In this document: piece after piece, positions 1-64,000 of the stretch | Layout of the letters: each line of letters starts with the position of its first letter | Position numbering within the stretch: the first letter of the stretch is position 1 | Source: an uncultured bacterium | GTDB taxonomy: Bacteria > CSSED10-310 > CALFER01 | Assembly: GCA_937951895.1 (NCBI GenBank) | Contig: CALFER010000038.1 | Span: 67,029-131,028 of the forward strand | Length of the DNA: 64,000 bases | Direction of reading: 5' to 3' | Notes under the pieces: model-generated | Databases searched by the model: none | Told to the model about the DNA's origin: nothing | Seen by the model: the letters and a program-made list of their open reading frames with translations, nothing else | Made by a program: the position numbers and the translations under genes

Positions 1-11
1 TGAGGCGGGAA

Positions 12-2528
12 TCAGAACTGCGTGCGCGTGACCGTATCGGCGAAAACAGAGCTGTGTTCGGTGTCGGGGTGACGCCCCGCGACGAGGAAACCGGCGATAC
101 CGATCAGGAGTACGAAACCGAGGGTCATGAAACCGATCTCGGAAAACCACGCGTCGGCGTTCAGCGTGATGGGGTAGATCCAGAGAATCTGGCCGACGAA
201 GGTGCCGACGATTGTCGTCAGCAGTCCGAAATGGAACACGACGAACAGGAGCAGGATACCGAGGAGAGGACCTGTCACGAGAATGGAGAGCGGGAAATGG
301 CTTCCATCCAGACCGTAGAACAATGCAAAAAAGACGATAAACAGCGTCCGCGACAGCATTCTTGATTTCAACCGCGCGTACAGAAGAACGAGTATGAACA
401 GGGAGGCGATGCTTCCCGCGGTGGCACTCGGAATCAGAAACAGGAACGTGGACGTCATCAGTCGCGTGGAGATGCAGGAATTCAGGATCGCGATATCCAG
501 CAGGGGGATCGGATCGGGTGATCCCATCCAGATCGGGATGAAGCGATCCAGCTTGCCGAGCAATGCTCCGAATGAACCGAATGTGGCGCCGGCCAGAACG
601 CTGAAACCGACCGTGCTGTCCCAGAACCCGCCACGGAGGAACCGGCTCCAGGCGATCAGTGTCTGAGCGCAATGGCGACGGGCGTATGGTTCGAGAGCCA
701 TGAAGCACAGCCACACCATCACGGGCCATGCGATGAGGAGCAGGATTCCGGAATCCTGGTTTGTTTCAAATGGGTGTGTCACATGCCCCAGACTCAGAAG
801 CCAGGCCAGCGCAGTTGTGCAGAAGAAGAAGATGAACAGCCTTTTTCCGCCAAGATTATCGCTTCGCCCCTCCCGGTAATTCCGGATGCCCAGCACAATC
901 GTCCAGATTGCCAGAATCGAGATAACGGGAAAGGAAAGCAGGCGAGACGTGTTCCGGACCCATTCCGGCCAGCGATCCGCGGCGATCGGCTTTCCATCTG
1001 CAGGAACAACCGAAAAAAACACCGGGAGGGATTCGTATCGCGCCGCATCGATCCGGATCGATCGATCCGCTCCGGCATCCCAGCACAGGCGTTCAGTCGC
1101 AAATCGCGGGGCAGGGGACCTGTCAGAAACCTGAAGCGTTTCAGGGTCGATTCCCGAGACTTCGAGGAGGTGTTTCCAGTCGACCGGTGCGGCGGGTTTC
1201 GCATCCAACCGCACGGGGATATCGACATCCAGCAGTGTGAGGTGTCGGGAAACATCGAGGAGCATCAGGACACGGGCATCGGTTGTGTCGGTTTCCAGAA
1301 CGGTGTGTCGGTGTCGCGCGAGCGCTTCAGGTATCTCGGAGGGCCGTTGCTGCAGATACCAGAACAGGATCGGTTCGTTCGGGTTCCGGGCATACGCGTT
1401 TGTCATGAAACCATAATCGTGCCAGGTTGCCGCGCCGGCATATCCGATTTCACTGAGAATCTGCTCACATCGATCGGCAAAAATCTCCGGAGCCTTCAGA
1501 ACACTCAGGTATCCGATCCCGGTCGATCGATCGGAGATGGCCAGAATCCCGGCAAGCAGGATCGGGAGCAGCGCCATCATCAGCCGGCGTGCAGTGCGGG
1601 TATTCCAGGACATGTCTTCCCCGTGAGCGACGATTTCGGGCTTGGGGGTCACTCCGGCCTGTTTCGCTACATGCAACGGGTTGACACCCGGCAGCAGCGA
1701 TGCGACTTCAATGGCGCTTGTCGGACGATCGGATGGATCCGGTGCCAACGCTTTCAGGATAACATTCTGCAGGGAATCCGGCACTTCCGGGAGGAGATGT
1801 CTGGGAGGAACGATCGGAGTTTCGAGTTTTTCCCGGTACAGACCGATCACATCCCGGTGTTCGAAAGGCGTTCGTCCGGTGACCAGCTCATAGAGCACCA
1901 TTCCGAGTGCATAGACATCGCTGCGTTCACAGAGGTCGCCTCCGCTGAATTGTTCCGGCGCCATGTAGAGCAGGGTCCCGATCGGTCCGGCATCGCTTCT
2001 GAGCCAATCCATCGAGGTTGCCAGTCCGAAGTCTGTGATTTTGATCTGACCGTCCCGGTCGATCATGATATTGGCAGGTTTCAGATCCCGATGCAGGATG
2101 CCTTTGGAATGAGCGGCAGCAAGCCCCTCACAGAGTTGACGGCCGATATCGAGAACTTTGTCGGTTGAGAGTCTGCCGATTCGCCGGAGCAGCGATGCCA
2201 GATCCTCGCCTTCGATCAGTTCCATGGTGAAGAAATGCAGGGAATCCATTCGTCCGATATCGTACACACGGCAGATCGTGGGATGGGTGATGCTGCGGGC
2301 CATCCGCACTTCATTGATCAGTTGCTCGACGTGATCGTCGCTGGAGGACAGGAGGAACTTGAGTGCGACGGGCGTTTCCAGCAACAGGTCCGTCGCCCGA
2401 TAGATCGCCCCCATTCCTCCTTTTCCGAGAAATGATTCGATGCGATATCGGCCGGAAATGATCGCGCCGGGCTCGAAATCACCGAGGACACCCCGTCCTG
2501 TGGTCATCGTCACATCATCATCACCCAT
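12..2528 (-). CDS. Ser/Thr protein kinase (Hanks-type) with C-terminal polytopic membrane domain
   Basis: N-terminal kinase motifs GKGGMGAIY (Gly loop), VALK, HRDLKPANIM, DFGLA, APE. After about residue 300 there are many hydrophobic helices (LLPILLAGILAI, LLSFPVISILAIWTIVLGI, LAWLLSLG...). The stop is at 12-14. Confidence 0.8.
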   Translation of the reverse strand: MGDDDVTMTTGRGVLGDFEPGAIISGRYRIESFLGKGGMGAIYRATDLLLETPVALKFLLSSSDDHVEQLINEVRMARSITHPTICRVYDIGRMDSLHFFTMELIEGEDLASLLRRIGRLSTDKVLDIGRQLCEGLAAAHSKGILHRDLKPANIMIDRDGQIKITDFGLATSMDWLRSDAGPIGTLLYMAPEQFSGGDLCERSDVYALGMVLYELVTGRTPFEHRDVIGLYREKLETPIVPPRHLLPEVPDSLQNVILKALAPDPSDRPTSAIEVASLLPGVNPLHVAKQAGVTPKPEIVAHGEDMSWNTRTARRLMMALLPILLAGILAISDRSTGIGYLSVLKAPEIFADRCEQILSEIGYAGAATWHDYGFMTNAYARNPNEPILFWYLQQRPSEIPEALARHRHTVLETDTTDARVLMLLDVSRHLTLLDVDIPVRLDAKPAAPVDWKHLLEVSGIDPETLQVSDRSPAPRFATERLCWDAGADRSIRIDAARYESLPVFFSVVPADGKPIAADRWPEWVRNTSRLLSFPVISILAIWTIVLGIRNYREGRSDNLGGKRLFIFFFCTTALAWLLSLGHVTHPFETNQDSGILLLIAWPVMVWLCFMALEPYARRHCAQTLIAWSRFLRGGFWDSTVGFSVLAGATFGSFGALLGKLDRFIPIWMGSPDPIPLLDIAILNSCISTRLMTSTFLFLIPSATAGSIASLFILVLLYARLKSRMLSRTLFIVFFALFYGLDGSHFPLSILVTGPLLGILLLFVVFHFGLLTTIVGTFVGQILWIYPITLNADAWFSEIGFMTLGFVLLIGIAGFLVAGRHPDTEHSSVFADTVTRTQF

Positions 2529-2610
2529 GGGGTTGGAGGAAACGGATTCCGGAATCAGGAAATCCGCTCGGGAAATTGCACTCCCGGGCGGTGATCAATC
2601 GTCCGGCTGA

Positions 2611-5600
2611 TTAAAAGAATCCCCACTCACAGAAGTCATAATCCCCTTCCAGAACCGCGGCGTCTGTCCGGAGATGCGCGAACCAGAAGCGGATGCCGGT
2701 GAACGTTCCGAAGTCTCCCTGAGGCCATTCGAAGGCAAGGAAGTTTTCGGAGGAGAACCCCTGCGGTACGGTTCGGGTCTGGAAGGTCACATCGGGTGTA
2801 TATCCAGGCCAGAACCAGTATTGACCCAGAACATCCAGAATCACCCAGCGCTGGAGTTCGACCGGTGCGGATGGGTTGAACACCATTCCGTATACCGAGA
2901 ATGGATCGCCGGCAGGCGGAGTCGTCAGTTCATTGTAAGTATACATGCTCAGGCTCGTATCGACATCCACGAGAATCCGGTCGGAGGTCTGTCCGGTTCC
3001 ATCGAGCAACCAGGGGATCAGGGTCTGGATGACAGCGCCCGGATTTTCCATCGATTCGAGGGGGAAGGCGAGATACGCTGTGCGATACGGGCTGGATTGG
3101 CCGGCGCCGGGGTATCGGATTCCGCACGGATTGTTGGCGGCCTTGAATGGCTGGTCGTCATCGAATGCCTCCTGCATGTCCGGATAGTCGTCTCCGGGAC
3201 GGACCGGATTTCCGGATGTAAAACTCACGACGGCGTCTTCGCGAGGCACGAGATTATCCGGCCACCAGTCAAAATCGAGTTTTTTGTTGTAGGTGTTGAT
3301 ATCCAGCGCCTGATGGGTGCCGATCGTGAAAGGATCCGCCGTTCCGCCCATCACTTCCTGATAGTAATCATCGTGTTCGACCCCGGCGATTCTCAGGTAG
3401 TTGTAGATGAAATAATCCGCCAACTGATCCGGATTTCCGGGATCCGCGGCAGGGTTGATCCAGACCAGGTCATCGGTGTTGGCAGGGGGTTGATGGAGAC
3501 GGTACATGAGTTCATGGGCTGTAATCATCAGATTGCCGCCGGCGTCCAGATATTGAATCATGGGCGGGATCACATAGTTCAGAAGATCTTTCTTGCCCTG
3601 CCCGGTTTGTCCGGTGAACCACAATACAGCATCGTACTGCTTCAGATCGTCAAATGTCGGGAACGACAGATTCACGAGGGGTTCCCATGGATACGAAAAC
3701 TGCTCGGTCGCATCGGGATCGACTTTGGGCGTCGTGTTCCAGACCTCGAACGGAATTCCGGCGGTCGCGAGAGCATCGCGGACCGGTTGATCCAGACTTG
3801 TAGTCTTCCCCTGGTAGCGGTCATCATCCCAGAACAGCAACCGGGCGGGCGTTACACGGGTATGAAACCGATGCGTCACGGAAGCAGATTCCGCACACAC
3901 AAACGTGATCTCGAACTCTGCGTCGTGCTGCAGAGGCGTATTGGCGGCGAGATTGATCGTGAAGGGGGAAACCGGTTGCGAGATCGCGTTCGTCTGGGTT
4001 GAGGGGTAGGATGCCGAGCCGTTGACGATGGAGACGTATGACGAGAGCGATGTGATGGTTGCGCTGATGGCGGTCGCCGGAGCGAACAGTGCGATCATAT
4101 CGACATTGAGCGATACCGTCTCACCCGCTTCCGGTCTGAAGTTGCCGTTACCTTGCCCGGAACCCTCGAAGACGGTCGCCCGGCGGACAGTCAATTCCGG
4201 ATCGAGTTCGGCCGTCATCGACGCGGGGACGTTGATTCGGCCGAATCCGGCATGGTAGTCGTATCCGGGGAATGACGCCTGATTGATGTCGACCGCTGTC
4301 GCGTTGATGCGATTCCGGATATCCGCGGGCGTGAACTCCCATCCGTTGGCACGCGCATATGCCACGAGCAGAGCAGCCTGCCCCGAGACATGCGGGCAAG
4401 CCATCGACGTGCCGACCCAGCCCCGGATCGCAAACTGTGTCATATCCGGGAAAGACCGGACTTTAATGATATTCTGGTAGATCTGATCCGTCGTTCCGCT
4501 CGAATCATAATCCGGTGAATCATATTGACCACTCGGTGCAATGACTTCGATCATCTGGCCGTACTGCGAAAAGTTCGTGACGGTTTCCGACATGGGATCC
4601 CCGGTGACAGCTGCGTTGTTGCTCGCGCCAACCGATACGACCGATTCGAATCCGGAGGGATACCCGACTCCGTAGAACACCGGATCCCACCCGCCGACAT
4701 CGCCGTCGTTCCCGGAACTTGCCGCGACGAACACACCGTGTTCGACCGCATACGCACAGGCCTCTTTCTGAACTTCCGGGCCCGCGCCCTGTCCGACGTA
4801 TCCCGAACCGAGACTCATGTTGATGACATCGGCGCCTTTATCAGCGGCATACAGAATCGCCGCGACCACATCATCCATATTGGATGTGCCATCCGGTCGT
4901 GCGGCTGTTTTCAGAATCATCAGTCGGCTTTCGAATGCCATGCCGACCGTCGACCTCATGTTCTCGGTTCCGCTGCCGTCATTGTTTGTGCTTTGGAGAA
5001 TCGTGCCGCTCACATGTGTGCCGTGACTGTCGTCATCGCTGGGGAACGGCGAGTCAAACACGAAGTTCCAGCCTTCATAATCGTCGATATAATCGTTCCC
5101 GTCATCATCGATCCCATTCCCGGGAGTTTCATCGGGGTTGGTCCAGATGTGGATGTTTTCGAAATCCGGCGCCTGAGCGAATTCAACGGGTTCGCCGTAA
5201 TGTTCCGTATCCGTCCATGTTTTGTAGGCGCATCCCGAGTCGATTACGGCAACGACCACATTGGGGTCACCGCCGTGCAGGGGGGGGGTGCTATCGAGAT
5301 CCCAGGCGGATTCCATACCGATTATCCGGAGATTCCAGAGGTGGTCGTTGACCCAGTACCAATCGTTCGGATTCCAGTTCAGCCTGAGATAATAGTTCGG
5401 GCACGCGCCCTGAATGCGCTCATCCGTCTGCATGCGTGCGATCAGTTTTTCGATTGTGCGCGGTTGATCTTCCATCACCTGAACCAGTACCCAGCCGATC
5501 TGAGGAAATGTCTTGAGAACACCTGCCCGATACTCGTCCAGCGCACCCGAGCACGCGTCGATCGATAACCCGGGATCGAACTTGATGAAGAGTTGTCCGG

Positions 5601-5718
5601 GAACAAAATGGATCCCCGGCTCGAGGTTTTTCAGAAGTGGTTCATGGCCGATTCGTGCGAATCCAGGCATGGACAGCATCGTGATCGCCAGTGAAACGAC
5701 AAGAATCGTGTGCTTCAT
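2611..5718 (-). CDS. Secreted subtilisin-like serine protease (S8 family) with long C-terminal extension ending in conserved C-terminal domain
   Basis: Signal peptide MKHTILVVSLAITMLSMPGFA. Catalytic triad motifs VAVIDSGC (Asp), HGTHVSGTI (His), GTSMACPHVSG (Ser). Start ATG at 5716-5718 with GGAGGG RBS upstream, shorter than the track ORF. The C-terminal 100 aa resemble the C-termini of four other secreted proteins in the window. Confidence 0.85.
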   Translation of the reverse strand: MKHTILVVSLAITMLSMPGFARIGHEPLLKNLEPGIHFVPGQLFIKFDPGLSIDACSGALDEYRAGVLKTFPQIGWVLVQVMEDQPRTIEKLIARMQTDERIQGACPNYYLRLNWNPNDWYWVNDHLWNLRIIGMESAWDLDSTPPLHGGDPNVVVAVIDSGCAYKTWTDTEHYGEPVEFAQAPDFENIHIWTNPDETPGNGIDDDGNDYIDDYEGWNFVFDSPFPSDDDSHGTHVSGTILQSTNNDGSGTENMRSTVGMAFESRLMILKTAARPDGTSNMDDVVAAILYAADKGADVINMSLGSGYVGQGAGPEVQKEACAYAVEHGVFVAASSGNDGDVGGWDPVFYGVGYPSGFESVVSVGASNNAAVTGDPMSETVTNFSQYGQMIEVIAPSGQYDSPDYDSSGTTDQIYQNIIKVRSFPDMTQFAIRGWVGTSMACPHVSGQAALLVAYARANGWEFTPADIRNRINATAVDINQASFPGYDYHAGFGRINVPASMTAELDPELTVRRATVFEGSGQGNGNFRPEAGETVSLNVDMIALFAPATAISATITSLSSYVSIVNGSASYPSTQTNAISQPVSPFTINLAANTPLQHDAEFEITFVCAESASVTHRFHTRVTPARLLFWDDDRYQGKTTSLDQPVRDALATAGIPFEVWNTTPKVDPDATEQFSYPWEPLVNLSFPTFDDLKQYDAVLWFTGQTGQGKKDLLNYVIPPMIQYLDAGGNLMITAHELMYRLHQPPANTDDLVWINPAADPGNPDQLADYFIYNYLRIAGVEHDDYYQEVMGGTADPFTIGTHQALDINTYNKKLDFDWWPDNLVPREDAVVSFTSGNPVRPGDDYPDMQEAFDDDQPFKAANNPCGIRYPGAGQSSPYRTAYLAFPLESMENPGAVIQTLIPWLLDGTGQTSDRILVDVDTSLSMYTYNELTTPPAGDPFSVYGMVFNPSAPVELQRWVILDVLGQYWFWPGYTPDVTFQTRTVPQGFSSENFLAFEWPQGDFGTFTGIRFWFAHLRTDAAVLEGDYDFCEWGFF

Positions 5719-5882
5719 ATCTGACCCTCCGTTTCCTGTTTTCTTTCTAGCGCACACATACCCCTTTGGCAAGATTCAGGGAAAAATTATACCGATGTTA
5801 AACCAATCTGACGCAGCCGGTATCGAATGGGTGGACAAGGAACGAGAACGTCCCCAACCAGATGGAGGTGCCAGTGAAACAC

Positions 5883-6440
5883 ATGATTCGATTGATGATG
5901 GTCTGCTCCGTGATCGCTCTGCTCGGTGCCGATACCCAGGCAATGGGCAAGGGAAGAGGAATGGATCGGGAGATGAAAGGCCCCGGAATGCCGTTGTTGA
6001 ATGCGCCCTGGGATCGCGTGGAGGATATCGGCCGCGAGATCGGCCTGTCGACCGAGCAACTCGACAAGATCCAGGCCATCCGGAAGAATCATCGCGAAAA
6101 AGTCGCGCCACTCGAAGCGGAGCGCGATCTTCGCAGGGATGATCTGCACGAAGCGATGCTGGCTCGGAAACAGGCCGATGAGAAGGACATCGTGAAACTC
6201 GTCGATCGATTGAACGAAATCCATGGCATCATCTTCAAGGATTCGGTGCTGTCCTCCTTTCAGATCCGCTCTCTGCTGACCCAGGAGCAGTCGGATGCTC
6301 TGCGGTCGTATCGGGATGATCACCGGGAAGCCCGAAAAGAATGGCGGGAGGACCGGCGGGAACGGAGAGAGGATCGACGGGAGGATCGTCGGCGAGATCG
6401 GATGAGCGAAGACCGTTCTTCGGAAAAAGAGCCTGCCTGA
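5883..6440 (+). CDS. Spy/CpxP-family periplasmic protein (LTXXQ motif) with Arg/Glu/Asp-rich C-terminal tail
   Basis: Signal peptide MIRLMMVCSVIALLGADTQA. LSTEQ and LLTQEQ motifs typical of the LTXXQ (Spy/CpxP/ZraP) family. C-terminus REDRRERREDRREDRRRDR. GGAGGTG precedes the ATG at 5883. The track ORF begins at 5862. Confidence 0.6.
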   Translation: MIRLMMVCSVIALLGADTQAMGKGRGMDREMKGPGMPLLNAPWDRVEDIGREIGLSTEQLDKIQAIRKNHREKVAPLEAERDLRRDDLHEAMLARKQADEKDIVKLVDRLNEIHGIIFKDSVLSSFQIRSLLTQEQSDALRSYRDDHREARKEWREDRRERREDRREDRRRDRMSEDRSSEKEPA

Positions 6441-6471
6441 TCGACGCGCACAGATTCGGACCGGGACTTCC

Positions 6472-7983
6472 TCAAATCGGGGAAGTCTCTTTTTGTATGT
6501 GCCCGATCGTGAGCGCATGATCATCGATCAGGGCGATGACATAACGGACCACGTCGGGATCGAATTGGGTACCACTGCATGAGACCAGTTCGGACCGGAC
6601 GCGATCGACCGATCGGTTCTTGCGATAAGGCCGGTCTGCCGTCATGGCTTCGAGAGCATCGGCAACCGACAGAATCCGGGCTCCGATCGGGATGCTTTCG
6701 CGGGATAACCCCTCCGGGTAGCCCGACCCGTCGAACCATTCATGATGCGCTCGAATAATCGGAGCGATCTGTTTGAGTTCCGGAACCGAGCTGACGATTT
6801 CAGCGCCGGTTGTCGGGTGATTCCGTATGATTTCCCATTCGTCGCTGCTGAGGAGGGTTGTTTTATTGAGGATTTCCTCCGGCGTTCCGATTTTGCCGAT
6901 GTCATGCAGAATTCCCGCAGTCCATAACTCGCGCTGCTCGGTGAGCGACATTCCCATGCGTTCGGCAATCGTTTTCGCGAAGTAAGCGACCTTTTCAGAA
7001 TGGCCTCCGGTGTAGGTATCCTTGGCCTGAAGAGCGGATGAAAGAGCCTGGATACTGCCGATGTATAGTTTTTGCACCTGCATGAACAGTTCGCTGTTCC
7101 GGATACAAACCGCCGCCTGACTGGTCAGAATGGACAGAAAATCCATGTCGCTCGAATCGAAGGCCCGCTTGCGACTGGATACAAGTCGATTGACGTTCAG
7201 GACTCCGAGAGGCTGGCCTTCGGTCAGGATCGGCATGCAAATGCTCGAAAGCACCTTGCCGTCCAGACGCATCAGGTGACCGAGTTCGGGTGTGATGAGC
7301 CGATCGTTGCGCAGGTTCAGAGCGAAACAGCGTTGCAATGCCCACCCGGCGATTCCCTCGTGGATCGGCTTCCGGTAACCATTCTGAAAGGGGTCGTCCA
7401 GCCCGATCTGTGCGGCCATGAACAGTTCCTCCGTGTCGGGATCCACCAGCATCAGAGACGCAGTATCCGCATTCGTGACCTGCATCGCATACTGGACAAC
7501 ACGTTCGGCCAGTTTTGCCACATCCAGAGAGCTTGCGATCTCTTTGCCCGCATCGACGAGCTGCGTCAGAATTCTCAGCCGACTGCGCTCCTCCTGATTC
7601 TGTCGATTGTCGATCGCGCTGCGCAGCGCCATCCGGATTTCGTCCATTCGAAACGGTTTCAGCACAAATCCGGATGCTCCGAGGCGCATGGCGCGCACGG
7701 CGGCATCGATATCGCTGTAGGTCGCGACGACGATGATCAGAATATCCGGATAGAGCATCCGGACCCGTTCGACGAGCTCAACACCGGTTCCATCGGACAT
7801 GACAATATCGGTAATCAACAGATCGAATTCGGCATTCGTCAGCTTGCTCATTGCGGATTGCGATCCGTCCGCCACATCGATCTCGTAACCATCTTTGATC
7901 AGAATGCGACTCAGGACCTGCCGCATCATGACATCATCGTCAACTACCAGAGTCTTCAAGTTCGACCGATCCGGATCCATTCC
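6472..7983 (-). CDS. Response regulator with REC, GAF and HD-GYP (c-di-GMP phosphodiesterase) domains
   Basis: REC: LVVDDDVMMRQVL...DLLITDIVMSDGTG...LKPF. HD-GYP: GILHDIGKIG ... HHEWFDGSGYPEGL. A GAF-like block lies between them. The start MDPDRSNLK at 7983 is preceded by a GGAGGGGGGAA RBS. Confidence 0.85.
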   Translation of the reverse strand, partial: GMDPDRSNLKTLVVDDDVMMRQVLSRILIKDGYEIDVADGSQSAMSKLTNAEFDLLITDIVMSDGTGVELVERVRMLYPDILIIVVATYSDIDAAVRAMRLGASGFVLKPFRMDEIRMALRSAIDNRQNQEERSRLRILTQLVDAGKEIASSLDVAKLAERVVQYAMQVTNADTASLMLVDPDTEELFMAAQIGLDDPFQNGYRKPIHEGIAGWALQRCFALNLRNDRLITPELGHLMRLDGKVLSSICMPILTEGQPLGVLNVNRLVSSRKRAFDSSDMDFLSILTSQAAVCIRNSELFMQVQKLYIGSIQALSSALQAKDTYTGGHSEKVAYFAKTIAERMGMSLTEQRELWTAGILHDIGKIGTPEEILNKTTLLSSDEWEIIRNHPTTGAEIVSSVPELKQIAPIIRAHHEWFDGSGYPEGLSRESIPIGARILSVADALEAMTADRPYRKNRSVDRVRSELVSCSGTQFDPDVVRYVIALIDDHALTIGHIQKETSPI

Positions 7984-8108
7984 CCCCTCCTGCTTCCTCG
8001 AAATCCCCAATTTGACTATAATCCTATGGATTGGTTTGTCAAATGAAAGTTCCGTCAAGGCATGACATTGTTGAGTTTTCGGATGCAATTGAGGTAGATT
8101 GATCAACG

Positions 8109-8990
8109 ATGCAAACGCGGAAACATATCCTCATAGGGGCGTTCATGACCGGGGTCATCGCCGGAGGAGTGTTCGTTTACCGGCAGATTGTTGAATCGCG
8201 AACCGCTCCCGGGAAAAGCGTCGTCACGGATGGTGCCCGCCGGGTTGAAGCGGATTCGGAGGATTCGATCAAGGAGAGGATTCGAGAATTGTCCGTCAAC
8301 AATCCCCTGGTTCGTTTCAGCCAGCTTCAGACGGCCATGGGGCACCCTTCGTCGACGATCCGCTATCAGGCCCTTCTGGCGATGAAGTATGATGTGTCTC
8401 CTGAAGCGATCACATTTCTGTATGACCGGGCGATCCACGATCCGTCACCGGATGTACGGGATCTGGCGCTGCAGCAAGCCGTGCAGAAGCAGCCGGACCG
8501 CGCACTCTCACTCGTCATCACAGCGCTGGGGGATGAGTCCCAGTCCGTGCGGGACACGGCCATGATGAAGCTGGCGGAAATCGCCCCGCCGGATCTCACG
8601 AACCGTATCATGGGGTGGTGTGAGGCAGAGAATCGGGATCCCCGCCGTGGTGAGATTCTCGCGTTGGGGAAAGTAGGCGGTGACCGAGCGATCGAATTTC
8701 TGATCTCGGTCGTGCTGCGACACGCTTCCGTATCAGGAATAGCCATTCACACATTGGCGCAACAGGGTGACGCAGTTCTCCCCTACATCGATCGACTCGA
8801 CCCGGAGCGATTGGACGATGAGCAGATCGTGTATATCTGTTTGTTGCTGGAGGAGATCCGTTCAGATGATGCGGGTGTACGGATCGACAGATGGAGAGGT
8901 TTTCAAGCGCGCGGGGGGGGCCGATCAGTCCAGAAACTCACGGATCAGCCAGGAAAGAAGAATCAGCAGCCCCATGATGGCGGCGAATGA
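8109..8990 (+). CDS. HEAT-repeat (PBS lyase-like) protein with N-terminal membrane anchor
   Basis: N-terminal TM ILIGAFMTGVIAGGVFV. Repeated units of the pattern D..VR..A...L (SSTIRYQALLAM, DPSPDVRDLALQQAV, DESQSVRDTAMMKLAEI, GDRAIEFLI). The 3' end overlaps a small minus-strand ORF and contains a G8 tract, so the true stop is uncertain. Confidence 0.55.
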   Translation: MQTRKHILIGAFMTGVIAGGVFVYRQIVESRTAPGKSVVTDGARRVEADSEDSIKERIRELSVNNPLVRFSQLQTAMGHPSSTIRYQALLAMKYDVSPEAITFLYDRAIHDPSPDVRDLALQQAVQKQPDRALSLVITALGDESQSVRDTAMMKLAEIAPPDLTNRIMGWCEAENRDPRRGEILALGKVGGDRAIEFLISVVLRHASVSGIAIHTLAQQGDAVLPYIDRLDPERLDDEQIVYICLLLEEIRSDDAGVRIDRWRGFQARGGGRSVQKLTDQPGKKNQQPHDGGE

Positions 8991-9170
8991 GATTGCAATG
9001 AAAAGGAGGGCTCTGAAAACAAACGCGACAACACCGCTGAATTTCCAGATCACGAGAAAGAACAGGCCCAGGAGGGGCTTGATCACAAACCAGGCGAGGA
9101 TCACACCAAGTAGGATCGACAATAGGATCACGATCGCTCGTCCGAAGGTTGATCGTCTTACATCGTCCAT
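8925..9170 (-). CDS. Small hydrophobic membrane protein (2-3 TM helices), hypothetical
   Basis: 81-aa ORF that is almost entirely hydrophobic (AIVILLSILLGVILAWFVIKPLLGLFFLVIWKFSGVVAFVFRALLFIAISFAAIMGLLILLSWLI). It overlaps the 3' end of the HEAT gene by 66 nt. Confidence 0.4.
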   Translation of the reverse strand: MDDVRRSTFGRAIVILLSILLGVILAWFVIKPLLGLFFLVIWKFSGVVAFVFRALLFIAISFAAIMGLLILLSWLIREFLD

Positions 9171-9185
9171 GCCCGCACTCGCCTC

Positions 9186-9611
9186 CTATTGATTCTTTTC
9201 GCTCACGCCACTGGTCGGTTTACAATGGTCGCACGCGATAAAATTCTGAGAAAGAGCCTCCTCATTGCTCTGGAACCAGATGATCTTTTCGGGTGGGATC
9301 GCCATCTTTCCCTGCGGGTTGTAGATCTGTTCGCAGGATATCCGGTGGAACTTGCGGTTTTCCTTGTCGCCGACGAATTTACCAGGCAGCGGTGTGGATT
9401 CTCCCTGGAACACGACGGTTCCCTGCTCCTGCTGTGACATCTCATCCGTCCACCAGTCCGGTTTGATATTCGAAATATTGGTGATGTGGTTTTCGTCCTG
9501 CCAGATGAAGACTTCAGCCAGCAACACGGAGGTCATGAACAGAGCCGAGCAGATGCCGAACATGAGCAGAAATCGCTTTGAGATGACAGCTTTTCCCGGC
9601 CTTGCGGTCAT
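9186..9611 (-). CDS. Hypothetical membrane-anchored protein, translationally coupled downstream of MglA-like GTPase
   Basis: Start MTARPGK at 9611 overlaps the stop of the upstream gene (ATGA at 9608-9611). N-terminal TM FLLMFGICSALFMTSVLLAEVF. C-terminal region has a Cys pair (CEQ...CDHC). Confidence 0.5.
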   Translation of the reverse strand: MTARPGKAVISKRFLLMFGICSALFMTSVLLAEVFIWQDENHITNISNIKPDWWTDEMSQQEQGTVVFQGESTPLPGKFVGDKENRKFHRISCEQIYNPQGKMAIPPEKIIWFQSNEEALSQNFIACDHCKPTSGVSEKNQ

Positions 9612-10795
9612 GGTTTTTTCTTGGTTTTCCCGAGCAGGAAATCTTCGAGTGCCTTGGTAGCCAGTTTCTCGGCACGGGATTCCTGTCGCTTTTCCAGTTC
9701 GGAGACCAGCACGCATTCGATTTCGAGTTTGAGATTCAGGTTGATGTGCGAGACGTCGTCGTCTTTTGAGACTTTGATCGGGATACGAATTTTCTGAACG
9801 ACATCCTTGTCGATGACATGACCTTCGGCTTCGGTTCCCGGCCGGGTGCCCACCGGTATGGAGACAGCCGGGGCGGAAGCATGGATCGTGACCTTCTGTT
9901 CCGGAACCGGCCGGGGTGGTGCGACCGGAGCGGCAACGGGTTCTTCATCGAACGGAATGGAGTCGTCTTCTTCGAGACCCGGAGGGGGTGGAGCAAGTTC
10001 GACTTCCGGTTCCGGGACTTGACGGGGCGGAACCTGTGGAGGGGTGGTCTTCTCCGGAGTGGGTCGCGATGCGACCGGAGGAACGATTCGGGGCGGTTCA
10101 GGTGCGGGAACAACCGGTTTGGCTACCTGAGCGACGTCACCTCCAAGCGCCCGAAAGAGCTCCTCTTCGAACAGTTTCATTTCGGGTGAATCTTCCGCCA
10201 GATCCTCTCCGGCTTTCTTTCTGAGATGTCTGAGTGTCAGTTTGGCGATCCCGGCAAGAGATTCCATGACACCGGCACCGGACATGGCGACGGATTCATA
10301 GAATGGGACATCCATGAAATTGAGATGCCGGTTGAGGACGTTGACCGGGAGAATGCCAGGGAGATCGCGTTTGTTGTATTGGATGACCCAGGGGATTTTG
10401 CGGAGTGAGAGTTTTTGTTCGTTGAGATTTTCCTGGAGGTTTTCGAGGCTTTCGATATTGGCATCGAGCATGGGTTCCTGGGAATCCGCAACGAAGACGA
10501 TCCCATCGACGCCTTTGAGCACGAGTTTTCGTGTGGAGTTATAGAAGACCTGGCCCGGGACCGTATACAACTGGATACGCGTGGTGAAATCGCCAACCTT
10601 GCCGAGACTCAGGGGCAGCAGATCGAAGAAAAGCGTTCGATCCGTTTCGGTCGCCAAAGAAACCATCTCTCCGCGCCGAGCCTGCGGCATTTGATTGAAA
10701 ATCCACTTGAGGTTTGTCGTTTTGCCGCAGAGACCCGGGCCGTAATACACGATCTTTGCCGACATTTCCATCGATGCGTAGTTGAAAAATACCAT
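9608..10795 (-). CDS. MglA-like small Ras-family GTPase with Pro-rich linker and C-terminal extension
   Basis: N-terminus MVFFNYASMEMSAKIVYYGPGLCGKTTNLKWI closely resembles the MglA N-terminus and P-loop. It also has a DLLPLS...YTVPGQ switch region and NKRD. Residues 215-300 are a Pro-rich low-complexity linker followed by an 80-aa C-terminal domain. Confidence 0.8.
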   Translation of the reverse strand: MVFFNYASMEMSAKIVYYGPGLCGKTTNLKWIFNQMPQARRGEMVSLATETDRTLFFDLLPLSLGKVGDFTTRIQLYTVPGQVFYNSTRKLVLKGVDGIVFVADSQEPMLDANIESLENLQENLNEQKLSLRKIPWVIQYNKRDLPGILPVNVLNRHLNFMDVPFYESVAMSGAGVMESLAGIAKLTLRHLRKKAGEDLAEDSPEMKLFEEELFRALGGDVAQVAKPVVPAPEPPRIVPPVASRPTPEKTTPPQVPPRQVPEPEVELAPPPPGLEEDDSIPFDEEPVAAPVAPPRPVPEQKVTIHASAPAVSIPVGTRPGTEAEGHVIDKDVVQKIRIPIKVSKDDDVSHINLNLKLEIECVLVSELEKRQESRAEKLATKALEDFLLGKTKKKP

Positions 10796-11095
10796 ATGGG
10801 CCCGATCTCCTTTGAAGAACGCTGCAAGGTTCCTATATATCTCAAGCTACGTCATTTTTGCAAGCCATCATTAGGCGACTATACAGGAGTCATGCCGATT
10901 CGTCAAGCGGGCAATTCGGCATCCGGCAGCCTGTTGTCAACCTGCGAAAATGCGTTTCCGAACTCTTGAGAAGCAAGCGTTTCCAATCCGCGACGGATTG
11001 ACAAAAACACGGATTCCATGATAGAATATTTTCTCGTTGCAGTGCACGATTCAAACCCATGTCCCATTGGTCGGTCCGCTCGAGGAGGTTTGGTC

Positions 11096-13891
11096 ATGGA
11101 TTCTTTTCGCTTCTTCATTCCCAGAGTGTGTTCTGCCCTGGTGCCGATCGTCGTCCTCCTGATCGCTTCACCCGCCATCGCTCAGATCGCCATCAACGAA
11201 GTCCTGTACGACCCGTCAGGCTCCGATACAGGATCAGAATACGTCGAAATCGTCAATACCTCCCCTTCCGCGATCGATATCACCGGCTTCGAACTCAAGC
11301 TGGCCGACAGCAACTACTTCACCTTTCCTGCTTTTTCCATCCCCGGAAACGGCCGGATCCTCGTTCATAACAATCTCGACGGCACGCACACTCCCACCGA
11401 GTTTTTCACGGGACCGCTCACAAACATGGGCAACACATCCGGCAGCGTCGCCTTGTTTTCCGGAGTGCATGCGACGACCAACATCGTCGATTTCATGCAG
11501 TACGGCACTTCCGGTCAGCAGTGGGAAAGCGCCGCCGTCGCGGCCACGATCTGGACGTCCGGCGATGCCATCGCGGATGCACCCGAAGGATTCTCGGTCA
11601 ATCTGTACCCGGATTCCGTCGACACGAACTCGAGTTCCGACTGGTCGCAGTGCACACCCAGTCCCCTCGACCCCAACTGCGCACCTCCGACGGCGACACC
11701 GACGGCTCCACCCACCGCCACCCTGACCGCCACTCCCACATCGACCGAACCACCGTCACCGTCGGCAACACCGACCGTGACATCGACCGGAAATCCTCCC
11801 ACACACACACCGACGCCCATTCCTTCTTCAACGTCCACGCCCACACTCTCCCCCAGCCCGACCCGAACCGCGACACCCTCCCCGACACGGACGCCGACAC
11901 CGACAAGAACCCCGACACCCACAGGAACCTCCCCGCCCACCCCGACTCCAACCTCGCCCCCTGTCGAATTTCCGGTTTCCATCAATGAAGTTTTTTATGA
12001 CCCGGCCGGCACCGATACGGGTCTCGAGTGGATCGAACTGATCAATACAGGCGCGCTGCCTGTCGATCTGACCGGATACGAACTGAAACCGGACGGAGCT
12101 CCTTACTATGTTTTCCCGTCGTTCATCCTCGGATCCGGATCGCGAGTCGCCGTTCATATCAATCTGTCGGGAACGGATACGGAATCCGAGTTATTCACAG
12201 GTCCATCTTCGAACATGGGTAATACAGCCGGCAGCATCGTGCTGTTCACAGGTTCGGTTCATTCCGCCGACACGATCCGGGATTTCATGCAGTATGGGGC
12301 AGGCGGGCAGAGTTGGGAGAGCACGGCGGTGAGTGCCGGTATCTGGACGGCGGGCGATACCGCCGCGGATATCGAGGAAGGTCTCTCCTTGAATTTGGAT
12401 CCGGACGGAAACGATACCGACAGCGCGTCGGATTGGTACGGTTGTGCACCGACACTGCTGACGGTGAACTGTGAATCATCCCCCCCGACATTCACTCCGA
12501 CCACAGGACCGGGATCGCCGACCACGACGCCTCCCCCTTCGCCAACCTCGACCCCCAGCCTTCGTCTCGGCGTCGTCATCAACGAACTGTTCCCCGACCC
12601 GACAGGCAGCGATACCGGTTTTGAATTTGTCGAGCTTTACAACAACAGTTCCACGCCGGTCAATCTGACCGGATACGATCTCAAAGCAGATGATGCCGCC
12701 TACTATACCTTCCCGGAATTCACGCTCGATCCGGATTCCTATGTCACGATTCACATCAACACGTCCGGGACGGACACCGAGACCGATCTGTACACCGGGG
12801 CATCCTCGAACATGGGCAATACGACAGGATTCATCGCCCTGTTCAATTCGACCACGCATGGCTCATCCACTCTCATCGATTACATCGAGTATGGTGCCGG
12901 TGGTCAGACATGGGAATCGAGTGCGGTTTCGGCCGGCATCTGGACGGAGGGCGATTTCGCCCAGGCAGCCGTCGAAGGGGAATCGATCAACCTTTGTCCG
13001 AACGGCCACGATGTCAATCTCGGATCAAACTGGCTGACCGATCTTCCGACGGCCGGGAACGCCAATACATGCTCAGCGCCGCCCCCCTCACCCACAGCCA
13101 CACCGACCACGGGACCAACCTCGACACCAACGATCACACCGACGCCGCATCCGACGGTCGAACCGGTCATTCAGATGGCCGGCTTCGGATCGACCCATTA
13201 CCGGATCGCCACAGGCGGTCGCATCCAGTTCATTGCATGGATCACTGATCCGGATCAGAACGTGGATGCAGTCGAGGTGTCCTATGCCGGATTACCGCTG
13301 TTCGAGTTAGAGGATGATGGCCAGCATGGGGATTTCGGGGCGGGTGATGGTCTGTACGGCTATCAGTTGGAACTTTCACCGGCAGGATATGCTCCGGCAG
13401 GAACACCTCTCCGGCTGCTTTTCCGGATCGTCGCATCCGACCGGGACGGGTACGACAGCGTGCCCTGGCCGCTTCTTTCAGTCTCAGGCGGATCAGGGGG
13501 ATTCGAGTCACCGGACATTCCATCCTGGTGGCTCAGCGCGTCCACACGGGCACCGGCGGCGCAAGCGGACGCACCGGACATTTTCATGGCGGGATACCTG
13601 GATTCGCGTGTTTCGGCCGCGAGCGGCGGGACGCTGAAAATCGTCGCGGTGACCCAGGGGATTCATCCTGTCTCGTCGGTCGAGATCTTCATCAACGGGA
13701 TCGCGACGGGAGTGTTTTTGCGGGACGACGGTATGAATGACGATTTCTCTCCCGGAGACGGTGTCTTCGGTTTGAGAATCCCTCTCTCGCCCGGCAGCCT
13801 GCCCGCCGGCGATTATCTGATCCAACTGCAGGCCGTCGATGTGACAGGCACTGCCAGTGATCTCTGGCCCTATCTGACAACCGGCGACTGA
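11096..13891 (+). CDS. Secreted protein with three lamin-tail-domain (LTD) repeats separated by Pro/Thr-rich linkers
   Basis: RBS GAGGAGG then ATG at 11096. Signal peptide ends AIAQIA. Three copies of the LTD signature I(N)E(V/L)(L/F)YDP.G.D.G.E(Y/W/F)(V/I)EL.N....(V/I)DLTGY.LK.......Y.FP.. appear at about 11.17, 11.97 and 12.57 kb, each followed by a PT-rich linker. Confidence 0.8.
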   Translation: MDSFRFFIPRVCSALVPIVVLLIASPAIAQIAINEVLYDPSGSDTGSEYVEIVNTSPSAIDITGFELKLADSNYFTFPAFSIPGNGRILVHNNLDGTHTPTEFFTGPLTNMGNTSGSVALFSGVHATTNIVDFMQYGTSGQQWESAAVAATIWTSGDAIADAPEGFSVNLYPDSVDTNSSSDWSQCTPSPLDPNCAPPTATPTAPPTATLTATPTSTEPPSPSATPTVTSTGNPPTHTPTPIPSSTSTPTLSPSPTRTATPSPTRTPTPTRTPTPTGTSPPTPTPTSPPVEFPVSINEVFYDPAGTDTGLEWIELINTGALPVDLTGYELKPDGAPYYVFPSFILGSGSRVAVHINLSGTDTESELFTGPSSNMGNTAGSIVLFTGSVHSADTIRDFMQYGAGGQSWESTAVSAGIWTAGDTAADIEEGLSLNLDPDGNDTDSASDWYGCAPTLLTVNCESSPPTFTPTTGPGSPTTTPPPSPTSTPSLRLGVVINELFPDPTGSDTGFEFVELYNNSSTPVNLTGYDLKADDAAYYTFPEFTLDPDSYVTIHINTSGTDTETDLYTGASSNMGNTTGFIALFNSTTHGSSTLIDYIEYGAGGQTWESSAVSAGIWTEGDFAQAAVEGESINLCPNGHDVNLGSNWLTDLPTAGNANTCSAPPPSPTATPTTGPTSTPTITPTPHPTVEPVIQMAGFGSTHYRIATGGRIQFIAWITDPDQNVDAVEVSYAGLPLFELEDDGQHGDFGAGDGLYGYQLELSPAGYAPAGTPLRLLFRIVASDRDGYDSVPWPLLSVSGGSGGFESPDIPSWWLSASTRAPAAQADAPDIFMAGYLDSRVSAASGGTLKIVAVTQGIHPVSSVEIFINGIATGVFLRDDGMNDDFSPGDGVFGLRIPLSPGSLPAGDYLIQLQAVDVTGTASDLWPYLTTGD
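11690..11960 (+). repeat. Low-complexity Pro/Thr-codon tandem repeats (ACNCCGACN-type) inside the LTD protein gene. Similar tracts occur at about 12480-12560 and 13075-13150
   Basis: Reiterated cgacaccgac / ccgacacc units encoding PTATPTAPPTATLTATPTSTEPPSPSATPTVTSTGNPPTHTPTPIPSSTSTPTLSPSPTRTATPSPTRTPTPTRTPTPTGTSPPTPTPTSPP. Confidence 0.6.
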
Positions 13892-13917
13892 TTCGATTCG
13901 CCCGGACCAGGAGACAT

Positions 13918-14223
13918 ATGATTTGCGAATTCACCGTTTCACCGATGGGATCTTCTGTATCTCTGAGCGCTCAGATTGCGACAATCATCGATCGGATCGA
14001 CCGCAGTGGGCTTCCCTACCAGACACATGCGATGGGGACGATCGTCGAGGGTTCCTGGGATGACATCATGGCGTTGATCCGCCAGTGCCACGAACTGATT
14101 CTCGAGAACAACGAACGGGTCACGACGAGTATCCGAATCGACGACAGGAAGGGTTGTTCGGGACGACTCCAGGGGAAGATCGATTCCGTCGAACACCGAC
14201 TTGGACGAAAGATCAGACGCTGA
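13918..14223 (+). CDS. MTH1187/YkoF-family (UPF0045) small protein
   Basis: MICEFTVSPMGSSVSLSAQIATIIDRIDRSGLPYQTHAMGTIVEGSWDDIMALI matches the MTH1187/YkoF fold family consensus (ISV.P.G...S.S..VA.....L...GL.Y..H.MGT..EG). The stop TGA overlaps the ATG of the next gene (TGATG). Confidence 0.65.
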   Translation: MICEFTVSPMGSSVSLSAQIATIIDRIDRSGLPYQTHAMGTIVEGSWDDIMALIRQCHELILENNERVTTSIRIDDRKGCSGRLQGKIDSVEHRLGRKIRR

Positions 14224-17162
14224 TGTTCAAACCGAGTCACAGGCTGGAAAAGAAGCTGCTTCGAGCGTTCAAGGCACGAATCAAGGGAGATGCGCATTTC
14301 GATCCCTACACGTTAACCCAGTATTCGACCGCCGCCTGCAATTATCGCATCCGTCCGTTTGGTGTGGTCATGCCGAAGGATGGAGACGATGTTGCTGCAA
14401 TTGTCGCCATTGCCCATGATTACGGGATTCCGATCACGGCGCGAGGCGCAGGAGTCGGTCTCACCGGATCCGCTCTCGGGCAGGGGTTGATTGTCGATTT
14501 TTCGCGATATATGCATCGAATTCTTTCGATCGATGCCGATCACCACCGCATCATCGTCGAACCCGGAATCGTGTTGAACGATCTGCAACGGGCCGTCAGC
14601 CGTCATGGTCTGTATTTCCCGCCCGATCCATCGAGTCATCAGTATTGCACAATCGGCGGAATGGTCGCGAACAACGCAGCAGGTGCGCACTCGCTGAAAT
14701 ACGGATCGACCCGTCAGCACATCGAATCCCTGACAGCGGTTCTGGCGTCCGGACGCGAGTACCGGATCTCCCGGGACATGAAGGAAACCGTCGGCTCAGA
14801 CAGCGAACTCGACCGGTTGATTCCGAGCATCCGGGAGATTCTGACCCGGCATGATCAAGACCTGATCACGCACCTTCCCCAGACGACAAAAAATGCGAGT
14901 GGGTATCTGATCGGTGATGTGCTGCACCCGGACGGCGGATTGGACCTGGCCGGGCTGCTCGCGGCATCCGAAGGCACACTGGCGTTGTATACGGGAATCG
15001 AGCTGAGACTCAGCCCCAAACCCCTGTACGACGGTCTCTGCCTCCTTTTTTTCAATTCTCTGGAAGCCGCCTGCCAGTCGGTTCTCGACGTCCGCCCCTT
15101 GCAGCCCAGCATGCTGGAAATCATGGAAGACACCTTCATCCGGCTTGTCAGAAAAAGCGCGTTCGAGGTGGGCGTTCCATTCCCTCAGAATCTCAAAGCC
15201 ATGTTGCTCGTGGAGTTCGACGGAGATGATCCGGATCGGATCTCGGAGCAACTCGACACTCTCGAACGCATGTTCTGCGGCCCGGGAAAACCGGCAATCA
15301 GTTCGAGGCGGGCGACCCATGGGGACGAAAAAGAGAAGTTGCTGAAGGTTCGGAATGCCGCAAGCCCGATTCTGAATCGGACACCGTATCCGCTCAAACC
15401 GATCCGTTTCATCGAAGATGGCACGGTGCCTGTCGAGCATCTTCCCGCTTACATTCCGGGGCTGCATGATATCTTCAGGAAAAACGACGTGACCGGTGTC
15501 ATTTTCGGGCATGCCGGAGACGGTAATATTCATGTGAATCCGTTTTTCGACATGAGCGACCCTGAGTTTGAACTCCGTATGGAGCGTATCGCGGCATCCG
15601 TCGCGGATCTCATCCTCGAGTTTCGAGGGAGTCTGAGTGGTGAACATGGGGATGGACTGCTGCGTACGCCCTATCTCAGGAAGATGATGGGGCCTGCGTA
15701 TGAGGCATTCATCGAGATAAAAAAGGCATTTGATCCGGATGGCATACTGAATCCCGGAAAAATCGTCGGGGCCGATGGTCAAACCATCACCGACAGCATG
15801 AAACTCCTCGAATCACGCTGCTATTCGACCGCTTTTTCGGATCTCACCCGGGAAACCGTCCTGGCTCATCTGTTCAGGTGCAGCGGCTGCGGTGCGTGCC
15901 GATCCTATTGTCCGGTGTTCCTGGCCACGCAGAACGAGCAGGCTTCACCACGCGCGAAAGTCAACCTGCTCCAGAAAATCCTTCTCGAGCCCCGAATAGA
16001 CAAGTATTGGGGAATCGGCCCGGATGAGAACGAAATTTTCAATTTATGTGTCGGCTGTGAGAATTGCCTGACGGAATGCCCTTCAGGTGTCGACGTGGCT
16101 TATCTCGTGCGTCAGGCCAAACACAATCACATTCGGAACTGGGGCATTCCGGTGCCGGAAAAGTGGATGGCGTCTACGCGGGCAATCGCAGCATCGGGTG
16201 CGGTGTTTCCGGATCTGACCAACCGTCTCCTTTCTTCGCCCCTGTTTCGCAGGACACTCGATGTTGTAGCCGGGATCGATGCCCGTCGAGGGCTTCCGGC
16301 ATTCGCTCAGCATCCGCTGGAAACAGTTCATTCCAGTTACCCCGATTCACCTCCGGCCAACGGTGGCCGGGTCGTATATTTCCCGGGTTGTTTCGCGATT
16401 TATAACGATCCGGAAGGGGAAGGCGCCGCCATTCTGTCGCTGATGATGCACCATGATGTTCTTCCGCTGATTCCGCGAACGGAGTGTTGCGGGATTGCGC
16501 GGATCGAGATCGGGGATATGGATGCGGTTCGCGGGGATGCGGTTCGAAACGTCGAAATTCTTTCCGAGTATGTGCAGGGCGGGTATCGAATCATCACGGG
16601 GTCGCCGAGTTGTGCGATGGCTTTGAAGCATCATTATCCCGAGATTTTGGATTCACCGGAATCCAGAGCGGTCGGTGACGCGGTTCGGGATCTGCACGAG
16701 TGGTTGGAGGATTTGATCCGGAACGGTCTCTTCGACATGTCGCTCAAGCCGTTGTCATACCGTGTTGCCGTTCATCAACCGTGCCACCTGCGCGCTCAGA
16801 AGATCGGTCGGTTACCCGGGAAACTGCTCAGAATGATACCCGGATTGGATCTGATCGATCTCTCTCCGCGCTGCTGCGGAATCTCAGGCACCTATGGGAT
16901 GAAATCGCATCGATTCGACATGTCGATGCGGATCGGGCAATCGCTTTTCATAGAAATCCGCCGAGCGGCACCGGATCTGGTTGTGAGTTCATGCGGAACG
17001 TGCAGACTCCAGATCGAGCAGGCGACGGGGATTCCGACCCTTCATCCTGCGGCATTGTTCGCAGAATCGCTGAACCTGATCGTTGTTCCCCGCAGACTCA
17101 GATTATTGTGCGGATCGGCGCACGACGGCGGGGTCACCGAGATGCGCATGGCGCGTGAATGA
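14223..17162 (+). CDS. YdiJ-like FAD-linked oxidase fused to Fe-S/CCG (GlcF/HdrD-like) domains; putative D-2-hydroxyacid dehydrogenase
   Basis: About 980 aa. GlcD-like FAD-binding N-terminus (ARGAGVGLTGSAL, ...GGMVANNAAGAHSLKYG). Two ferredoxin-like Cys clusters (CSGCGACRSYCP, CVGCENCLTECP). Two CCG domains (CCGIARIEIG...; CCGISGTYGM...). Same size and architecture as E. coli YdiJ. Confidence 0.85.
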   Translation: MFKPSHRLEKKLLRAFKARIKGDAHFDPYTLTQYSTAACNYRIRPFGVVMPKDGDDVAAIVAIAHDYGIPITARGAGVGLTGSALGQGLIVDFSRYMHRILSIDADHHRIIVEPGIVLNDLQRAVSRHGLYFPPDPSSHQYCTIGGMVANNAAGAHSLKYGSTRQHIESLTAVLASGREYRISRDMKETVGSDSELDRLIPSIREILTRHDQDLITHLPQTTKNASGYLIGDVLHPDGGLDLAGLLAASEGTLALYTGIELRLSPKPLYDGLCLLFFNSLEAACQSVLDVRPLQPSMLEIMEDTFIRLVRKSAFEVGVPFPQNLKAMLLVEFDGDDPDRISEQLDTLERMFCGPGKPAISSRRATHGDEKEKLLKVRNAASPILNRTPYPLKPIRFIEDGTVPVEHLPAYIPGLHDIFRKNDVTGVIFGHAGDGNIHVNPFFDMSDPEFELRMERIAASVADLILEFRGSLSGEHGDGLLRTPYLRKMMGPAYEAFIEIKKAFDPDGILNPGKIVGADGQTITDSMKLLESRCYSTAFSDLTRETVLAHLFRCSGCGACRSYCPVFLATQNEQASPRAKVNLLQKILLEPRIDKYWGIGPDENEIFNLCVGCENCLTECPSGVDVAYLVRQAKHNHIRNWGIPVPEKWMASTRAIAASGAVFPDLTNRLLSSPLFRRTLDVVAGIDARRGLPAFAQHPLETVHSSYPDSPPANGGRVVYFPGCFAIYNDPEGEGAAILSLMMHHDVLPLIPRTECCGIARIEIGDMDAVRGDAVRNVEILSEYVQGGYRIITGSPSCAMALKHHYPEILDSPESRAVGDAVRDLHEWLEDLIRNGLFDMSLKPLSYRVAVHQPCHLRAQKIGRLPGKLLRMIPGLDLIDLSPRCCGISGTYGMKSHRFDMSMRIGQSLFIEIRRAAPDLVVSSCGTCRLQIEQATGIPTLHPAALFAESLNLIVVPRRLRLLCGSAHDGGVTEMRMARE

Positions 17163-17252
17163 TCCTTTTAAGCGATTATTGGCGGATTCCATCATCTTGC
17201 CGTTGTGCGAGGTCTGGTGTAGGATACGCCTGATCGATTTCCTTGGGGGGAT

Positions 17253-17993
17253 TTGATTGTGAGCCGAAAGGGAACGGAGACAAGTTTTTTTCTGGTCAGT
17301 CACCAGGCCAAGACCATTCGCTTGAACAAGCAGCAACCGACAACGATCGGAAGGGAAAAATACAACGACGTTGTGCTCAATGACCTGCTCGTGTCACGCC
17401 AACACGCCGTGATCCGATGGGAAAAAGATCATTTTCTCCTGAAAGACCTCAAAAGCCGCAACGGTACCTACCTCAACAATGATCGGATCGAACAGGAAAA
17501 GCTTCAGGACGGGGATCTGCTGAAGATCGGAGCATACGAGTTTTACGTCAGGGCCGCGACGCCGATGGATGTCGAGAAGCATTTATTGCAGGAACGGGTT
17601 CGGATGGCGAGTCAGGAGACGATGGTTGATGCGGATCTCGGAATCCGCTTCAGTGATTCTGGTTTCTCCGGTACACTCTCCAGCCTCGCTCTTCTGGAAG
17701 TCATTCAGACGTTGAATCAATGTCTGAAAACGGGTGTGCTTACGATTGTCGGAGATGCCGCGGTCGGGATGGGGCATGTCTATTTTGAGGATGGAGAAAT
17801 CGTCCATGCTCAGGTGGGGAACGAGGATGCCTTTTCGGCCCTGATGGTGTTGATGTATCTCACCGATGGACAATTCGAATTTCAGAATGATGTCCCCAGT
17901 CCCGTGAAGACGATCAATCAACCAACCATGGGTATTCTGCTCGAAGCCTGTCGCCGAAAAGACGAAGCGCACCGGGAAAACACCCGATCCTGA
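17253..17993 (+). CDS. FHA-domain protein with C-terminal DUF4388-like domain
   Basis: TTG start preceded by GGGGGG. FHA: TIGREKYNDVVLNDLLVSRQHAVIRWEKDHFLLKDLKSRNGTYLN. C-terminal GTLSSLALLEVIQTLNQCLKTGVLTI...FEDGEIVHAQVG matches the DUF4388 pattern. Confidence 0.7.
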   Translation: MIVSRKGTETSFFLVSHQAKTIRLNKQQPTTIGREKYNDVVLNDLLVSRQHAVIRWEKDHFLLKDLKSRNGTYLNNDRIEQEKLQDGDLLKIGAYEFYVRAATPMDVEKHLLQERVRMASQETMVDADLGIRFSDSGFSGTLSSLALLEVIQTLNQCLKTGVLTIVGDAAVGMGHVYFEDGEIVHAQVGNEDAFSALMVLMYLTDGQFEFQNDVPSPVKTINQPTMGILLEACRRKDEAHRENTRS

Positions 17994-18012
17994 ACCACAT
18001 GTAATCCGGGTA

Positions 18013-20277
18013 TCAGTCGTCTTCTTCGTTATCCGAGTGGAGCATCAGGTCGGCCAGACCACATGTTGCCAACTGACGCTCGATTTCCTGAACGGTTTCA
18101 TAGCGATCATCGGGACCCTTTTCGAGACATTTCATGATGAGATCGTTCATCCATCGCGGGAGATCCGGTTGGCGTTCGATGGGTGGGATCGGTTCTGTTT
18201 CGACCTGATCCACCAGGACTTTGAACGAATCGGGGCTCGTGAAGGGCGGTGATCCGACACATGCTTCGTACAGAATCGTTCCGAGCGAATAGATATCGCT
18301 GCGTGTATCGGTCGATTCCCCCTTTGCCTGCTCGGGACTCATGTATTCAGGTGTCCCGACGACAAAGTCCGAATCGCTGTCTTTGGTGAGTCCCATGACC
18401 ATCGCGATCCCGAAGTCCACGAGTTTGACGATGCCGGCATCGTTGATCAGGATATTCTGAGGTTTGATGTCGCGATGGACGATACCCAGGCGGTGAGCGG
18501 CCCAGAGGCCGGCGCAGACCTGCGTCATGACCTGGATGACGGTGTCGATATCGAAGGTTTTTTCGGTGCGGATCATCGCCTTCAGATCCCGGCTCGGGAA
18601 GAACTCCATCGAGATATACAGAAGGTTGTTCACCTTTTCAAAATCGTACAGTTGCACGACATTGTCGTGATGGACTTTGCGTGCGAGATTGACTTCCTGT
18701 TTGAATCGGTGAATCATTTCAGAATCGTTTGCGTATTTGGGCTTGAGGACTTTGAGAGCGACTTCGTTGGACAGTTCCTGGTCGAATGCCCGATACACGA
18801 CGCCCATTCCGCCTGCCCCGACCCGCTCACGAATGACGTACCGTTCCGCCACGATCGATCCCGCCGCGAACTGATGCGGGAACGTGGTCGTCGGGCGCGT
18901 CCTGCCGTCCCTTGCAACGTGTGCGAGTTGGGAGAGTTTGGTCCTGACCTGTCGATAGCCCAGATCGAACGCCGAAATTCTCTCGAAGATCTTCACCGCG
19001 CGTTCCGGTTGTCCCCGGGATTCGAATCCACATCCCAGTTCGTAATACACATCGATGTTATCAGCTGAGACTTCCTCTTCGAGGAGGTATTTCAGGTAGT
19101 TATCGTATCCGAGATCAAAATTGCCGCGGCGGAGAAACGCCTGGCCGAGCAGATTGCGAATAGGGACCGTGCGACTTCCTTGTGACCAGGCATTTTGCAG
19201 AACCTGGATAGCCAGATCGAGGTTATTGAGCTGGAGATACAACTGGCCGGCTTTATAGGGTTCGTTCGCCAATGCGTACAGATCGGCAGCTTTATCGTAT
19301 TCACCCAGTTGTTCGCGAAGTTCCGCCGCCTGGTTGGTGTCGCCGAGTTGTTCGGAGAGAACCGCGGCATCGAGCAGGCGCCCGGCGCGCAGGAACATCT
19401 CGGCTGCTTTTCGCGGTCGATCCGTCAACCGATACATCTCCCCCGCTTTGGCAAACTCGCCCGATAGTTCGTACGCCTCCGCCGCGATCTTGAATTCGCC
19501 GCTGTCATCCGCCAGAACAGCCGCTTTCGAGAATTCGTTTTCCGACAGTAACTTCTGGATCTGCAGGAAACGGGCTTTGTTGATTTCCCCCAGTTCATTG
19601 TAAATCGAAGCCGCTTCTTCCCACCGGTTGACGGATTCGAGATACCGAGCGGCTTGCGCCAGATCACCGACAATCCGTGAGACGCGGACAGCTTCGTCGA
19701 TCTCACCGGCCCTGAAAAACAATTCCGCCGCTGTCTGATACTTCCTCAGTTGCTCATAAGCTCGGGCACACTGGACCGCAAGATCCTGTTTGATCAGACG
19801 TCCCGAGGCATCCGTTTTGTTCTCGTAATAGGGATTCTCGAGGATGCGCTCAAAACAGGCGATCACTTTGCCATACATCCCTCGTTCAAAGTAGAGTCGT
19901 CCCGCCCGGATGTAATCCTGAGCTTCTTCGAGCATGGTCGCCGCATCGGAAGTAGCATCCGCAAGCATGTACATTTCAGCCGCAAGAAGTGGAATGCCGG
20001 CTTCCTTGTACATCATTCCCGCCTGATAGTAGTCCTTGATCTCCTTGAACATCTCGGCGGATTTAGCATACTGCCCCGCTTTGGCGAAATGCCGTGCCGC
20101 TTCCTTGTTGCGACCGAGCCATTCGAGGAGCGGGGCGGAGCGATGATACGCGCGGACCTTGAGATACATATCGAGAGCTTTTTCAAATTCACCGGCCGCC
20201 CGGAACAAATCACCGGCATCCAGATATTCTCCGCGCTGTGCCAGTTTCTGAGCTTCCTTGATGTTTCCGTGCGCCAT
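18013..20277 (-). CDS. TPR-repeat protein fused to C-terminal Ser/Thr protein kinase
   Basis: About 450 aa of TPR-like A/Y/L-rich repeats, then a kinase domain: RVGAGGMGVVYRA, ALKVLKP, HRDIKPQNILI, DFGIA, GTPEYMSPEQ. Confidence 0.85.
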   Translation of the reverse strand: MAHGNIKEAQKLAQRGEYLDAGDLFRAAGEFEKALDMYLKVRAYHRSAPLLEWLGRNKEAARHFAKAGQYAKSAEMFKEIKDYYQAGMMYKEAGIPLLAAEMYMLADATSDAATMLEEAQDYIRAGRLYFERGMYGKVIACFERILENPYYENKTDASGRLIKQDLAVQCARAYEQLRKYQTAAELFFRAGEIDEAVRVSRIVGDLAQAARYLESVNRWEEAASIYNELGEINKARFLQIQKLLSENEFSKAAVLADDSGEFKIAAEAYELSGEFAKAGEMYRLTDRPRKAAEMFLRAGRLLDAAVLSEQLGDTNQAAELREQLGEYDKAADLYALANEPYKAGQLYLQLNNLDLAIQVLQNAWSQGSRTVPIRNLLGQAFLRRGNFDLGYDNYLKYLLEEEVSADNIDVYYELGCGFESRGQPERAVKIFERISAFDLGYRQVRTKLSQLAHVARDGRTRPTTTFPHQFAAGSIVAERYVIRERVGAGGMGVVYRAFDQELSNEVALKVLKPKYANDSEMIHRFKQEVNLARKVHHDNVVQLYDFEKVNNLLYISMEFFPSRDLKAMIRTEKTFDIDTVIQVMTQVCAGLWAAHRLGIVHRDIKPQNILINDAGIVKLVDFGIAMVMGLTKDSDSDFVVGTPEYMSPEQAKGESTDTRSDIYSLGTILYEACVGSPPFTSPDSFKVLVDQVETEPIPPIERQPDLPRWMNDLIMKCLEKGPDDRYETVQEIERQLATCGLADLMLHSDNEEDD

Positions 20278-20491
20278 AAACTCCCCAACTGCTTGAGTAT
20301 AGGCGTTTGGTGCGAGACGTCAAGATGCAGATACCCGATCCACGTCTGATCACACATCTCGGGTGCAGCCATCTTCCGGACTATTTTTTTTCCGCACTGG
20401 AATTTTCCATCAATTTGACGGAAAATCCAGCTGGGGGCATGGGATTCACGATCCGAGCGGCCGGCCGGAGATCCGGAGACAGGAGCGGCAC

Positions 20492-20875
20492 ATGGAGAAT
20501 CTGATGAAGCTATTGAACATCCAGGAGGGGAAAACAATCGAGGAACGCCGGGAAATCGAGCGCAAGCAGCTGACGAAGCCGATATCGGTCACGTTCAGCA
20601 TCGAGCACGAAGGCGAGATCACGGATATCACCAGCGAGGGAATCGGGATCAAATTTCATCCGCTCGGTACAGAAGCATTGAATGTCGGGCGGAGAGTTCG
20701 ACTGCATCTGAACATGAATGACCGGATCGTCAGTCTCCATGGGGAAATCCGCCGGATCAGCGAGAAATTCGGACACATCATTCTGGGCTTGGCTTATGAC
20801 CGTGACGATGTCGCCACGTTCAATCTGAGCCCATCCGACAAGACCGACCAGGATTCAGAGTCCCGGGATCGGTGA
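20492..20875 (+). CDS. PilZ-domain protein
   Basis: AGGAG RBS then ATG at 20492. RREIERKQ (RxxxR) and DITSEGIGIKF (DxSxxG) match the two c-di-GMP-binding PilZ motifs. Confidence 0.6.
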   Translation: MENLMKLLNIQEGKTIEERREIERKQLTKPISVTFSIEHEGEITDITSEGIGIKFHPLGTEALNVGRRVRLHLNMNDRIVSLHGEIRRISEKFGHIILGLAYDRDDVATFNLSPSDKTDQDSESRDR

Positions 20876-20876
20876 T

Positions 20877-23330
20877 TCATCTCGGTCCGAAACCGAATGT
20901 CCAGGAACTGATTCCATCCGGGCCACCGAGCAATTCGGTCAGTGAGGCGTTCATCATACCACCCCAGAAGGTGATCCCGTCCAGAGACGCATTGCCGGTA
21001 TCCGGCCAGTCGAACATGGGCAGAATCATGCAGTCGCTATGGCCATGGATCAGTGTGACCGGTTGCCAGTCCAGATCATGCGTCCATGTCGGATGAAACC
21101 AATATTCCGAGCCGATCTGGAGAATGACGAACAATGCGGCATCGACCGGAGTCGCGTGATCAGATCCCAGAGTGGCTTTCAGATAACAGGGATCACCCGG
21201 TGAGAATCGATGCGACGGCATCTCGAGGACAACACCGGTCACAGGTGCTGAAGGCGTCGGCAGAGTGGGAGGCGACAATTGCGTCGAGGCGTGGATGAAA
21301 GCGTCGATTCCGTATAAATCACCATCAACCACATGCAGCACATTCGATGAATCGATCACAGAATCGCTCCCGCTGGAGCAGTTTACTCGATCGACGATTC
21401 TTTCCGATGACCAGGTTCCGTTGTATTTGTAAAAGTGTTCAATTGAGCACTGATCGGTGGAAAACACTCTTTTATGAAACATAATATGCGGATTACCCTG
21501 AACATCGAAAACGAGATCCGGAAATTCGTAATAATCCCGGTTCGGAATCGCTTCGTATTCCCAGCCATAGGCAGTTCGTGTCATGAAATACAACGTGGGC
21601 CAGTAAATTTGCTGATAGACAATGCAAATCCTTCCCCCACGATCCAGTTCCATATCGAAGGCTTCCACCTCGGAACGATCCAGATCAACAACCCATCCGG
21701 ATTCGCTCCGGTAGAGGCATCTGAGGCTGGCGTCTTCCATTCTATGACTCAACCATGGAACTCCCTGTGCATCAATGAGCAGTTTTGTCGGGAGAGCATA
21801 GAATTCATATTCAGCGACCGGTTCGATCGTCCAGTTTTCACCTGTGTTATATGCATAATACGTCACATGTCGTGACTCCGGTGATCTCTGGTCGAAACTG
21901 ATGCCGATCGTGCCGTCCGGACCAACCGCAATGTTGGTTTCCGTACAGGGACCACCGGACATGAGAGTCTCAAATTCCCACCGTCCCGCGACCATACGCC
22001 CAAACTGAAGCGCTTCCTCACCCGCAATCACCATCACCGGTTGATCACCGGCCGCGATAGCTATCGAAGACTCCATTCCTTTGTCAGCCACGATCGTTGA
22101 ATTCCAATCGCCCGATAAATCTGTATCAAATGCAATATGGACAGGACAGGCAGAGTCACCCACAAGCGAGTGGCTGATATACAAATGATCGGATGAATCG
22201 ACAGCAAGTGACGGCAGGTATCCATTGATCGCAGAACAGGCGATATATTCTCCGGTCCAGGAATCATCATTCTGTTCTAGATACCGCAAGTCAGGATAGT
22301 TCTGGTATGCCAGGCGGAGCATCCCGGTTCCTCCTGACAACCAAGCCCTGCAAGGTGAGTTAAAATCAGTATCCAGATGCTCCTCGTTCCATATCGTTGC
22401 TTCGCGGTAGAAATGCGTTAATGCATAATCGGCGCCGAGAATGATCACATGTGCGTCTTCCCCGTCAATAACCATCGACAGAACATCTCGTGAGCCGCTG
22501 TAAAAAGGTTCATGGTACCAGGTTCCGCCCTCCTGATACGACAAATACATCTGATCCGCCGTTTCCGTGAAAAGCGCGTAAGCCACATACGGATTATTCG
22601 CACTGTCCAATGCAATCGCCCATGAGCCAACAAGCGGGCTCTGACCCACAGATTCAGTATTTACAACCATCCCCTCTGTACTCACCGTTGCGTAATAAAG
22701 TGTCTCCCGCGGTATGTACTTTACGTAAACCATTCTGATTACATCATCGCTTCCCATGGCTGCTTCTGCTGAATACGATTCGGAATCAATCAGTTGCGAT
22801 GTCCAGATCGAATCCATCCAAATCCCGTGCCGGAGTGAATTAGCACGGCCTCCGAACACCACATGCATGCGATCATTCGAATCGAACATACACGCGTAGA
22901 TCCTGTTGATCCTGTCGACATCCGTTTCCACGATCTCGGAATGCCACACCGCACTCTCCCGTTTGAAGACGCGGATGCCCATCGAATCGAAGCATATGAT
23001 ATGCGGAGTGTCACTCGAGTCAAAAGAAAGATGGATGTCACAAGCCGAGTCGGGCAAATCCGATACGATTTCAGATTGCCATTCATCGCCAACCCGTGAA
23101 AAGTAACTCAGAAAATAGCCCAATGTCCCCTCACGGTCAGAGAGTGCGATTGCTGCATGGAGTTGATTCTGATGATCGACCGCGAACATACTCACGATGT
23201 ACGAGTCCATAGCATCGGGTTTCCACAGCGTTTCGATTGTCCAGTCATGTGCGAACAAGACAGACCCGATCGACATCAGGATGAAGGACACCAACACAAT
23301 GCGATATCTCGAGCCAGCAACATTCACCAT
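20877..23330 (-). CDS. Secreted repeat (probable beta-propeller-type) protein, paralog 1, with conserved C-terminal domain
   Basis: GGAGG RBS and ATG at 23328-23330. Signal peptide IVLVSFILMSIGSVLFA. About 45-aa repeats of the type W..E.I....s...Ai..D..G.pHi.y. C-terminal block ...DAALFVILQIGSEYWFHPTWTHDLDW...ITFWGGMMNASLTELLGGPDGI is shared with four other proteins. Confidence 0.7.
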   Translation of the reverse strand: MVNVAGSRYRIVLVSFILMSIGSVLFAHDWTIETLWKPDAMDSYIVSMFAVDHQNQLHAAIALSDREGTLGYFLSYFSRVGDEWQSEIVSDLPDSACDIHLSFDSSDTPHIICFDSMGIRVFKRESAVWHSEIVETDVDRINRIYACMFDSNDRMHVVFGGRANSLRHGIWMDSIWTSQLIDSESYSAEAAMGSDDVIRMVYVKYIPRETLYYATVSTEGMVVNTESVGQSPLVGSWAIALDSANNPYVAYALFTETADQMYLSYQEGGTWYHEPFYSGSRDVLSMVIDGEDAHVIILGADYALTHFYREATIWNEEHLDTDFNSPCRAWLSGGTGMLRLAYQNYPDLRYLEQNDDSWTGEYIACSAINGYLPSLAVDSSDHLYISHSLVGDSACPVHIAFDTDLSGDWNSTIVADKGMESSIAIAAGDQPVMVIAGEEALQFGRMVAGRWEFETLMSGGPCTETNIAVGPDGTIGISFDQRSPESRHVTYYAYNTGENWTIEPVAEYEFYALPTKLLIDAQGVPWLSHRMEDASLRCLYRSESGWVVDLDRSEVEAFDMELDRGGRICIVYQQIYWPTLYFMTRTAYGWEYEAIPNRDYYEFPDLVFDVQGNPHIMFHKRVFSTDQCSIEHFYKYNGTWSSERIVDRVNCSSGSDSVIDSSNVLHVVDGDLYGIDAFIHASTQLSPPTLPTPSAPVTGVVLEMPSHRFSPGDPCYLKATLGSDHATPVDAALFVILQIGSEYWFHPTWTHDLDWQPVTLIHGHSDCMILPMFDWPDTGNASLDGITFWGGMMNASLTELLGGPDGISSWTFGFGPR

Positions 23331-23417
23331 AACAACCTCCTTATACGAAGCATCACTGGTTTCAGCATAAGAATATGAAGTTAATAATTCAATGAGATAA
23401 GCTAAGGTGATTAAAGA

Positions 23418-23855
23418 TCAAACACTTGCGAGGCGTTCGAGATCGAATGCGGACACGGCACCGAGCAGACGATTGATTTCCCTGCCATACTCAAACACCA
23501 GAACGGTCGGCAGGATCTCGATGCCGTAAAAACGATTCATCTCGGGGTTGTCGGAGATATCGATCGACACAAAGATCGTTTTGTCCTGGAATGCGCGTGC
23601 CGTGATGTCGAACAGCGGGATAAAATCCCGGGCGCCCGGAGCCCAGGGCGCCCAGAATACAGCGATCATTCTTTTTTTACATAATCCCAGAAACTTGGGA
23701 AATGTCGCATCACCCAGCGGGACGGAAGAGTCCTTCCGGATCGGAAACAGGCAGACCGGACAGTAGGCGTAATCGGTTGCCTTGTCGATCAGTACCGGAG
23801 ACACATGCGCACAGATCGGGCACTTGTGCATCCTTCCGGGTGATGGGACATTCAT
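23418..23855 (-). CDS. Thioredoxin-fold protein lacking the CXXC active site, with N-terminal Cys4 zinc-ribbon
   Basis: N-terminal CPIC...17 aa...CPVC. Thioredoxin-like region ...MIAVFWAPWAPGARDFIPLFD...ILPTVLVFEYGREI... where the canonical WCGPC is replaced by WAPWAPGA. It is the last gene of the operon. Confidence 0.6.
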   Translation of the reverse strand: MNVPSPGRMHKCPICAHVSPVLIDKATDYAYCPVCLFPIRKDSSVPLGDATFPKFLGLCKKRMIAVFWAPWAPGARDFIPLFDITARAFQDKTIFVSIDISDNPEMNRFYGIEILPTVLVFEYGREINRLLGAVSAFDLERLASV

Positions 23856-23856
23856 C

Positions 23857-24543
23857 TCAACTGACTACCCCGAGCCAATCCTTGAAGAGGAAGATGAAAC
23901 GGCCGATGGCCAGCGAAATACGAGCCATGACGGTGAGTCCGAAGGAAGCCCCGAATCCGATCATGACCATCAGAATACCGAAGTTGCTGATTGGCCTCAG
24001 AACACCCTTCTGTTCGGTCGAGAAGAAGAAATAGATCAGCGTGGCGAGTGTCGAGAGCAGGATGACGATGGTCCAGAAACCGGGCCAGAACTCGGCGAGC
24101 TGTGCGCGTGTCACGATGGACGCTTCGAGCTGCCGCAGGATGCCGGCTTCAAAGGATGCCGGAATCGAGATAGCGGTATAGTACCCCATCGTCAATCCGA
24201 TCGGGATCCGCACCATCCAGGAAATCTTCGGGATGAAGCGTGTGATGTACAGCGCACCGACCATCATCGGAAGAATGATGAAGAAGTTGGCATCGTTGAA
24301 GGGATTCAGCACCGCGGTGGAAAAACCGTCCTGTTTGACCATTTTTCCTGCATTCACCAGCGGATCGATCATCATCGGAACAACGACGTTGAAGTAGGTC
24401 AGAGTGATCGAGTAGCCGTTCGCGACGCCGATGTAGAGATGCTCGGCGATTCGATAAAGTGGATTGTCACGCCATAGAAAGGAGAAGATGGCGATAGTCA
24501 GGATGGCGGCATTCCAAGTCCAGAATTCGGTTGCGATGTTCAT
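23857..24543 (-). CDS. Polytopic integral membrane protein (about 6 TM), hypothetical
   Basis: Start MNIATEFW at 24543 with GGAGGGGAG RBS. ATGA overlap with the upstream gene. Hydrophobic throughout. Confidence 0.6.
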   Translation of the reverse strand: MNIATEFWTWNAAILTIAIFSFLWRDNPLYRIAEHLYIGVANGYSITLTYFNVVVPMMIDPLVNAGKMVKQDGFSTAVLNPFNDANFFIILPMMVGALYITRFIPKISWMVRIPIGLTMGYYTAISIPASFEAGILRQLEASIVTRAQLAEFWPGFWTIVILLSTLATLIYFFFSTEQKGVLRPISNFGILMVMIGFGASFGLTVMARISLAIGRFIFLFKDWLGVVS

Positions 24544-25445
24544 ACTCCCCTCCGATTTTCGTGCCGGCGCTGCATGAAGTAGCAGACATTGCCCAGAATC
24601 ACCATGAGGATGATGGCGATATGTGTGGTCGACTGAGCACTCATACCTTCGCATGCCATCCGGCGTTCCTGATCCGAAAACTTCTCCTGAACAAGTTTTT
24701 CGTATTCCGCGGCGCCTTTCATGCCCTCGATCATGCCGGTGAGTTGTCCGGAGTCGAGATACGGGTAGAAGTCCGCGACAGACACGGCCGTGACACCCGC
24801 TGTGACTTTGATGCCGTAGCGAGCCTGCGCGTACGCCACATAGGTGATGGGCAGTGAGTTCGCCGCGATCGATGCGATCATGTCCATATCGCGGTAACTC
24901 TTGATGTTCGTCATCATCGGCTGAAGATTCAGATCATTCCCGTAGAAATCTTTCGGAAATACATCGAAGATGTTTTCACCCAGACCCAGAATCGGAACGA
25001 TGGGAGGGGGTTTCCATCCGAGGAACACATAGTCGCGACCGTAGATGATCCGTTCTTCATCGGTCGTAGCGCGATTGTTGAATTCGCTGACTACCTGGTT
25101 AAAGGCCTGTTCGGCCAATCCGAGCGAATTGGCGTAAAGGCACATCGCCAGCACCTTGATACGGCGGTGGAAACTATGACGGAGCAGTGACACGAGCATG
25201 GGGTAGAGTTCGGGCTGATCCTGCGGGCTCAGATCCGCCGAGATCAGCATGGCGTTGTGTTCTTTGGGGAATTTTTCAACTGCATCGAACAATGCCTGGG
25301 TGGTACGTTCGGAAACACGAATCGGGAGATCGAACGGGAAGATGATCGGGATGATCATGACCAGCGCGACGATGACATAGATCACACGCCGGTCGACACC
25401 CATCATCTTCTGCCAGACAGTCTGAATTTCGACTCGGTTGCTCAT
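24540..25445 (-). CDS. Bitopic membrane protein (N- and C-terminal TM helices flanking about 230-aa extracytoplasmic domain), hypothetical
   Basis: TM VIYVIVALVMIIPIIF near the N-terminus and THIAIILMVILGNVCYF near the C-terminus. ATGA start/stop overlaps with both neighbouring genes. Confidence 0.6.
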   Translation of the reverse strand: MSNRVEIQTVWQKMMGVDRRVIYVIVALVMIIPIIFPFDLPIRVSERTTQALFDAVEKFPKEHNAMLISADLSPQDQPELYPMLVSLLRHSFHRRIKVLAMCLYANSLGLAEQAFNQVVSEFNNRATTDEERIIYGRDYVFLGWKPPPIVPILGLGENIFDVFPKDFYGNDLNLQPMMTNIKSYRDMDMIASIAANSLPITYVAYAQARYGIKVTAGVTAVSVADFYPYLDSGQLTGMIEGMKGAAEYEKLVQEKFSDQERRMACEGMSAQSTTHIAIILMVILGNVCYFMQRRHENRRGV

Positions 25446-26368
25446 TCGTCACCTCCCAGCCACGCGCGTTCTATTCCGAAAATGATTTTGAAGGATGTCG
25501 CGACTGCTCCAAGACCGACGCCGATCATGATACCGCGCTTGGAAGCCATGTTGGGGACATCGAGAATCCACTGGCGGAGTTCATAGACACCGGGGATGTA
25601 GGCGGTTGCAAGCGGGATCTGGCCGAGCATGACGATGAACGCCGAAACCAGCAGAACACCGGCATGCAGGTTGCGCATACGGAATGCCCGGTAGGCCGCC
25701 GAACACATGTAGAAGGCGAGCATCGCAAACATCGTGGATCCGCAGGGGACCAGAATACCTTCAAAAAGCTGCTGAATATGGATCCTGAAATCTTTTTTAA
25801 ATGGCACCGGCTTGCCGGTGACCGGGCTGATCATTTCGAACTGAATCCCGTTGCGGCGCGCATTTGATGCCCGCAGTTCGATCTCGTCACGCAACGATGA
25901 TGCCGCATAGCGCGAAAGAGGGGCTTCGACGTTTGAAGGCAACGGCATCACCGCCCGGGCCGGGTCAACGAATTTATCGGGTGAGGCTTTGAACTGGCCC
26001 ATTTCCGCTTCGTTCTGGAACGCATATACCTGGCCATCGTGCGCAAGGAGGACCAAGCCACCGAAAATCGTCGGCAGGCTTTTTTCTCCGCGCACTCCGC
26101 CGAACAGACCGATGAAGGATGAAATGAAGAGCGAGACCAGTGTGACGTAACTGTATTGCCAGTACCGGGATTTGTTCCGGATCTTCACCATGTGGTGGAA
26201 GATGAGGCTTCCGAGACCCAGAATGATGGCGAAAGCGCCGACGATCAGGAGCAGTTTGTTCCGGAGCAGATTGTCGATTTCGTGGACGGATTCCTTGCCC
26301 ACGAAGACCGATATGCCGCCCCAGATCGCGAAGATGAACAACAAATACAAGGGCAGATTTCGTTTCAT
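25442..26368 (-). CDS. Integral membrane protein, hypothetical
   Basis: MKRNLPLYLLFIFAIWGGISVFV..., multiple TM segments at both ends. RBS GAGGTAGG upstream of the ATG at 26368. Confidence 0.6.
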   Translation of the reverse strand: MKRNLPLYLLFIFAIWGGISVFVGKESVHEIDNLLRNKLLLIVGAFAIILGLGSLIFHHMVKIRNKSRYWQYSYVTLVSLFISSFIGLFGGVRGEKSLPTIFGGLVLLAHDGQVYAFQNEAEMGQFKASPDKFVDPARAVMPLPSNVEAPLSRYAASSLRDEIELRASNARRNGIQFEMISPVTGKPVPFKKDFRIHIQQLFEGILVPCGSTMFAMLAFYMCSAAYRAFRMRNLHAGVLLVSAFIVMLGQIPLATAYIPGVYELRQWILDVPNMASKRGIMIGVGLGAVATSFKIIFGIERAWLGGDE

Positions 26369-26376
26369 GACCTACC

Positions 26377-27657
26377 TCATTTCACCAGCAGATAGGGAGA
26401 GAGATCCCAATTGAATACGATGGCCAGTATCGAGAACACGACCATGCAGATCATAAAGATCAGCTTGCCGTAATCCTGTGCTTTGAGTGTTCCGAGAAGG
26501 AGTGGTTCCCGCGAGAGATACGCGGAAGCCGCATAGAGTTCTTCGCCGATCAGTGTGTAATCGCACGATGTGATGAAGAAGGGGAGCTGAGCCGGCGTAT
26601 CCGTTCCCGCGATCTGAACCGCTCCGGTCGCCGCTCCGGTTTCAGACATAACCAGCGCTTCCGCCCAGAACATGCCCATGAAGAAGATCGTGGCCGGTTT
26701 CTGCCGGACCATGATGCCATCGACGCCGGCGGCATAGGCAAACTGGTCCGGAACGAGGAAGAACACGGAGTTCGGATCGAACGCGTCCGGCCGTCCCTCG
26801 GATGCATAGGTCTCACGGACAATCTCCCGAGCAATGGTGTAAACAATCGGATCGCGGTTCGGGCAGATGATCTTGACATCGTAATGGACAGTTCTTCGGA
26901 CAACTTCTCCCAGGATATTCAATGATGCCAGTGTGGCGACATCCTCGATGGATGACGTGCCGGGAATATAAAGAACCGGCTTTCCCATCTCCGTCGCACG
27001 CCCGATGGCGTCTTCCACCGCATTCAATCCGGAAATCCTCCGGACAAAAAGCTCCACGCCCCGTCGCGCCGCATTGATGAACATGACCAGGATCAGCACG
27101 AACACCGCGATCGCCACCACGATCGGCATCTTCCCGGTCCGAAACCAGTGATCTCGAGCTTCGATCGGTCCGGCGATGTCCGACGTCATGGAAGCCTCAC
27201 CGTAGAGTGCTTTGACCCGGAAATGGAACTGGGTGAAATTGGGAACTCCGGAGACCTGATAGGAGGTCAAAACGGTGCGGGTAACCTGTTTCCAGAGACC
27301 ATCCGGAGTTTGCATCTCGAGGATGTAGGCATCGGGTTTCGCTTGAGACACATCATGCGGCCAGCGGATCGAGATCGCATTACCCGTGTCGCTCGGGACA
27401 TCCATCGCAACGACGACCGGGAGTGTCGCCCCCGGAGGCACTGTCGGAACCGGAGCAGGCTCGGCCGGAACGGCGTCATCGCCCGCGACTGGTTCAGTGA
27501 TCGGTTCCGGCGCGGCATCTGTCTGAGATGTCTGTTGGTCCTGGCCGATCGCATGCGGTGCACAGGGCATGCAGACGGCTAGAAGACACACAATTCCCGA
27601 CATGATCGCACGCCATACCCGACCGGTTGAACCGGTGCGTATGGTGTGTAGTGTCAT
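26377..27657 (-). CDS. Fn3-domain membrane protein, tandem paralog B
   Basis: AGGAGG RBS then ATG at 27657. Signal peptide. Pro-rich segment. Fn3-like block (ISIRWPHDV...YILEMQTPDGLWKQV...FHFRVKALYG). A TM helix, then a conserved 230-aa domain and a C-terminal TM. About 60-70% aa identity to 27742..28929. Confidence 0.65.
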   Translation of the reverse strand: MTLHTIRTGSTGRVWRAIMSGIVCLLAVCMPCAPHAIGQDQQTSQTDAAPEPITEPVAGDDAVPAEPAPVPTVPPGATLPVVVAMDVPSDTGNAISIRWPHDVSQAKPDAYILEMQTPDGLWKQVTRTVLTSYQVSGVPNFTQFHFRVKALYGEASMTSDIAGPIEARDHWFRTGKMPIVVAIAVFVLILVMFINAARRGVELFVRRISGLNAVEDAIGRATEMGKPVLYIPGTSSIEDVATLASLNILGEVVRRTVHYDVKIICPNRDPIVYTIAREIVRETYASEGRPDAFDPNSVFFLVPDQFAYAAGVDGIMVRQKPATIFFMGMFWAEALVMSETGAATGAVQIAGTDTPAQLPFFITSCDYTLIGEELYAASAYLSREPLLLGTLKAQDYGKLIFMICMVVFSILAIVFNWDLSPYLLVK

Positions 27658-27741
27658 GTGTGGTATGAACCTCCTCTTATTGTTTGAAACATGAATGAAT
27701 TTCAGTTTCCGAATAGGTCTCAGCACGTGTCGAAGAGCCTT

Positions 27742-28929
27742 TCAGCGAACCTGGATCCAGGAAATGACATCGAGATGCGGGAAGATGAGTCCCAAAACGG
27801 TCAGGATCACCATGACGATGATGAAAACGAGTTTGCTGTAGTCCTGGGTTTTGAGCGTACCCAGGAGGATCGGTTCGTTTCCGAGATAGGCGGAAGCAGC
27901 ATAGAGTTCTTCTCCGATCAGCGTGTAATCGCACGCGGTGATGAAGAAGGGCAACTGTCCGAGATCATCCGTGCCGGCGATCTGAACGGCTCCGGTCGAT
28001 GCGCCGGTTTCGGCCATGATCAGTGATTCGGCGGCGAACCATCCCATGAAAAATATCGTCGCCGGTTCCTGTCTGACCATGATGCCATTGACGCCCGCCG
28101 CATACGCGAACTGCTCGGGGACCATAAAAAAGACCGAATCCGGATCGAAAGCATCCGGTCGGCCCTCGGAGTTGTATGTCTCCTTGACGATTTCCCGCGC
28201 GATCGCGAACACGATCGGATCGATATTCGGCACGATGATCTTGACATCGTAATGCACCGTCCGGCGCGCGACCTCACCCAAAATATTCAGGGCTGCCAGC
28301 GTCGCGACATCCTCGATGTAACTCGTACCGGGCACATACAACACCGGCCGGCCCATCTCGGTCGCCCGCCCGATCGCATCCTCGACGGCATTCAATCCGG
28401 TGATCCGCCGGACAAACAATTCGCGGCCAAGGCGTGCCGAGATAATGAAGAAGACGAGAAGTGCGATGAAAATGGCGATGGCCAGCAGAACCGGTATCTT
28501 TCCCAGTTTCAGCCAGTGATCGCGCGCCATCGCACCGGTAACCTCATCGGAGCGGAACACTTTGTCACCATAGACGGCGGCAACCCGAAAAGACATCGGG
28601 GTAAAGTTCGGCAAATCCATCACATCGTAATCCAGAAGAACCGTTTCGGTCACTCGCTGCCAGATCCCGTCCGGCCCGGCCATTTCGACGATGTAATGGT
28701 CGGGAGTCGATCCCGCCGGTTCTTTCCAGGCCACATGAATGACACCACCATCATCATTGTCGACATCGGCGGCGACCACTTCCCGGGGAGATTCGAAGAC
28801 ACGGTCGTCAATCGAAACCGGAACCGGAACCGGGTCCGGGTCCACTAATGGGATCTCCTGACAGAATGCATTCAGGGATAGCGCCAGACTCAGGACGAAA
28901 CACCCGATCAAACCGTTAGCCAGCTTCAT
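27742..28929 (-). CDS. Fn3-domain membrane protein, tandem paralog A
   Basis: Start MKLANGLIGCFVLSLALSLNAFCQ at 28929 with GGAGAG RBS. Same architecture as 26377..27657 (HVAWKEPAGSTPDHYIVEMAGPDGIWQRV...FRVAAVYG). Confidence 0.65.
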   Translation of the reverse strand: MKLANGLIGCFVLSLALSLNAFCQEIPLVDPDPVPVPVSIDDRVFESPREVVAADVDNDDGGVIHVAWKEPAGSTPDHYIVEMAGPDGIWQRVTETVLLDYDVMDLPNFTPMSFRVAAVYGDKVFRSDEVTGAMARDHWLKLGKIPVLLAIAIFIALLVFFIISARLGRELFVRRITGLNAVEDAIGRATEMGRPVLYVPGTSYIEDVATLAALNILGEVARRTVHYDVKIIVPNIDPIVFAIAREIVKETYNSEGRPDAFDPDSVFFMVPEQFAYAAGVNGIMVRQEPATIFFMGWFAAESLIMAETGASTGAVQIAGTDDLGQLPFFITACDYTLIGEELYAASAYLGNEPILLGTLKTQDYSKLVFIIVMVILTVLGLIFPHLDVISWIQVR

Positions 28930-29115
28930 ATCGATTCTCTCTCCGATCGCCGGAAACCGAGCGTCCGAATGTTCTGCAGTCCACACCGAAAGCGTAGCGA
29001 TAATATCTGAATCCAATCCTGTTTTCAAGATTGAATCGACTGCTGTCCAGGCAGCTCTTCCCTCTCCCGGTCATTATCGCTCTGCTGATGAGTTACGGAA
29101 CTCAAACGGGTTTGT

Positions 29116-30294
29116 TCAACCGGAAATCCGGGCGGCCTCCGCCACCACCCGATCGATCTCGGAAGCCGTCACCAATCGAGTCTGAATGTTCCTTCGACTG
29201 GGGTGATAGCACGCGATGACCACCGGGAGCCCCTCACCCGGCGAAACGGTCCGGCCGTGGTGGAATTCCGGCACGCGAGCATGCGGGTTCAGTATGCGGA
29301 AAACGGATCGGAAGGACAGGACTCCGAGAGCCAGAATCGTGTTCAGTCGATGCAATGTCTGAAGTTCCAACGCCAGAAACGCCTCACAACGACGAATCTC
29401 CCGGGTTTCCGGTTTGTTTTCGGGCGGCACACATTTCACGCAATTGGTGATGAAGACATCGTCGAGAGCCAGTCCATCGCCCCGATGTGAAGGCGACGGA
29501 CGATTGCTCCTGTCGATCGCATGCAGCGCCCGATACAGGATTTCCCCGGCATAATCGCCCGTAAACGGTCGACCGGTCCGGTTCGCACCATGCGCTCCGG
29601 GAGCGAGGCCGACGATAGCCAGACGCGCAGCGGGGTCACCGAAACCAGGCACAGGACGATTCCAGTACGCTGCGCCTGCATGATGACGATCGGGTTGGAT
29701 CGACGAGCGAAAACGGGCGAGACGCGGACAGGCATTACATCCCAGAATCGACTGGATCGGATACCGGAGCAGCGTTGGAGTGCGACCCGCGAGTGAAGAC
29801 TGGTAAAGGGACAGTTCATATCGGAAGTTCGGTGTCAGCTCGCCCGACTTTGCCATCCGCTCCAGCGTGTCGAAGTCGAAAAACGCAACCCGATCGATCT
29901 CGTCCGGCGCACACCCGAACGGCCCCTCCGACTGAGCCAGAAATGTCGTGACATCCTCGGATTCGAGATCCGACAGCCAGAGATAGTTGTGGAGCGGGGG
30001 GAACGATTCGGGTTGGATCCCGAGTTCCTCGCGGCACTCACGCCGGGCCGCATCGAGAGGCGATTCGCCCGGGTCGAGATGTCCGCCGACGGACGTATCC
30101 CATTTCCCGGGCTGAATGTCCTTCGAAGCGGATCGTTTCTGCGCGAGGATTCTGCCGGAGGCATCGGTCACGAGCACATGGACGACGCGATGCGTGAGTG
30201 CCGGATTGCCGTGACATTCGGAGCGCAGGCGCGGTTCGAGAAGTCGCCCGTCGGCATCGACACAAACCAGATACTCGCCATGAGCCGCCGCCAT
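29116..30294 (-). CDS. Nudix hydrolase fused to family-4-type uracil-DNA glycosylase
   Basis: Nudix box GGHLDPGESPLDAARRECREELGI. C-terminal half has the UDG family 4/5 signature LAIVGLAPGAHGANRTGRPFTGDYAGEILY plus a downstream HPS-type motif (CYHPSRRN). Start MAAAHGEY at 30294 with AGGAG RBS. Confidence 0.75.
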   Translation of the reverse strand: MAAAHGEYLVCVDADGRLLEPRLRSECHGNPALTHRVVHVLVTDASGRILAQKRSASKDIQPGKWDTSVGGHLDPGESPLDAARRECREELGIQPESFPPLHNYLWLSDLESEDVTTFLAQSEGPFGCAPDEIDRVAFFDFDTLERMAKSGELTPNFRYELSLYQSSLAGRTPTLLRYPIQSILGCNACPRLARFRSSIQPDRHHAGAAYWNRPVPGFGDPAARLAIVGLAPGAHGANRTGRPFTGDYAGEILYRALHAIDRSNRPSPSHRGDGLALDDVFITNCVKCVPPENKPETREIRRCEAFLALELQTLHRLNTILALGVLSFRSVFRILNPHARVPEFHHGRTVSPGEGLPVVIACYHPSRRNIQTRLVTASEIDRVVAEAARISG

Positions 30295-30308
30295 GCAATC
30301 TCCTTTCG

Positions 30309-31748
30309 TCACACGCGATTGTATTCTTCCCATATCGTTTCGACGATGTGCCCGAGCCGCTTCGTGCGGATCGCTTTCCGAATGCCGGAGACGTATCCGC
30401 CGGGTCGTCGTGTCATGTCTCTCAGGACGTCAAAAAGAAACGCGGGATAGAGGAAATACCCGCGAATGTTGCGCCAGAAAAAGGCATTGTCGAATTCCCG
30501 GCGGATCGCCTGCATTGAAGCGGCGTCGAGCGAGATCGTGACGGCGGGGGACTCGGTCTGCCGGATGATCCATCGTTCGGAAAAATCCGGATCCGCCGGA
30601 AGCCATCCCTTCGCCAGCGCTTCGTCGAACAGAACGGATCCCGGGAGCGGGGTCGTGAAGGTCACCACGACATGGTCCGGCCGGATCTCCCGCGCCAGCT
30701 TCAACGACGCCCGCGCATCCTCGATGGTTTCATCCGGAATGCCGATCATGAAGTTGGCGAGCGTCCTGAGGCCGACCTTGCGGCAGATCGCGAACGCGCG
30801 CCTGACATCGTCCGGATCGCTTCCCTTGCGCAAGCGCCGCAGCATGCGTTCGGAGCCGGATTCGACGCCAAATTCGAGTTGCAGACAGCCGCTCCGACGC
30901 ATCTCGCGGAAGATCCCCTCATCCGCGCGCCGGACGTGCGCCTGACATCCCCATGCCAGACCGGTCTGCCGCATGCCGGCGCACAGTTCCAGCAGCCAGT
31001 CCCGATCTTCGAGCAGCGTATCGTCCAGAAACCAGATGCCGTCGATCCGATAGCGCCGGATCAGCAGTTCGATCTCCGCCATGACGTGGCCCACCGAACG
31101 CCGACGCACGCGGCTTCCGAACAATTCCTTCGAGGAGCAGAAAATGCAGCCGAACGGGCAGCCGCGCGATGAGATGATCGAGGTGGCGCGCCAGAGGAGT
31201 TTGCCGCGTATATTGCCCGGCGGCCGGAGATATCGCTCGAAACGCACCGCTTCACGATCAGGGAACGGCAGGGAATCGAGCGGATCGATCAGGGGCCTCC
31301 GCGCGGTTCGAACCAGAATCCCGTCGCGTAAAAACGCAAGCCCGGCGACCTCCTCCGGCGAAAGGCCGCTCCGCAACGCTTCGGCGACTTCGGGAAAGGT
31401 GATCTCCCCCTCACCCAGCACCACGAAATCGAACCCGAATTTTCGCAGCGTCCACTCGGGAAGCGCCGTGGGATGGATGCCTCCGCCGACCGTCACAACG
31501 CCCGGCAATCGATCCCGGATCCGCTCCTGCAGCGTCAGACCTCGAGCGACCTGGGTGGTGAGCAGGCTCATGCCGATCAGGTCCGGCTTCGATGCGGCGA
31601 TCTGATCGATCACGGTCGGATCGCCGGGATCGGGATCCAGCACCGTGATGTCGTGACCGTGCGGCTTGAGGTTTGCGGCGAGACTCAGGAGGCCGAGCGG
31701 CGGATCGGGCGTGTTCCCGGAACGCGGTCTAATCAGGGTGATGCGCAT
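30309..31748 (-). CDS. B12-binding (class B) radical SAM enzyme
   Basis: N-terminal cobalamin-binding-like Rossmann block (MRITLIRPR...PLGLLSLAANL...DLIGMSLLT). Radical SAM cluster motif SSRGCPFGCIFCSS. Start MRITLI at 31748. Confidence 0.8.
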   Translation of the reverse strand: MRITLIRPRSGNTPDPPLGLLSLAANLKPHGHDITVLDPDPGDPTVIDQIAASKPDLIGMSLLTTQVARGLTLQERIRDRLPGVVTVGGGIHPTALPEWTLRKFGFDFVVLGEGEITFPEVAEALRSGLSPEEVAGLAFLRDGILVRTARRPLIDPLDSLPFPDREAVRFERYLRPPGNIRGKLLWRATSIISSRGCPFGCIFCSSKELFGSRVRRRSVGHVMAEIELLIRRYRIDGIWFLDDTLLEDRDWLLELCAGMRQTGLAWGCQAHVRRADEGIFREMRRSGCLQLEFGVESGSERMLRRLRKGSDPDDVRRAFAICRKVGLRTLANFMIGIPDETIEDARASLKLAREIRPDHVVVTFTTPLPGSVLFDEALAKGWLPADPDFSERWIIRQTESPAVTISLDAASMQAIRREFDNAFFWRNIRGYFLYPAFLFDVLRDMTRRPGGYVSGIRKAIRTKRLGHIVETIWEEYNRV

Positions 31749-33222
31749 GCGAGGATCTCTCAAGAAGCGGCGGCGATGCCGAAGCATACACGAGGTCGAT
31801 CGCCGAGTCATCGGATCGAGTGCCGGGTTCGACATCCGTCACCAGCACTGCGGTCAAGCGGAGCGAATCATATCGGTACCGGAGCGCGGCTTCAACCGAC
31901 CGCGTCCAGACCGGACGGCCGGATTGCAGGTACCGCGTGGCATTCAGATCCCAGACGATCGATTCGAGGGGAGATTTCTGCGCCTTGATCTGAAACGAAC
32001 CGGGATCGAACCAGTGACCTCGGAGCGGAAGTTCGTCCCGCGCGATCCGGAGAATGAAGCGGAATGTCGCATCCGGTTTCGGATCCGGCACACACGCCTG
32101 CGCCGCGACAGCCAACTGCCGGGGCACATCGGCGTTTCGTTTCTGGTGATCGAGTTCGGCGATGGATTGCAGCGAAAACAGAATCGCCAGCCCCAGCGCG
32201 AAGCCCCGCGCGATCCGGCCGGTCGCGGGATGCCGTCGATACAGGGCGGCGACAAGCGATGCCAGCGCAAGACTCATTCCGGCGACGGGCGTGTAGAGGT
32301 ACCACTTGTTGCACAGATTGTGGACCGGCATCAGAAACAGTGCGCTCCAGAGCACGCCGAATCGATACCCGCGCGGCATGGCCGGAATCAGCGCCAGCAC
32401 CAGCAACCCCGCGGCAATCCACACTCCGCCGGGAAAAGGATGCGGAACCGTCAGCAACCAGGACAGATTCTGCGCAATCGTCTCGGCCAGGTCCCCGACC
32501 CGGAAATGCTCGACGCTCCGATACCCGCCCATTCCGTGAAAAATCCAGGCCCGGTAGCCGACGTACACGGCCGTCAGGCAGCCGTACACGAGCCAGCTTC
32601 GGAATCGACGGAACCCGGATTCGAGCAGGTCCCAGAGCACGATCCATACCGGGATGGTGACGGCGGTTTCCTTCGACAGAAGGCCGGCCAGAAGCGCGAG
32701 GGAACTCACGAACAGACTCCGGGTATGCGTCAGCAGAACGATCAGTCCCGTGAGAAGAACGGCCTGTTCGGCGCGGTCGAGTAAAATCCAGAGCGGCTGG
32801 GTGACGAGGGGATGCACGCCGAACAGGAGTCCCGCGATGGCGGAGGCATGCGCATCGAGACCCAGCGAACGGGCGCAGCGGATGAGGAGAAAGACGCATG
32901 CGAGGTGGAATGCGAGATTCACCGAGTGCCAGAGCCACACCTGACCGCCGAAAATCAACGCTTCAATGTGGAACATGGTGGCCATGAGCGGCCGGAAAGT
33001 CTGACTCGCGGCGCGGATGCCGTAATCGCTCAGATCGATGTATCCGCCGTAGAAAACCTCCAGCCATCGGATACGACCGGGGCGGGGCTGCACGAAGAAG
33101 CGGACAGTTTCCCAGTCGAACCAGATGAGGAGACTCCGGAACTGAACGGCGATGACCCACAGGGCGATCAGCAGGCCGGTCGGAGAAAAGCGGGAGCGGT
33201 ATGTGGCGAATCGTCGAGACAT
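31729..33222 (-). CDS. Polytopic membrane glycosyltransferase-family-39/PMT-TMTC-like protein (DUF1736-like)
   Basis: More than 10 TM helices. Conserved LSKETAVTIP motif typical of the PMT/TMTC/ArnT-like DUF1736 region. C-terminal 130-aa soluble domain. Its 3' end overlaps the radical SAM start by 20 nt. Start chosen at MSRRFATYRS (33222); the track ORF extends further upstream. Confidence 0.55.
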   Translation of the reverse strand: MSRRFATYRSRFSPTGLLIALWVIAVQFRSLLIWFDWETVRFFVQPRPGRIRWLEVFYGGYIDLSDYGIRAASQTFRPLMATMFHIEALIFGGQVWLWHSVNLAFHLACVFLLIRCARSLGLDAHASAIAGLLFGVHPLVTQPLWILLDRAEQAVLLTGLIVLLTHTRSLFVSSLALLAGLLSKETAVTIPVWIVLWDLLESGFRRFRSWLVYGCLTAVYVGYRAWIFHGMGGYRSVEHFRVGDLAETIAQNLSWLLTVPHPFPGGVWIAAGLLVLALIPAMPRGYRFGVLWSALFLMPVHNLCNKWYLYTPVAGMSLALASLVAALYRRHPATGRIARGFALGLAILFSLQSIAELDHQKRNADVPRQLAVAAQACVPDPKPDATFRFILRIARDELPLRGHWFDPGSFQIKAQKSPLESIVWDLNATRYLQSGRPVWTRSVEAALRYRYDSLRLTAVLVTDVEPGTRSDDSAIDLVYASASPPLLERSSHAHHPD

Positions 33223-33301
33223 GCGCGGAGTGTATCCGGAAGCGATCCGGACGGCAAGATCGGGGATCGGATTCGAGCGCTGTCGATTCAGTGACTCGCG
33301 G

Positions 33302-35845
33302 CTACTCCGGACCGATGCTGAATTCCTGCTGCCAGATCGGACCCATAACTTCCGAGAGATCCGGGCTGAGAAGCGCGCCATAGAGATGAAGCGATTCGAT
33401 TGAGAAGGTGATCGGATCGGTGAAGTTGAAATGCAGGATCGGAACCGTCGTCCAGCCGGATGGGACGGAAAGGGGTTCGAAATCAAATGTCTGAGACCAG
33501 GAGGGGTGGAAGAAATACTCACCCTGTATCTCGAGGCATGAAACGACAACGGCGGAATCCAGCGGCTCGGAGGGATTACAGATTTCCAGATCGAACAGGA
33601 ACGGCATCCCGGACGTGAAATGCGTTGCATTCAGAGTGCCGGTGGTTTCCCATTCCGTGCAATTCGTCTGGTTATTCGGAGTATGCAGAATCACATCGCC
33701 TTCCATGATTCGTGTCTCCACACAGGCAGGTTTCATTCCCCCGGGGAGGCCGAGCAAGGCGGTTTCGACATGAATATTCGTTCTTCTCCAAACCAATTCG
33801 GGAGTCCACGCAGTGTCCTTCTTCCAGATGGTCATCGATTCCATGCCATCCCAACTACCGGCGGCAGAGGTCCACACCGTATCGTCTGCGGTCACCAGTA
33901 AGCCAGGCTGATACATCGTCATCATCGGCGCAATCTGCTCGAAGGACCAACCGGAGTTCGTCCGTGTTGCCTGGAATAGTGCATTGTATTGAATGAATGC
34001 TGCATGCGGGTATTCAAGATCATCGAATACCAGCTTTGCATTGGATAATTGATTGGTCGTGATATCGATCGTTCGAGTTTCAATTTCCCAACCCGAGTCC
34101 CCCAGTGTCCCATAATACATGGCGTTGACTTCCTGCGTACCGATGGATGTTCGACCGATGCTGAAGAAGTGAATCGTCCCATCCGGACTTTTTTCCAGAT
34201 CGACTGTGGCCCCGAATACTTGATCGTATTGCGAACCGAGATCGATCGGTTGATCCACCCATCCGTCGGATGTATAGAATGCATGTCGCAAGGCAACTCG
34301 ATTTTCCAGATCCGACTGGAAGTAGACAGCATGGGGCGATCCGTCCATCGAGTAGACGAGTTTTCGTGAACAAGTTGTTTCCGTCACATGTCGCACAAGC
34401 TGACGTGACCAAACTCCGTCTTTCCGTTCCCATAGAAACAGATCAAACGCGGATGTCCCATCAAAAAACTGAAGCAGTATTCCGATGTTTCCGAAGGGAT
34501 CCAGGGCGATATCGATTTCGTCCGTATTACTAACCCCGTCCTGAAGGGTATGGATCTGAGAAACATCAGACTCACGAGTCGCGATTTTCAATTGTGAAGG
34601 AGTGAGGAACGCACAATAAATCGTGCCGTCGGGATCGGCGCAGGCAGAGGCTGCGCGAATCTGTCCCCCTCCCGATTTAATGTGTGTCAATGTCCAACCG
34701 TCCGTTCCTTTCATCCCATAGTACAACATCTGATCATCTTCCACGTTTCGATGCACCACGATGGCGGTCTGCAGAAATCCCGATCGATCATATCCGGCAG
34801 CAATCGATCCCCCCTCACCGGTTTCAAGAATCCGAGTCTCGGAGTTCCAGTTGTCACCGACTTTCCAAGCCTGCACGAGATTCTGTCCGGATGAAAAGAA
34901 CAGGTGCGACGTGTCGGTCTCGTCGATCAGCAGTTCCGCTCCCGGATCCGATATCTCCATCACGCCATCGAAGGGGTACCCGCTGATCCATCCGGATGAG
35001 GTGCGCGTTCCGTAGAGCAGTCGAATCGGTCCGCCACGCGCGCCGTACGACGCGAGAACCCGGGGTTGTCCGGACGAGTCCTTCACGAGTCTGATCGAAG
35101 TGAACTTCTGGAAGATGTCGAGTGTCTCTATTGTTTCCGGGGTGCCGTTCGCCACAACCGGGCTCATGTAGTGCAACATGCAGGGACTCCCCGATGTCGC
35201 ATACCAGGCACTGAAGGCTATTCCGAGAACCCCCGGAGAGGTCTCCATCACGGCGATATTGTCAAAAAGGGTCGAAGCGGTGTACACAACTTCGGACTGT
35301 AAACCCGAAGGAGTGGTGTAAAGGTGCATCAGATCCACGTGTAACGACTCGATCAGCTTCATGTAAAACACATGAATGCACCCTGTCGAGTCCTTGAAAA
35401 AACCGACATTTTCAATGCATTGACCGGACGAATCGAGTGTCGCTGTATTCCAGGCCGAACCCGTGAATATCGCCAGTTTGACGGATCGGGTTGACAGATC
35501 GGTGAACACAATGATGGGATGATCCGAGTCGTCGAGCAGAGCACTCAGACCGGAAGCCGGAGATTCGCTGATCTCGTAAGTGATCCACTCGTTTCCCGAA
35601 TGATACATCGCCTGCACCGTGTCACCGGAGAGGAAAATCCAGGGATTGTTCTGAGCATCGAACAGGAGCGTATTCTGACCGGACAGTTCGAAGTTGTCCT
35701 GCCTGAAGAGATACTCTGAAGACCAGTTCGTCGAGGCCTGAACGTTTCCCATGATCGATGTCAGGCATGTAAACAGAACAAGGCAAATGAAAACGAACCG
35801 GGCATGCGTGGATGGAAATACACACAATCCCAACATCGATTTCAT
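33302..35845 (-). CDS. Secreted repeat (probable beta-propeller-type) protein, paralog 2, with conserved C-terminal domain
   Basis: AGGGAGG RBS then ATG at 35845. Signal peptide FVFICLVLFTCLTSIMGNVQA. The W..E.I repeat pattern recurs. C-terminal ...DSAVVVSCLEIQGEYFFHPSWSQTFDF...LHLYGALLSPDLSEVMGPI. Confidence 0.7.
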   Translation of the reverse strand: MKSMLGLCVFPSTHARFVFICLVLFTCLTSIMGNVQASTNWSSEYLFRQDNFELSGQNTLLFDAQNNPWIFLSGDTVQAMYHSGNEWITYEISESPASGLSALLDDSDHPIIVFTDLSTRSVKLAIFTGSAWNTATLDSSGQCIENVGFFKDSTGCIHVFYMKLIESLHVDLMHLYTTPSGLQSEVVYTASTLFDNIAVMETSPGVLGIAFSAWYATSGSPCMLHYMSPVVANGTPETIETLDIFQKFTSIRLVKDSSGQPRVLASYGARGGPIRLLYGTRTSSGWISGYPFDGVMEISDPGAELLIDETDTSHLFFSSGQNLVQAWKVGDNWNSETRILETGEGGSIAAGYDRSGFLQTAIVVHRNVEDDQMLYYGMKGTDGWTLTHIKSGGGQIRAASACADPDGTIYCAFLTPSQLKIATRESDVSQIHTLQDGVSNTDEIDIALDPFGNIGILLQFFDGTSAFDLFLWERKDGVWSRQLVRHVTETTCSRKLVYSMDGSPHAVYFQSDLENRVALRHAFYTSDGWVDQPIDLGSQYDQVFGATVDLEKSPDGTIHFFSIGRTSIGTQEVNAMYYGTLGDSGWEIETRTIDITTNQLSNAKLVFDDLEYPHAAFIQYNALFQATRTNSGWSFEQIAPMMTMYQPGLLVTADDTVWTSAAGSWDGMESMTIWKKDTAWTPELVWRRTNIHVETALLGLPGGMKPACVETRIMEGDVILHTPNNQTNCTEWETTGTLNATHFTSGMPFLFDLEICNPSEPLDSAVVVSCLEIQGEYFFHPSWSQTFDFEPLSVPSGWTTVPILHFNFTDPITFSIESLHLYGALLSPDLSEVMGPIWQQEFSIGPE

Positions 35846-35989
35846 ATCAGGATCCTCCCTCGTCAGAATTATACGAATCATACGGAGCTATGGCAAACCG
35901 AGTCAGATCGGAAATGCTCACGATCAGTTACATCCAGCATTTACATCAGCATTCGATCAACCCCGTCACGACATTCATATATTTATTGA

Positions 35990-36109
35990 TCATCACCTGT
36001 AAATCACAAAAAGCCTCATCGATATTTATATTTTTAATTTTTCTATTGACTTTTTCAATTTTCGAGATTACTTTATTTATCGTGATGGGATTTCACCAGG
36101 AGGAATCAG
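35990..36109 (+). promoter_or_regulatory. AT-rich divergent promoter region with sigma70-like TTGACT -35 element upstream of 36110 gene
   Basis: Lowest-GC stretch of the window (atttatatttttaatttttctattgactttttcaattttcgagattactttatttatcgtgatgg). TTGACT at 36044-36049. CAGGAGG RBS at 36098-36104. Confidence 0.3.
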
Positions 36110-36493
36110 ATGGAAAACGAAAAAACACGCATTTTGAAAATGGTCGAAGCCGGCAAACTGTCGGCCGAAGAAGCATTCAAACTGATGGATGCCATGAACA
36201 GCCCTGCGGCAGCGACCGAGATCGCCGTCAAGGAACCAACCGGGAAGGCGCGGTTTCTGCGAATCCGGGTGTTCGACAAGAACCGCCAGAAAGCCAAAGT
36301 GAATATCTCACTCCCGCTCTTCCTCGTCAGAGGTCTCGCCAAAATCATCCCCGCATCCGCCCAGATGCACCTGAACGACAAGCAGATCAATCTGGACCAG
36401 ATCATGTCTCTCGTGGATCAGGCTGCCGGAACCAAACTGATCGAAGTCGATGACGACGACGAAAACGAACGGGTGGAAATTGTGATCGAGTAG
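36110..36493 (+). CDS. SHOCT-like domain small protein with acidic C-terminus
   Basis: ILKMVEAGKLSAEEAFKLMDAM resembles the SHOCT/SHOCT-like motif. C-terminus EVDDDDENERVEIVIE. Confidence 0.5.
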   Translation: MENEKTRILKMVEAGKLSAEEAFKLMDAMNSPAAATEIAVKEPTGKARFLRIRVFDKNRQKAKVNISLPLFLVRGLAKIIPASAQMHLNDKQINLDQIMSLVDQAAGTKLIEVDDDDENERVEIVIE

Positions 36494-36521
36494 CCCGTCG
36501 GACAATCAATCCGAACGGGTC

Positions 36522-37535
36522 TCAGAGTCTGACCGCGGCCCCGCCCCAGGTCAGTCCGCCGCCGAATGCGACAAACAACACGGTCTGCCCCGGTTTGATC
36601 CGCCCGGTATCGCGCGCTTCCGCAAGAGCGATCGGGATGGACGCAGATGAGGTGTTCCCGATATGCGGCAGATTGATGAAGAACTTGCTGTCGTAGTCGA
36701 TTCCCAGGCGTTTGGCGACGGATTCCAGAATCCGGGTGTTGGCCTGATGCGGTATCACAAGATCGATGTCCTCAGGAGTCAGATTCCCGTGTTCCAGGGC
36801 TTTCTTTGCACTTTCAACCAGATTCGAGACGGCAAACTTATACACTTCGTTGCCCTTCATCTGCACATAATGCAGTTTCGCATCGATGCTCGCATGCGAT
36901 GCCGGCATCTCAGTGCCTCCCGCTGGAATCGTGATCAGCTCCTTCTGCCGGCCATCCGATCGGAAGTAGTACCCCAGCAATCCATTCCCGTTGCGGGCGG
37001 CCCCCATCACCACGGCTCCGGCACCGTCACCGAACAGAACACAGGTCGCCCGGTCTTCCATGTTGATGCATCGCGAGAGCAATTCACTGCCGACGACGAC
37101 GACATGTCGGGCAGCCCCGGAAAGAATCAGAGAATTCGCCACGATCATCCCGTAGATGAAGCCGGTGCAGGCGGCATTGAGATCGAAAGCGGCGGCATTC
37201 AACGCACCGATCTTCTCTTGAACGATCACGGCGGTCGACGGGATCTGCCGATCCTGCGTGCAGGTCGCGATAATCAGTACATCGATGTCCATAGGTTCCA
37301 GACCCGCGTCCCGGATGGCCCGACTCGCCGCACCGGCAGCGAAATCCGAGTTCATTTCAGTGGGTAACGCGAAATGACGCTCACGAATCCCCGTCCGCTC
37401 ACGGATCCACTCATCCGACGTTTCAACGATCTGCTCAAAATAATGATTATCCAACACCCGGTCAGGCAATGCGGAGCCAATTCCCAGAATGGCTGAGCGT
37501 GTGATTGACTTCGATGAATTCATCTCTAGTTCCAT
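36522..37535 (-). CDS. fabH: 3-oxoacyl-[acyl-carrier-protein] synthase III (KAS III)
   Basis: N-terminal AILGIGSALPDRVLDN. Active-site AACTGF (Cys), IPHQAN (His), FGGGLTWG (Asn region). 337 aa. The start may instead be the internal ATG at 37523. Confidence 0.9.
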   Translation of the reverse strand: MELEMNSSKSITRSAILGIGSALPDRVLDNHYFEQIVETSDEWIRERTGIRERHFALPTEMNSDFAAGAASRAIRDAGLEPMDIDVLIIATCTQDRQIPSTAVIVQEKIGALNAAAFDLNAACTGFIYGMIVANSLILSGAARHVVVVGSELLSRCINMEDRATCVLFGDGAGAVVMGAARNGNGLLGYYFRSDGRQKELITIPAGGTEMPASHASIDAKLHYVQMKGNEVYKFAVSNLVESAKKALEHGNLTPEDIDLVIPHQANTRILESVAKRLGIDYDSKFFINLPHIGNTSSASIPIALAEARDTGRIKPGQTVLFVAFGGGLTWGGAAVRL

Positions 37536-37552
37536 GGCAATTTGATCCCATA

Positions 37553-37600
37553 AAAAATAAGCCCGGACGAAGTAGGTGTTTCCGTGACGCCCGGGCTGGT
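37553..37600 (-). terminator. Putative rho-independent terminator downstream of the LemA-HtpX operon
   Basis: On the minus strand, agcccgg...(23-nt loop)...ccgggct is followed by tatttttt. The long loop lowers confidence. Confidence 0.3.
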
Positions 37601-37918
37601 TTTCGTGTTCCCTGAGATCTTCGAACGAGCCGACGACCTTCGTCGGTGGACCCCACGGCGCCGCGCGGGAAAAGTTGGTGTGGGGTGTTCCGATCCCGGG
37701 ATGCCGGAGAAATACTTATTCAATTCTCGTGCCAAGCAATTCGATCCGGTGAATCGCTTAATCTCCGAGCCGGAATTACAGACACATCCCATTGAGTTCG
37801 TAATCTTTTTCAGGTTTCGATATGGAACGGCCCGCCAGCCGCTACCGAGACCTGAGGTGTGTCAATCGCGCAACGCCATGCGCAGAAGCGCGAAGCATCG
37901 TTCGCAGCGATCTGTCTC

Positions 37919-39178
37919 TCAGATAACTCCCGCCTGACTCATTGCAGATGCCTGCGCGTCACCCATCATATGCTCAGTCCGGCATCTCAGACACCGGATA
38001 CGCGGCAGTCTGCACGCGGGCGGCACCTTCAGAGACGCGCCACAATCACATGCGATGTAGCGGTACTGCTTCGATTTCCAGATCGCATCCCGCGTCTCAC
38101 GCGCCCGGTCGATCGACGATTCATCGCCACCTGCCCCGCCTGCGATCGCAGCCGGCAGAATGGCTGATATCTGCGCGAGAGCCGATGCGGGAATCGATGA
38201 GGTTTTCGCTCCGGTCACCTTCCGGAACGCCTGATCATAGGATTGCAGGAATGTCCCTGAAACCCCCGGCCCCGCATTCATCTCCCGCAAGATCCGCACC
38301 CGCTCGGTCACCGGAGGATGCGTGCTGAAAAGCCCCTGGACCGATCGGGTCTTTTCAAGCGGATTGACCACACACATCGGTGCCACGACCCGATTGATCC
38401 TGGGGGACTTCAACACCGAAAGACCGATCTTTTCGAGCGCCCGGGCCAGGCCGTCCGGCAACCGCGTGAACTCGACGGCCGACGCATCCGCCAGATACTC
38501 GCGCTTGCGCGACGCCGCCATGTAGATCAGACGCGCCAGAATCGGCGCCAGTATCATCAACGCCAGCCCGACGACCAGAATAATGATCTGCGCCTGCCCG
38601 CTGTCGGAACTCCGGCTCCGCCGCCGCCCCCCGCCATAAAACAAACTCCTCACCGTAATGTCCGCAATCAGCACGATCGCCCCCATCATCACACCGATCA
38701 TCGTCATGAACAGAATGTCGCGGTTCCGCACATGCGCGATCTCATGCGCCATCACCCCCTGCAACTCATCCCGATCCAGCATGTTGAGGAGACCCGAGGT
38801 GATCGCAACGGCGGCATGAGCAGGATCCCTGCCGATCGAAAAGGCATTGGGCGCCGGATCGTCGATGATGTAGATATCCGGCATCGACGGGAGCATCGAG
38901 GCAATCGTCATTTCCTCGACGACATTGAACAGTTTCGGATGGTCCTCCTTCGAGATCTTCGTGGCTCCGGACACCGCCAGAAAGATTGTCCTGCCCTGGA
39001 AATACGCCACAAGACTCAGGATGATCCACACGACCGCGGCAACGGCGATTCCTGACACGCCCATGCCGGGCCCGACAAGCAACTCACCCGCAAGATAGCC
39101 GATCGCAATTAACAGACCGGCCATCACGACAACAAGTATCGCAGATTTTCTCCGATTGGACTGAATGATCTCCCACAC
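37919..39178 (-). CDS. M48-family zinc metalloprotease (HtpX-like) with C-terminal zinc-ribbon
   Basis: Two N-terminal TM helices. HEIAHVRNRD (HEXXH). Further TMs. C-terminal CDCG...CLRCRTEH Cys4 ribbon. Confidence 0.85.
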   Translation of the reverse strand: MWEIIQSNRRKSAILVVVMAGLLIAIGYLAGELLVGPGMGVSGIAVAAVVWIILSLVAYFQGRTIFLAVSGATKISKEDHPKLFNVVEEMTIASMLPSMPDIYIIDDPAPNAFSIGRDPAHAAVAITSGLLNMLDRDELQGVMAHEIAHVRNRDILFMTMIGVMMGAIVLIADITVRSLFYGGGRRRSRSSDSGQAQIIILVVGLALMILAPILARLIYMAASRKREYLADASAVEFTRLPDGLARALEKIGLSVLKSPRINRVVAPMCVVNPLEKTRSVQGLFSTHPPVTERVRILREMNAGPGVSGTFLQSYDQAFRKVTGAKTSSIPASALAQISAILPAAIAGGAGGDESSIDRARETRDAIWKSKQYRYIACDCGASLKVPPACRLPRIRCLRCRTEHMMGDAQASAMSQAGVI

Positions 39179-39214
39179 GTTCCGAATCCCGTTCTGATGC
39201 CGACCGGAAGCCGA

Positions 39215-39766
39215 TCAGAATGACACTTTCGGAACAGCACGCTCTTCCGGAGTTTCAATCTCGAAGAATTCAGACGCCTTGAAATTGAACATCCCGGCAA
39301 TGATGTTGGTCGGGACCATCTCGATCTTGTTGTTGTACCGCATGGTCGAATCATTATACGCCTGACGGGCGAACGAAATGCGGTTTTCAGTCGAGGTCAG
39401 CTCTTCCTGCAACGCAAGAAAGTTCTGGTTGGCCTTGAGATCCGGGTACGACTCGGCCAGAGCAAACAGTGACTTCAACGTGTTGGTCAGCATGCCCTCT
39501 GCCTTGCCGGATTCCGCCGCACCCTGCGCATTCATGGCCGCGGAACGCGCCTGAACCACCGCCTCCAGCGTTTCCCGCTCATGCTTGACATACCCTTTCA
39601 CGGTCTCGATCAGATTCGGAATGAGATCATGTCGACGCTTGAGCTGCACATCGATTTGCGACCAGGCATTGCGCACCATGTTCCGCGCAGCGACCAGACC
39701 ATTGTAAAGGCCGAAAACCCAGAGAACGATCACCACAAGAACCGCAATAAGAATCAAGAATGGCAT
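39215..39766 (-). CDS. lemA: LemA-family membrane protein
   Basis: [59 protein letters not shown]... is a full-length LemA match. It lies 36 nt upstream of the HtpX-like gene. Confidence 0.9.
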
Positions 39767-39802
39767 AGCGAACCTCCCTTGAGGATGGTTACGACTGACG
39801 CA

Positions 39803-40216
39803 TCATGAACGGTCGGCGCGATCGAGCGCCTCCCCGAGAAACTCGGCGATGGTGCGAACCGGCGCTTCGAGATCGGTTCGGCCGGATCCGAGCGCGACGG
39901 CGATCCGGGACATCTCACCGGCATCGAACCAGACCCCGTCACCGTTCGGACACCGATCGACAATCACGTCACCCGGCATGCTCCGCTTATCCATCAGTTT
40001 CAGGCACAGCGGACAGCGGCGGCGGGCTTCGTGAACGAGAGTCTGAACTTCCATGAAATTCGGCTGCCGAAGTCCTTCCGGCATGCCGGCGTGCTCGAGC
40101 AGCAGACGGATTTCTTCGGCATCGAACCACACTCCCATGCACGTCGGGCAGTAATCGAGTTCAATCCGGTGATACTCGAAGACAACCATGCAAGACTGGC
40201 AGACCGGGCAATCCAT
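39803..40216 (-). CDS. Tandem zinc-ribbon (zf-TFIIB-like) domain protein
   Basis: Two copies of CPxC...Y/RCPxC..GVWFDAxE (CPVCQSCM...YCPTCMGVWFDAEEI; CPLCLKLM...RCPNGDGVWFDAGEM). Confidence 0.6.
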   Translation of the reverse strand: MDCPVCQSCMVVFEYHRIELDYCPTCMGVWFDAEEIRLLLEHAGMPEGLRQPNFMEVQTLVHEARRRCPLCLKLMDKRSMPGDVIVDRCPNGDGVWFDAGEMSRIAVALGSGRTDLEAPVRTIAEFLGEALDRADRS

Positions 40217-40408
40217 AGAGGTAGATTATAAGTCGATCGGCCCTGAAACGCAAACCGATCCACCGATTACACAGATTTGTCGGATTTGGTTGTGCGTTGC
40301 CGGTTCTCATCAGCGTTCTGCATCGCTTCGATGCGATTACAGGAGAATCGCTCAATCGTGCATTTCATGTCCGGCTGTGATAGTCACTCTGTCAGGGGCA
40401 AGGCCATC

Positions 40409-41496
40409 ATGAATCACCTTGATCGCTTTCATGAGATTCTCCGGCACCGTGGAATGCGAAACAGCGCCATTCACGGCATCCGCCGCATGTTGGCATACCG
40501 GAACATCACTCTGTTCGGCCCGGATATGATCCGCATCAACCCGATGAGTGCGATCTGCAACCACCGATGCTCCATGTGCTGGCTCCAGACGATCCCCGAA
40601 GACACCCGGAAAAACCTCATCCGACAAGACCAGCACGAACGGATGAACGCACCGGACTACGACAGGCTTCTCCGGAGCATGCCTGCAGGCCTCCGCGAGG
40701 TCAATGTCGTCGGTGGAGGCGAACCACTCCTCCACCCGGAAATCCACTCGATATTCCGATCGATCAAACGTCGCGGCTACCGCGGAAGTCTCATCACGAA
40801 CGGCACGAATCTGACTCCGGAACTCGCGGAAGACCTGACCAATATCCAATGGGACCATATCCGGATATCTATCAGCGCAGGCGACCGTGACACGTATCAT
40901 CGGGTTCAGGGTGTGGATCGATTCGACCGCCTGATCCGGAACGTTCGCATCCTGAACCGATTCCGATCCACGAAATCCCGTCCGCGCATGCATCTGTCCG
41001 TGTTTCACGTTCTTCAGAGGGACAACATCTCAAATCCATCATTGCTGTTCGGGATTGCCGAGCAATTGGAAGCCGATTTTATTGAATTCGACCCGTTGAT
41101 TCCTCTGAATCCTGATTTGGCGCTGAGTCACGACGAACTGGCAACAGCGATCGAATTGCTGCCGAAAACAGCCGCCCGCTCATCTGTCCCGAGTAATGTT
41201 TCTGAAATAGTATCGAATCTCAGAAAGCAACTCGAAGTCAACGACATCCGGACCGCCTTCATTCCGGCCCGCAGATGCTCGGTCGGATACGATCAATGCT
41301 TCATCCAGCAAACGGCGATGTGTATCCCTGTTGTTTCAGCGATGAAAAGATGGGTAATGTAAAATCTGCATCATTCAGGGAAATCTGGCAGGGGGAGGAG
41401 TTTGAGGCGTTCCGTCGACGCCTGATGAACGGGAAATTCGCGTATTACTGCATCGAGAAACAATGTTCGCTGCCGAGCGTGCTGCTGAACCGTTAG
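40409..41496 (+). pseudogene. Radical SAM/SPASM-domain enzyme interrupted by a +1/-1 frameshift near 41285-41300
   Basis: Frame 1 carries CNHRCSMC (CxxxCxxC) and the radical SAM core up to ...RRCSVG. The SPASM continuation (...HPANGDVYPCCF...GNV...FREIW) is in a different frame (track ORF 41275..41496). Confidence 0.6.
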
Positions 41497-41511
41497 ATCC
41501 CGATCACCCTA

Positions 41512-41889
41512 TCAGCCGTTGGCAGGAATCTCCTCAACCGGAACGATCAGCCCCGTTCCACGATCGATCGCGTCCAGCGTGAACTCCGATTCGGTCACCC
41601 GAAAGTACACTTCGATCCGACACTCGCCACGGGGGCACGCAGGAAAATCGTGAACCCGATACTCCGCCATTTTGACGCAATCCGACACATCCGACGCGGA
41701 GTCATCCCCGAAATACATGGAAATCCGGATGGTTGTCTGCTGATCTTCCGTCGTGCCGAACATCCGGGTTCTGACCGCTGGAACCCTGTCCCCGCGATGG
41801 TGGATCGGAACAAATTTGGACTCCAGCGCTTCCAGCCCGATCGCCCCTGCCAAACGCCCATTTTCGACCCACAAGGTGCGCAGCTTCAT
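41512..41889 (-). CDS. Hypothetical cytoplasmic protein, last gene of cytochrome/YeeE operon
   Basis: AGGAGGA RBS then ATG at 41889 (MKLRTLWVENGRL...). No recognisable motifs. Confidence 0.45.
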   Translation of the reverse strand: MKLRTLWVENGRLAGAIGLEALESKFVPIHHRGDRVPAVRTRMFGTTEDQQTTIRISMYFGDDSASDVSDCVKMAEYRVHDFPACPRGECRIEVYFRVTESEFTLDAIDRGTGLIVPVEEIPANG

Positions 41890-41966
41890 TAAACTCCTCC
41901 TCGTGCGTTCAATCGTGAGATCTCTGAATTTCAGTGAGTCTATTATACCGCGCGAATCTTTCAGGA

Positions 41967-42605
41967 TCAACCGCACCCACCGGATTTCCGGGCCTGGCTC
42001 TGCGTCTTCACCTTTTTTTCAAACACGCGCGTCCCCTCAAGCTTTACGTCGGGGCGTGACACGGCATGACGCCCCCCCAACGCTGCCGTGAACCGATACG
42101 CGAGCACCTCGTCCCCCGAGCCTCCACCCGTGTCGATCACCTCCCGTTTCACTACCTCCGCCGGATTGCCAAACGCCGCCAGCCAGCCGTTCGCCCCACC
42201 CTCCAGCACATATGCATTCGTGACATGCAGCAGTTTCAACCGTTTCCAAGCCTCAACCGCGTCGGTCTCACCGTTCGACATCACAACGACCACCGCGTTT
42301 GACGGCAGTTCGGACCAGTGAAACCGTTCGAGATCGTCGATGTCACCCCGCACGGCATCCGCCAGATGAAACAGGTTGAAATCGCGTTCGGAACGCACAT
42401 CCAGAATCGTCAGAGTAATCCCGTGATCATACAGAAGCTGCAACAATTCGCCCGGATCGATCAGGATCGAGCGGCTGTCGAGCATCGGCTTGTACTTGGT
42501 CTCCATGCGGCGCCAGCGGGTCTCGAACGACGGTTGCCCCTTCACGATCAATCCCGCCGCAATCAGGCACAACACCAGTGCCATCCACTTCGTCCAATGC
42601 CTCAT
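41967..42605 (-). CDS. Membrane-anchored rhodanese-like domain protein (catalytic Cys apparently replaced by Ser)
   Basis: N-terminal anchor WMALVLCLIAAGLIV. Rhodanese-like core ...ITLTILDVRSERDFNLFHLADAV...AVVVVMSNGETDAVEAW...GGANGWL. The position where rhodaneses carry Cys(R/K)xGx(R/T) reads SNGETD (by-eye alignment). ATGA overlap with the upstream gene. Confidence 0.65.
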   Translation of the reverse strand: MRHWTKWMALVLCLIAAGLIVKGQPSFETRWRRMETKYKPMLDSRSILIDPGELLQLLYDHGITLTILDVRSERDFNLFHLADAVRGDIDDLERFHWSELPSNAVVVVMSNGETDAVEAWKRLKLLHVTNAYVLEGGANGWLAAFGNPAEVVKREVIDTGGGSGDEVLAYRFTAALGGRHAVSRPDVKLEGTRVFEKKVKTQSQARKSGGCG

Positions 42606-43207
42606 GTGCCGGTCTCCTCTTTCTTCGCCAATACCAGCCGATCCCTCACCCATGCCCCTCCGGCAAACATTCCGATAGCCATCACCACGACCATCAGAAC
42701 AACCACGCCGGTATCGAGCCCGAACACATCCATCAGCGTGAGGCGTCCCAGGTAGCTCGAATTGTAAAAATCGGAGAAGGATTCCACGGTTTCACCGAAA
42801 ACGAAGATACCGGTGAATACTCCGAGCACAAAGAAGGCGCCGTCGAGTTTGAGTGTGGCGAGACTGACCAGCGAGGTGCCCGGACAGAAGCCCCCGACGA
42901 TGAATCCGACCCCCATGATGAGCCCGCCTGTGATGCCCGGCCACAGATAGGTCGGGTTCACCCAGATCGCCTCGTAATCGAGCCACCCCAGCGAAACGGC
43001 CCAGAACACGAGTAACATGGCGGTGACGATGGCGGTGAACATGACCTGGAGCACCGCGAGATCCTTGAAGTAGAATTGTCCGGCGAGCTTGCGCGAGTCA
43101 CCGAAGCCGGCCGATTCGAGGATGAAACCGAACGCGAGACCGATCGCGAAATAGATCAGGTTGGCGCCCCACGGGCTCACAAGTTCAGGCAGGTTCAACG
43201 GAAACAT
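42602..43207 (-). CDS. YeeE/YedE-family sulfur-compound transporter half (TsuA/PmpB-like)
   Basis: About 5 TM. Signature GGFCPGTS in a re-entrant loop. Confidence 0.8.
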   Translation of the reverse strand: MFPLNLPELVSPWGANLIYFAIGLAFGFILESAGFGDSRKLAGQFYFKDLAVLQVMFTAIVTAMLLVFWAVSLGWLDYEAIWVNPTYLWPGITGGLIMGVGFIVGGFCPGTSLVSLATLKLDGAFFVLGVFTGIFVFGETVESFSDFYNSSYLGRLTLMDVFGLDTGVVVLMVVVMAIGMFAGGAWVRDRLVLAKKEETGT

Positions 43208-43216
43208 ACCGGCCTC

Positions 43217-43771
43217 CTAGTTCCACGCCTTGCGCAGGAAGTACGCGAGCGCATAAGCGGAGGCGAAAATCGACAGCATGAAGGCCCAGGAACCGGCCGA
43301 CAGAACGCACCCGCCGGACAGCGCCTGCCCGGATGTGCACCCGCGCGCAAGCCTTGCACCATACCCCATGATCGCGCCTCCGAGAAACGCCATTGCCCAT
43401 CGCGTGGATTTGCTGATCCGCGGCCCTTTCCGGGTCTCGATGCGCAGGCGCCGGTGTATCAAACCGGATAAAAATCCGCCGACCAGCGCGCCGAGAATTT
43501 CAATCACAATCCAGTTGTTGAGGGGCTTGCGATCGCCTCCGGCCAGAGTGGCCAGATTCGGCGTTCGATCGACGTACGAGGGAACCACGAGATCCTCGAT
43601 GGCGACGATGACCCGTTGAATGCCTCCCGAAGCCCCCAACCCGTTCCCCGTCAGCAGAAACGATGTAAACAGCAACACACCGAGCGCTGCGCCGGCGATG
43701 TACGAATTCCAGTACACCGGCCGATCAACAGTCGGATCCACATCAGTTTTTCCGATGGCCATCTTCGACAT
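43217..43771 (-). CDS. YeeE/YedE-family sulfur-compound transporter half (TsuA/PmpA-like)
   Basis: Signature RLARGCTSGQALSG. Multiple TM. The start (43771, or the internal ATG at 43762) overlaps the end of the cytochrome b gene. Confidence 0.8.
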   Translation of the reverse strand: MSKMAIGKTDVDPTVDRPVYWNSYIAGAALGVLLFTSFLLTGNGLGASGGIQRVIVAIEDLVVPSYVDRTPNLATLAGGDRKPLNNWIVIEILGALVGGFLSGLIHRRLRIETRKGPRISKSTRWAMAFLGGAIMGYGARLARGCTSGQALSGGCVLSAGSWAFMLSIFASAYALAYFLRKAWN

Positions 43772-44369
43772 CCTCCCATCCGGTAATCATCGCCGTAATG
43801 CTCGACAGCGGCGTATGACCCGTGGTGGTCAAATAGACATGCATGATCACGAATGCACCGAAGAGCCATGCCGCGAGCGTATGCAGCGTTGCAAGCAGCG
43901 CCAGCCCGCCGGCATACTCGATAAGCGACGGCCAGAAATGTGCACTCATCAGTATCAACCCGGTCACAAGTTGAAACGGCAGCAGGACATTCAGAATCGC
44001 CAGATATGTGATCTTCTGCAGAGGATTCAGCTTCCGGTCCGGTGATTTCTCGAATGGGTGCGGATCTCCCCGGAAAATGCCTCCGAGATAAAACACGGCC
44101 TGCCGGATGGATGCCGAGAAGAAATCGCGGGGTTCCGGAATGAACTGCCGGAGCTGGTTGGTGAAGATATGATAGAGCAACCCCAGACCGGCATTGATAA
44201 CGAAAATGAAGCCGAAAGCCACATGAATGCGGGATGCGAGATTGAAGCACATGAGGAGGCGGTTCGGGAGGTGGATCTCGAGTCCCGTGTAGAGCAACAC
44301 GAGAATCACGAACGCCTGCATCCAGTGCCAGGCTCGTTCATGAAACGAATACATGTAGACACGCTTCAT
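43743..44369 (-). CDS. Dihaem b-type cytochrome, prokaryotic cytochrome b561 / Ni-Fe hydrogenase cytochrome-b family
   Basis: 208 aa, four TM helices carrying His pairs (HWMQAFVILVLLYTGLEIH; RIHVAFGFIFVINAGLGLLYHIF; LATLHTLAAWLFGAFVIMHVY). ATGA overlap with the upstream heptaheme gene. Confidence 0.65.
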   Translation of the reverse strand: MKRVYMYSFHERAWHWMQAFVILVLLYTGLEIHLPNRLLMCFNLASRIHVAFGFIFVINAGLGLLYHIFTNQLRQFIPEPRDFFSASIRQAVFYLGGIFRGDPHPFEKSPDRKLNPLQKITYLAILNVLLPFQLVTGLILMSAHFWPSLIEYAGGLALLATLHTLAAWLFGAFVIMHVYLTTTGHTPLSSITAMITGWEDVEDGHRKN

Positions 44370-46219
44370 TGCCGTCTCCTCCGCCCCGTCACGATCCGGG
44401 CGCTGCCATGCACCGCCACTCCGAATACCACGACCGCCATGAAGCCGATCCCGATCCGATTCACCGCGGCATTCCGATCAGCGCCCGGCACATAGAACTC
44501 CGGTGCGTCATCACCCTCCCGGTTCATCCGAGCCACCCATCGGCCGTCCGTTGCACGAACGATCCTTCCGGCATCCCCGATTCCTCCCGTCCTGCGCAGC
44601 GCCGGTTCCGCATCGAACGGAGCGGTCGGCGACACCTCCAGATCGGCATACAGCCGCGACTCCCCGGCATGACATGACACACACTCGCACAACGCGAACT
44701 CGCGACGCATCACACCGTGGTGAATACCGAACGGCTGTGCGTCACCCTCGATGCGCGGGTTCACGACGCCTGCATCGGTCAGGCGCGCCGCGACCCAGTC
44801 CCGTTTGTCCCGTGTATCGAGAATCAACTCCTCATCCGAAAGCACGCCGTCACGGTTCGAGTCGAAGCGTTCGAGCGCTTCAGGGCGGCAGGCAACGCCG
44901 TCATGGAATACGGCGGCAACGATCGCTGGCGACACACGTTGCGGAGGATCACCGGCCGTCCAGAACCAAGTCGTCACGACGTTGAACGGCGCGAGCCGCG
45001 TTCGGGCGTCCTCGTCGAGTCTCGGCCAGAAAACCGGCTGAAACCCGGTCACATGCGCATTGGGATCACCCCATTCTCCCTCGATGCCCCGATACCGCAC
45101 GCCCCCCTTGCCGTCTGCTCCGGCAACCGTCCAATCGATTTCACGCACGGCCGCCATGGGCGATGTCGGGATATGGCACGCCTCACAACTCAATTTCTGA
45201 AAGTGGAGTTCGGGGTAAGGAAGCCACCGGTGCATCGGTCCGGCGTCATGACAGGTCTCACATCGACGCATCGTCACAGGCTCGTTCGAGGGGTCGGCAT
45301 CCATGGACCCGCGGCCCCGGGCAAACTGATGTGACGGCCGGTGGAGATACTCGCTGAAGGACTGCCGTCGCGTATCGAAGCGCAGGTGGAGGGGACGCGT
45401 GGCGGCGATTTCGAGTGAATAAGCCGGGTTATTGAGCGAGAAGTGGCAGTGCGAGCATCGCATGACACGCTCGGCATGCACATCCCAGGGTCGGATCGTC
45501 TGTTCCTTGCTGACCGTGCTGATACCGGAATCGTTGATTCGCTGGCCCGAGAAAATCGAACCGGTGCGCAGGGTCATCGTCAATTCGGCGGGGTTTCCTT
45601 CCGGGATAACGAGCGGGGCGCTTCCCCGGTGCACCAGGCCATGACAGGCACCGCAGTTTTCATCAGTCGGCCCTCTCAACGCGATCCGGTCGATCGGCCA
45701 CCGCCCCTGTTCCGATAGCGCATCCCGTTTCCAGATCCAGGAATCACCTACGCGAGCGACCAGGCCGGTCCGGCCGAGCGATGCCGTGACGGCCCATTCG
45801 AATCGCTCCCGGCGCATCTCACCCATCATCGCTTCACGATCGACCGTCTCGATGTGGCACAGAAAGCAGTTCATTTCGAAACCGAGTTCCCGGGCGGGTC
45901 CGCCGCCGACATGCCGACGGCCGTAAGTCTTGAGCCAATCCGCGTCGAACGGCACGTCGGAACCCGGATCCGGCGATTCGAATTCGTATGCCACCCGTTG
46001 CTGCGGACGCACATGATCGCTGTGGGAGTCGATGTATTCCGTATCATGACACTGTCCGCAAGTTTTCATCGTCGAGACAGGATTATGGGATTCGATGACC
46101 TTATAACCCTCCACGTCCAGCAAATCGAACTCGGGATGAATCCGATTCTGCGACGCGGAGAGGCCATCCCAGCCGAGAATCAATGTGGCGATCGAGACAG
46201 CGATCATACGCATGTTCAT
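44366..46219 (-). CDS. Heptaheme c-type cytochrome with C-terminal membrane anchor
   Basis: Signal peptide. Seven CXXCH motifs (CGQCH, CFLCH, CGACH, CSHCH, CETCH, CEACH, CVSCH). EF-hand/dockerin-like loop DSNRDGVLSDEE. C-terminal hydrophobic helix plus RRRRQ tail. Confidence 0.8.
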   Translation of the reverse strand: MNMRMIAVSIATLILGWDGLSASQNRIHPEFDLLDVEGYKVIESHNPVSTMKTCGQCHDTEYIDSHSDHVRPQQRVAYEFESPDPGSDVPFDADWLKTYGRRHVGGGPARELGFEMNCFLCHIETVDREAMMGEMRRERFEWAVTASLGRTGLVARVGDSWIWKRDALSEQGRWPIDRIALRGPTDENCGACHGLVHRGSAPLVIPEGNPAELTMTLRTGSIFSGQRINDSGISTVSKEQTIRPWDVHAERVMRCSHCHFSLNNPAYSLEIAATRPLHLRFDTRRQSFSEYLHRPSHQFARGRGSMDADPSNEPVTMRRCETCHDAGPMHRWLPYPELHFQKLSCEACHIPTSPMAAVREIDWTVAGADGKGGVRYRGIEGEWGDPNAHVTGFQPVFWPRLDEDARTRLAPFNVVTTWFWTAGDPPQRVSPAIVAAVFHDGVACRPEALERFDSNRDGVLSDEELILDTRDKRDWVAARLTDAGVVNPRIEGDAQPFGIHHGVMRREFALCECVSCHAGESRLYADLEVSPTAPFDAEPALRRTGGIGDAGRIVRATDGRWVARMNREGDDAPEFYVPGADRNAAVNRIGIGFMAVVVFGVAVHGSARIVTGRRRRQ

Positions 46220-47676
46220 CGCCCACCCTCCGATTCCGGAATCAGAATGCCGGTTCGAAGTCTTCCGCCACGAACGGCGGGATCACCGTCATATCCCAGC
46301 GATTCCCAGTTCAGTCGACCTCCCTGCCCGTGGCAATCCTTGCACGCCAATGCCTGTCGGGATGTCACGACCATATGATTGATCGGCCAGAACATTTCCG
46401 TGGACGCAAACCCGAAGGAACCACTGTAGTCCAGTCCGGTGGCCTGACTGCCCAGCCGGGCCGCCTTGTCCCAGTCGAACTCCGTCCAGTAACCCCCCGG
46501 ACCGTACGTTTTCGGAATGATGAAGTAGCGGTTTTTCAGATCGTAGATCTGTTTTCCCCGATGCACTTTAAATGGCCAGATCCGGGCAGTCGCGTCATGA
46601 ATGCTCCCCAGAGGTCGTGCCATCGCGGTCACCCCCTCCGGATCGATGGTCTCACCGAGCAGGTAGTGGTCTGCCGTGCCGTTAAACCAGGCATACTCCG
46701 GTGCGATGTTGACCGCGTACTGAAATTCGCCCTTGATTGCCGTGTATTGATGCGGATCCCCAATGCGTTTCTCGCGCTCCTTGTCCCCCGCCTGCGACCA
46801 GTCCCAGACCATCTTGGTCGCCTCTTCCGGTGCAATTCGAGGAATGTGGCAGGTCTGACAGGCCACTGCCGATCCATGCGCATTGAGTCTCATGTCCTTA
46901 TGCGGCCGGGGCGCATGACACAGCGTGCAATCGAAGCGGTTTTTTGCATCGATGCTGACCGAGATCAAACGGCCGGGAATGAGGTGATTCTTCGTCTGGT
47001 GACAATCGATGCATTCGAGTTTATGTCGTGACATGTGGATATCGATCCGTTCGCGGGGGTTGAGCAGGCTGCCGTCCATGTCGCCATGCTTGACGGCGTC
47101 TCCACCACCGCCGGCAAAATGGCAGTATCCGCAATTCGCGCGTTTCGGATATCCGACACTCCTGGCAACAGCGAGCAGATCCACTTTCGGATCAGGGCGT
47201 CCGGCTCCATTGGGATCTTTGTTGTACGTCGTCGTCCAATCATGGCAGACCAGACAATCCACATTGTCCTGCTTCGAAAAATCGAACGTGTCATCTTCCC
47301 AACCGTATCCCGCATGGCATTGTGTACAGCGAACCCAGTTCGACTGGATGCCGATGCAGTAATTGTTCATGAGATTTTTCTTGCCGATATGGACCGGCTG
47401 GTCATGCCCGGGAGCCAGAACCGCTTCATCACCGACCCAGTTCCAATGAGCGGTTTTCATGAGATCCGAGGCAGCGGATTTGTGACATTCCAGACATGCG
47501 CGGGTGACGGACGAGCCATCCGGAAACGGTTGTGAGAAAAACGTCGAATGATCGGTGTGAGAACGCGGTTTTGGAACTTTGGCGCGTGGGTTGTCGCGGA
47601 TCGCCGATTCGACTTCATCCGAGACCAGGCATAAACATACGAGTAGAGACAGCATCAACTTGAATTTAATGAGCAT
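46216..47676 (-). CDS. Octaheme c-type cytochrome (OTR/HAO-like multiheme family)
   Basis: Signal peptide MLIKFKLMLSLLVCLCLV. Eight CXXCH motifs (CLECH, CTQCH, CLVCH, CGYCH, CIDCH, CTLCH, CQTCH, CKDCH) in about 480 aa. AGGGAG RBS. Start/stop overlaps the heptaheme gene (46216-46219). Confidence 0.8.
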   Translation of the reverse strand: MLIKFKLMLSLLVCLCLVSDEVESAIRDNPRAKVPKPRSHTDHSTFFSQPFPDGSSVTRACLECHKSAASDLMKTAHWNWVGDEAVLAPGHDQPVHIGKKNLMNNYCIGIQSNWVRCTQCHAGYGWEDDTFDFSKQDNVDCLVCHDWTTTYNKDPNGAGRPDPKVDLLAVARSVGYPKRANCGYCHFAGGGGDAVKHGDMDGSLLNPRERIDIHMSRHKLECIDCHQTKNHLIPGRLISVSIDAKNRFDCTLCHAPRPHKDMRLNAHGSAVACQTCHIPRIAPEEATKMVWDWSQAGDKEREKRIGDPHQYTAIKGEFQYAVNIAPEYAWFNGTADHYLLGETIDPEGVTAMARPLGSIHDATARIWPFKVHRGKQIYDLKNRYFIIPKTYGPGGYWTEFDWDKAARLGSQATGLDYSGSFGFASTEMFWPINHMVVTSRQALACKDCHGQGGRLNWESLGYDGDPAVRGGRLRTGILIPESEGGR

Positions 47677-47773
47677 CCCGATACTCCCTGTAAACCGGAT
47701 GGTAAAACACACAAAGCCCCTCTGTCAGATCTCGTTCGCGTGCAAAGGTTACAGAACTCCTGTGACAGGCTCT

Positions 47774-49465
47774 TCAGTTCAGGGAGAAGTCGAATGTCGC
47801 AACGTCACTGATCAACGCATCGATTCCGAGCAATCCCGGGGTGAACAGAGCGGCATAAAAATGCATGGGACCGAATGGGGACACCGCCGGCATGATGAAG
47901 TCTGGAATAATCGTTTTCGAGGAAACCCCTGCCGGGATCGAGATCGTTTCATGCGACAGTCCGTTTCCGATCGCCTGCCACGCGGGATAACTGAAAAACT
48001 GCCCCGCGACATCGAGCAGTACATACAGGTCCGCCGTCATCATCCCTCCCGGATTCTGCATCCCCAGCGTCAATCCGCACGGATCACCTTCACCGAAAGC
48101 CGTCGCCGGCATTTCCAGTTCGATATCGACAAGTCCTCCACCCCCCTGCGGCATCCTGAGACTCATCAGGAACATATCGACAACACCGGGATCGATTCCC
48201 CAATTCTCGGCCCACACCACCCGACTCCCGTCCCGCGTGATCGAGGCATGGGTCTCCTCCCAGTATTCAGCCGTCGTGTTGGGTGTTTTCGCCAGATAAA
48301 CGACTCGGGCGGCGGCGTCGTCGAGCGTCACGAGAACGATCGAGCGATCGAGCCAGTTTTTCTCGGGCAGAAAAGGCTGTATATACGTCGAAACAACGGC
48401 ATATCCCGCGTGATTGCACGAAACATGGACGCCCGATTGAAGTCCGTACGGCGAGCCGAAGTCGTAAAACAGACGGATGAGGGGAGTACGATTCGTCCCC
48501 TCGTAACTGCCTCCCGCTTCGAGGATCGGCTGAGTCGTGAAATCGATCGGGATCATGTCGATGAAATCCGTGTTGATGTTCTGCATGACGATCACCTCAC
48601 GCCCCTGCGCATCGAGTCCGACATCCGAATGCGCCGTCGCGTAATCCAGCCGGTGAAACTGCGTCAGATCGCGTGTCGCCATGACCAATCCCGCGAGAGG
48701 TCCCCCGTTGTTGTAATCGGATCCGATCAGAAGATAGTTGCCGTGCCATGACATGCCGACCCAGTCGATCAACCGTTCGTTTTCCTGAAGCGTGCGCACG
48801 CCGAGTGTCGATGCAGTCAAACGATCCCAGCAGAATACATACAGGGGTTCGTAGTCTTCCTGCACATCGCCCTGCAGCATCAAACCCCAGTACCGCATGT
48901 CGACGGACGGTTCACCCTCGTCTTTGCATGTGATCCGATAGACATTCGATGACGCGATCAGAGGGCCGATGATCGGATCCTGCGTGAAATCCACGATGAT
49001 CGTCAGATCACCGGTCGTCACGTCGAGCGTCACGATGCTGAAATCGCTGAATCCCCACAACAGATTTGCATTGGAGGGGTCCCAGCGCGGCTCGGACAGT
49101 GAGGGTTGGATCACGAGATTCGCGGTTGTATTGAAGGGGATCGAAGCCGTCGAGTAGACGTCCCAGCCATCCGATGGATCGAGCAGAATCCTGGACTGGT
49201 CGACGTTGAACGGATCGAATCGGGAGTATTCATGCCGCGAATGGGAGTAATCGCGCGTGGTGGCCTTGAACAGAATCGTCCCGAAGGACGGCTCGAAATA
49301 CTCGACGCCGGGATCCGGTTCGGCCAGGGGCACGAGCGGATATCTCGGGTTGTTGCCCGACAGGGGATCCGGAACTTCAGTGAACGCATAGTCCGGCGCA
49401 TACTCCAGCGCGAGCGTGACCGGAACAGCGATGAATACAATGCTCAGCACGATTGATCTCATCAT
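47774..49465 (-). CDS. Secreted repeat (probable beta-propeller-type) protein, paralog 3, with conserved C-terminal domain
   Basis: GGAGGA RBS then ATGATG at 49465. Signal peptide MMRSIVLSIVFIAVPVTLA. C-terminal ...DLYVLLDVAGQFFSYPAWQ...MHFYAALFTPGLLGIDALI. Confidence 0.7.
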   Translation of the reverse strand: MMRSIVLSIVFIAVPVTLALEYAPDYAFTEVPDPLSGNNPRYPLVPLAEPDPGVEYFEPSFGTILFKATTRDYSHSRHEYSRFDPFNVDQSRILLDPSDGWDVYSTASIPFNTTANLVIQPSLSEPRWDPSNANLLWGFSDFSIVTLDVTTGDLTIIVDFTQDPIIGPLIASSNVYRITCKDEGEPSVDMRYWGLMLQGDVQEDYEPLYVFCWDRLTASTLGVRTLQENERLIDWVGMSWHGNYLLIGSDYNNGGPLAGLVMATRDLTQFHRLDYATAHSDVGLDAQGREVIVMQNINTDFIDMIPIDFTTQPILEAGGSYEGTNRTPLIRLFYDFGSPYGLQSGVHVSCNHAGYAVVSTYIQPFLPEKNWLDRSIVLVTLDDAAARVVYLAKTPNTTAEYWEETHASITRDGSRVVWAENWGIDPGVVDMFLMSLRMPQGGGGLVDIELEMPATAFGEGDPCGLTLGMQNPGGMMTADLYVLLDVAGQFFSYPAWQAIGNGLSHETISIPAGVSSKTIIPDFIMPAVSPFGPMHFYAALFTPGLLGIDALISDVATFDFSLN

Positions 49466-49610
49466 GCGGGTTTCCTCCATCCTGCCGGCCGATCGGTGAA
49501 TCCGGCCGGGACAATCGGTGTCAATTTCAGTATAATAAAATATGCGGTTCCGAGTCGAACACACCACCGGATCCATTGACATACATTCACACCCCTCAAC
49601 GGAGGAACTC
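49466..49610. promoter_or_regulatory. Divergent intergenic promoter region between paralog 3 and the acid phosphatase gene
   Basis: 145-bp non-coding spacer between divergently oriented genes. Both genes have GGAGGA RBSs at the spacer edges. Confidence 0.3.
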
Positions 49611-50441
49611 ATGAATCATGATTGGACACGGTCGATCGTCATCGCGCTGAGCCTGTGTGTATGCATCCTGCCTCATCCGGCATTCTCGATCGAAACGCCC
49701 TCTCCGACCTCTTCGCCCTTTCCCGACTCCGCGACGCTCAACGCCGTTGCCTGGGTGCAAACTTCGGCGGAATACACAGGCCTGGCGATCGGCGCATTTC
49801 ACCTCGCACAGGAGCGTCTGACAGAAGCGCTCGCGAATCCGGATCGATCCTGGTCGGCGGCTGTGGAGCAACCCACGCCGGACACGGCCCTGCCGCCTGT
49901 GGTGATTGTGGATCTCGACGAGACCCTCCTGGACAACTCGGCGTTTGAAGCGCAGGTGATTATCGATCAGGTTCGCAGAGTTCATATGCAGCGCAAGGAG
50001 TTTGTGGATCTCGGGGGGTCGCGACTCGTTCCGGGCGCACTTGACTTTATCAGATCCACCTTGAACGCAGGGGTCCGGATCGTGGCGATAACGAACCGGC
50101 GTCTTCCGGAGAAGGATCACACGCTCGCCAACCTGATCGCGCTCGGTATCCCGGCCGACGATCCGGCACGTTTCGAGGTGATGTTCCGGAATGATTCCGT
50201 CGGCTGGACACGCGACAAGACGTCGCGGCGCGCGGAGGTTGCCCGAACCCACCGCATCGTGCTCATGATCGGCGATCAGATCGGCGATTTTATATCCGCC
50301 GAGGGACTGGACAATGCGCGGGAGCGTGAGTTGGCCCGGACACATGCTGCCCGCTGGGGGGTGCACTGGATCCTGCTGCCCAATCCGATCTACGGTGACT
50401 GGTCGAGGGATGCGCGGACGTTGATTCGCGGATACAAATAA
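49611..50441 (+). CDS. HAD-superfamily class B acid phosphatase / lipoprotein e(P4)-family 5'-nucleotidase
   Basis: GGAGGA RBS then ATG at 49611. Signal/lipobox-like N-terminus ...ALSLCVCILP. HAD motif I VVIVDLDETLLDN. Motifs III/IV ...ITNR...MIGDQIGDF. Confidence 0.8.
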   Translation: MNHDWTRSIVIALSLCVCILPHPAFSIETPSPTSSPFPDSATLNAVAWVQTSAEYTGLAIGAFHLAQERLTEALANPDRSWSAAVEQPTPDTALPPVVIVDLDETLLDNSAFEAQVIIDQVRRVHMQRKEFVDLGGSRLVPGALDFIRSTLNAGVRIVAITNRRLPEKDHTLANLIALGIPADDPARFEVMFRNDSVGWTRDKTSRRAEVARTHRIVLMIGDQIGDFISAEGLDNARERELARTHAARWGVHWILLPNPIYGDWSRDARTLIRGYK

Positions 50442-50501
50442 AGCCCATCCGTTCGATCGCCGTGAGCGCCCTGCGGTGAGGTGGCCTGGGATGACTCGGG
50501 T

Positions 50502-51491
50502 TCATCCGGCCAGCATGCGATCGATTCGGTACATCCAGCGCCGCGCGACACCCCCATTGAGCATGCACCCTGCCAGTGCATAAAAGGCGGGGTATCCCGA
50601 TTCGGATGTGTGATAGCAGCCGACGCATTCCGGAAGGGAATCGAACGAGACATCCCGGTGAAGTTGCCGGAGTCCACGCATTGTATCGTTGTTCCAGAGT
50701 TCGTCGAGAGAATGTTCGCGAAGAGATCCCAGAGGAAGACGATCGAGCGTGCAGCAGGGAAACACGGTTGCATCCGCTCGAATGTATGCGGGACCATGCC
50801 AGAGAACCGGGCAGGGGCGGCGACGGAGCGAGGACGCGATACTGTTTTCCGGTCGATCCGCGACGGTGCATCTCCGAACTGAGATCCCATCTGGATTCAG
50901 AGATCGAACAAATTTTCGGTACTCGGCGTCCCGGTGATGCATCTCCGGCCATCGGATCATCTGCATCACCACTTTTGTGCCTTTCCCGGCCTCCCGGGCA
51001 GCACCAATCAGTTCGCGACCGGTCCGGACGACATCGTCAAAACGGGCACCCAATCGGTATTTTTCATAGATTTCGGGAATGTGGGAATCCATGGCGATGA
51101 CCAGCAGATCAGGTCCGGCTTCCATGACTGCCTGCGCCGCCAGAGAATAGGGGAAGGCGGCATTCGTGGTAACGTCGGTCGTAATCCCGTGCGACCTGCA
51201 CCGATTGATCGCATCCGGAAGATGGGGCCACAGGAATGGTTCTCCCCATCCGAACAGAAACACCATTTCAACATCGTTCCCGCACCTGTCCAGAATCGAC
51301 AGACACACATCCCGATCCATGTGCATCGGTTGCGTGATGAATTCGGATCGCCTGCAGTTCGGACACCGCAGATTGCAGTGCGACGTCACCTCCAGCAGAA
51401 CTTCCGAGGGACCGACACGCATCTGGTTCGATTGCTTCAACCAGCCGCAAACACGCTCAAAGCGCTGCTTCATTCTGACGGCCGTGTGCAT
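50502..51491 (-). CDS. Radical SAM enzyme with SPASM-like C-terminal domain
   Basis: CNLRCPNC (CxxxCxxC) near the N-terminus. C-terminal Cys-rich ...ATVFPCCTLDRLPLG...ECVGC. Confidence 0.75.
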   Translation of the reverse strand: MHTAVRMKQRFERVCGWLKQSNQMRVGPSEVLLEVTSHCNLRCPNCRRSEFITQPMHMDRDVCLSILDRCGNDVEMVFLFGWGEPFLWPHLPDAINRCRSHGITTDVTTNAAFPYSLAAQAVMEAGPDLLVIAMDSHIPEIYEKYRLGARFDDVVRTGRELIGAAREAGKGTKVVMQMIRWPEMHHRDAEYRKFVRSLNPDGISVRRCTVADRPENSIASSLRRRPCPVLWHGPAYIRADATVFPCCTLDRLPLGSLREHSLDELWNNDTMRGLRQLHRDVSFDSLPECVGCYHTSESGYPAFYALAGCMLNGGVARRWMYRIDRMLAG

Positions 51492-52288
51492 GGCTTCTCC
51501 CTCGCAACGAAATCCGACAACGAGCCGGCAATGAGACCGGCCAGAACGGAATCTCCTTTTGCATTCAGATGATAGGCATTCGAATACAGGTCTTTGTTTT
51601 CGGTGTAATCGGGAATCGCGGGGTCCGGGTCGATCAGGTGTACCGATGGCTGCGGGTTTCGCTTCAAACGCTCACGTAAAGCCGCTCGGTATCGGGAAAC
51701 CGGATCCTGCGTCCTGTCCTCATAGAGAAGCTTTCTCATGGAGCGAAGGAGGTGCTCGACCCGCGATAATTTCGGCTCTGTTCCCTGACCGAACCGCGCA
51801 ATTTCAACGATGCAGGTCCTGATATCCCAATCCGCCGTTTCAGCCGCCAGCCGGAGCATCTCCGTCGCGTATCGTTCGGGTCCGCGATGTTCCAACACAT
51901 CGTTCACTCCACCGATGACGACGATCAGGCGAATTTCCGGGTTCGACAGCAATCCGAGCGGGCCGCCGGTTCGGGGATCCTGCCGGAACAGTTCCTCACG
52001 GATCCGCCGGCTGTCCGCGCCTCTGAATCCCTCACTGCGGCATTCCACCTCGATTCCAAGCTTCTCGAAAGCAGCCCGGAGAGGAGTCTCCAGACGACCG
52101 TCCGCAACCCAACTGTCTCCAACCAATCCGATGTATCTCGTATGGGTTTCCCGATCCGGTACCGGTCCGGCCGGACGACTCGGAGGCATGTGATCCCGAT
52201 CGTCGGCATGCGGAACGAAGCCGTACAGCAAGACGAAGCCCGCGGCAACAGCACCGGCAAGAATCGTACACGGTCGGATTCGCGACAT
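51470..52288 (-). CDS. SGNH/GDSL-family hydrolase, secreted
   Basis: Signal peptide ILAGAVAAGFVLLYG. Block I GDSW. LIVVIGGVNDV (block III). C-terminal D..H (AYHLNAKGDSVLAG). The track ORF is longer. Start chosen at MSRIRP (52288). Confidence 0.6.
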   Translation of the reverse strand: MSRIRPCTILAGAVAAGFVLLYGFVPHADDRDHMPPSRPAGPVPDRETHTRYIGLVGDSWVADGRLETPLRAAFEKLGIEVECRSEGFRGADSRRIREELFRQDPRTGGPLGLLSNPEIRLIVVIGGVNDVLEHRGPERYATEMLRLAAETADWDIRTCIVEIARFGQGTEPKLSRVEHLLRSMRKLLYEDRTQDPVSRYRAALRERLKRNPQPSVHLIDPDPAIPDYTENKDLYSNAYHLNAKGDSVLAGLIAGSLSDFVAREKPCTRPSE

Positions 52289-52446
52289 AAAAATTAACCG
52301 CAACCCCCTACCGACACGAAACAAAACGCTCAAACCAAGCCGATCATATATCATTCCGATGCAACCGACCACCGATTTCTTTTGATCAATCGCTAAATTA
52401 TCTTCATTGACCCGACAGGCTCAATCGTGTCACTCGAACCGGATCT

Positions 52447-53115
52447 TCACATATCGATACACAGACTTGCAATCTCGTGTATACCGCGCGGCGACAACGC
52501 GTAAATCCCATCCCCCAGCCGGTCGAACCAGCCATACACATTTCGATACAACGTTGTCCTGACATCCGTTTCCTCGAGCGCTTTCGCGATGTGCGCCGCC
52601 TTGGACGGGCCCTGTTCCCTGAGAAACAACGCGATCCGGATCGCCCGCTGCCGGTACGCCGTCATCATCACCTTCCTCCGTCCGCTTCCTCCGGGTATCG
52701 GATCACCCTGTCTTCGCTGGAATTCCCCCAGCATTTTGAGACGTCGGCCGCTGTGTATTCTCGGTTGGTACTGACCCGGATCGATCACGACGTCGGCCCG
52801 GCTGCGTTTCGAGTTACACAGGACGAGAATCAGCCCGATTCCGAGCATCCGGAGCAGTTTGACGATGTGACGCCGACGTTTTCGGAATGCCTTGCATGTC
52901 GAGGGGATGCCGATGTAAACGAGACTGGAGATACTGAGGCGGTTGACGGCCTGGAGGACGACATCGAGACTGAATGCGAGTTTCAGTTCGACCACGACCG
53001 GTTCGTCACCGGTCCGGACCGCCAGCACATCGCATTCGCCGATCTCGCCTTTGACGGCATAGCCCTGGCTCTCGAGCAACCGTTTGACGGGATGATAGAG
53101 GTCGACTTCCTTCAT
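52447..53115 (-). CDS. Conserved hypothetical protein (DUF2161-like N-terminus)
   Basis: N-terminus MKEVDLYHPVKRLLESQGYAVKGEIGECDVLAVRTGDEPVVVELK resembles the DUF2161 family start. The assignment is from memory of the family consensus and is uncertain. Confidence 0.45.
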   Translation of the reverse strand: MKEVDLYHPVKRLLESQGYAVKGEIGECDVLAVRTGDEPVVVELKLAFSLDVVLQAVNRLSISSLVYIGIPSTCKAFRKRRRHIVKLLRMLGIGLILVLCNSKRSRADVVIDPGQYQPRIHSGRRLKMLGEFQRRQGDPIPGGSGRRKVMMTAYRQRAIRIALFLREQGPSKAAHIAKALEETDVRTTLYRNVYGWFDRLGDGIYALSPRGIHEIASLCIDM

Positions 53116-53134
53116 GAGTGCAGTCAGGGGATCG

Positions 53135-53875
53135 TCACGCCGGCAGTTTGCGGCCCAGTGCGGCGAGATACAGCGTGAACATCGTGTCACCGTCCGCTCC
53201 GATGATCCGGTCGACTGCGTCATCATCGAACGCAGCGATCGCACAGGCGCCGCACCCCGTCGACTCCGCCGCGAGATACAGATTCTGGCAGATGTGGCCG
53301 GCATCGAGATGCAGATAACGATATCCGCGTTCTCCGTATCGCCAGGCCATCCGGTAGGGAATCGCCATCCAGACGAATGTGACGGCGCAATCCAGGATCA
53401 TCGTTTGTCCGAGGCAGGCGTCGGTCAACTGCCGCGCCATGTCGGGTTTCGCGCCAACGAGTCCGAGTTCATGAGATCGTGCGATGTAGCGATAAAGACC
53501 CGGTTGTACCCGGTCGACCCGGTTGATCAGCAGGAATGTTTCTATGGCATGCCTGGCACCCGCGGACGGCACGGTCCGCAAGGTGTACTTGGGATGTGAT
53601 TGCTTGATTCCGTGGGAACTCCACAACAGATAGGAGAGTTCATCGAGGGAGATCGATTCGTCCTGATACTCACGCACACTCAACCGCTGTTCGATCAGCT
53701 TCGTCAGGTCGGTCTGCGCCGGAACGAAGCGCCGGGGATCCGGAAGCGTGATCCGTGTCATGCCATCCGGCACGGGCAGTTCCACCGGGGGTTGTTCGAG
53801 GCCTCGGGTCTGATCCGATTCACTCATGTTGACGTATTTCGTCATTTCGATGAAAGTCTGTCCCGTTGTTCTCAT
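53135..53875 (-). CDS. SagB-type dehydrogenase / nitroreductase-superfamily protein
   Basis: ...RLSVREYQDESISLDELSYLLWSSHGI...RTVPSAGARHAIETFLLI...GLYRY... is typical of SagB/ThcOx-type nitroreductase-fold dehydrogenases. Confidence 0.7.
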   Translation of the reverse strand: MRTTGQTFIEMTKYVNMSESDQTRGLEQPPVELPVPDGMTRITLPDPRRFVPAQTDLTKLIEQRLSVREYQDESISLDELSYLLWSSHGIKQSHPKYTLRTVPSAGARHAIETFLLINRVDRVQPGLYRYIARSHELGLVGAKPDMARQLTDACLGQTMILDCAVTFVWMAIPYRMAWRYGERGYRYLHLDAGHICQNLYLAAESTGCGACAIAAFDDDAVDRIIGADGDTMFTLYLAALGRKLPA

Positions 53876-53908
53876 GAATCCTCCACCATCCGGCGCTCGA
53901 ATCCTGAC

Positions 53909-56383
53909 TCAGGGAGCGCTCTGATTGTCCAGTACACGCTGATAGACCGTATCGGCGATCGCATCGTAATCTCGATCTTCCGGGTACACCGCGGGAAGAA
54001 ACGTCACGCTGATTTTGGACCATATCCGGGGAATGCGGCTTCCTTTCGGGAATGCCTCGAATGCGCCTTTGATGGAAACCGGCACGATCGGGACATTGAG
54101 TTCGCGGCTCAGAATGGCGAATGTGCGTTTGAACGTGTTGAGGCGCCCGTCCCGTGTGCGCGTGCCCTCCGGGAAAATGATGATGTTCTTGCCGTTCTTG
54201 AGCACCTCGCCCAGCTTCTGGAGCGATTGCTTCAGATCCCGGTTGATGTCCATGACGATGACGTTGTTCCGATTGGCCAGTGCTCGGATCCAGCGGTTCC
54301 GGACATGTTTCGCCTTTGCGTAGAAATACGTTTCCTTGAGCACGTTGTATTTCATGAAGATCGCGACGAAGAGCCCATCGATGAAACTCTGGTGATTCGG
54401 TGCGATGATGCATGGGCCCTGTGGGATATTGTCCACTCCTTCGCCTCGCATCCTGAAATAGAGCTTCAACAGCGCCGCTGCGGCACTCCGGAACAGGTTC
54501 ATCGTAAACCACCGTCTGGGCAGTTTGAGTTCGACCTGTTCTTTGAAGATCGCGCCCCAGCGCACGACTTCCACGGCCATCTTCTGCTTCTTTTCGCGAA
54601 GGTATTGCGCGAGTTTCTCGACGGTCGCGTTCTGAAGAAGGGCATCTTCCCGGATGTCGGTTCCGAAGGTCGAATTCAGAAACGTGAGGAGGCTGACCTT
54701 GTCGAGCGAATCCATTCCGAGATCGATTTCGATATGGTCATCCGGACGGATCTCCGAGCGTGTCTGTTCCTTCATGTAATCGCGAATGACCTGATACTCC
54801 TCGAATCCCGGCTCGGGTGCCGCCTGACGATCCCGATTCTGACGCGATTCGACCAGTTCGACGAGTTTGAATCGCTGAATCTTGCCCAGTCGTGTTTTCG
54901 GGATTTCTTCCTTGACGATCGTGTACTGCATGATCCGCTTGGCCGGCGATGCCGCACGATTGTAACGGTCGATGACATCCCATCGGACGAACTCGTCGAA
55001 GTTCAGAATCCCTTTTTCACTGACCATCCGGAAGTTGGGATAAACGAGAGCGTGCAAGGCGTCCCTGTAAAAGAGCACGGCAGTCTCGGCAAGGCAGGGC
55101 GACATTTCGGCCAATTTGGCCTCGATCTCAGCCGGATTGATGTTTTTTCCATTCGGCAGAACGATGATTTCCTTGATCCGCCCCGTGACGTGGATGAACC
55201 CGTTGCTGACATGTCCCACATCACCGGTGTGCAGCCAGCCATCCTGGAGAATCTCGGCGGTTTCCCCGGGCCGATTGTAATACCCCTGCATGATGTTCGG
55301 TCCGCGCGCACAGATTTCTCCGTTTTCGGCAATCCGGATTTCGAGTCCCGGCAACGCTTCGCCCGCAGAGCCGATCTTCCAGCGTCCCGGACGGGTAAAC
55401 GTGATCATGGGAGCCGCCTCGGTCATCCCGAACCCCTCGAGCATCTCGAATCCCAGCGCTTTATAGTCCCGAGCGACATCTTCATCGAGTTTTGCGCCGC
55501 CACAGACCATGTACTCCATCTTTCCGCCCAGTTTCTCGTGCACTTTCCCGAAAACGAGTTTCGATACCGCGCGGACATTGATCAGCCGGATCAGTTTGAA
55601 CAGCAGCCGCGTGACGGTCTTTTGATTGATCTTGTCCATGATTCCTTTGCGGATCAGCGCGTACAGACGCGGGACGCCGATCATGATCGCGATTCCATGA
55701 CCCAGAGTGGCCATGATGGCATCCGAAGTCATCCCCGGGGAGAAGGCGATCGTGGCACCGACAGCCACCGGAGCGACCAGGGTTCCGATCAGCGGGAAAA
55801 TGTGGTGCATCGGCAGGAGTGCGAGAACCTTGCGTTCGGGCGTGAAGATCGGAATCTCGACCGATACGGCATCGATATTGGCGATCAGATTGACGAATGA
55901 CAGCATGACCCCTTTCGGGCTTCCCGTCGTCCCGGACGTATAGATGATGACGGCTGTTTGTTCGGTATCCTCGATCGTCAGTGTGTCCGGGATCGTTTTG
56001 GATATCTTCGGTGAGATATCATCGAAGACCATGATAGTGAACCGGTATGTGAGTCGTTCGCATGCGAGTTTGAGGAGTGATTCGGTATCCCGCGAGCAGA
56101 AAATCACTTCCGGTGTGCAGTCATCGAGAATAAACGCGACTTCATCGGCCGATGCCATGCAATCGATCGGCACGACCACCGCACCTTCCGCCCATCCGGC
56201 AAAGAACGCATAGGCCCATTCCGGGCGGTTGGGTGAAAAGATCGCGATTTTGCCGGGCTTCAAGCCGGCGAACACATCGCGATACTGCGTCATATACCCC
56301 AGCAACTCCCGATAGGATATCCGTTCCTCCTTCCAGATTATGGCGCAGTCGGAACTCGATCGAATGAAATCGTATGAACGCAT
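53909..56383 (-). CDS. Bifunctional acyl-CoA/acyl-ACP synthetase (AMP-binding) fused to C-terminal lysophospholipid acyltransferase (PlsC-like)
   Basis: AMP-binding motifs IIYTSGTTGSPKGVMLS, ...TGDVGHV...GRIKEII. C-terminal acyltransferase motifs HQSFIDG (HX4D) and FPEGTRTRDG. Start MRSYDF at 56383. Confidence 0.8.
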   Translation of the reverse strand: MRSYDFIRSSSDCAIIWKEERISYRELLGYMTQYRDVFAGLKPGKIAIFSPNRPEWAYAFFAGWAEGAVVVPIDCMASADEVAFILDDCTPEVIFCSRDTESLLKLACERLTYRFTIMVFDDISPKISKTIPDTLTIEDTEQTAVIIYTSGTTGSPKGVMLSFVNLIANIDAVSVEIPIFTPERKVLALLPMHHIFPLIGTLVAPVAVGATIAFSPGMTSDAIMATLGHGIAIMIGVPRLYALIRKGIMDKINQKTVTRLLFKLIRLINVRAVSKLVFGKVHEKLGGKMEYMVCGGAKLDEDVARDYKALGFEMLEGFGMTEAAPMITFTRPGRWKIGSAGEALPGLEIRIAENGEICARGPNIMQGYYNRPGETAEILQDGWLHTGDVGHVSNGFIHVTGRIKEIIVLPNGKNINPAEIEAKLAEMSPCLAETAVLFYRDALHALVYPNFRMVSEKGILNFDEFVRWDVIDRYNRAASPAKRIMQYTIVKEEIPKTRLGKIQRFKLVELVESRQNRDRQAAPEPGFEEYQVIRDYMKEQTRSEIRPDDHIEIDLGMDSLDKVSLLTFLNSTFGTDIREDALLQNATVEKLAQYLREKKQKMAVEVVRWGAIFKEQVELKLPRRWFTMNLFRSAAAALLKLYFRMRGEGVDNIPQGPCIIAPNHQSFIDGLFVAIFMKYNVLKETYFYAKAKHVRNRWIRALANRNNVIVMDINRDLKQSLQKLGEVLKNGKNIIIFPEGTRTRDGRLNTFKRTFAILSRELNVPIVPVSIKGAFEAFPKGSRIPRIWSKISVTFLPAVYPEDRDYDAIADTVYQRVLDNQSAP

Positions 56384-56509
56384 GCGGGCTTCCTTTCCCT
56401 CCCGATCCGCGGCAGGATCGGACGGGTGCAGTATATGCAAACCGGTGGCTTGTGGCTAGTGGCTCATTTTATTCGTCGAGTCTGCAAGGCGTCGCGATGC
56501 AGAGATGGA

Positions 56510-59500
56510 TCAACCCTTTCGGAAAATCAGTCCGCCTCCCAACAGGAAACTCAGGGTCAGCAAGAGAAAACCGATTCCAATCGGCCCACTCGTCGGAACC
56601 GGGAGAGGTGTCGGGGTCGGGGTCGGGGTTCCCGGTGGAGTGCTGGGGGTCGGGGTCGGGGTGTTCGCAGGAGTTTCGGTGGGATCAGGAGTCGGTGTTG
56701 CGGCGGGCGGGCAGGGATCACCGATCTCGGTCAGAAACCATGGCGAATAATCGATGTCCCCGAATACGGCATCACCGGTATCACCCGGTCCGTTGCCTGC
56801 CGGGCCATCCTCGTCCCCCCACCAGTTGTCTTCGGCGAACACGGATCCGGCGTGTACGCTGGTCTCGACCTGAAGACCCGCCGCCTGATTGCCGATTATG
56901 TTGTTGAAGCGGACATAGACATTCAGGTTGGGGAACCCGGTTTCGGCTGTCAGGTGGATGCCGTATTCGGTTGCGTTCAGGATGTCATTACAGGAGATTA
57001 TGACTCCATCCGACGTTCCCGGCAGGTAAAAATTCGTGTCATATCCATCGATGGTGTTGTTTGAGAACGTACCGATACTGCCCTCCCGAAGCCAGATTCC
57101 GATTTCTGTTTCAGTCGGATCGTTCTCGATCGCACTGAGACTGAAGCTGTTTCCATCGATCAGCGTCGCCGCGAGATTCTGCCTGAAATTCAACCCTTCA
57201 CCGTATCCGGTGATCGTGTTGTTCAACCACGAAATCGTACCGGCGGATGTGACCCATGTGACCAGAGCGCGGGCATCGTTGGAATCTCCGTTCACGCCGT
57301 CGACGATGTTGTCCGACACAGTCACGACTCGTGATGGCTGGCCCTGGATGGTGTTCAGGTACAGCGCTGCCGAGTTTCCATACTCCGGACCGGGTCTCAG
57401 ATCGTAAATCTCATTGGCATGGACCGTGACGTCTCCATCGAATGGACCACCGACGGCCGAGACCAGCTGGACCTGGATGCCGTAATTGGTGTTGGTAATC
57501 ACGTTTTCTTCGATTGCCGCAGGCGACATCGCGATGATGGCGCGATTGTCCCGACTCGTTCCGCTGACGATCGGTTCATAGAGATTCGTGATCACATTGT
57601 TCAGAATCCGGGGGGGTGCCGGCAGGTTGGAGTATCCGGAGTCGATGAAGCTGCAGATACCATAGGTGACAAAAGACTCCGAGAGCGTGTTGTCCGAGAC
57701 CGTCCCGGAGGCATTTTCCAGGGTGATACCGGTCGGGTTCCAGCCGATCGGCAGATTGGCCGACCGGATGCCGTGAATCGTGTTGTTCGTGATGGTGATG
57801 CCGGTCATGATATCGTACACGCCGATGCAGTAAACGGCGTCACTGTTGTAATGATGGATGTCGCAGTCGAGAACCTTCACGGAAGTCACGACGAGCGGTG
57901 CCGTGCCATCGAAATCTTCGATCATGATTCCCTCATCGCAGATCGATTCGTCACCGGCGAGTTGCAGGGCCTGGATCGTCACGTCATCGGCACCGACAAG
58001 AACATGGGTCATGCTGAGGAAGTAGAAATCCGTCTGAATGCCCGACGGCACAAGGATGGTCGAACTGCTGCCCACTCCCTGCAGAGTCAGGGCCCGGTCG
58101 ATCAGAATGTCTTCCGAGTAAGTACCCGCCTCCACCTGGACCGTTCCGCCGGTGGCAACCCGGCCGATCGCCTCGGTGATTCGCGGACTCGAACCGGTTT
58201 GAACCGATGTATCGTCTGCATGCAGATACGACAGATCGGGCTGAAAACCCGGAGCGATATCGGTATCCGTGCCGGAATGGATCCAGGGGGTGTAGTCAAC
58301 AGGCCCGGTTCCGGATATCATACCGGCCACGTCGACCGGAGTGTTCGCGTTCCACCAGTTGCATGACGCATCGATCGTCAATCCGGCAATGGAAGCGTCC
58401 AGACCTTCGGTATTCTCGATCGAGCTATGGTGGATGGACACCGAGTAGATACTGGCAACAGACGCAGTTTCATACACTTCGAAACCGACCGTATGTCCGG
58501 CAATCAGTTCATTGTCGAACGTGGCCGTGATATTGCCGTCACCATAGGAATAAATGAAATACCCGTAGGAATTCGTCGTGCCATTGCTCAGGATGGCATT
58601 GTGATGACAGTGGGCAGTCAGGGAGGATCCGGCCGAAGCATCCTCGTCCACGAGAATGACTCCCCCTTCGATGTTGTCATGAATCCGATTGTTGAAGGCT
58701 TCCAGGACGATGTCAACATTGCCGGCATATCCGTTCAACTGGTTGCCGACAATCAGACCCTGCTGGTTACCGTAGATCTCGTTGTCTTCGAGTGTCATGG
58801 TCTTGACGATCGGATCGACCACAGTGTTTGTGTAGCAGTTTTCGATGTAAATTCCTCCGGATGCGCTCCCATCGGACAGGGCAGGCGTATCAAATCCATA
58901 CATTTCGTTCGACCGGACCACGGCAACGGATGCGGACCCAAGTTCCATGGCATATCCGAAGTCGTCGAGGGTCTTGTAGAAGAGATTGTCTTCGATCAGC
59001 ATGTCGACATAATCATGAGCCAGAATTCCCAGTCGCCCGCAGTTGATGAAGGTATTACCGGTGACCGAAGCCGAAGCGCGAGCCGCAGGTGTGAATGTCG
59101 GCGCCCGGAAGTAGCTCGTAATCTCTCCGTAGAAACCGGCAGCGTCCGACGCTGACATGTTCTCAAGCACATTGTCCGCAACCGCACCGGTGCTGTCCCA
59201 ATAGAGAATACCGAATTTGTTGTTGCCTTTGATGAGATCAAAATCCATGGTCATCCCGGACAGATCGGTTCCCGTCGAATTCACGACACGGATGGCGCAC
59301 TGTCGGGCCGAACCGTACCCACCGACGTTGAACGGCAGGGTCGTCGCCGGCCGAAATACGACCGACCCGGCTCCCGCCCCTTCTATGCTCAACCCGGAGA
59401 AACCTTCAATGTTCAGCGGGTCCGAGTAGATCCCCGGCCGGACAACAATCGTATCGCCGCTGGCGGCCGCGGCGATCGCAGCGGGGATCGTCGCGAAACA

Positions 59501-59650
59501 GGGACTCAGACTCCCGCACGTCGGGTCGTCATCGTCGACGTACAAAATCGCGGCCGACACCAAGCTGCCCGAGAGGACCGCCCAGGCAACCACGCTCAGG
59601 CCGATCAGCCATCCGCAGTGAAAACGATTCTCGGAGTATACATGCTTCAT
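56510..59650 (-). CDS. Large secreted parallel beta-helix repeat protein with PT-rich linker and C-terminal TM/basic-tail anchor
   Basis: GGAGGTG RBS then ATG at 59650. Signal peptide. Numerous N.I.gN / NNTI / DNTL beta-helix rungs. C-terminus PTPDPTETPANTPTPTPSTPPGTPTPTPTPLPVPTSGPIGIGFLLLTLSFLLGGGLIFRKG. Confidence 0.75.
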   Translation of the reverse strand: MKHVYSENRFHCGWLIGLSVVAWAVLSGSLVSAAILYVDDDDPTCGSLSPCFATIPAAIAAAASGDTIVVRPGIYSDPLNIEGFSGLSIEGAGAGSVVFRPATTLPFNVGGYGSARQCAIRVVNSTGTDLSGMTMDFDLIKGNNKFGILYWDSTGAVADNVLENMSASDAAGFYGEITSYFRAPTFTPAARASASVTGNTFINCGRLGILAHDYVDMLIEDNLFYKTLDDFGYAMELGSASVAVVRSNEMYGFDTPALSDGSASGGIYIENCYTNTVVDPIVKTMTLEDNEIYGNQQGLIVGNQLNGYAGNVDIVLEAFNNRIHDNIEGGVILVDEDASAGSSLTAHCHHNAILSNGTTNSYGYFIYSYGDGNITATFDNELIAGHTVGFEVYETASVASIYSVSIHHSSIENTEGLDASIAGLTIDASCNWWNANTPVDVAGMISGTGPVDYTPWIHSGTDTDIAPGFQPDLSYLHADDTSVQTGSSPRITEAIGRVATGGTVQVEAGTYSEDILIDRALTLQGVGSSSTILVPSGIQTDFYFLSMTHVLVGADDVTIQALQLAGDESICDEGIMIEDFDGTAPLVVTSVKVLDCDIHHYNSDAVYCIGVYDIMTGITITNNTIHGIRSANLPIGWNPTGITLENASGTVSDNTLSESFVTYGICSFIDSGYSNLPAPPRILNNVITNLYEPIVSGTSRDNRAIIAMSPAAIEENVITNTNYGIQVQLVSAVGGPFDGDVTVHANEIYDLRPGPEYGNSAALYLNTIQGQPSRVVTVSDNIVDGVNGDSNDARALVTWVTSAGTISWLNNTITGYGEGLNFRQNLAATLIDGNSFSLSAIENDPTETEIGIWLREGSIGTFSNNTIDGYDTNFYLPGTSDGVIISCNDILNATEYGIHLTAETGFPNLNVYVRFNNIIGNQAAGLQVETSVHAGSVFAEDNWWGDEDGPAGNGPGDTGDAVFGDIDYSPWFLTEIGDPCPPAATPTPDPTETPANTPTPTPSTPPGTPTPTPTPLPVPTSGPIGIGFLLLTLSFLLGGGLIFRKG
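56530..56720 (-). repeat. Pro/Thr-codon low-complexity repeat at 3' end of beta-helix gene
   Basis: ggggtcggggtcggggt reiterations on the plus strand, encoding a PTPTPT linker on the minus strand. Confidence 0.5.
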
Positions 59651-59888
59651 GAGCACCTCCATGGTTTTGCGAACTTCTTCCGGGCGCTCGTGACGCACCG
59701 GAAACGCTATGTCTGAATCGATGATTATTCTTATTTTACTTCAGGTTTCACGGTTTGTCAACGTCGACAGGCCAACTGGAAATGATCTGCATCGCGATCG
59801 AGCGATCACGGGGTATCCCATCGCTTGATTATTTCCCGTTTATCGGGTACAAATCTCTCTCTGTTCAGAGTGTAACCCGGAGGCGACC

Positions 59889-60491
59889 ATGTCGGTTCTC
59901 TTTTTGATTTACATCTGTCTGGCAATCGGCGGATTCGCCATCATGGCGTTTTCGTTTCTGCTGGGAGGCGGTCACGACGGTGACCATGCGGTGGATCACG
60001 CGGATGGACATGAACCCGACCTCGATCATGATCTGGGTGGGATGGAATCGGTCATCGAGGGGGACCATGATTCGGCCGCGCACCAGATTCACTGGTTTTC
60101 GACCAAGGTTCTGAGCGCATTTCTGTCGTTTTTCGGATCGTCCGGCGCTATATTCCTCTTTTACAACATGCGCGCGGTATTCTCGTTCATTTTCAGCCTC
60201 ACCATCGGTCTCGCCGCCGGATACCTCATGAACCTGCTTCTCGAATTCCTGCTCGACCAGCAATGCACCTCGAGTTACCGCGCAGAATCGCTCATTGGAA
60301 GGACCGGCCGGGTCCTGATCCCGATCGGGCCGGGGAAGATCGGTGAAATTGAGGTCGAGTGCAATGGTCGGAATCAGATTGTTCGCGCGCGATCGATCGA
60401 GGGATCCCGCGAAGTGGTAAAAAACGAGCACGTAACCGTTACAGGTATTTCAGGCGGACCTGTTTTACTGGTCAAGCCCGAAGAACCCTGA
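59889..60491 (+). CDS. NfeD-family membrane protein (OB-fold C-terminus)
   Basis: N-terminal TM. His/Asp-rich loop. C-terminal GRTGRVLIPIGPGKIGEIEVECNGRNQIVRARS matches the NfeD OB-fold domain. It lies immediately upstream of the flotillin gene. Confidence 0.75.
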   Translation: MSVLFLIYICLAIGGFAIMAFSFLLGGGHDGDHAVDHADGHEPDLDHDLGGMESVIEGDHDSAAHQIHWFSTKVLSAFLSFFGSSGAIFLFYNMRAVFSFIFSLTIGLAAGYLMNLLLEFLLDQQCTSSYRAESLIGRTGRVLIPIGPGKIGEIEVECNGRNQIVRARSIEGSREVVKNEHVTVTGISGGPVLLVKPEEP

Positions 60492-60512
60492 GAACTCCTC
60501 AAGGAGGAATCT

Positions 60513-62333
60513 GTGGATCAGCTTCAAGGATTGTTTTCGATGGGTAATTTTTTCGTTCTCCTGATGGTGTTGCTCGCCATCGGCGCGTTTATGCTCGCCG
60601 TCAAACTGATGATCGGCAACTACCGCAAAGTCGGAACGAATGAAGCGCTGGTCGTCTTCGGACGGAAGCACAAACGAACCGTCACAGGCCCGGACGGGCG
60701 TTCACAGATTGTCGTGGACGGCTTCCGAGTTATCTCGGGTGGTGCTGCCTTCGTCTGGCCGATCATCGAATCCTGCAAAACGATGCTCACGGGCGCACAC
60801 CAATCCAAAGTGACGGTCAGCAAAGTCGTTACGGCCAAGGGAGTTCCGGTCACGGTCGAAGCCGTTGCGACGTTCAAGATCGATACGGAAGAAAGCATGC
60901 TCTACGAAGCGGCGAAGCGGTTGCTGGATCTGACATCTGAAGAAATCGAGCAGATGACCCGGGAAATTCTCGAGGGCGGCCTCCGAGGCGTCGTCGCAAC
61001 GATGGAAGTCGAGGCCTTGATCAAGGACCGGTCCGCTTTTGCATCGAAAGTTCAGAATGAAGTTGCCGAAGATCTCGCCAGACTGGGCATCCGCATCGAC
61101 AACTTCGTGATTCAGGATATCACCGATGCCGAGGGTTACATCGAAGCGCTCGGAAAACAGAAGACCTCCGAGATCAAGCGGGATGCCGAGATTGGCAAGG
61201 CCGAGGCGACTCGCGATCAGGAAATCCGGGTTGCCGTGGCGATCCAGGAAGCCGCTGAAAAATCCAGTTCAGCCCTGCAGATCGGAGAGATCGCCAAGGC
61301 GGGGTCACGGCGCGCCATCTCGGATGCCGAACGGCTCCGCGATATTCAGATCGCTCAGAACACGGCTCAGGTTCAGGCCGAACAGGCGCGGATTCCGATC
61401 GCGGCTGAGGTTGCGGAAGCCGAGATGTCTCAGAAGCTGAAAGTCGCGCAGGTTCAGGCTGAACAGGCGCGGATTGTGGCCGAAACCGAGTTGCAGCAGA
61501 AAAACCAGAGTCTGAAGGAAGCGCAACTTCAGGTCGAGGTGATCACACCGGCGAAACGAGCGGCGGACGCCAAAGTCATCACCGCCGAGGGCGATCGACT
61601 GGCCGCGGAAAAACTCGGTGAGGCGGCACTGATCAAAGCGACCAAAGACGGAGATGCCGCCAAAGCGACTCAGGCGGCTCTGGCCGAAGGTCGCAAATCG
61701 ATGGCCGCCGCCATTCAGCGAGAACTCGAGGCACAGGCTGCCGGTGAGCAGGCCAAACTGATCGCGCAGGCGGAAGGCGACAAGGCCCGTCTCCTGGCGG
61801 AAGCCGAGGGTATCAAGGCAAAACTGACGGCCGAAGCCGAAGGCGTCAAGGCGAAGTTACTGGCGGAAGCGGAAGGTGTGCTGAAGAAAGCGGAAGCCTA
61901 CGGGCAACTCGATCAGAGCGGCAAATTCATGTTCATTCTCGAAAAACTGCCGCAGATCATCGACGCACTCGGGAAAGCCATCCACGAAGCCGGTATGGGA
62001 ACCTTTGCGCCGATGGCCCAGGCGATCGGCAACGGACTGGCCGGCGTCGACGAAGTCCGCATCATCCAGCTCGGTCCGGATGGAAACAAATCCGGCGCCC
62101 TGGGACAGTTTTCGAACCAGGTCCCCGATATCATCTTCAATCTGCTTCAGAAATCGAATGCCATGGGGCTGATGCCGATCATCGAACAGGTGTTCAGCCG
62201 AGCCGGTATTGATCTGGATCTGCTGAAAAACCCGACCCTCGCAGCCTCGACAGAGGGGACGCCGAAAAACGTCGAGCCGCCAACCCCTCACGTCTCCGAT
62301 CCTGCATCACCCGAATCGACTCCGAAACCATAG
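60513..62333 (+). CDS. Flotillin / SPFH (band 7) domain protein
   Basis: N-terminal TM, SPFH domain (...NEALVVFGRKHKRTV...), long A/E/Q/K-rich coiled-coil flotillin repeats (AEAEGxKAKL...), 606 aa. Confidence 0.9.
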   Translation: MDQLQGLFSMGNFFVLLMVLLAIGAFMLAVKLMIGNYRKVGTNEALVVFGRKHKRTVTGPDGRSQIVVDGFRVISGGAAFVWPIIESCKTMLTGAHQSKVTVSKVVTAKGVPVTVEAVATFKIDTEESMLYEAAKRLLDLTSEEIEQMTREILEGGLRGVVATMEVEALIKDRSAFASKVQNEVAEDLARLGIRIDNFVIQDITDAEGYIEALGKQKTSEIKRDAEIGKAEATRDQEIRVAVAIQEAAEKSSSALQIGEIAKAGSRRAISDAERLRDIQIAQNTAQVQAEQARIPIAAEVAEAEMSQKLKVAQVQAEQARIVAETELQQKNQSLKEAQLQVEVITPAKRAADAKVITAEGDRLAAEKLGEAALIKATKDGDAAKATQAALAEGRKSMAAAIQRELEAQAAGEQAKLIAQAEGDKARLLAEAEGIKAKLTAEAEGVKAKLLAEAEGVLKKAEAYGQLDQSGKFMFILEKLPQIIDALGKAIHEAGMGTFAPMAQAIGNGLAGVDEVRIIQLGPDGNKSGALGQFSNQVPDIIFNLLQKSNAMGLMPIIEQVFSRAGIDLDLLKNPTLAASTEGTPKNVEPPTPHVSDPASPESTPKP

Positions 62334-62337
62334 GGTC

Positions 62338-63105
62338 TCACTCCATCCGCTCCACCGGTGAACCGATTTCGGCGCAGATATACTCGCAGCACGCCCGGGC
62401 CGGTTCAACCGGGAAGCTTGCTGCGATCCCCTCACCATAGAGACTCCCGGCCCGCGCCAGGGTAGCCCGGTGATCCGGATGGACACGCGGGAATGCCCAT
62501 GCGATCCCCTCCCGTTTCGACAGAAACAGGCCATCGTGGAAGAAGGCCCATGCGCGGCAATGATTCAGGACGGCGTAGAGCGGATTCCGGTCGATCTGAC
62601 GGCGCGCCCAGGCGAGATCGACGGCGAGTGCCATTTCGAAGTGACCGGGCGGGACCGGAGGGAATGCCGGCGAGGTCGGTTCGCCATCGAGACAGATTCC
62701 GCGGTGATGCAGCATGGTGATGTGGGCGGCGAGATCCGGGTCGAACAGCGGGTGGCCGTACCAGTGTTTCCAATCGCCGGACAGCAGGTCTTCCGTCGTC
62801 CGGAACCGCCAGTCTTCGCTGTAATGGTAATCGTACGGTGTGGGGTGACGCCAGGGCACGAGTTGCGCGGCGTGCAGGATGGAAAACTCGAGCGGTGACG
62901 GATTGCGGGAAATCGTCAGGGTCGACTCGGCCAGATCCCGCAGCGCATCGATCGGTGCGCGATCGTGCAGCAGCACCAGCAGATCGATGTCGCTGGAGGA
63001 GGGGTTGAAGCAGCCCATGGCCATCGAGCCGTGCAGATAGATGCCTTTGAGACGCGTGCCGAAGATCGAATGGAGTGCGTGTCGGAATGCCGCCAGTTGA
63101 TCCAT
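62338..63105 (-). CDS. Nucleotidyltransferase-domain protein with DUF4111-like C-terminus (ANT(3'')/ANT(9) aminoglycoside adenylyltransferase-like)
   Basis: GIYLHGSMAMGCFNPSSSDIDLLVLL (Pol-beta-type NTase motif hG[GS]...D[IV]D). C-terminal helical domain as in the AadA/ANT(9) family. Confidence 0.65.
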   Translation of the reverse strand: MDQLAAFRHALHSIFGTRLKGIYLHGSMAMGCFNPSSSDIDLLVLLHDRAPIDALRDLAESTLTISRNPSPLEFSILHAAQLVPWRHPTPYDYHYSEDWRFRTTEDLLSGDWKHWYGHPLFDPDLAAHITMLHHRGICLDGEPTSPAFPPVPPGHFEMALAVDLAWARRQIDRNPLYAVLNHCRAWAFFHDGLFLSKREGIAWAFPRVHPDHRATLARAGSLYGEGIAASFPVEPARACCEYICAEIGSPVERME

Positions 63106-63109
63106 CGGG

Positions 63110-64000
63110 TCACCAGGGTGAACAGGTGATATCGATCGAGTCGATTCCGTCTTCGCCGCCGATGATCCGAGACAGGTCCGGGGTCATGAGCGCGGCCCAG
63201 AATGTGAGGTGGAATTCGGTGTCGGTCGTGAATTCATGATCCAGTATCGTGTATTCCGCACCGTATCGCGCGGGGAGCATTTCGATCGGGTGCGCATGGA
63301 ATTCCTCGGTCCACGAGGGATAAAACCAGAACCGGTCGCCGAATTGCATCGCGACGACCAGCGCGGCAGGGATAGTGTCGAGGCTGTCGTGAAAAACGAA
63401 CGCTTTCAGCCAGCCGAGCGTAATCCAGTTGTCCGGATTCGCACATAATCGGACACCGGCTGCTTCAGGAGACATACTCAGAACCATCAGGCTGTTGCAT
63501 GGATATAAATCTCCATAATACAATGGGGTTACATTCACAGTGGTCGTGGCATGGATGCGATCGTCCTTGTCAATACACTGGTCGATATCGGAATATATGT
63601 ACATCGGTGCGGATTCCGTCTTCCGGTATCCATGTTCCATGAATCCGTAGGAATGAGTGAGCCCCTGATTCCTTCCCAGTAGATGAAAAAAACCTCGCTG
63701 ATCCAACTGAAGGGATACCTTGCTATAAGAATAAACATAACCTCGGTCCAGTACAAGCTTCGGATCCCCGGCAGATCGTTTCGTGTATCCGACTACAAGG
63801 TCGCCCCCTCCGGGACAGCCGCTGTGACTTGTATGAGCCAAGTGAATATCCCCATCCGGTCCCAGCATGAAATCCATATCCGAACTTTCGGAATGACAGG
63901 AGGATACTTCGGTGATCTGCCACTGTTCTTCAGTTCTGACTCCATAATAACTCAAGTTTCGCACCCCTGCATAAACAGTTGAGGATAAAGTATTTCGGCG
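63110..64000 (-). CDS. Secreted repeat protein, paralog 4 (5' end beyond window), with conserved C-terminal domain
   Basis: The ORF stays open to the window edge (the track's M at 63964 is a GTG codon and the frame continues upstream). C-terminal ...ALVVAMQFGDRFWFYPSWTEEF...HLTFWAALMTPDLSRIIGGEDGI. Confidence 0.6.
   Translation of the reverse strand, partial: RRNTLSSTVYAGVRNLSYYGVRTEEQWQITEVSSCHSESSDMDFMLGPDGDIHLAHTSHSGCPGGGDLVVGYTKRSAGDPKLVLDRGYVYSYSKVSLQLDQRGFFHLLGRNQGLTHSYGFMEHGYRKTESAPMYIYSDIDQCIDKDDRIHATTTVNVTPLYYGDLYPCNSLMVLSMSPEAAGVRLCANPDNWITLGWLKAFVFHDSLDTIPAALVVAMQFGDRFWFYPSWTEEFHAHPIEMLPARYGAEYTILDHEFTTDTEFHLTFWAALMTPDLSRIIGGEDGIDSIDITCSPW

Follow-up and report, generated by a model that had tools for sequence, protein, structure and literature searches.

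The window analyzed here, a 64,000-nucleotide stretch of contig CALFER010000038.1 from an uncultured bacterium, carries on its minus strand a six-gene operon (47676-41967), hereafter termed the cassette, which encodes two multihaem cytochromes c, a dihaem cytochrome b, two halves of a YeeE-type channel, and a membrane-anchored rhodanese-fold protein (Table 1). The genes, designated g1 to g6, are tightly chained: an ATGA is common to both partners at the g1/g2 (46216-46219), g2/g3 (44366-44369), and g5/g6 (42602-42605) junctions; the g3/g4 overlap measures 29 nt with ATG 43771 as the start of g4 and 20 nt with ATG 43762; and g4 and g5 are separated by 9 nt, with an AGGAGG spanning the stop codon. 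Of these two starts, ATG 43762 is the better spaced from a Shine-Dalgarno sequence and is also the one in public gene calls. A GGAG-type ribosome-binding site precedes each gene. The promoter-like site ahead of g1 is plausibly positioned, although such sites are no commoner in the region than in shuffled sequence. The first-pass annotation of this DNA had described an operon of seven genes. The chain of overlaps and short gaps holds for g1 through g6, but g7 adjoins the cassette and lies outside the conserved unit: ORF 41512-41976 overlaps g6 only from a GTG start; the ATG at 41889, which has a ribosome-binding site and is also used in public gene calls, leaves a 77-nt gap with a promoter-like site, and homologues are confined to near relatives (L001, L002, and L090-L092).

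Table 1. Genes and sequence features of the cassette and its flanks (positions within the window)
Feature	Position	Strand	Basis
Promoter-like site CTGACA-18-TACCAT, directly upstream of g1	47699..47728	-	9/12 consensus match
g1, OTR-family octahaem cytochrome c, 486 aa, Sec signal	46216..47676	-	TIGR04315, PF11783, 1SP3, 8 CXXCH
Codon of g1 Lys99, equivalent to S. oneidensis OTR Lys56, distal ligand of catalytic haem 2	47380..47382	-	Alignment to 1SP3
Codon of g1 Cys107, equivalent to Cys64 of 1SP3	47356-47358	-	Alignment to 1SP3, conservation
Haem-2 binding motif C117-T-Q-C-H121 of g1	47314..47328	-	Alignment to 1SP3, conservation
g2, heptahaem cytochrome c, 617 aa, signal peptide, C-terminal transmembrane anchor	44366..46219	-	CXXCH, AF2 fold match to 1SP3
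EF-hand-like loop D453-E464 of g2, DSNRDGVLSDEE	44828..44863	-	Family alignment
C-terminal transmembrane anchor of g2, ~residues 585-607, then RRRR	44399..44467	-	Hydrophobicity, model, alignment
g3, four-transmembrane dihaem cytochrome b, 208 aa, HyaC/FdnI/PhsC type	43743..44369	-	PF01292 83.5 bits
g4, PmpA-like half of YeeE channel, 181 aa (184 aa from alternative start 43771)	43217..43762	-	PF04143 positions 177-308
g5, PmpB-like half of YeeE channel, 201 aa	42602..43207	-	PF04143 positions 11-161
g6, membrane-anchored rhodanese-fold domain, 212 aa, flexible Cys-tipped tail	41967..42605	-	PF00581, AF2 model
Codons of g6 C-terminal G209-G210-C211-G212, SoxY-like arm motif	41970..41981	-	Homologue alignment
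Promoter-like site TTGATC-17-TATAAT, upstream of g7, in g6-g7 gap	41970-41942	-	
g7, stand-alone 125-aa protein resembling Hsp70 substrate-binding domain	41512..41889	-	PF00012 E = 8e-9

The first-pass annotation had treated the octahaem protein as unrecognisable and Otr systems as "organised differently," while naming a profile search of the cytochromes against OTR and other families as a check. That search places g1 squarely in the OTR family: it scores 572 bits against TIGR04315 (cut-off, 375) and matches PF11783, and its residues 43-467 match the Shewanella OTR (1SP3) along its whole length at E = 2e-151 with ~57% identity, values that rule out an unrecognised cytochrome. Like the S. oneidensis enzyme (SO_4144), for which Lys56 and C74xxC77H78 are given for haem 2 (PMC3769277), g1 has eight CXXCH motifs and equivalents of Lys56 and Cys64. 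Of 86 OTRs, at least 97% retain K99, C107, and the haem-2 motif, cassette-type and solitary members alike. By these alignments, g1 is an OTR-family member with an unaltered active site and is the predicted catalytic subunit of the module; the deviation from the model OTR lies in the partner genes and the subclade, the catalytic subunit being alike. OTR reportedly reduces tetrathionate in vitro (Mowat 2004). The S. oneidensis enzyme is said to reduce nitrite and hydroxylamine as well (Atkinson 2007), and membership of the family therefore leaves the substrate unfixed.

The second cytochrome, g2, contains seven CXXCH motifs, as do all 51 aligned family members. It matches TIGR04314 and TIGR04315 only weakly, and a sequence search of the PDB gave no match; its AF2 model, of moderate confidence (pLDDT 72.7), has 1SP3 as its single significant PDB match (E = 3.9e-7). 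Nine more conserved periplasmic His residues are available in the family as second haem ligands, which is enough for bis-His ligation of the g2 haems, and no conserved Lys usable as a haem ligand was found in the aligned family. The EF-hand-like loop recurs across the 51 sequences (D453 in 49, G458 in 45, and E464 in 49, with D, N, or S at positions 455 and 457). In the anchor region, His604 and Arg608 are invariant, and in most relatives the anchor helix continues directly into a fused cytochrome b. The modelled fold points to a divergent OTR-fold paralogue of seven haems, anchored by one transmembrane helix, for which we propose the role of an electron-transfer subunit. MmcA of the Methanosarcina Rnf (TIGR04314) is likewise a seven-haem OTR relative and apparently an electron conduit of a membrane complex, but g2 is not MmcA: its score of 57.9 bits falls short of the cut-off (250), it is bacterial, its partners are a cytochrome b and an OTR in place of Rnf, and it has the C-terminal anchor and the EF-hand-like loop.

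The proposed quinone-interacting subunit is g3, which matches the formate dehydrogenase-N and hydrogenase cytochrome b families in addition to PhsC (NF011582), its best NCBIfam match, but remains below every equivalog cut-off (118 bits against 204 for PhsC). All of 60 aligned sequences retain His15, His49, His163, and His177, with a spacing of 14 residues between the last two. FdnI, HyaC, and PhsC share with g3 the four transmembrane helices, the four His ligands with one such pair on a single helix, and a partner electron-transfer subunit with a single C-terminal transmembrane helix; Fdn-N and [NiFe]-hydrogenase both combine an anchor helix with a PF01292 cytochrome b. The partner in those enzymes is an Fe-S subunit, whereas that of g3 is a multihaem cytochrome c, without a molybdopterin or NiFe catalytic subunit.

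Of the two channel genes, g4 is equivalent to the C-terminal half of YeeE, and g5 is equivalent to the N-terminal half plus one additional transmembrane helix (five hydrophobic segments in all). Each half has a 100% conserved Cys, namely, Cys145 within RGCTSGQ of g4 and Cys108 within GGFCPGTS of g5, corresponding to YeeE Cys293 and Cys91, both of which are essential YeeE residues. The former lies on the periplasmic side of YeeE (PMC11582611 and PMC7449682). Loop charges agree with an N-in/C-in topology for g4 and with an N-out topology for g5, and the two are the antiparallel halves of a YeeE-type sulfur channel. The first-pass annotation was right that YeeE is split here, but the arrangement is not new, being that already described for PmpA/PmpB (PMC11582611). 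The cassette shares with YeeE/TsuA-TsuB thiosulfate uptake and with the short YeeE pairs PmpA/PmpB(/PmpC) the YeeE halves, each with a single conserved Cys, and a neighbouring gene for a Cys-bearing sulfur carrier. In those systems the carrier is cytoplasmic and TusA-like, whereas the carrier of the cassette has a rhodanese fold and a C-terminal Cys and is predicted to be periplasmic; moreover, the cassette places the pair inside a cytochrome operon, and g5, with its extra helix, is mostly fused to its partner.

The AF2 model of g6 (pLDDT 88) matches small rhodaneses, Sud (1QXN) among them, at TM ~0.7. The active-site position is Ser in g6 and Ser, Gly, Asp, or Ala across 57/57 homologues (motif xSN[DG]E), and SN[DG]E makes the rhodanese loop acidic, unlike the cationic thiosulfate-binding loop of active rhodaneses. 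An initial reading of g6 as a Cys-less rhodanese was thus correct for the catalytic position but not for function, as it overlooked the conserved C-terminal Cys: 55 of the 57 homologues end in GGCG, GGCGG, GGCS, or GGCA, the GGCG motif is invariant in A3, and a basic VKV-like stretch precedes the Gly-Gly-Cys-Gly(-Gly). The low confidence of the tail (pLDDT ~55) suggests that it is flexible. In SoxY, sulfur intermediates are bound to the Cys of a GGCGG arm, and the tail of g6 resembles this arm at the level of the motif only: g6 gave no SoxY Pfam match, its domain has the rhodanese rather than the SoxY fold, and SoxZ is absent. The Sud-Psr pair of Wolinella succinogenes also sets a periplasmic rhodanese-fold protein beside a periplasmic sulfur reductase, but Sud works with the canonical active-site Cys and feeds a molybdoenzyme, whereas g6 lacks that Cys and is proposed to serve a haem enzyme. 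Because two transmembrane helices lie between the PmpB-like core and the g6 domain, and given the loop charges and the topology of YeeE (PMC7449682), we predict that this domain lies in the periplasm, attached to the PmpB-like half; the stretch after the g6 anchor helix is charge-neutral.

We surveyed 52 OTR loci whose downstream flank extended to at least 5.5 kb; they represent at least 12 phyla. YeeE-a, YeeE-b, and the rhodanese occur in identical order in 45 of these, and the heptahaem protein and cytochrome b are present too in at least 40 of the 45. The six-gene order is beyond chance, because it recurs in 45/52 loci from many phyla. The usual form has four genes, resulting from fusion of the heptahaem protein with cytochrome b (g2+g3; 43/58 loci) and of the YeeE half with the rhodanese (g5+g6; 46/55 loci). 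Occasionally, OTR itself is drawn in, as a 15-haem fusion with g2 in L016 and L017 and as a fusion with a 4-haem segment and cytochrome b in L053. This synteny and these fusions bear out the first-pass view of one functional unit with YeeE and rhodanese genes conserved beside the cytochromes, and motif and profile matches likewise uphold the gene content that it gave for g1 to g6 (haem counts, cytochrome b, YeeE halves, and rhodanese) and its description of a purely haem-based unit from which molybdopterin and sirohaem subunits are absent.

In a neighbour-joining (NJ) tree, the Shewanella OTR belongs to a separate, cassette-free clade of solitary OTRs, and the entry for the adjacent SO_4142 is a periplasmic monohaem cytochrome c (PMC5789149). 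Members of the cassette clade instead have a dedicated heptahaem protein together with cytochrome b, the YeeE halves, and the rhodanese. For TDIS_1882/1883 of Thermosulfurimonas dismutans, it was proposed that the adjacent cytochrome b attaches the OTR to the membrane (PMC4911364), a pairing shared with the cassette but described without a heptahaem protein, YeeE halves, a rhodanese, or a comparative claim. The OTR type and the PmpA/PmpB arrangement are known, whereas we found no published description of the cassette as a whole and, as first noted, no characterised complex that matches the whole assembly.

We infer both the substrate of the cassette and the direction of electron flow. A reading to which we would give about an even chance is a membrane-bound, haem-only module in which quinol-driven reduction of tetrathionate or arm-bound sulfur by OTR is coupled to sulfur import. 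Quinol would be oxidised at the cytochrome b (g3), and electrons would pass through its two b haems and the seven c haems of g2 to OTR in the periplasm, which would cleave an S-S bond reductively. The substrate would most likely be tetrathionate, either free or as an arm-bound Cys-S-thiosulfonate arising from tetrathionate and the thiol of the g6 arm, with a persulfide or polythionate as alternatives; such thiosulfonates are formed from protein thiols and tetrathionate (PMC4175335). The SoxY-arm-like, Cys-tipped tail of g6 would present sulfur species to OTR and/or release the thiosulfate or sulfane sulfur produced into the g4/g5 channel, which would move it into the cytoplasm; no cytoplasmic TusA/TsuB-like acceptor is encoded within the cassette. 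Periplasmic carriers have been proposed to present sulfur to the YeeE-like SoxT (PMC11582611), and in lucinid symbionts otr lies next to soxY-S3, adjoining a divergent soxY/soxZ pair (PMC11237559). The constant presence of YeeE and rhodanese genes next to the cytochromes agrees with the earlier suggestion that the sulfur-handling genes point to a sulfur substrate.

The same complex might run in reverse, with OTR oxidising a reduced sulfur compound in the periplasm (sulfite, for instance, or sulfide or sulfane to an arm-bound persulfide), or conjugating thiosulfate to the arm in a SoxXA-like manner; electrons passing via g2 and cytochrome b would then reduce quinone at the cytoplasmic face in an Fdn-N-type proton-motive loop, and the channel would import the oxidised or carried sulfur. 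PF01292 cytochromes b run both ways in known enzymes, and in formate dehydrogenase-N and hydrogenase, families that g3 matches, those with a transmembrane-anchored partner serve to reduce quinone. Arms of the SoxY type occur in known oxidative pathways, and the sulfur brought in by SoxT is destined for oxidation (PMC11582611). In 32 loci, an ArsR-family regulator lies upstream of OTR; the SoxR and sHdrR repressors of sulfur oxidisers are described as being of the ArsR type (PMC12423496). We nevertheless consider oxidation rather unlikely, as the literature found reports no oxidative OTR activity, the best NCBIfam match of g3 is a reductase subunit, and many hosts (Anaerolineae and Planctomycetota) are not known as sulfur oxidisers. 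The thiosulfate/tetrathionate couple, at ~+198 mV, is also too positive for menaquinone (-74 mV).

If the in vitro activities of the S. oneidensis enzyme toward nitrite and hydroxylamine were instead the relevant ones, the cytochromes could form a reductase for these compounds (or NO) in ammonification or detoxification, with YeeE and the rhodanese separate and merely co-regulated. Genome papers often name otr a candidate nitrite reductase, and a Lys-ligated catalytic haem is common to OTR and NrfA-type enzymes. This is distinctly improbable, however, because it leaves unexplained the channel halves and Cys-tipped rhodanese directly downstream in 45/52 loci, no nitrogen-cycle genes were found to recur among cassette neighbours, and the conserved Cys107 beside the haem suits sulfur chemistry better. 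Very improbable indeed is a general electron conduit, whether MmcA-like or delivering electrons outside the cell to metals, humics, or electrodes, in place of an enzyme with a soluble substrate. The heptahaem OTR fold that g2 shares with MmcA, the 15 c haems and 2 b haems in series, and weak MtrC/DmsE-type domain matches in profile searches would suit such a conduit, but g1 keeps a complete catalytic site (Lys ligand, Cys, and haem 2), which MmcA lacks according to a preprint; no porin, outer-membrane cytochrome, or rnf genes were found adjacent to the cassette; and the sulfur channel and carrier would have no explanation. For OTR itself, whose natural function has long been debated, the cassette suggests a role in sulfur chemistry.

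The first-pass annotation of this region had described seven tightly coupled genes. The coupling holds for six of them (g1 to g6), which are joined by overlaps or a 9-nt gap and each carry a GGAG-type ribosome-binding site upstream. The seventh ORF, g7, falls outside: an overlap with g6 requires a GTG start at 41976, and the ATG at 41889 is preceded by a GGAGGAG ribosome-binding site and is also the start used in public gene calls. Since that start leaves a gap of 77 nt containing a promoter-like site (TTGATC-17-TATAAT), and since homologues of g7 were found in near relatives only (loci L001, L002, and L090 to L092), we define the operon as six genes. The gene content survived closer scrutiny: g1 has eight CXXCH motifs; g2 has seven and also carries an EF-hand-like loop, which is conserved, and a TM helix at its C terminus; the cytochrome b encoded by g3 has four TM helices; g4 and g5 each correspond to half of a Sulf_transp protein (PF04143); and in the rhodanese domain of g6, Ser occupies the catalytic position. 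The statement that no molybdopterin subunit is encoded here was also borne out, as neither a Psr/Phs/Ttr-type molybdopterin catalytic subunit nor a 4Fe-4S subunit is encoded in the operon or right beside it.

Coordinates of the operon genes, flanking features, and features of related OTR loci
Feature	Sequence	Coordinates	Strand	Remarks
g1, octahaem cytochrome c	window	47676-46216	minus	ATGA overlap with g2
g2, heptahaem cytochrome c	window	46219-44366	minus	ATGA overlap with g3
g2 anchor helix	window	44399-44467	minus	
g3, cytochrome b	window	44369-43743	minus	20-nt overlap with g4; 29 nt if g4 is read from its first ATG, 43771
g4, YeeE half	window	43762-43217	minus	9-nt gap to g5, AGGAGG inside gap
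g5, YeeE half	window	43207-42602	minus	ATGA overlap with g6
g6, rhodanese fold	window	42605-41967	minus	77-nt gap to next ORF
g7	window	41512-41889	minus	
612-aa ORF	window	47774-49612	minus	
Radical SAM/SPASM gene	window	40322-41496	plus	Frameshift near 41308-41329
Second radical SAM/SPASM gene	window	50502-51491	minus	
M48 peptidase, LemA, and zinc-ribbon trio	window	37919-40216	minus	
Solitary OTR, upstream region	L077	1746-4136		
Solitary OTR, upstream region	L078	7384-9190		
Solitary OTR, upstream region	L085	2366-4216		
OTR-g2 fusion	L016	9950-12835		Gammaproteobacteria
OTR-g2 fusion	L017	9923-12874		Gammaproteobacteria
OTR-4-haem-cytochrome b fusion	L053	9908-13207		Kiritimatiellae
Thioredoxin gene; YgaP-like gene	L008	6031-6369; 12886-13092		
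Cytochrome_cB-domain, NrfC-like, and NrfD-like genes	L007	1374-5914		

Several neighboring genes were considered separately. g7 encodes a stand-alone 125-aa protein resembling an Hsp70 substrate-binding domain (PF00012, E = 8e-9). The next gene upstream, on the operon's own strand, encodes a 612-aa protein with an N-terminal TM or signal segment; this protein was not accepted as a member, having no Pfam or NCBIfam match and not being a recurrent OTR neighbor. Convergent with the operon is a radical SAM/SPASM gene that carries a frameshift, either as a pseudogene or through an assembly error; its L001 orthologue is intact (392 aa). The window holds a second such gene, and locus L007 likewise has one near its OTR cluster. 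The gene trio that follows the operon is shared with L001 and L090 and appears ordinary and unrelated to it. No tRNA or rRNA genes were found in the window.

An HMM search places g1 in the octahaem tetrathionate reductase (OTR) family: it scores 572 bits against TIGR04315 (cut-off 375), covers profile positions 1 to 440 of 440, and matches the Shewanella oneidensis OTR structure (1SP3) over the whole protein (E = 2e-151). Its eight CXXCH motifs (at C61, C117, C141, C182, C222, C250, C273, and C445) are all invariant. Lys99 and Cys107 align with Lys56 and Cys64 of S. oneidensis OTR, and C117xxC120H121 aligns with C74xxC77H78; in the Shewanella enzyme, haem 2 has an unusual distal ligand, Lys56 (numbering from PMC3769277). 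K99, C107, and the haem-2 motif are kept in at least 97% of 86 aligned OTRs, as scored by residue presence rather than ligation. Judged by homology, g1 is a member of the OTR family with a predicted tetrathionate (or nitrite/hydroxylamine) reductase activity. Assignment as NrfA, HAO, or MccA was rejected, as neither g1 nor g2 gave a Pfam or NCBIfam match to NrfA, ONR, HAO, or MccA at E <= 0.01. The CXXCK motif of NrfA/ONR and the CX15CH motif of MccA are absent from both proteins, in which every haem motif is CXXCH.

For g2, the evidence that it is a seven-haem paralogue with the OTR fold is moderate, because the AF2 model has a pLDDT of 72.7 (pTM 0.69). When this model was compared with the PDB using Foldseek, 1SP3 was the sole match below E = 1e-3 (E = 3.9e-7, probability 1.0, target-normalized TM 0.44); a sequence search of the PDB gave no match for g2, and the OTR model scored 25 bits. 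MmcA was rejected as an identity (TIGR04314, 57.9 bits; cut-off 250), with no rnf genes in the window cluster or the related loci examined, as were DmsE/MtrA and HmcA, for which there were only subthreshold sequence matches, none of them in the PDB, and no fold match other than OTR. Every one of the seven CXXCH motifs is kept in each of 51 family members, which also share nine other periplasmic His residues, invariant or almost so, and have no conserved Lys that could serve as a haem ligand. This combination fits the pattern expected of a pure electron-transfer protein. The family comprises 609 representatives (50% identity clustering, E <= 1e-3). In the anchor helix, His604 and Arg608 lie near the cytoplasmic end and are invariant in 51/51 sequences; they could have a role in a quinone site or in the environment of a b haem.

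The adjoining g3 is assignable to the PF01292 cytochromes b (prokaryotic cytochrome b561/Ni_hydr_CYTB), scoring 83.5 bits against a gathering threshold of 30.1. The family also calls for one His ligand each on TM1 and TM2 and two on TM4; in g3, His15, His49, His163, and His177 are 100% conserved (n = 60 sequences). PhsC is the top NCBIfam match (NF011582, 118 bits), but it was rejected because the score falls under the cut-off of 204 and the operon has no molybdopterin or 4Fe-4S subunit.

The putative channel is divided between two genes. g4 covers positions 177 to 308 of the PF04143 profile, the C-terminal half of YeeE, and g5 covers positions 11 to 161, the N-terminal half; in the alignment, Cys145 of g4 and Cys108 of g5 are invariant. 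PmpA and PmpB form a short YeeE pair that likewise corresponds to the C- and N-terminal halves, with Cys residues equivalent to the essential Cys293 and Cys91 of YeeE (PMC11582611). g4 and g5 have this PmpA/PmpB-type arrangement, although both (181 and 201 aa) are longer than the ∼130-aa proteins described there, and g5 has one extra TM helix. A full-length YeeE/TsuA, defined as one polypeptide of ∼330 to 350 aa that has three conserved Cys and spans the membrane nine times, was rejected, given two genes with one conserved Cys each; scores against the TsuA models were 40 and 31 bits (cut-offs of 400 and 645).

The sixth protein has a rhodanese fold, as shown by its match to PF00581 (38 bits, threshold 22) and by an AF2 model (pLDDT 88) with a Foldseek TM of about 0.7 to small single-domain rhodaneses, Sud included. 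It should not be annotated as an active rhodanese, because the catalytic Cys expected in the CX5R/T active-site loop is replaced by Ser in the window and is present in 0/57 homologues, which instead share the motif xSN[DG]E. To that extent the first-pass description of a Cys-less rhodanese was right; however, it missed a Cys at the extreme C terminus, where 55 of the 57 homologues end in GGCG (or GGCGG, GGCS, or GGCA). The motif (G209-G210-C211-G212 in g6) does not vary in another, independent alignment (A3) and sits on a low-confidence, presumably flexible tail of the model. With both the Cys-less loop motif and the tail conserved family-wide, a degenerate pseudo-domain was rejected. We take this tail to match the C-terminal GGCGG “swinging arm” that carries the sulfur intermediates of SoxY. 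The likeness is at the motif level only, as g6 has neither the SoxY domain fold nor a match to the family HMM (Rhodanese is its sole Pfam match), and the window cluster lacks a SoxZ-like gene. The conserved Cys and swinging arm of SoxY are mentioned in PMC11582611 and in the soxY literature.

Where g5 and g6 are naturally fused, six hydrophobic segments precede the rhodanese domain. In the YeeE structure, the Cys loops of the N-terminal half are cytoplasmic, and the topology is inverted at helix H7 (PMC7449682); loop charges in 54 to 58 homologues are consistent with g5 being N-out and g4 N-in. Considering the extra helix of g5 and the anchor helix of g6 together with this topology and these charges, we infer that the g6 domain and its arm are probably periplasmic, in the same compartment as OTR and g2.

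Conservation of the six-gene set, referred to here as the cassette, was gauged by an OTR-alignment scan using one genome per species, which retrieved 545 relatives. The best 80 of these 545 loci (49 to 60% identity) span at least 12 phyla, among them Chloroflexota, Planctomycetota, Myxococcota, Gemmatimonadota, Eisenbacteria, Latescibacterota, Spirochaetota, Bacteroidota, Verrucomicrobiota, Actinomycetota, and Marinimicrobia; Gammaproteobacteria are also represented. Within these 80, 52 loci include 5.5 kb or more of downstream sequence, and a gene-neighborhood search of these found both YeeE halves and the rhodanese beside OTR, in cassette order, in 45/52, with the heptahaem protein and cytochrome b also present in at least 40 of those 45; the others were solitary OTRs, i.e., OTRs lacking the cassette (6 loci), or OTR with g2 and g3 only (1 locus). 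Fusions are frequent in the same best 80 of 545 loci, joining g2 to g3 in 43/58 and g5 to g6 in 46/55, so that the usual cassette has four genes. The fully split form found in the window is the minority form there; it is kept in relatives at 90% (L001) and 60% (L005) identity. More extensive fusions also occur: two gammaproteobacterial loci encode a single 15-haem OTR-g2 protein without cytochrome b, and a kiritimatiellal locus combines OTR, a 4-haem remnant, and cytochrome b in one polypeptide. Such fusions are a strong argument that the proteins form a physical complex.

Additional genes accompany the cassette in some relatives. Within the best 80 of 545 loci, an ArsR-family regulator (∼110 aa, PF01022) lies directly upstream of OTR in 32 (e.g., L007, L018, L022, L025 to L027, and L032), on the same strand in 30/32, and has a single Cys, in HAGVCQALGDP. 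ArsR-type repressors act as sulfane sulfur sensors in other systems. The window lacks this regulator, which was therefore not counted as a member of its cassette; thioredoxin was likewise rejected as a member. The distant relative L008 has a thioredoxin gene upstream of its cassette and a gene for a YgaP-like TM protein (PF11127) downstream, both from families linked to thiol/sulfur handling. Just upstream of the cassette in L007 are genes for a second, larger Cytochrome_cB-domain protein (766 aa) and for NrfC-like and NrfD-like proteins, which give this genome an alternative quinol-dehydrogenase module that serves an OTR-like cytochrome.

In a neighbor-joining tree without bootstrap, S. oneidensis OTR falls among solitary OTRs from Desulfuromonadales/Geobacteraceae, Nitrospirota, and Chloroherpeton, separate from every cassette-type OTR; L043 is the only solitary OTR nested within the cassette clade. 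A search for clade-specific active-site differences was negative: only 5 alignment columns discriminate the two types (3 residue positions and a 2-residue indel), none touching the catalytic Lys, Cys, or haem motifs. Because the catalytic residues are alike, we expect both to belong to the same chemistry class and to differ in electron supply and substrate handling. At three solitary loci of the Desulfuromonadales/Geobacteraceae type (L077, L078, and L085), a coiled-coil-rich protein of 450 to 616 aa is encoded upstream, accompanied in 2/3 (L077 and L078) by small monohaem cytochromes c. This context is unlike the cassette and may resemble that of Shewanella as known from the literature, where SO_4142, listed as a periplasmic monohaem cytochrome c, adjoins otr (PMC5789149).

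OTR is a structurally known enzyme whose natural role has been under debate since 2004 and which in vitro reduces tetrathionate, nitrite, and hydroxylamine. For the cassette, the identities of the parts, the conserved ligands, and the co-inheritance with fusions are established, and we favor a quinol-driven reductive mechanism, which we regard as about as likely as not. In this mechanism, cytochrome b would oxidize quinol, electrons would pass from its two b haems through the seven c haems of g2 to OTR, and OTR would cleave an S-S bond. Tetrathionate is the known sulfur substrate of the OTR family, and PMC4175335 describes its reaction with protein thiols to form Cys-S-thiosulfonates, by which the g6 arm could capture tetrathionate and present it to OTR; alternatively, the arm would ferry product to the channel mouth. 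The PmpAB-like channel would take up thiosulfate or sulfane sulfur. Two independent hints come from other systems: in lucinid symbionts, otr adjoins a divergent soxY/soxZ pair (PMC11237559), and periplasmic carriers have been proposed to pass sulfur to the YeeE-like SoxT (PMC11582611). A more far-reaching reading, which we regard as possible and well short of probable, is an unrecognized periplasm-to-cytoplasm sulfur relay. In such a relay, the haem-only, quinone-coupled OTR would work on a sulfur intermediate bound covalently to a protein arm and not on a free anion; the arm would be the SoxY-like GGCG tail of a catalytically dead rhodanese tethered to a split YeeE channel, and it would also deliver the product to that channel. 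If so, cassette-type OTRs in more than 10 phyla would have this relay as their physiological role.

The same components could also run in the reverse, oxidative direction, which is plausible for sulfide, sulfane, or sulfite and thermodynamically not plausible for thiosulfate with menaquinone. A role of the module in nitrite or hydroxylamine reduction, both of them in vitro activities of the family, is unlikely in our judgment, as it leaves the conserved sulfur genes unexplained. That the cytochromes form merely a general electron conduit is more improbable still, being contradicted by the intact catalytic site of g1.

The OTR catalytic family and the PmpAB split are already known, and pairing of OTR with cytochrome b has been noted once, in T. 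dismutans (PMC4911364). In a limited literature search, we found no description of the full cassette, of a heptahaem OTR paralogue as partner, or of a Cys-less rhodanese with a GGCG tail. The cassette is a widespread and, it seems, uncharacterized OTR module, of which the window holds an ordinary copy in the less common unfused form. Metagenomic studies treat otr as a stand-alone marker of tetrathionate or nitrite reduction. Yet among the best 80 of 545 loci, most OTRs near g1 are not solitary, and the partners encoded with them (a haem wire linked to quinone, a sulfur channel, and a carrier with a terminal Cys) suggest that cassette-type OTRs have a role in sulfur chemistry. Their clade is distinct from the Shewanella/Geobacter clade behind current annotation, and g6 would add a new example of a SoxY-type arm on an unrelated fold.
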